This document shows positions 1 to 11,593 of a stretch of 11,593 nucleotides of DNA, piece after piece. The notes beneath the pieces are model-generated. The model saw nothing but the letters and a program-made list of their open reading frames with translations, was not told the DNA's origin and did no database searches. Position 1 is the stretch's first letter, and the number at the start of each line of letters is the position of its first letter. Source of the DNA: Calditrichaceae bacterium (GTDB taxonomy: Bacteria; Calditrichota; Calditrichia; Calditrichales; JBFXGD01); contig JBFXGD010000114.1 in NCBI GenBank assembly GCA_050178385.1, forward strand, positions 1 to 11,593, given 5' to 3'. Both the position numbers and the translations under genes were made by a program.

Positions 1-165
1 GATTTTGTGCGGAAAGTTAAGGCTTCCGAAATGAAACTATATGTATGGACGGTAGATCATCCACAGGAAGCGAGAAGATTAATCAATGCAGGCGTTGACG
101 GTCTTACAACCAACCGCCCCAAATGGTTAAAAGAAAAATTATTGGAATCAGCCGCGACTGATTAA
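1..165 (+). CDS. Glycerophosphodiester phosphodiesterase (GDPD family), C-terminal fragment, 5'-truncated by the window
   Basis: Frame +1 is open from base 1 to TAA at 163-165: DFVRKVKASEMKLYVWTVDHPQEARRLINAGVDGLTTNRPKWLKEKLLESAATD*. VWTV(D/N)...GVDG(L/I)xT(N/D)xP is the typical C-terminal signature of GDPD TIM barrels (UgpQ/GlpQ-like). Not in the ORF track because the start lies outside the window. Confidence 0.88.
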   Translation, partial: DFVRKVKASEMKLYVWTVDHPQEARRLINAGVDGLTTNRPKWLKEKLLESAATD

Positions 166-201
166 TGTATATTCATATGCGCAAAAGAGTGTGATTCGGT
201 C

Positions 202-1242
202 ATGTTAAATCTGCGTTCGCAACTGCGGTTATTATCAGAAAAAATTACCGGAAAAGAAAAAATTGTCATCGGTATTCATGGGTTGAACAATAAGCCTCCC
301 AGGGAATTGCTCCATTTATGGTGGAAACAGGCCATTTTGGAGGGATTAAACCGGATCGGTCATAATGACGAATTATTCACATTAGAAATAGCTTACTGGG
401 CAAATCTTCTCCATCCTGAACCGCTGAATCCTAATATTAAAGACAAGAAGAATCTGCTTTATATCGAAGCTCCTTATGTTCGAGGCAATCCGGATGTTAA
501 GACGGTCACGCCAAATCTGAAAAAGAAAAAAATGCTCGACAAAATAGAACGAAGGCTCGATGAAATGTTCTTTGATGAAGGCAGTTTCCTGAATTACGAT
601 TTTATCTCTGATCTGATTATCCGAAATATGTTTAAGGATCTTGATATTTATTACAACCAGGATTGTCCCGTTAAAACGAATTTCGGATTATGCGCGCGTG
701 AAGCAGTCAGAATTGAACTGGCGGATATGCTCATCCGACACAGAAATAAAAAAATTCTGTTGATCGCGCATTCGATGGGTTCCATTATTGCCTATGATGT
801 ACTTACGCAGGTTGTTCCCGATATCCAAATTGATACGCTAATCACCATCGGATCACCGTTAGGATTACCGTCTATTCAGAAAAAAATATTTGAAGAGCAG
901 GGCAAGGAATACAGGGTGGAAAAACAGGTGTCCACTCCGGAAAATATTAAAAATCACTGGTACAACTTTTCGGACCTGGATGATAAAGTCGCTATAAACT
1001 ATAATCTCGCCGATGATTTCAAAAAAAACAGCAGAAATGTCGCTCCGCAGGATTTTATTGTTGTCAATGACTATACGTATAATGAAGAGAAAAATAATCA
1101 TAAATCATACGGGTATCTGAGAACGCCTGAAGTCGCGAATGCGATTTATAATTTTCTCCGTCCGGAGAAAAGCACTTTCGCTGAGACGATAAAAACAAAT
1201 ATCAAACAAATGTTAAAAAGCTTCGGTGAAGTGAATAAGTAA
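202..1242 (+). CDS. Alpha/beta-hydrolase fold serine hydrolase (lipase/phospholipase/esterase-like), probably cytoplasmic
   Basis: 346-aa ORF. Oxyanion-type IHGL near the N-terminus, nucleophile elbow IAHSMGS (AHSMG at nt 766-780), LITIGSPLG strand, candidate catalytic Asp in WYNFSDLDDKVA and His in NNHKSYGYL. No signal peptide. Confidence 0.8.
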   Translation: MLNLRSQLRLLSEKITGKEKIVIGIHGLNNKPPRELLHLWWKQAILEGLNRIGHNDELFTLEIAYWANLLHPEPLNPNIKDKKNLLYIEAPYVRGNPDVKTVTPNLKKKKMLDKIERRLDEMFFDEGSFLNYDFISDLIIRNMFKDLDIYYNQDCPVKTNFGLCAREAVRIELADMLIRHRNKKILLIAHSMGSIIAYDVLTQVVPDIQIDTLITIGSPLGLPSIQKKIFEEQGKEYRVEKQVSTPENIKNHWYNFSDLDDKVAINYNLADDFKKNSRNVAPQDFIVVNDYTYNEEKNNHKSYGYLRTPEVANAIYNFLRPEKSTFAETIKTNIKQMLKSFGEVNK

Positions 1243-1280
1243 GCTCTAATCGAATCTCAAATTATCAGAGCAGGGACGGG

Positions 1281-2342
1281 ATGTCAAAAAAAACCATCTT
1301 ATTAATCATTGTTATACTGCAAATCATAACGGCCGGCTGCAGCCGGGACGGCGTTATAAGCAGGAAGGGCTCTGTTGCCCCGGCAAAAGGGGTCCCTGTA
1401 TTTATCCTCCCGCTATCCGAAGAACTGACCGGGGATGATATTGAGATTTCAGGTCTTGCCTGGTTTAACAATTACCTGATTATTCTTCCGCAGTACCCTG
1501 AACGTTTTCAAAGTGACGGTAACGGAATGATCTTCGCTATTCCAAAGGCCGAAATATTGGAACGGTTGGAATCGGGTGACAACAAACCACTGGATGCGAT
1601 AAAAATTCCGGTCTTTGCGAAGGGGCTTAACAAAAAAATTGCAGGCTTCGAAGGATTTGAAGCGATTGCCTTTAGAGACAGCACGGCATATCTGACAATA
1701 GAAAGCAAAGAAAACAGGAAAATGAAAGGGCAAATTGTCACGGGCGCCATGAAATCCGATCTCAGCGGGCTTTATATCCAATCAGACAACATTAAAGACA
1801 TTCCGTCTGATGTAAATCTACGCAATATGGCGTTTGAATCACTCGTTATTACAAATAACGGCGTAATGGCGATTTATGAGGCCAACGGCGTCAATGTCAA
1901 TCATTCACCCTATGCGGTTTTATTTGATTTTTCGCTAAATCTGAGTAAACGGATTACGTTCCCCGCTGTTGAATACAGGATCACAGACGCGACATGCGCC
2001 GATTCCGGTAATCGATTCTGGGTAATAAATTATTTTTTCCCCGGTGACGCGAAACTGCTTAATCCGCCCGAAAGCAGTATTCACAAAATAAAGGGTGAAA
2101 AGAGTTCTAAATTCGCCAATTCAGCAGTGGAAAGGATCATTGAACTGCAATACAGTGATTCGATAATATCCGCGACTAATCGGGAAACCATAAATCTGTT
2201 TCCGGCTTCAGGCAGCGATTCACGGAACTGGGAGGGCATAGTGTTGCTGGAAAACAAGGGTTTTATAATGGCAACAGATAAGTTCCCGGTAACTATTCTC
2301 GCCTTTGTCCCGTTCGATAATATCCAAAATGACGGGAATTGA
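1281..2342 (+). CDS. Lipoprotein with a predicted beta-propeller (esterase-like activity of phytase / SdiA-regulated-like)
   Basis: 353 aa. Signal MSKKTILLIIVILQIITAG-C20 with a lipobox-like TAGC. Repeated blade motifs EISGLAW, FEGFEAIAF, NMAFESL, RITDAT, RNWEGIV, GFIMATD. SD-like AGGGA just upstream of the ATG. Confidence 0.65.
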   Translation: MSKKTILLIIVILQIITAGCSRDGVISRKGSVAPAKGVPVFILPLSEELTGDDIEISGLAWFNNYLIILPQYPERFQSDGNGMIFAIPKAEILERLESGDNKPLDAIKIPVFAKGLNKKIAGFEGFEAIAFRDSTAYLTIESKENRKMKGQIVTGAMKSDLSGLYIQSDNIKDIPSDVNLRNMAFESLVITNNGVMAIYEANGVNVNHSPYAVLFDFSLNLSKRITFPAVEYRITDATCADSGNRFWVINYFFPGDAKLLNPPESSIHKIKGEKSSKFANSAVERIIELQYSDSIISATNRETINLFPASGSDSRNWEGIVLLENKGFIMATDKFPVTILAFVPFDNIQNDGN

Positions 2343-2629
2343 ACAGACAGGCAATTTTAATTTTGAGTCGTATTTTCTTCCAAATTTATTGATTCCCCCG
2401 GTGAACTTATTTAAAAATATAAAATATATTATCATTTCTTCCACCTGCCCATTTGGTTATATTTTCTGGTAAACCAAAGAACAACAGTACAATGCTAAAT
2501 TTTAAAGTACTCCAATTTGCCGGTTATCAAAGATTAGAAGTAATAAATAATTTCAAATAATAGATATTTTTTCTGTTTCAGAGTAATCACGATAATTTCC
2601 GGGTAAATTCATTGTAATATATTAATTCA

Positions 2630-2635
2630 GGGGGA
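2630..2635 (+). promoter_or_regulatory. Shine-Dalgarno site of the Yip1 gene
   Basis: GGGGGA ending 5 nt before ATG 2641. Confidence 0.65.
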
Positions 2636-2640
2636 CTCAA

Positions 2641-3234
2641 ATGAATATCGTTGAAAGAATAAAAAGAATTCTGTTAACACCGGCAGCGGAATGGGAAATT
2701 ATCAAGACAGAGCAGTCTTCAGTGTCGGGTCTGTTTACAAATTATGCGATTATTTTAGCGGCTATTCCGGCAGCGGCGGGTTTTATCGGTTTTACTGTTT
2801 TTGGTATTTCATCCGGATATGGTTCATTTAAATTTTCTATGGGAACAGCATTTACCTGGGCGGTTGTTTCATACATAATGTCATTGATTGGTGTATTTGT
2901 AGTGGGGTATGTGATAGATTTTTTAGCGCCGAATTTCGGATCAACAAAGGATCTTGTCTCATCTATGAAGGTGGCAGTTTACGCGTACACAGCGGCATGG
3001 GTTGGCGGAATCTTTAATCTGATTCCTTCACTTGGGATTGTATCTGCCCTCGCCGGAATATATTCGCTCGTTCTTTTATATAAGGGTCTTGAAAGTATTA
3101 AAATGCCGCAGGCCGGTAAACTTGTCAATTATTTCGTAGTAACTCTTCTGATTGCCATTGTGATTTTCTTTATTACCGCCGCCCTGCTGTCCCCCATCTT
3201 AATGAAGGGGAATTTAATGTACGGCGCTCTTTAA
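2641..3234 (+). CDS. Yip1-family (YIP1/DUF1282-like) integral membrane protein
   Basis: 197 aa with about 5 hydrophobic segments. Characteristic N-terminus MNIVERIKRILLTPAAEWEIIK, plus IDFLAPNFG, VAVYAYTAAW and YSLVLLYKGL motifs of bacterial Yip1 proteins. Confidence 0.85.
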   Translation: MNIVERIKRILLTPAAEWEIIKTEQSSVSGLFTNYAIILAAIPAAAGFIGFTVFGISSGYGSFKFSMGTAFTWAVVSYIMSLIGVFVVGYVIDFLAPNFGSTKDLVSSMKVAVYAYTAAWVGGIFNLIPSLGIVSALAGIYSLVLLYKGLESIKMPQAGKLVNYFVVTLLIAIVIFFITAALLSPILMKGNLMYGAL

Positions 3235-3249
3235 ATTCTGACCAGGCAT

Positions 3250-3285
3250 ACTTCTGAAATGCCAGGGATGGCTCAGAAGTTATAT
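3250..3285 (+). terminator. Stem-loop between convergent genes, possible terminator or transcript 3'-end structure
   Basis: ACTTCTGA(3250-3257)-AAT bulge-GCCA-GGGA loop-TGGC-TCAGAAGT(3273-3280) gives a 12-bp stem with a GNRA-type tetraloop, followed only by TATAT (weak U tract). It overlaps the stop codon of the - strand gene. Confidence 0.4.
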
Positions 3286-4175
3286 ACAAAATCCACCCAG
3301 GGAATACCCGGAAATAAAGCATCTTTTCCGAGAACATTAAAAAAACCAAGATCAAAACTCATCGATTCACCAAAAAATCGTAATCCGTACGAGATCAGGG
3401 GATTATCGACACCGGGAAAGATCCAGTTTTCACTTACAAAAGCTACCCGTCGCGCAAACCGGTTTTCCACACCGATCATAAGGACCGGTTCGTTGGCTAC
3501 ATCACCTGACGCGAATCCGTATCCCAGGCCGACCGAAAAACTCCGGTCAGCGCTGCCATAAGTGCCTACGCCGTAAAGAATTCCGAATGTTCCAAAATCA
3601 TCTTCATCGGGAATTTTTATTATCAAAGCGCCAGCCGCGAGATTAATATCATCTGACTGAACCAGGCCGATCTTTGGTGTGAAGAAGAATAACTGGTCAT
3701 TCATGCTCACACCGGGAAAAATAGAAAAACCGCCACCGATTGTCAGCCGGTCAGTCAGGCCATAAGCAATCCCCGGGAAAAAGATGTAATAATCGGAAAA
3801 ATATCCTTTTCCCTTTTTTAGCATCCTTCCTGTCGGCGCGAAATATAGTCTGGTATAATTCGGATTTGGAAACCAGTAACTTCCTCCCCTGATAGAATTT
3901 ACAGGTACTTCATCAATTTTTTTTATACGGGATATTTTGAGGGAGATATTACCCATTTCTGTTTCAAACAGAATCATATCATCCATAATATCGATGGTCC
4001 TGCCTATAAGAGTGGATCCGTCCATGGTCGTGATCATTTGAACCGTCGAAGAATCCGGAATCTGTAACCGGTGAATTACATTTTTCTCCTGAGTGTAACC
4101 TGCCAAAGTGAAGGATAAAACAAATACCAGTAAAATCGCTGATGCGATTACCTTGTGTGATGAGGCCGTTTTCAT
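3273..4175 (-). CDS. Putative outer-membrane beta-barrel protein with a small N-terminal beta domain
   Basis: Sec signal peptide (MKTASSHKVIASAILLVFVLSFTLAG...), many alternating Gly/aromatic beta-strands, C-terminus WVDFVYNF with terminal Phe (BAM-type signal). Start placed at ATG 4175 because the track's GTG (4181) is part of the SD GAGGTG (4179-4184). Confidence 0.7.
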   Translation of the reverse strand: MKTASSHKVIASAILLVFVLSFTLAGYTQEKNVIHRLQIPDSSTVQMITTMDGSTLIGRTIDIMDDMILFETEMGNISLKISRIKKIDEVPVNSIRGGSYWFPNPNYTRLYFAPTGRMLKKGKGYFSDYYIFFPGIAYGLTDRLTIGGGFSIFPGVSMNDQLFFFTPKIGLVQSDDINLAAGALIIKIPDEDDFGTFGILYGVGTYGSADRSFSVGLGYGFASGDVANEPVLMIGVENRFARRVAFVSENWIFPGVDNPLISYGLRFFGESMSFDLGFFNVLGKDALFPGIPWVDFVYNF

Positions 4176-4217
4176 AATCACCTCACAATTTTAATGTGAT
4201 TAAAATGTATTTTAAAA

Positions 4218-5207
4218 CTATGCGCGGCTGATTAAATAGATAGTATATACCACATAAATCACCAAAAACAGAACCGCTTCCCAGCGGTCAAGCGTACGTT
4301 TTTTACCGGTAAACATGGTGAAGAAGAGCAGAAAGGAAGCCGTGATTAAGACCATTAAGTCCAGATTCATCGCGGAGTTGAATGGCAACGGACGAATGAG
4401 AGCGGAGATAGCAAGAATAAAAAAGATATTGAAGATATTTGAGCCAAGAATATTTCCCATGGCAATATCAGACTGCCCCTTATAAGCAGCAACGGCAGAA
4501 GTAAAGAGCTCCGGAAGCGAAGTTCCTATCGCGACGATTGTCAGGCCGATAATCCGGTCACTCACATTAAAATACCTAGCTATGTCAATAGAATTATTCA
4601 CAACAAATTGTCCGCCAAAAAACAAACCCGACAGGCCAAGCAAAATATAAATAACAGTTTTGGCGGTATTCATTTCAATGAATTTTTCCGTATCATCGGT
4701 TTCGACCTTCGAGATTGCAAAAGTGTATATCAAAAAAACAATAAAAAAGAAAAGCAGTACGATCCCTTCACTTCTTGAAAGAATATTCTCCGAGTGATCA
4801 AAAATAATATCATTGCACAGGAATATTAAGACTAAGGAGCCGAGAAGAGCAAAGGGTATTTCACGCCAGACCGTATTCCGGTGTGTTGAAATCGGATTGA
4901 TTAAGCCCGCAATGCCCAATATTAACAAAATGTTTACAATATTACTTCCGATTATATTTCCAAAGCTCAGATCCGCGTTTCCCTTAAGGGAGGCGATGAT
5001 ATTCACCACTAGTTCGGGAGAAGATGTGCCGAAAGCAACAATGGTCAGGCCGATAACCATTGGTGAAATAGAAAAACGAACCGCGAGCGACGCAGAACCT
5101 TCAACAAGAAGATCAGCGCCTTTGATTAAAAGTAAAAAGCCAAACAGCAATAAGGCAAAATTTAAATATAACGGCATATTATTCTTTCTATGTTCTAATA
5201 TTACCAT
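4218..5207 (-). CDS. yrbG: Calcium/sodium antiporter (CaCA/NCX family, YrbG-like)
   Basis: Two inverted-topology repeats with alpha-1 GLTIVAFGTSSPEL...GNIIGSNI and alpha-2 GLTIVAIGTSLPEL...GNILGSNI, about 10 TM segments. The true start may be ATG 5177 (MPLYLNF). Confidence 0.93.
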   Translation of the reverse strand: MVILEHRKNNMPLYLNFALLLFGFLLLIKGADLLVEGSASLAVRFSISPMVIGLTIVAFGTSSPELVVNIIASLKGNADLSFGNIIGSNIVNILLILGIAGLINPISTHRNTVWREIPFALLGSLVLIFLCNDIIFDHSENILSRSEGIVLLFFFIVFLIYTFAISKVETDDTEKFIEMNTAKTVIYILLGLSGLFFGGQFVVNNSIDIARYFNVSDRIIGLTIVAIGTSLPELFTSAVAAYKGQSDIAMGNILGSNIFNIFFILAISALIRPLPFNSAMNLDLMVLITASFLLFFTMFTGKKRTLDRWEAVLFLVIYVVYTIYLISRA

Positions 5208-5267
5208 TTGTCTTTATCGTGAAATTTTCTAAACGCACCACGAAGAACATGAATCTTTCTGACAAAA

Positions 5268-6155
5268 TCATTCCGTCTTTTTTCCGCTTTGATGAGTTAC
5301 CGGAGCATCATTATTGGTAATTGTGACCGGAAAAGGTTTTGTTTCCGAACCGGTATATAATGATATATGTGGGAAAGGAATTTCAATACCTTCTTCATCA
5401 AAACCATTCTTAATTTCTTCAAGAATGCTGTTTTTTAACTTAAGATAATCCGCTTTTACAGCCCACACGGCAAAGAGAAAATCAATGGATGAATCCCCAA
5501 AGCCGGAAAAGATGATCAAAGGTTCAGGTTCCTGTAAGCAAAGCGGATTCTTGTCTGCGATATTTAGTAGAACGGATTTTACTTTTTTGACATCCTCTTT
5601 ATAAGCAACCCCAATATTTACATCCAGCCGACGAATAGGAAAGCGGGTAACGTTGGTCACCTCACTTTTTATAATAGTTTCATTTGGAATTCGAATAAAT
5701 TTGTTGTCAAAGGTTCTGAGTTTGATGGATAATACATCAATGGAGAGCACTTGTCCGGTGGTGCCGCCCACAGTTATGACATCATCAACCATAAACGGTT
5801 TTTCGGCGATCAGAAAAAGGCCGCTGATGATATTTGAGACGGAAGTCTGAGACGCGAATCCAAGCGCGATTCCAACAATTCCGGCGGCGCCAAGGAGATG
5901 AGATAATTTAAACCCGAAATCATTTAAAATGGAAAAAATAATTATCACGACACCTGAATACATAACCAGCTTGCCAAAAATCATTCCCTGCTGTGCGCTC
6001 AGTTTTTTAGTAAAATATTTTTTTATGCTTTTACTTAGCATAAAAGTCAGTGGAAGGCCTATAAATATCAGCGCCAGAAACCTGATAATGGCAGCTGTTT
6101 TTTCTTCTGTAAAAAAATGGCTAAAGTCCAAACCGAGTGAATGTAAAAAGTCCAT
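5268..6155 (-). CDS. mscS: Small-conductance mechanosensitive channel, MscS family (paralog 1)
   Basis: 295 aa, 3 TM. Pore helix GAAGIVGIALGFASQTSVSNIISGLFL, beta domain KPFMVDDVI...G.V...IRIPN, C-terminal GIEIPFPH. SD GAGG at 6161-6164. Confidence 0.93.
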   Translation of the reverse strand: MDFLHSLGLDFSHFFTEEKTAAIIRFLALIFIGLPLTFMLSKSIKKYFTKKLSAQQGMIFGKLVMYSGVVIIIFSILNDFGFKLSHLLGAAGIVGIALGFASQTSVSNIISGLFLIAEKPFMVDDVITVGGTTGQVLSIDVLSIKLRTFDNKFIRIPNETIIKSEVTNVTRFPIRRLDVNIGVAYKEDVKKVKSVLLNIADKNPLCLQEPEPLIIFSGFGDSSIDFLFAVWAVKADYLKLKNSILEEIKNGFDEEGIEIPFPHISLYTGSETKPFPVTITNNDAPVTHQSGKKTE

Positions 6156-6166
6156 ATCAGCCTCGT

Positions 6167-6967
6167 TTAATTTGTGAAAATTCCCATACCGGGAAGATCC
6201 TTCAATGTTGAAAATGTTTTGATCGAAAGACCCTTTTTAGATGGAACCCGTGCGGTATTAATGAGTTTTGCTGATTTTGCGTCAACCGGCGGTCCTTGCG
6301 GGAAATCGATCTGGCTACTGTCCTGTTCACCTTTATATAATATACTTGTATCCCCGGCCCAGAGCTGTTCCTTATCCTGATACAAAGACAAATTTGTAAC
6401 CCGGAGCGCTAATTTTTCCACCAGTAAATCCTGATCAGACTTATTAGACAAAAATATCGGGCAAATGGCCATGTACGGGCGGTCCGGGCCGAGTTCAATC
6501 TGACGCCGCACTCCTGATGAAACCCAGTAGCATAATTCACCTTCAAGAAAGCTTCCAAACCATGTATTTGATAATATGATTGTTGGTATATCAAGCAGCG
6601 GATAGGCGTGCCTTCCGGCGATACCAAGCTGAATCCAGACAGGAATATGGACATAAATCTGAGCCTGACTGTTTTTAACTATCCGGAAGGGAGAGTCAGG
6701 TTTTATAATCACAGGCCGGTCAGGCATCTGAGGTTTTAACTGCAGTTTAGTTATTTCCTTTTTGACCGCCCAGCGGGACCAGGCAATTTTTTCGTGGCTG
6801 ATTTTCTTACTGATAATGTTGTCTTTCCGACTATGAAAATATTCATAGTTTGCCAGCAGTTCATTCTTGGAATACATGAATGAAATTTTAAGATTGCCTA
6901 TGATGTGTTCTTTTGGCTCAGTTGAAATAGTTTCGTAATCTTTCCATGTAAATATTGCTTTACTCAT
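6167..6967 (-). CDS. DUF432-like soluble protein
   Basis: 266 aa, no TM. Segment PDRPVIIKP.SPFRI...IYVHIPVW...DIP..ILSNTWFG...GELCY resembles DUF432 proteins as I recall them. It ends 11 nt before MscS paralog 1. SD AGGA at 6974-6977. Confidence 0.65.
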   Translation of the reverse strand: MSKAIFTWKDYETISTEPKEHIIGNLKISFMYSKNELLANYEYFHSRKDNIISKKISHEKIAWSRWAVKKEITKLQLKPQMPDRPVIIKPDSPFRIVKNSQAQIYVHIPVWIQLGIAGRHAYPLLDIPTIILSNTWFGSFLEGELCYWVSSGVRRQIELGPDRPYMAICPIFLSNKSDQDLLVEKLALRVTNLSLYQDKEQLWAGDTSILYKGEQDSSQIDFPQGPPVDAKSAKLINTARVPSKKGLSIKTFSTLKDLPGMGIFTN

Positions 6968-7088
6968 CGGCTATCCTATCAGCTTATTCAGGAAACAAAA
7001 TGATCGGTAATTTAGTAATAAAGTGAATACAGTACTAAGAATAATCAGTAAAAAGATTAAGAACAATTAAATATCAATTTCCCGAATC

Positions 7089-7967
7089 TCACCGAAGCTC
7101 TTTAACCGGAAGTGGTTCAGCGCTGCGGAGATGTAAATCTCTTTGCGGAAAAGGTATTTCGATCGAGTTTTCCCGGAATTTGCGGACGATGGCGCAATTA
7201 ATATCAGAACGGATTATATGGTGTCTTTTAGTGTCAAGTATCCAGACACGGAGCAGCATATTCCATGATGAATCACCAAAACTGGAAAGCAGGACATCAG
7301 GTTTGGGATTTTTCAAGACATCCTGATGACCGGCAGCGACCTCTTCCAGACATTTAAGCACTAAATCCAGATCAGAGCCGTATGAAACTCCGACTTCAAG
7401 CACAACTCTGATCTTTGGATCCCCATGCGTCCAGTTTATGACGTTTGAAGACACAAATTCAGAATTTGGTACGATAATAGTGATATTGTTAAGCGAACGA
7501 ATAGTCGTTGACCGGAAATTAATGGCGATAACATCACCCTCCGTATCACCAACCGTCACACGGTCTCCGATTTTGATCGGTTGCTCAAACAACAAAATAA
7601 GTCCCGCCACAAAATTGGATGTCACATTTTGAAGCCCGAAACCGATACCAACGGAAAGCAATCCAAAAATAACGGCCAGGCCCGCAAGATTGATTCCGAC
7701 AAATTGAAACGCGACAATGGTACCGATCACCATCACCGTATAATGGGTAATCCTGAGCATCATAAATCTTGTGTTTGTCTCAAGCTGGAGCCTCGTAAAG
7801 ACTCTTTGCAGCAACATACGGTTTATTACTCTGGACAGGATGAAAAACATAAACATCATTAAAATGAACATCAATATTGAAAACATTGTGACCGGAGTCT
7901 GATTCAACTCAAAGAGGGTGACGTTTAGAATTTTGGAAATAACTTGTGAAATTGCCTGAAGATCCAT
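7089..7967 (-). CDS. mscS: Small-conductance mechanosensitive channel, MscS family (paralog 2, MscK/KefA-core-like)
   Basis: 292 aa. GLLSVGIGFGLQNVTSNFVAGLILLFEQPIKIGDRV, IIVPNSEFV..NVINWT, VGVSYGSD, FGDSS and IEIPFPQRDLH, all typical of the MscK-like core but without the large periplasmic domain. Confidence 0.93.
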   Translation of the reverse strand: MDLQAISQVISKILNVTLFELNQTPVTMFSILMFILMMFMFFILSRVINRMLLQRVFTRLQLETNTRFMMLRITHYTVMVIGTIVAFQFVGINLAGLAVIFGLLSVGIGFGLQNVTSNFVAGLILLFEQPIKIGDRVTVGDTEGDVIAINFRSTTIRSLNNITIIVPNSEFVSSNVINWTHGDPKIRVVLEVGVSYGSDLDLVLKCLEEVAAGHQDVLKNPKPDVLLSSFGDSSWNMLLRVWILDTKRHHIIRSDINCAIVRKFRENSIEIPFPQRDLHLRSAEPLPVKELR

Positions 7968-8036
7968 TATTTATCCCACAGAAAATTTAAAGAAAAGTTG
8001 TTATTTATAATCACAGATCTCTGTGTAAAATTCCAT

Positions 8037-8996
8037 TTAGTTCTTGCCGTTGATAAAAGACATCTCATCTGCTGTGATCAGCTTATGATTTAGAAACTCA
8101 GTAATGACAATTTCAGTCATTTCACTGGCAAACGCAAACTCATACCGTATGTCATTTACATAAGCCTTGAGACGCATTTTTAATAATGACCGTCCTTCAT
8201 GTATTTCATTTTTGATAATTATGGCAATCGGTTTATTCAGATAAATATATTTGGATACCGCGGCGGCGCGGAAAGCAATTTTTTTGGCACGGATTAGATC
8301 GATGTTGGGCGGCAGATAAAATTCGGCGACGACCTGACAATTGGATTCTCCCGAGTTTGAATTTGAAACGGATTGATTGACGATTTCACTGTTTGGAATA
8401 GATACAAGGGAATCGTCGGCCGTAACAATTCGCACTGTTCGCAGACCGATTTGAACTACTTCGCCGTAGTATGATCCAACTTCTATCTTGTCACCGGCCT
8501 GAAACGGGCGGTCGAACAGGATCATTATACCGCCAAAAATATTTTTAAGGATATCCTGAGAAGCGAAACCGACCGCTATGCCGGCCGATGCCGTAACGGC
8601 GATCAGGGTTTCTATTGGCGGCGCTATAATTCCCGCGATAATGATATAAAGTATAAATGTCCATCCGGCAATTCGTAATATTGGAACGAGCCCTTTGATA
8701 GTAAGCCTCAGATTGCTGAACCGTTCCGCGAGAGCTTCAAGAAGACGGGTCAGATATTTAATTACAATAAACGCGATAAGAAAAATCAGAAAAGACCATA
8801 TTATTTTCCCAAAAGATATGGACCAGGGGATTTTTGGTCCGGAACTACTGATTTTTTCCTTGATATTGTTTGTTACCGAGATAGAATCCGCCTGCACCAA
8901 GGTATCTTTCACCGCCTGACCGTAGGAAGGCTGGCAGTCAAATATCCCGATTATGATGGCCAGAATGAAAATGGCAGATAAAAATGATCTGTTCAT
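8037..8996 (-). CDS. Atypical MscS-family channel (paralog 3) with a signal-peptide-like N-terminus and no C-terminal IPFP strand
   Basis: 319 aa. AGIAVGFASQDILKNIFGGIMILFDRPFQAGDKIEVG..YGEV..IGLRT...VSIPNS is an MscS core. The N-terminal MNRSFLSAIFILAIIIGIFDCQPSYG|Q looks like a cleavable signal. Confidence 0.88.
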   Translation of the reverse strand: MNRSFLSAIFILAIIIGIFDCQPSYGQAVKDTLVQADSISVTNNIKEKISSSGPKIPWSISFGKIIWSFLIFLIAFIVIKYLTRLLEALAERFSNLRLTIKGLVPILRIAGWTFILYIIIAGIIAPPIETLIAVTASAGIAVGFASQDILKNIFGGIMILFDRPFQAGDKIEVGSYYGEVVQIGLRTVRIVTADDSLVSIPNSEIVNQSVSNSNSGESNCQVVAEFYLPPNIDLIRAKKIAFRAAAVSKYIYLNKPIAIIIKNEIHEGRSLLKMRLKAYVNDIRYEFAFASEMTEIVITEFLNHKLITADEMSFINGKN

Positions 8997-9002
8997 ATTA
9001 AA

Positions 9003-9008
9003 TCCTTA
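9003..9008 (-). promoter_or_regulatory. Shine-Dalgarno site of MscS paralog 3 overlapping the NTPase stop codon
   Basis: The minus strand reads TAAGGA-TTTAAT-ATG, where TAA (9006-9008) is the stop of the upstream NTPase gene. Confidence 0.7.
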
Positions 9009-11593
9009 TTGGATAATATTCTTTGCTTTTAAAATTCTCATCAGCGGGCGATACAAAAATGGATGTATCTGATAACCGCGTTCTTTCTTTATAATCAGAC
9101 CCAGGTTTTCCATCCGCGTAAGTTGCATAAAACTTTGCTGACTGTTCTGATGAAAAATAAGTGCATGAATATTGGGGGAGAGCGTTTCATGCTGGAAGAT
9201 TGCCCCCAGAGTAAAAAGATCTTCGGCCGGAAATCCGTATAGAAATGAAAAATCCATGTCAATATCGGCGGCAAGTATGATTTTATCTGACAATATTTCT
9301 TTAATGGAGCCTAACCAGTAAAGCATGGCAACCGTAACATTTCCGGATGACAGATCATTTAATTGATTAAAAAACAGTGTTTTTAAAAAGTTCTGCCGGT
9401 CTTTATCGGATGTAAGTTTTTTAAATTTCCGGTTGGATCGTATGCTTTCGTTATCTTCGAATTCAAGATTATATCCACTCACGCGGTGACGTTTTAAAAT
9501 GATTGACTGCAGTTCGGCCATTGGAAGAGGACCGAGGAATATCTCTTTATTAAAGAATCTTGAAATATTGATGACCTTATCCAGATAGTTCCAGCTATAA
9601 AGAGTGCAGGAGACAAGCCAGAAAATTTTACCGTATGTACGTGAAACGATCAGGAGAAAACGTTCAATGCTTTCAAATCCGTCCACCACCCGAACGAATA
9701 AGTTCTGTATATTTTCTACAACGCAAACATGTTTTTCTTTACCCTGCAGAATCCATTCTTCGAACTCGTCCAGGCTGTTAATGTCATCGGTTTTAAATGC
9801 CTTTTTGAGAAGAAGAAGTAAATCGTTATTTGTATAGGATTTTTCTAAGATGTCAAGCGTAATCATGTTGTGATTCAGAAAATATTTTTTCTCGGCGAAT
9901 TTTATCAGAGTCGTTCTGCCGCTGCCTCTTTCACCGATCAGAACCGTCGATGCGTATTGATCGTTTTGCCAGTCTGTGAATTCATATTCAATCATAGACA
10001 TTTCTGCATTGCGACCTGCATAAAAACGTTCATCCTCAAGCGGTTCAAACCTGAAAAGCCTCTGATAGACATAGGGCAGTTTAGCCACCTGTTTTTGCGT
10101 GTCGGAAAGAAAAACACTTAGTTGATCTTCGATAACTGTTTCAGGTTTAACGAGTCCGGTTATTTTTCTAAATCTGGAATATCCACCCCAGATCTTCTTG
10201 AAGTTGGTCGTGACAAAAACAAAAATATGTGGAAGAATCGATTTTACAAAAGTGATTGTTTTGTGCCGGTATTCCCTGATTCTCTCTTCAGTTTTAGCTC
10301 TTGCGAATCGTATTTTCAATTCAATTATTTTTTCGTTATCAGCAAGATTTTGTATTTCTTGTTCAAATTCGAGTGAACGTTCAAAAAGCTGTAAATTGCA
10401 CTCTTCAGCGATACTGACACTTTGAGAAAGCAGATCATTAAAAAGTTTTTCGGCTCTTTCAAATCCCCCAAGTACCACTTTTTGAGCCTCGTTAAAATTC
10501 GAGCCGGAGTCATCCTGATTAATGAGATTTAAACCGGCTTCAAGATTAAATTCGACGACCTGATCAATTTCTGAGATGGTTCGGGAAATGCTCTCCAGGT
10601 TTTCTCTTATTGTACTGATAAATTTTTTATATTTTCCCGAGAACTGAGACAGAATTTCTGTGTCAACAAGCTCTTTCAGGGGGATATCGTCTATTTTTGA
10701 TTTTGGCGGTGTGTTTTCATCATCACGATGAACAAAAATGACGTGTTCTTCGGAAAGAATTCCCCGCGCCTTATCAAATTCGGATGAGTAGTTCTCCAGA
10801 ATTTGAATAATCTGTGTCTGAACGATCATATCCAGTACATGCGGCAATTTTACATATCTTAGCTCTTTAATAAGATCGCGGTTTTCTGTGGTTATGGCCT
10901 GTTTCAATGCTTTGGCGGATTTTGGGGCGCGTAATTTTTCCGCGGATTTTGAAAGCAGATCAATCACATCCTTAATGGATGGCTGCATCTTTTTTTCAAT
11001 CTGGTCATAGAGCCGGCGAATCGTACTCTTGTAAATCTGGCTTAGTTTTAACTGCAGAATAGAAAGTTCCAGACTGTTCTGCCAGTCTTCACGTATTCCC
11101 TTAAAATGTAAATCCCATGCTTCCCTGATTTTCTTAAAGCTCTTTTCGAGAAAGGCCCACTGTTTATTAAAGCCGTTTTTCTCGTAGGTTTTTACAGGAT
11201 GAAGAAATGTGCCGGCCAGCTCCCAGTTGCTGTGAAAGCGGGTTAACACATTTTCAAAATTTTGGTTGAACCGGTTTTGAACATCGGATTTAAGTATGTC
11301 CGAATTTATTGCGGAAACGTGTATTTCATCAAGAAGCTCATCAAAAATCGCTGCCGGAACCCGGAGTTCTTTCTTCTCTTCTTCAGTGTATGATTTTAAT
11401 TTTTCAAGAGTGATTCCTTTTTCCTTTAGTCCTTCAACTCCTGATTGAAGCCCGGCAAACTGTAAAGATACGGATTTAAGAAAAAGCTGCCACTCTTGTA
11501 GAATATATTCCACCACCGGGCGTACAATATGATCGGTGTGAAAATCATAAAGAACGAATTTTCTGGTCTGAACCGGGAGTTCTGTTTGGGGTT
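9006..11593 (-). CDS. Large helical protein with a C-terminal STAND/AAA_16-like P-loop NTPase and winged-helix domain, 5'-truncated by the window
   Basis: FYAGRNAE pre-P-loop motif, Walker A GERGSGRTT (9909-9935), Walker B-like VCVVEN (9711-9728), LGPLPMAEL, SSGNV (GxP-equivalent), and a WH-like end LTRMENLGLI...YQIHPFL. The frame stays open upstream of the track's GTG 11516 to the window edge (PQTELPVQTRKFVLYDFHTDHIVRP-VVEYIL), so the protein exceeds ~860 aa. Confidence 0.8.
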   Translation of the reverse strand, partial: PQTELPVQTRKFVLYDFHTDHIVRPVVEYILQEWQLFLKSVSLQFAGLQSGVEGLKEKGITLEKLKSYTEEEKKELRVPAAIFDELLDEIHVSAINSDILKSDVQNRFNQNFENVLTRFHSNWELAGTFLHPVKTYEKNGFNKQWAFLEKSFKKIREAWDLHFKGIREDWQNSLELSILQLKLSQIYKSTIRRLYDQIEKKMQPSIKDVIDLLSKSAEKLRAPKSAKALKQAITTENRDLIKELRYVKLPHVLDMIVQTQIIQILENYSSEFDKARGILSEEHVIFVHRDDENTPPKSKIDDIPLKELVDTEILSQFSGKYKKFISTIRENLESISRTISEIDQVVEFNLEAGLNLINQDDSGSNFNEAQKVVLGGFERAEKLFNDLLSQSVSIAEECNLQLFERSLEFEQEIQNLADNEKIIELKIRFARAKTEERIREYRHKTITFVKSILPHIFVFVTTNFKKIWGGYSRFRKITGLVKPETVIEDQLSVFLSDTQKQVAKLPYVYQRLFRFEPLEDERFYAGRNAEMSMIEYEFTDWQNDQYASTVLIGERGSGRTTLIKFAEKKYFLNHNMITLDILEKSYTNNDLLLLLKKAFKTDDINSLDEFEEWILQGKEKHVCVVENIQNLFVRVVDGFESIERFLLIVSRTYGKIFWLVSCTLYSWNYLDKVINISRFFNKEIFLGPLPMAELQSIILKRHRVSGYNLEFEDNESIRSNRKFKKLTSDKDRQNFLKTLFFNQLNDLSSGNVTVAMLYWLGSIKEILSDKIILAADIDMDFSFLYGFPAEDLFTLGAIFQHETLSPNIHALIFHQNSQQSFMQLTRMENLGLIIKKERGYQIHPFLYRPLMRILKAKNIIQ

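Follow-up and report, generated by a model that had tools for sequence, protein, structure and literature searches.

The conserved core of the 11,593-nt window, which is the whole stretch of DNA analysed here, is a two-gene module consisting of a cytoplasmic NTPase of about 1020 amino acids and, directly downstream of it, a dedicated MscS-family channel (MscS_A). The favoured reading, held at a probability of roughly 0.6, is that the NTPase complexes with MscS_A as a nucleotide switch that sets channel gating, likely for ion and turgor homeostasis. The coupling of an NTPase to MscS, the central idea of an earlier sequence-only reading of this DNA, is strongly supported for MscS_A only, through adjacency, co-occurrence, tiny or overlapping gaps and a controlled complex prediction.

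The window is an entire contig (C114) and runs out inside the NTPase gene. Its features are:

9006–11593, minus strand: NTPase partner gene, 5'-truncated, 861 of about 1020 codons (open reading frame 9006–11591, still open where the contig ends; overlap with contig C151; weak AAA_22/AAA matches; fold)
8037–8996, minus strand: MscS_A, the dedicated MscS-family channel (PF00924, adjacency, MscK core alignment)
7089–7967, minus strand: MscS_B, channel resembling the canonical MscS/MscK core, often present as third gene but optional (PF00924, PF21082, PF21088)
6167–6967, minus strand: DUF432 protein, soluble and all-beta, partner 5' of MscS_C (PF04254)
5268–6155, minus strand: MscS_C channel, 11 nt 3' of the DUF432 gene (PF00924, PF21082, PF21088)
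4218–5207, minus strand: CaCA-family Ca2+/Na+ antiporter (PF01699 and TIGR00367, above cut-off)
3273–4181, minus strand: secreted protein of 302 aa and possible outer-membrane beta-barrel, final gene of the run (family only)

These open reading frames are indeed seven consecutive minus-strand genes, as had been described, and the gaps computed from their coordinates are 9, 69, 121, 11, 60 and 36 nt, the last having been put at about 40 nt. The identities proposed for the three MscS paralogs, the DUF432 protein and the CaCA exchanger are backed by Pfam and NCBIfam: the paralogs match PF00924 with E values of 6e-22, 1e-24 and 7e-21 and share 24–35% identity with one another (tblastn), PF04254 reaches 29.5 bits (cut-off 21), and TIGR00367 reaches 250 bits (cut-off 179.65). 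The NTPase gene continues on contig C151, which shares the final 222 nt of the window at 97% identity and bears the 5' end of the gene; with this part the protein is about 1020 aa long, and a same-genus ortholog has 1021 aa.

The pairing of the NTPase with MscS_A is kept at every locus in which it could be followed. An MscS_A-type gene lies directly 3' of the NTPase ortholog at all eight loci in relatives, and in metagenomes MscS_A adjoins the NTPase in 68 of 68 testable loci (those of 80 in which the sequence goes on for 900 nt or more beyond the NTPase), 67 times directly downstream on the same strand and once directly upstream. Among 41 related genomes, MscS_A orthologs (62–90% identity) occur in exactly seven others, and all seven have an NTPase ortholog with MscS_A adjoining. 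An eighth NTPase-bearing genome (G040) carries a 31%-identical MscS beside the NTPase and a 69%-identical MscS_A fragment at a contig end. In the window MscS_A begins 9 nt 3' of the NTPase gene; among 54 non-redundant pairs, 53 have at most 21 nt between the genes, and in 16 the genes overlap. Such spacing suggests stoichiometric co-production, and the two genes appear to be co-transcribed and are probably translationally coupled. A search of RNA runs found none that contains this DNA. A literature search found no published description of the pair.

The module is patchily spread, with any NTPase match in 12 of the 41 related genomes and an unfused ortholog in nine. The NTPase evolves far more quickly than its channel (29% versus 56% median pairwise identity), and the flanks vary. 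Accessory or defence genes typically show such patchiness, variable flanks and fast divergence as well.

The remaining genes do not belong to this core. The sequence-only reading had treated all seven as one regulated ion-flux system, and co-orientation, short gaps, the preservation of the same order in a same-genus genome and a simple terminator scan are all in keeping with that idea; the scan placed no minus-strand terminator-like site in the intergenic gaps of the cluster, as had been reported, with 13 sites in the window against 8.6 +/- 2.7 in shuffles. However, co-orientation alone is no evidence of a system, because the same orientation extends through the housekeeping genes of C151, where a thioredoxin, a 610-aa protein of no assigned family, DUF2062, UDG, a 101-aa ORF, ParC and ParE lie co-oriented 5' of the NTPase. 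The full gene set was never seen outside the genus. DUF432 with MscS_C stands beside the NTPase pair in only two of eight relatives' loci and mostly lies elsewhere, CaCA accompanies the module in two of eight, and the 302-aa protein does so in one of eight and in one of 80 metagenome loci, within the same genus only. These neighbourhood counts largely refute the seven-gene reading, which is now extremely improbable.

Instead, the seven genes are two independent partner-plus-channel modules together with optional ion-transport genes. DUF432 pairs specifically with MscS_C, as a second, separate invariant pair unrelated to the NTPase module: of 86 genomes searched, 18 have a DUF432 homolog, and in all 18 MscS_C is directly downstream, its orthologs (58–100% identity) always being 3' of DUF432. 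An AF2 model of DUF432 (pLDDT 82) gave no convincing match in the PDB. MscS_B orthologs follow MscS_A in five of eight relatives' loci. CaCA genes adjoin MscS modules at loci L024, L031, L066 and L117; they are recurrent, not obligate. The 302-aa protein belongs to an independently conserved family of about 300 aa with 55–60% identity across several phyla; it has no Pfam or NCBIfam match, and as an outer-membrane barrel it is putative, the atlas giving only sub-threshold leads (below 0.9) to OM beta-barrel clusters.

The NTPase belongs to a family of proteins of about 1000 aa in which a long all-helical N-domain precedes an AAA+ domain resembling those of ORC/Cdc6 or STAND proteins, followed by a lid and a winged helix; its Pfam matches to AAA_22 and AAA are weak. 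In the AF2 model of an 88%-identical ortholog (pLDDT 84), residues ~663–1020 best match ORC/Cdc6 (Z 16.5, with 246 residues aligned at rmsd 3.3). Two archaeal AAA+ proteins, SSO1545 (2fna) and PAB2304 (2qen), are also among the best folds, and these matches, with Z from 16.5 to 13.1, cover the base of the AAA+ domain, the lid and the winged helix. STAND proteins also match (ZAR1 Z 13.4, CED-4 12.2, Apaf-1 12.1, Avs3 11.9), as does MalT (8bob, Z 12.5). For the N-terminal 640 residues the structure search returned designed helical bundles only and no informative fold match. The label "STAND-like" thus holds in part: the NTPase shares with Apaf-1, CED-4, plant NLRs and Avs the arrangement of NBD, helical and winged-helix domains with an invariant histidine in the latter, but its best matches are ORC/Cdc6 AAA+ proteins, Pfam STAND models score below cut-off, the AF2 model contains no C-terminal repeat sensor and the Walker motifs are non-canonical. 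From ORC/Cdc6, SSO1545 and PAB2304 it differs in turn by the 640-residue helical N-domain, by a variable Walker A lysine and by the Walker B pattern hhhhE[N/D]; unlike ORC/Cdc6, its winged helix is predicted to bind protein, and there is no replication context. Across 76 sequences the Walker A lysine position holds K in 29, R in 12 and A, I, L or T in 35, K or R stands four positions before it in 63, and the Walker B glutamate is followed by N in 44 and D in 25. Judging from these motifs, many members may bind no nucleotide.

Read from its sequence, MscS_A has a signal-peptide-like N-terminus; the protein also has TM helices and a beta domain, and its C-terminal alpha/beta domain is specific to the subfamily. 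Its predicted complex with the NTPase, a pairing that the sequence-only reading had put forward for modelling, passed its controls: in three runs the AAA+/winged-helix module was placed on the cytoplasmic domain of MscS_A with ipSAE 0.68, 0.68 and 0.66, against 0.00 for the best of three controls. In the calibration of the tool, 116 of the 157 solved complexes attained this mark, as did 2 of the 215 mismatched pairs; these counts apply only roughly here, because custom alignments were supplied. The input was a single MscS_A subunit without the presumed heptamer and without the TM helices. The runs had at least 62% of contacts in common, with a partner pLDDT of at least 76. The predicted surface comprises MscS_A residues 218–300 and, on the NTPase, includes the winged helix. 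NTPase contact residues, among them the invariant N1018, are more conserved than the domain average (0.68 versus 0.52; random-subset p ~0.007); those of MscS_A are conserved to the same degree as the remaining domain (0.72 versus 0.72, p 0.49), which is already very conserved. The modelling supports docking of the AAA+/winged-helix module on the cytoplasmic domain of MscS_A.

In the mechanism proposed here, the NTPase and MscS_A would form a physical complex with one NTPase per channel subunit, in which a cleft formed by the AAA+ base, winged helix and invariant C-terminal tail would clamp the subfamily-specific alpha/beta domain of the channel. The NTPase would most likely be a slow nucleotide-bound switch and not a motor, because many members have another residue in place of the Walker A lysine, although a basic residue four positions earlier is usual, and because Walker B reads as given above. 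Its nucleotide state could alter the AAA+/winged-helix geometry and with it the gating threshold or the access to the cytoplasmic portals, and the role would most likely be controlled release of solutes. We infer both the nucleotide-dependent regulation and the homeostatic role.

The association with MscS extends beyond this clade. Two paralogous NTPases (loci L032 and L033, 25% identity) both have a PF00924 gene after them, and in a sister clade eight proteins of about 1700 aa carry the NTPase fused behind an SLC12/AA_permease transporter. In the one fusion tested by profile alignment, that of the source genome (G000:C39), residues 754–1708 align to the NTPase profile over its full length (99.8% probability in hhalign, E 1.9e-29). 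In all eight, a small MscS gene comes next, its start abutting or overlapping the fusion stop. The fusions thus resemble the window's module in NTPase superfamily and in having MscS directly after; by contrast, the NTPase of the window stands alone, the two clades share about 20% identity, and MscS_A is of a different, larger MscS subfamily (319 versus 252 aa). Three deeply diverged NTPase clades keep the pairing with MscS, and the MscS subfamily differs from clade to clade.

Genomic context favours ion and turgor homeostasis over phage defence, because CorA, CaCA, porins and the SLC12 fusion accompany the family and there is neither a PADLOC match nor a defence island; the osmotic or ion-flux reading offered earlier fits this context. 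A scan of 138 neighbour proteins from 54 metagenome loci showed an extra MscS at 13 loci, CorA at seven, CaCA at one, a Na+/H+ exchanger at one and OM porin families at six. Each ion-transport neighbour type recurs, but in a minority of loci, and loci that are related are not independent of one another. The earlier alternative of a depolarising defence, taken here as an abortive infection in which the helical N-domain would sense a phage cue and force the MscS effector open, found no support and is unlikely. The matches to the immune proteins ZAR1, CED-4, Apaf-1 and Avs3, the patchy distribution with variable flanks and the combination of a fast-diverging presumed sensor with a conserved effector would all suit it, but PADLOC models matched none of eight proteins, integrases and transposases were absent from the 138 neighbours, of which two at most look defence-like (an Mrr-like nuclease and a caspase-FGE protein), fusion joins the same NTPase to an SLC12 cotransporter of housekeeping type, it is ion transporters and porins that recur nearby, and a C-terminal repeat sensor is lacking. 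In the available part of a preprint (bioRxiv 10.64898/2026.03.01.708804), Tmn, a membrane P-loop NTPase, defends through ion export and shares with the present proposal the idea of NTPase-driven ion flux; however, Tmn is a YobI-family protein that lies in the membrane itself and is not an MscS partner, and its defence is abolished by Walker A mutations, whereas about half of the members here have lost the Walker A lysine.

Two further explanations dispense with gating. The NTPase might bind DNA in the manner of MalT or ORC and regulate transcription of the channel operon, making no contact with the channel, as its winged helix, its resemblance to DNA-binding ORC/Cdc6 and MalT and its position as first gene of the operon would allow. 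This is improbable, since the spacing of the genes suggests stoichiometric co-production, the complex prediction places the winged helix inside the interface, the fused clade tethers the same module to a membrane transporter and the pairing persists in all three clades. An assembly or quality-control factor, that is an AAA+ chaperone or scaffold that builds or localises the MscS_A heptamer, would likewise account for the AAA+ fold, the strict co-inheritance of both genes and the predicted docking, but the catalytic motifs are degenerate and ORC/STAND-type modules work as switches, not unfoldases; this explanation is very improbable.

The favoured reading, a nucleotide switch bound to MscS_A, has conceptual parallels in KtrAB/TrkAH, with their RCK rings, and in KATP (Kir6/SUR), which are channels with separate nucleotide-binding regulatory subunits. 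In each, as proposed here, a cytoplasmic nucleotide-binding partner under or beside the channel sets gating; in contrast, the present module would combine an MscS heptamer with an ORC/Cdc6- or STAND-like AAA+/winged-helix protein and has no homology to them. MscS_A, MscS_B and MscS_C have the same pore helix and beta domain (PF00924) as E. coli MscS/YggB, MscK, MscM and YnaI, and MscS_A aligns to the MscK core (residues 833–1071), C-terminal domain included. Characterised MscS channels are regarded as acting alone, whereas MscS_A forms a subfamily of its own, very conserved and always found with the 1020-aa NTPase gene. FtsZ was the only MscS protein partner turned up by the literature search, as given in the available part of its source (PMC4440785). 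The pairing, seen across many bacterial phyla, suggests that some MscS-type channels have a dedicated regulatory partner.

The seven minus-strand genes of the window, read from sequence alone as a candidate NTPase-coupled ion-flux system, were confirmed by open reading frames and by Pfam and NCBIfam searches, with gaps of 9, 69, 121, 11, 60 and 36 nt between them. A simple terminator scan of these gaps returned no terminator-like sites. The plus-strand genes at 202-3234 are convergent with the cluster, an arrangement that is kept in the same-genus genome.

202-1242, plus strand: PGAP1/LCAT-like alpha/beta hydrolase
1281-2342, plus strand: 353-aa lipoprotein-like protein without a family
2641-3234, plus strand: Yip1-domain membrane protein
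3273-4181, minus strand: 302-aa secreted protein without a Pfam or NCBIfam match
4218-5207, minus strand: CaCA antiporter (PF01699, TIGR00367)
5268-6155, minus strand: MscS_C (PF00924, PF21082)
6167-6967, minus strand: DUF432 protein (PF04254)
7089-7967, minus strand: MscS_B (PF00924, PF21082)
8037-8996, minus strand: MscS_A (PF00924)
9006-11593, minus strand: NTPase gene, 5' end beyond the contig end; weak AAA_22 and AAA matches (Pfam)

The window is one entire contig (C114) of a genome that is 94% complete; the nearest relative with a name is a contig from a Calditrichaceae MAG, and a contig scan with the single NTPase protein returned the same-genus contig only. A search for sequencing runs that contain the window listed no RNA run. 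The first 222 nt of a second contig, C151, overlap window positions 11372-11593 at 97% identity and supply the missing start of the NTPase, and the joined protein of about 1020 aa compares well with the 1021-aa ortholog from the same genus (P0002). The contig break inside the NTPase gene seems to stem from assembly or strain variation and not from a real truncation. Mismatches in the overlap bunch toward the end of the window. A GTG at 11516 was rejected as the NTPase start because the frame runs uninterrupted past it to the contig end and on into C151. Further upstream on the same strand, C151 encodes a thioredoxin, a 610-aa protein of unknown function, a DUF2062 protein, UDG, ParC and ParE; because the same-strand run thus reaches housekeeping genes, co-orientation alone is no sign of a system.

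The distribution of the NTPase and MscS_A genes is more telling. When 41 related genomes were searched with the NTPase and up to 20 kb around each match was inspected, an MscS_A-type gene lay directly downstream of the NTPase in all 8 orthologous loci, in which NTPase identity is 30-36% (89% within the genus) and MscS_A identity is 59-90% in seven loci and 33% in one. A wider survey, in which metagenome contigs were scanned with a 23-sequence NTPase alignment, yielded 80 loci with NTPases 25-40% identical; of the 68 that were testable, each having at least 900 nt downstream, 67 carry an MscS_A-type gene next downstream on the same strand and one carries it directly upstream. Dereplication at 90% identity left 54 non-redundant pairs, with a gap of at most 21 nt in 53 and overlapping genes in 16, and with a median pairwise identity of 56% for the channel versus 29% for the NTPase. 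In the reverse direction, the same 41 genomes were searched with MscS_A. Orthologs of 62-90% identity turned up in seven genomes besides the source genome, each of which carries an NTPase ortholog with the two genes adjacent, and the NTPase and MscS_A are therefore inherited as a unit. In the eighth NTPase-bearing genome, G040, the MscS gene adjoining the NTPase ortholog (contig C162, 7367-8125) is 31% identical to MscS_A and contains one in-frame TGA, and a 69%-identical MscS_A fragment lies at the end of contig C71. The idea that MscS_A is a generic MscS placed there by chance was rejected because, among these 41 genomes, high-identity MscS_A orthologs are confined to those bearing the NTPase.

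Coupling of the NTPase to an MscS channel is thus real at the level of gene organization. No description of such a pairing was found in a literature search made mainly by title and abstract start, with most subscription journals outside it. The proposed coupling holds for MscS_A, in gene organization and in the complex model described below, but does not extend to all seven genes. In the same 8 loci, MscS_B follows in 5, DUF432 with MscS_C in 2, the CaCA antiporter in 2 and the 302-aa protein in 1 (same genus). By these gene-neighbourhood counts the single seven-gene system gives way to a juxtaposition of two separate partner-channel modules (NTPase with MscS_A, DUF432 with MscS_C) and optional transport genes.

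The second module has a distribution of its own. A DUF432 homolog was found in 18 of 86 genomes of the phylum, and in all 18 (loci L115-L132) an MscS_C ortholog of 58-100% identity lies directly downstream on the same strand; the pair adjoins the NTPase pair only in the source genome, G001 and G002. One genome (G078) has an MscS_A fragment upstream of the DUF432 pair, and another (G015) has the two pairs on different contigs. The DUF432 protein matches PF04254 at 29.5 bits against a gathering score of 21 (31.3 bits in the genome search), and among 14 control genomes the family was matched in Methanosarcina acetivorans only. Its AF2 model is all-beta (pLDDT 82), with no convincing structural match in the PDB (best Z 5.4; Foldseek E 0.015 or worse) and no PDB sequence match, and no paper was found for the word DUF432 in literature mostly outside subscription journals.

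The channel families themselves are clear. All three MscS paralogs match PF00924, which covers the pore-lining TM3 and the beta domain, above its 20.2-bit cut-off (E 6.1e-22, 1.1e-24 and 7.2e-21). All three also have the C-terminal alpha/beta domain of the cage: MscS_B and MscS_C match PF21082, and MscS_A, which gives no PF21082 match, can be aligned with MscK as far as residue 1071 and with MscM as far as 1070. The CaCA gene was rightly called a Na+/Ca2+ exchanger, with two stretches of PF01699 (E 9e-72) and a TIGR00367 score of 250 bits against a cut-off of 179.65.

The NTPase belongs to a family of proteins of about 1000 aa that can be aligned from end to end. When 1.84 billion representatives were searched with its profile, 4,059 matched at E <= 1e-3, 3,260 at 1e-10 and 1,849 at 1e-30, so that the family comprises roughly 1,850 to 4,000 clusters at 50% identity. 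Its records are labelled Calditrichia, KSB1, Glassbacteria, Thermoanaerobaculia, SAR324, Desulfatiferula, Ignavibacteriaceae, Fulvivirga and Catalinimonas, and are annotated mostly as hypothetical or "ATP-binding protein". In the AF2 model of the same-genus ortholog (mean pLDDT 84), residues 1-640 form very long helices and are followed, after a low-confidence linker (635-648), by an alpha/beta AAA+ domain, a lid and a winged helix that reaches the C-terminus. This C-terminal module has the ORC/Cdc6-type layout of AAA+ base, lid and C-terminal winged helix, and ORC/Cdc6 proteins are its closest structural likeness, with 1w5t, 7jgr and 1fnn as top Foldseek matches (E 3e-8 to 2e-7) and a VIA-align Z of 16.5 to 7jgr_G (rmsd 3.3 over 246 aligned residues). 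Behind these rank TnsC, BrxC, clamp loaders, the archaeal AAA+ proteins 2fna and 2qen, and STAND proteins such as ZAR1, CED-4, Apaf-1 and Avs3 (Z 13.4-11.9). No replication genes were seen adjoining the NTPase-MscS_A pair in the other loci (138 neighbour proteins, 54 loci). For the N-terminal helices, a whole-model fold search matched residues of about 342-572 to designed helical bundles only (Z 12.8-15.2), matches that, according to the search tool, are non-specific where helices are long and thus uninformative, and residues 1-640 gave no usable ESM atlas match.

Some STAND features are present in the AF2 model, which has the order nucleotide-binding domain, helical domain and winged helix; H961, invariant in the winged-helix region of the 23-sequence alignment, would be the counterpart of the conserved STAND winged-helix histidine. 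The model ends at the winged helix, with no sensor repeats (TPR, WD40 or LRR) after it, and the STAND profiles AAA_16, nSTAND6 and AAA_22 score below their cut-offs only. The canonical motifs are GxxxxGK[ST] for Walker A and hhhhD[DE] for Walker B, and the family departs from the canonical STAND form of both. Its P-loop reads GE[K/R]GSGxTT (alignment positions 713-721; window about 9840-9870, minus strand). Of 76 sequences, 29 keep K at the Walker A lysine position, 12 have R there and 35 have A, I, L or T; Walker B is hhhhE with a next residue that is N in 44 and D in 25. A K or R stands four positions before the lysine site in 63 of the 76, with neither residue at either place in 3, and this earlier basic residue is a possible "relocated lysine". 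Because of these unusual motifs, the NTPase is read as a putative nucleotide-binding switch with weak or no hydrolysis.

Structure prediction supports binding of the NTPase to MscS_A. NTPase residues 236-1021, supplied with the 23-sequence alignment, were predicted to dock on the cytoplasmic region 146-319 of a single MscS_A subunit, supplied with an alignment of 55 rows. The ipSAE values were 0.68, 0.68 and 0.66 in three runs, versus 0.00 for the best of three controls. At least 62% of contacts are shared between the runs, with partner pLDDT of at least 76. In the tool's calibration, 116 of 157 solved complexes reached this mark, as did 2 of 215 mismatched pairs; the figures are only rough here because the study's own alignments were used. 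Confident contacts in the model fall on the NTPase in the AAA+ domain (794-799, 829-833), the winged helix (953/957, 972-973) and the C-terminus (1017-1021, including the invariant N1018), and on MscS_A at 218-219, 240-254, 281-282, 296 and 300, all within its subfamily-specific alpha/beta domain. On the NTPase side, conservation at the contacts exceeds that of the domain (0.68 vs 0.52; random-subset p about 0.007); on the MscS_A side it does not (0.72 vs 0.72), the domain being very conserved throughout.

Paralogous clades widen the association. At two loci (L032, L033), NTPases of 25-26% identity are each followed by a PF00924 gene, and the weak matches of about 1700 aa that the NTPase search gave in relatives proved to be fusion proteins. 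The source genome encodes one of these on contig C39 (locus L134), together with a small channel gene.

884-6025, minus strand: 1713-aa SLC12/AA_permease-NTPase fusion
129-887, minus strand: 252-aa MscS-like gene overlapping the fusion gene

The N-terminus of this fusion is an AA_permease/SLC12 cation-chloride cotransporter, likewise in G002, and its residues 754-1708 cover the NTPase profile in full (hhalign probability 99.8%, E 1.9e-29). An MscS-like gene of about 250 aa follows the fusion in 8 of 8 genomes (the source genome, G001, G002, G007, G015, G017, G021 and G040), its start abutting or overlapping the fusion-gene stop in all of them. Outside the phylum the fused form was found in 28 clusters, some labelled Bacteroidota or Bacteroidales and annotated as "amino acid transporter" or "AAA family ATPase".

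Gene context was read from 138 neighbour proteins at positions -1, +2 and +3 of the 54 non-redundant loci, compared with Pfam. Transport neighbours include an extra MscS in 13 loci, CorA in 7, and CaCA and a Na+/H+ exchanger in 1 each. Outer-membrane channel families adjoin the pair in 6 of 54: Porin_O_P directly after MscS_A in 3 (L036, L038, L047), one of them with OprB upstream as well, and Phenol_MetA_deg immediately upstream in 3 (L085, L086, L097). The remaining neighbours are assorted housekeeping genes. The porin neighbours (6 loci) and the CorA genes after the pair (7 loci) hint at a tie to cation or solute passage across both membranes. The 302-aa protein belongs to a family of about 300 aa that is 55-60% identical in KSB1, Desantisbacteria, Latescibacteria, Zixibacteria and Elusimicrobia records, thus spanning FCB-group and other phyla, a conservation unusual for a protein without a Pfam family. 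Searches of Pfam, NCBIfam and PDB sequences returned no match to it, and atlas leads to OMP_b-brl and Phenol_MetA_deg clusters (0.87-0.88) fall short of the 0.9 set for a lead; an outer-membrane barrel is a possible identity. Among the relatives and metagenome loci it accompanies the modules in this genus only, and is treated as an unrelated neighbour.

The most probable role of the NTPase (about 0.6) is that of a nucleotide-switch accessory subunit, which would dock on the cytoplasmic cage of MscS_A and tune solute release through the channel. The two functions first suggested for the cluster, osmotic or ion signalling and phage defence, fared differently: the former gained from context and the SLC12 fusion, and the latter found no support in PADLOC or among the 138 neighbours. 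An anti-phage system would suit a module that is patchy among relatives, with varying flanks and a fast-diverging NTPase; however, the 138 neighbours included no integrase or transposase, and PADLOC returned no match for the seven window proteins or the same-genus NTPase with its 2023 library, by which a newer system could be missed. One Mrr-like (Mrr_cat) and one caspase-FGE protein were the defence-like neighbours. Because of the ion and porin neighbours, the lack of defence context and of a PADLOC match, and the SLC12 fusion, ion or turgor homeostasis is favoured, and defence is unlikely. That the NTPase serves transcription control only is likewise improbable, and a role as an assembly factor for the channel is slightly less probable still.

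A broader and more tentative extension of the accessory-subunit reading is a turgor/ion homeostat built around the nucleotide switch. Every subunit of a dedicated MscS heptamer would carry one ORC/STAND-like AAA+ protein, which in the fused clade would also be covalently joined to an SLC12 cation-chloride cotransporter, so that solute release and uptake might be reciprocally controlled by nucleotide or ionic state; DUF432 would represent another class of accessory subunit for MscS channels, unrelated to the first. If true, bacteria would have in the homeostat a counterpart to the way WNK-SPAK controls NKCC/KCC when animal cells regulate their volume.

MscS channels are treated as the standard example of direct tension gating, with no partner known to be needed. 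Members of the NTPase family were always paired with their own MscS subfamily in the loci examined, and named isolates carry them (Catalinimonas alkaloidigena, Fulvivirga sp. M361 and Desulfatiferula olefinivorans), so bench tests should be feasible. Should the NTPase prove to be an obligate partner, a nucleotide switch in the cytoplasm would regulate some MscS channels, and energy or ionic state would be linked, in a way open to testing, to the emergency release of solutes. With the SLC12 fusion this idea widens to coordinated uptake and release, and the DUF432-MscS_C pair suggests that MscS accessory subunits may be a wider, overlooked theme.

Follow-up and report, generated by a model that had tools for sequence, protein, structure and literature searches.

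Several membrane pores are governed by nucleotide-binding regulators on their cytoplasmic side, among them KtrAB/TrkAH with their RCK rings, KATP, composed of Kir6 and SUR, and bCNG, in which an MscS is fused to a cyclic-nucleotide domain. We know of no channel for which an AAA+ protein of the initiator clade has been reported as the regulator. Within the MscS family, E. coli MscS deleted for residues 266-286, the barrel, is reported to expose its alpha-beta domain, to bind the GTPase FtsZ near the bottom of the cage, and to be altered in inactivation and blocked in recovery from it (PMC4440785).

Here we describe a pair of genes in a window of 11,593 nucleotides, the whole stretch of DNA analyzed, in which an ATPase gene is followed directly by a third MscS paralog, Msc3. 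No published description of this pair was found in the literature. The pair points to a release valve made of two proteins and under control from the cytoplasm, and we put at roughly 60% the probability that the ATPase and Msc3 are two subunits of one machine, a channel with a cytoplasmic nucleotide-switch regulator.

Layout of the locus

The ATPase gene, Msc3 and MscS paralogs 1 (5268-6155) and 2 (7089-7967) all lie on the minus strand of the window. The pair itself is arranged as follows:

9006..11593, minus strand: ATPase gene, 3' part, residues ~161-1021 of ~1021, from the list of open reading frames
8997..9008, minus strand: junction, consisting of the stop TAA and a 9-nt spacer, the stop overlapping an SD-like AAGGA
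8037..8996, minus strand: Msc3 gene, an MscS-family channel of 319 aa, with its stop at 8037-8039

An earlier, sequence-only reading had placed the pair at 8037-10040, a span that takes in no more than the final third of the ATPase. The ATPase ORF reaches 11591 and leaves the contig at its 5' end; its first ~160 codons sit on a second contig (G000:C151), as judged from the contig overlap and the N-terminal piece, and the full-length protein is taken as ~1021 aa from 79 homologs of about 1020 aa. The junction sequence bears out the 9-nt gap and the TAAGGA spanning stop and spacer: on the minus strand, the ATPase stop TAA at 9006-9008 gives way to the spacer GGATTTAAT (8997-9005), directly followed by the Msc3 start ATG (8996-8994). 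A stop abutting a GGAG-type site recurs in relatives from SD-using phyla (TAAGGGAG, TAGGGAG, TAGGAG and TAAGGGGAG), and in Bacteroidota and Ignavibacteria relatives the two genes share 1 or 4 nt or are separated by 4-6 nt. With starts set by the longest ORF, the gap is -4 to +12 nt in 64 of 75 loci. Recurring as it does in relatives, the stop-in-SD layout is no chance feature of the window. No terminator-like site separates the ATPase gene from Msc3, and the pair of sigma-70-like matches near the junction is no more than expected by chance.

Architecture and nucleotide site of the ATPase

The structure of the ATPase was read from an AlphaFold model (pLDDT 86) of the L003 protein, which is 94% identical, together with column counts in 50 relatives. 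The following features were assigned:

10095..11593, minus strand: helical N-terminal region, residues ~161-659 of 1-659, with long helices and coiled-coil bundles
9009..10094, minus strand: ORC/Cdc6-like AAA+ core, lid and winged helix, residues 660-1021, from structure matches
9909..9935, minus strand: deviant Walker A GERGSGRTT, residues 713-721, from column counts
9711..9731, minus strand: Walker B strand ending E-N, residues 781-787, from column counts
9675..9692, minus strand: loop and helix start after Walker B, residues 794-799, predicted Msc3 contact
9009..9023, minus strand: C-terminal tail, residues 1017-1021, KNIIQ here, predicted Msc3 contact

As modeled, the ATPase joins a long helical N-terminus to a deviant AAA+ module of the ORC/Cdc6-like type. 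Helices in the N-terminal region are up to 84 residues long (DSSP of the L003 model), no consistent hydrophobic segment was found there, and a structure search with residues 342-572 returned designed helical bundles as its sole matches. This region is poorly conserved, with a mean column top-frequency of 0.33 against 0.52 for the C-terminal module. The best Foldseek match of that module is A. pernix ORC2 (1w5t, E 3.8e-08), VIA-align superposes model residues 663-941 on Drosophila Cdc6 (7jgr_G) with Z 16.7 and rmsd 3.3 over 247 aligned residues, and Pfam reports weak AAA_22 and AAA matches.

At Walker A position 719, the place of the canonical lysine, the 50 relatives have K in 17, R in 12 and another residue in 21, with R in the window; position 715 is K in 36 and R in 10, such that 715 and/or 719 is basic in 49/50. 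In Walker B, E786 is present in 49/50 and N787 in 39, with D in 9, and the usual D-E is absent. With a deviant P-loop and an E-N Walker B, ATP binding and hydrolysis are putative, as are the label "NTPase" and any regulation by nucleotide. The winged helix may bind DNA instead.

Two-way synteny and related ATPase-MscS systems

That the ATPase and Msc3 form a dedicated pair had been proposed from the window, and synteny upholds this in both directions. From the ATPase side, we took the best 80 of 244 genome stretches encoding ATPase relatives and counted an Msc3 ortholog where the next gene downstream on that strand matched at phmmer E<1e-60. An intact ortholog was present in 75 of these best 80 loci; of the rest, L055 carries a partial Msc3 at a contig end, both genes are fragmented in L067, and in L016, L049 and L073 the contig stops within 190 nt of the ATPase stop, making them uninformative. 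In the converse direction, all 31 Msc3-like loci (E<=1e-40) of the phylum sample and all eight of the class sample around G086 lie directly behind an ATPase match, and in total the ATPase is directly upstream at 39/39 informative loci (237 genomes). It is likewise upstream at 70/70 informative loci among 80 metagenome loci fetched by Msc3 (69 by HMM and L105 by eye from the last 46 ATPase residues), the other 10 having <300 nt of upstream sequence. The Msc3 clade is sharply bounded: in four genomes the ortholog scores E 1e-141 to 1e-151 and other MscS paralogs E>=1e-23. The pair is encoded in many bacterial phyla and its distribution is patchy (29/86 genomes in the phylum sample, 8/151 in the class sample), suggesting an accessory device rather than a core function.

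Other ATPases of this kind are also accompanied by MscS-like genes. The same genome encodes a 1713-aa CCC(SLC12)-fused ATPase paralog (G000:C39) followed by an MscS-like gene of ~250 aa, as are 15 of 16 relatives of that paralog, and ATPase variants of 975, 1005, 1017 and ~1508 aa are followed by an MscS-like gene too. The association is kept across at least four ATPase architectures, and the sister ATPases fused to ion transporters include both CCC and Na+/H+ exchanger types.

Recurrent neighbors of the pair are other MscS genes (34/75 loci), histidine kinases, CN-hydrolase and CorA, and none of 20 neighbor-cluster representatives scanned against Pfam is a defense-type protein. Neither the ATPase nor Msc3 matches a PADLOC model at E<=0.1. 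Both results tell against a conflict (abortive-infection) module, in which a STAND-like sensor ATPase would detect an invader and open the channel, depolarizing the cell. Such a module would suit the STAND/ORC-like fold of the ATPase, which has Avs, NLR and BrxC chains among its structural matches (Z 12-14), as well as the patchy spread across phyla and the pairing of a fast-evolving, sensor-like ATPase (mean p-distance 0.73) with a conserved partner (0.47). Homeostasis, however, agrees better with the fusions to CCC and Na+/H+ transporters, and we consider a conflict role very unlikely.

Msc3 and the loss of the cage-closing strand

The model of Msc3 (pLDDT 85) has MscS and MscK as its best structural matches, and defines three regions:

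8511..8813, minus strand: three transmembrane helices, residues 62-162 (DSSP), with a Q-D hinge in the pore helix TM3
8079..8354, minus strand: alpha-beta cage domain, residues 215-306, beta-alpha-beta-beta-alpha by DSSP, predicted docking surface
8040..8078, minus strand: C-terminal tail, residues 307-319, short and unconserved, replacing the IPFP strand and barrel strand

By DSSP the transmembrane helices span residues 62-92, 94-123 and 128-162. Q147, D148, K151, N152 and G156 are invariant in 56 aligned orthologs (39-90% identity to the window Msc3), and the hinge aligned as Q-D in Msc3 is Q-E in MscK and Q-G in MscS. Paralogs 1 and 2 match all three MscS domains in Pfam, whereas Msc3 matches PF00924 (beta-domain, E 6.1e-22) alone. 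The alpha-beta domain, in which the strings AVSKYIYLNKPI and RLKAYVNDIRYE noted earlier are present, has a mean top-frequency of 0.73, compared with 0.67 for the transmembrane region and 0.48 for the tail, and the C-terminus reads ITEFLNHKLITADEMSFINGKN.

The sequence-only reading held that paralogs 1 and 2 end with IEIPFP(H/Q) and that Msc3 lacks this strand. The motifs IEIPFPH and IEIPFPQ are indeed present but not terminal, with 29 and 16 residues beyond them. In Msc3 the IEIPFP motif, a predicted strand and conservation are all absent, but 13 residues remain after the last helix. An hhalign comparison with paralog 2 stops at Msc3 residue 306 (paralog-2 residue 269), just before EIPFP. The tail (pLDDT 63) has no predicted strand by DSSP of the model; in a low-confidence structural alignment it follows the E. 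coli MscS chain as far as residue 275, so a partial strand is possible in the assembled channel. Across 73 orthologs the tail is most often 7 residues long (38/73), with a range of 3-25.

The expected link between IPFP loss and an adjacent ATPase was also found. All 75 Msc3 orthologs lack an [IV]P[FY]P motif and break off right behind the last alpha-beta helix. The MscS-like proteins paired with five other ATPase subfamilies, those of the CCC-fused and variant ATPases included, end at the same point and likewise have no IPFP-type strand. The terminal strand is lost in all ATPase-partnered MscS subfamilies examined. Nearby MscS proteins without an ATPase keep an IPFP- or FAYP-type motif (paralogs 1 and 2, C135 and the flanking MscS of L026 and L027). 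Two MscS genes of the same genome, C45 and C129, have neither a strict P[FY]P motif nor an ATPase neighbor, indicating that motif loss alone is not diagnostic.

The conservation of the channel bears on whether Msc3 is mainly a membrane anchor or tension sensor for an ATPase whose output lies elsewhere, for example in DNA or cell-envelope processes. The winged helix and ORC/Cdc6 likeness of the ATPase, its long helical arm with no assigned role, and the non-channel role proposed for the MscS cage-FtsZ contact (PMC4440785) would fit this. Yet few parts of Msc3 are as conserved as the pore helix and its gate-region residues, which argues for selection on conduction, and the fusions of sister ATPases to ion transporters point to ion homeostasis; we regard an anchoring role as quite improbable.

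Co-divergence and predicted complex

The ATPase and Msc3 co-diverge (Mantel r 0.845 over 67 pairs, reached by 0/999 permutations). An interaction between them had been proposed for structure prediction, and a model of a single ATPase chain (residues 428-1021) with a single Msc3 chain (residues 125-319) supports a contact with the cage domain, with ipSAE 0.70 in all three runs and 0.00 for the best of three controls. The runs have at least 62% of contacts in common and a partner pLDDT of at least 75; in the calibration of the method this mark is reached by 116/157 solved complexes and 2/215 mismatched pairs, counts that hold only roughly here because custom alignments were used.

The predicted contact joins the helical face of the Msc3 alpha-beta domain (residues 218-219, 240-254, 281-282 and 295-300) to the core and C-terminal tail of the ATPase. 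Docking on a remodeled cage, as earlier suggested, is to this extent reproduced, although the cage bottom is not demonstrably the site. ATPase interface residues are family-specific, with a mean top-frequency of 0.71 against 0.52 for the module. In the loop at 794-799, R794 is R in 41 and K in 9 of 50 relatives, V796 is V in 41 and I in 6, and G798 and F799 are found in 50/50 and 48/50; the tail consensus is KNILH, with N1018 invariant (50/50). The alignments also reveal an apparent charge swap at one interface position. Where Msc3-243 is E (36 pairs), ATPase-795 is K or R in 35/36; where it is R (26 pairs), ATPase-795 is K/R in 0/26 and ATPase-797 is D/E in 20/26. This covariation is mostly one clade split, with three smaller events within the other clade (L020, L023 and L011).

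These data weigh against an ATPase linked to the channel by no more than a common operon and acting as a transcriptional or other indirect regulator. The C-terminal winged helix would agree with such a role, but the complex model passes while its controls do not, the modeled interface comprises the family's most conserved residues and includes the charge swap, the two proteins co-diverge, and their association survives at least four ATPase architectures, and we find the absence of any contact extremely improbable.

A transient contact could also reflect an assembly or remodeling factor that builds the barrel-less heptamer or rescues inactivated channels. The AAA+ fold, the modeled contact with the cage domain, a first and translationally coupled ATPase gene, suited to a need during channel synthesis, and the failure of barrel-deleted E. 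coli MscS to recover from inactivation (PMC4440785) are in line with this. The E-N Walker B and variable P-loop lysine speak against a working motor, and the structural matches fall in the initiator and STAND-like switch clades rather than among unfoldases. In addition, the Q-D hinge of Msc3 is nearer the Q-E of MscK, which is not known to inactivate, than the Q-G of MscS. On balance we judge an assembly factor unlikely.

Discussion

We favor a channel with a cytoplasmic nucleotide-switch regulator. Msc3 would be an MscS-type inner-membrane channel with a signal peptide, three transmembrane helices, an MscK-like pore helix and a cytoplasmic cage, whose alpha-beta domain, freed of the terminal strand and barrel segment, would offer a conserved docking surface. 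The ATPase, probably soluble and ~1021 aa long, with a long helical arm preceding its ORC/Cdc6-like AAA+ core, lid and winged helix, would be made in step with the channel through translational coupling. It may contact each cage domain twice, through the core face just after Walker B and after strand beta-4 and through its invariant C-terminal tail. Given its deviant P-loop and E-N Walker B, the ATPase looks more like a slow nucleotide switch than a motor, and the nucleotide state, along with whatever the helical arm senses, might leave the channel open, shut or reset. Solute release would then be under cytoplasmic control, besides or in place of membrane tension. Synteny in both directions, co-divergence, the folds of both proteins and the missing terminal strand are observed; the physical contact and its location are predicted by modeling, and nucleotide control, gating effect, stoichiometry and physiological signal are inferred.

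Compared with E. coli MscS, MscK and MscM, Msc3 has the same fold from TM1 to the alpha-beta domain (PF00924), aligning by VIA-align with MscS (6vyk_A; Z 15.8, rmsd 9.2) and MscK (7uw5_A; Z 15.0, rmsd 7.2) over 252 residues each. MscK is its best solved relative by sequence (E 7.5e-23) and has in common with it a Q-acidic hinge in the pore helix. Unlike the E. coli proteins, Msc3 has no PF21082 or PF21088 match and no IPFP-type strand or barrel segment, its alpha-beta domain is as conserved as its membrane part, and it has an obligate ATPase gene partner; it also lacks the large N-terminal domain of MscK and MscM. Barrel-less MscS resembles Msc3 as proposed here in combining an exposed alpha-beta domain with a nucleotide-binding partner, but there the truncation was engineered and the contact, of low affinity, is with a GTPase of cell division (PMC4440785), whereas Msc3 is truncated naturally, throughout its clade, and has a co-inherited AAA+ partner dedicated to it.

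In ORC/Cdc6 initiators and STAND NTPases (such as Apaf-1, Avs and NLRs), AAA+ core, lid and winged helix succeed one another as they do in the ATPase, which differs in its deviant Walker A and B, its helical N-terminus of 640 residues and its membrane-channel partner; no sign of a DNA or replication role was found in this analysis. KtrAB/TrkAH, KATP and bCNG follow the same logic of a membrane pore with a cytoplasmic nucleotide-binding regulator, although no RCK, ABC or cNMP domains were found in the pair. The CCC(SLC12)-AAA+ fusion has a homologous helical-arm and ORC-like module (profile positions ~428-1019) and an MscS-like partner that, as in Msc3, ends after the last cage helix. There the module lies behind a cation-chloride cotransporter and the partner is ~250 aa, whereas the ATPase described here is unfused, has an N-terminal region of its own (~430 residues) and is partnered by a full-size, highly conserved MscS clade.

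Gene content and the ATPase-Msc3 junction

The window belongs to a draft genome of 3.9 Mb that is 94% complete, and its closest public locus lies in a Calditrichaceae MAG (L003; 94% protein identity). The genes considered here are all carried on the minus strand, with the gene for the large ATPase directly upstream of the third MscS paralog, Msc3:

9006-11591, minus strand: ATPase, a large P-loop protein (ORF, continues past the contig end)
8037-8996, minus strand: Msc3 (MscS paralog 3), 319 aa
7089-7967, minus strand: MscS paralog 2 (ORF and Pfam)
6167-6967, minus strand: DUF432 protein (ORF and Pfam)
5268-6155, minus strand: MscS paralog 1 (ORF and Pfam)
4218-5207, minus strand: Na/Ca exchanger (ORF and Pfam)

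The first ~160 codons of the ATPase gene are found on another contig of the same draft genome, and its relatives are ~1021 aa in length, the frame in which residues are numbered here. The assembly break falls within this gene, where window positions 11372-11593 and G000:C151:1-222 overlap by 222 nt at 97% identity; this imperfect match of contig ends suggests strain heterogeneity in the sample.

The tight junction described in the sequence-only reading is present as claimed: the ATPase stop codon TAA occupies 9006-9008 and is followed by a 9-nt spacer, GGATTTAAT, and the Msc3 ATG at 8996. In relatives that use Shine-Dalgarno sites the ATPase stop likewise adjoins a GGAG-type site, and in Bacteroidota and Ignavibacteria the two genes either share 1 or 4 nt or are separated by 4-6 nt. 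Across 75 loci carrying both genes, the gap is between -4 and +12 nt in 64. A promoter and terminator scan of positions 5000-11593 found no terminator-like site between the two genes, and its promoter and terminator counts were no higher than the shuffled-sequence level.

Two further features of this region were observed. An inverted repeat with 6-bp arms and a 2-nt spacer (CACAGA TC TCTGTG) is located at 8012-8025, 12 nt 3' of the Msc3 stop within the 69-nt gap separating Msc3 from paralog 2; it was not called by the terminator scan. The DUF432-like gene (6167-6967) ends 11 nt upstream of paralog 1, and this arrangement recurs: a DUF432-like protein occurs in 18 of 86 genomes of the phylum, a paralog-1 type MscS occurs in the same 18, and in 18/18 the DUF432-like gene immediately precedes its MscS neighbor in the same orientation, as also seen at L003, L004, L017, L022, and L043. 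Paralog 1, the fixed partner of the DUF432-like gene, retains the canonical IEIPFP end.

Conservation of the gene pair

Relatives of the ATPase were located in 244 genome stretches among 185,579 species-representative genomes (one per species), and the best 80 of the 244 were fetched. These loci carry MAG labels that include Calditrichia, KSB1, Ignavibacteria, Bacteroidales, Cytophagales, Nitrospirota, Gemmatimonadetes, Aminicenantes, Latescibacterota, and Neomarinimicrobiota, among others, together with three cultured Bacteroidota (Fulvivirga sediminis, Acidiluteibacter ferrifornacis, and Catalinimonas sp.). In 75 of these best 80 loci, an Msc3 ortholog (phmmer E<1e-60) immediately follows the ATPase gene in the same orientation. 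The remaining five consist of one with a partial Msc3 at the contig end (L055), one with both genes fragmented (L067), and three in which the contig ends <190 nt past the ATPase stop (L016, L049, and L073).

The association is equally strict when approached from the channel. Msc3-like matches (E<=1e-40) are present in 29 of 86 genomes of the phylum at 31 loci, and each of the 31 comes immediately after an ATPase match; a class sample of 151 genomes around one from Ignavibacteriaceae contains eight with an Msc3-like match, and 8/8 show the same arrangement. Among 80 metagenome loci fetched by similarity to Msc3, an upstream ATPase was detected by HMM in 69 and a seventieth (L105) retains the last 46 ATPase residues at the contig start, which accounts for 70 of the 70 informative loci, the other ten having <300 nt of upstream sequence.

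This channel is also sharply separated from other MscS proteins. In four genomes the Msc3 ortholog was matched at E-values of 1e-141 to 1e-151, with every other MscS paralog at 1e-23 or weaker, and in a collection of 1.84 billion proteins the Msc3 clade comprises 348 representatives (50%-identity clusters) at E<=1e-30 versus 52,986 MscS-like representatives at E<=1e-3. The two partners have diverged together (Mantel r 0.845 over 67 pairs, a value reached by 0 of 999 permutations), with mean p-distances of 0.47 (channel) and 0.73 (ATPase). The proposal of the sequence-only reading that the two form a dedicated pair is thus borne out from both sides, and the ATPase and Msc3 genes very probably constitute a dedicated functional pair.

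A conflict (defense) module would be an alternative, low-probability account of such a pair. Against it, neither the ATPase nor Msc3 matches any PADLOC-DB 2.0 family at E<=0.1, the recurrent neighbors are MscS genes (34/75 loci), histidine kinases (15), CN-hydrolase (13), CorA (8), and the like, and 0 of the 20 recurrent-neighbor cluster representatives scanned are defense-type proteins. The DUF432 protein similarly has no PADLOC-DB 2.0 family at E<=0.1.

The MscS-family genes found within 4.5 kb of the pair in those 34 loci are often directly adjacent and of variable orientation, and examples include L026, L027, L034, L052, L056, L011, L015, L065, L069, and L074. In Ignavibacteria and Aminicenantes the neighbor is a divergent form of ~300 aa, and in the window it is paralog 2 (7089-7967). 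Msc3-like long forms of 570-820 aa were also found (P0146, P0155, P0162, P0170, P0179, and P0294-P0298), with 280-460 additional N-terminal residues that have no Pfam match.

Msc3, an MscS-family protein without a predicted cage-closing strand

Pfam searches detect three MscS domains in each of paralogs 1 and 2 and the Beta-domain alone in Msc3 (PF00924, residues 148-214, E 6.1e-22, 77.9 bits against a cut-off of 20.2). The C-terminal alpha-beta domain PF21082 is matched by paralogs 1 and 2 at 3.4e-18 and 6.5e-16 and has no match in Msc3 at E<=0.01; its fold is nevertheless still present in both the AlphaFold model and a profile alignment to paralog 2. The Msc3 model (pLDDT 85) contains a signal-peptide helix, TM helices at 62-92, 94-123, and 128-162, and the beta-domain, followed by an alpha-beta domain with strands at 220-228, 258-266, and 269-280 and helices at 234-246 and 283-303, and then a short tail modeled at low confidence. 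Its top matches by both structure and sequence are MscK and MscS (Foldseek E 4e-15 to 5e-15), and VIA-align places the model on MscS with Z 15.8 and rmsd 9.2 over 252 aligned residues. Msc3 orthologs are 39-90% identical to the window copy, most being 50-68% identical across phyla. The pore helix bears an invariant Q147-D148 hinge, a site that reads Q-E in MscK and Q-G in MscS in sequence alignments.

The C-terminus of Msc3 departs from that of its neighbors. It was claimed that paralogs 1 and 2 end on an IEIPFP strand and that Msc3 does not; the motifs IEIPFPH and IEIPFPQ are indeed there in paralogs 1 and 2, but they do not form the protein ends, which lie 29 and 16 residues further. Msc3 itself ends in ITEFLNHKLITADEMSFINGKN, in agreement with the claim. 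Its profile alignment with paralog 2 stops at Msc3 residue 306, corresponding to paralog-2 residue 269, directly before EIPFP. An [IV]P[FY]P motif is found in 0 of 75 Msc3 orthologs, and no strand is predicted after residue 303 in the Msc3 model. The stretch beyond the last helix, measured in 73 orthologs, ranges from 3 to 25 residues with a mode of 7 (38/73), which for the family overall is too short to make up a final sheet strand as well as a barrel strand. This tail shows the lowest conservation in the protein (mean top-frequency, the frequency of the commonest residue in an alignment column, of 0.48, compared to 0.73 for the alpha-beta domain and 0.67 for the membrane part). The 13-residue tail of the window copy overlays E. 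coli MscS up to residue 275 in VIA-align, so this copy may form a partial terminal strand in the assembled channel.

The ATPase is an ORC/Cdc6-like protein with atypical nucleotide-binding motifs

In source databases the ATPase is named only "ATP-binding protein," "AAA family ATPase," or "hypothetical." Pfam signals are marginal: in the window protein AAA_22 scores 23.3 bits, below its cut-off of 27, and AAA scores 21.6, just above its cut-off of 21.2, and in relatives AAA_22 and AAA_16 matches fall near or under the cut-offs. The model of the L003 ortholog (pLDDT 86) begins with long helices that span ~640 residues and include one of 84 residues; an AAA+ core, lid, and winged helix come next. 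Foldseek and VIA-align group residues 663-1021 with ORC/Cdc6 proteins; the top Foldseek matches are ORC2 and Cdc6, the best VIA-align match is Drosophila Cdc6 (Z 16.7, rmsd 3.3, 247 aligned residues), and the next structural matches are TnsC, BrxC, and STAND proteins. The helical N-terminus is less readily placed, as an ESM Atlas search with residues 1-640 returned no usable match, residues 342-572 match only designed helical bundles, and whole-model searches are dominated by AAA+ matches. No consistent hydrophobic segment was found in the ATPase, which is therefore taken to be cytoplasmic.

The Walker A motif reads G-E-[KR]-G-S-G-x-T-[TS] rather than the canonical GxxxxGK[ST], and the window protein has R at the lysine position. 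Of 50 relatives, 17 have K at the canonical lysine position (719), 12 have R there, and 21 have some other residue; 46 carry K or R at position 715, and 49 are basic at 715, 719, or both. Walker B is hhhhE-N rather than hhhhDE (E in 49/50, N in 39, and D in 9), and R861 in the lid helix is invariant and may represent sensor 2. Based on these motifs, we read the protein as a putative nucleotide-binding switch with little hydrolysis. An RCK- or cNMP-regulated channel of the KtrAB/Trk or bCNG type was considered and rejected, as no RCK, cNMP, or ABC transporter Pfam module was found in either protein, nor RCK or cNMP modules in the relatives.

Related ATPase-MscS systems and transporter fusions

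The profile search also matched proteins of ~1700 aa. One of these, from contig C39 of the same draft genome (L083:132-6025, minus strand), is 1713 aa long and consists of an AA_permease/SLC12-type cotransporter fused to a region homologous to ATPase residues ~428-1019. It is followed by a 252-aa MscS-like gene that overlaps its stop by 4 nt. A small MscS gene is likewise present in 15 of 16 further loci of the phylum with ATPase regions fused to a cation-chloride cotransporter (CCC), being split in L094 and cut by the contig end in L103, with none found in L099. The protein collection contains 64 such CCC-fused proteins. ATPase variants of 975, 1005, 1017, and ~1508 aa were also identified, each with an MscS-like gene immediately after it.

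All six inspected partner channels end directly after the last cage helix, and flanking MscS genes without an ATPase (those at L026 and L027, paralogs 1 and 2, and one on contig C135) retain a FAYP- or IPFP-type motif or a longer tail. Loss of the terminal strand thus accompanies partnership with the ATPase across several subfamilies. The expected co-variation of IPFP loss with an ATPase gene therefore holds for every ATPase partner inspected, but the converse is not strict: MscS proteins on C45 and C129 of the same genome also lack P[FY]P and have no ATPase neighbor, and we reject absence of this motif alone as a marker of the partnership.

Several unusual architectures were encountered in these searches. 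The ~1508-aa variants (L184:1238-6824 and L185:494-5926) have ~490 additional N-terminal residues with no Pfam match and precede Msc3-like genes of 357 or 260 aa. P0079 (1406 aa, from a Bdellovibrionales MAG) combines a Na+/H+ exchanger domain (PF00999) with a C-terminal region that is weakly ATPase-like (E 5.8e-6). P0199 (1418 aa) contains an Msc3-like channel at 359-599 followed by an ATPase-like region at 1039-1399, the order opposite to that of the gene pair. It could be a real fusion or a gene-calling or sequencing artifact, and as a single cluster member on a single 8.5-kb contig it was rejected as natural-fusion (Rosetta stone) evidence. No second channel-ATPase fusion was found, the other long proteins with the P0199 channel part being ~800-aa forms without the ATPase.

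A predicted contact between the ATPase and the Msc3 cage

The complex was predicted from one ATPase chain (428-1021), chosen because this portion is common to the transporter-fused relatives, and one Msc3 chain (125-319), both with alignments. The ipSAE was 0.70 in 3/3 runs and 0.00 in the best of three controls; at least 62% of contacts were common to runs and partner pLDDT was at least 75. In calibration, 116 of 157 solved complexes and 2 of 215 mismatched pairs scored this well, counts that apply only roughly here because user-made alignments were supplied. No similar solved complex is known to us, and memorization by the predictor is therefore an unlikely source of the score.

The predicted interface involves ATPase residues 794-799, 829, 832-833, 953, 957, 972-974, and 1017-1021 and Msc3 residues 218-219, 240-254, 281-282, and 295-300. 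The residues involved are conserved in a family-specific manner; on the ATPase side their mean top-frequency is 0.71 versus 0.52 for the module, with N1018 present in 50/50 and F799 in 48/50. Charges across the interface also change together: where Msc3 residue 243 is E (36 pairs), ATPase residue 795 is K or R in 35, and where it is R (26 pairs), residue 795 is basic in none and residue 797 is D or E in 20. This swap is largely one clade split; the three members of the R clade that have lost R243 (L020, L023, and L011) have lost D797 as well, and L020 has gained R795.

In the model, the ATPase contributes the first turns of the helix that follows Walker B, together with the helix that follows strand beta-4, a face that we take to be the arginine-finger side directed toward the neighboring protomer in AAA+ proteins; channel binding and ATPase self-association could thus compete. 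In MscS, the alpha-beta domain turns both of its helices toward the cage exterior, and the modeled site would therefore be free in the heptamer. We consider a physical regulatory complex of the ATPase and Msc3 to be the best account of the pair, at a probability of about 0.6. Its rivals are a remodeling factor, a membrane anchor for another function, the conflict module considered above, and indirect regulation.

Proposed mechanism and significance

If the regulatory complex is formed, the barrel-free cage domains of Msc3 would grip the ATPase through its core and C-terminal tail, and the nucleotide state of the ATPase, together with a cue sensed by its long helical arm, would determine how readily the channel closes, opens, or turns refractory. 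One study (PMC4440785) describes E. coli MscS lacking residues 266-286 as able to open but not to recover from inactivation, and describes its alpha-beta domain as exposed and then binding FtsZ near the cage bottom. These barrel-deletion data provide a precedent for the proposed mechanism, with the barrel-less cage as a docking site, the role that the sequence-only reading had suggested for the remodeled cage.

CCC and Na+/H+ transporters occur as fusions with the same ATPase module, which points to ion or volume homeostasis. A more elaborate extension, which we regard as rather unlikely in full, is that seven ORC/STAND-like ATPases dock as a ring outside the barrel-less cage, with the heptameric channel as their template, and that a cytoplasmic cue sensed by the arms would drive ATP binding and release and so open or lock the valve; with its sister systems this would make up a cell-volume and ion "osmostat."

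Searches of the literature, covering mostly non-subscription journals, found neither an MscS-ATPase pair nor a prokaryotic CCC-AAA+ fusion described. Both parts belong to known superfamilies, and it is their combination, with the barrel-less cage as a predicted docking site, that appears to be new. Should the complex prove real, it would offer a tractable system for coupling of cage movement to the pore, with cultured carriers at hand, and would assign a role to a large AAA+ family that has no name, tie that family to ion and volume homeostasis through its transporter-fused relatives, and indicate that membrane transport has co-opted switches of the ORC/Cdc6 type. The ring of seven, if true, would be the first AAA+-gated ion channel.

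MscS channels are the textbook case of gating by membrane tension alone. An MscS clade that is without the cage-closing strand and is inherited only with a large predicted ATP-binding partner suggests a second, cytoplasmic gating input. The proposed bacterial "osmostat," comprising the ATPase-Msc3 pair and its CCC- and Na+/H+-fused sisters, would be analogous in purpose to the WNK-CCC circuit of eukaryotes.
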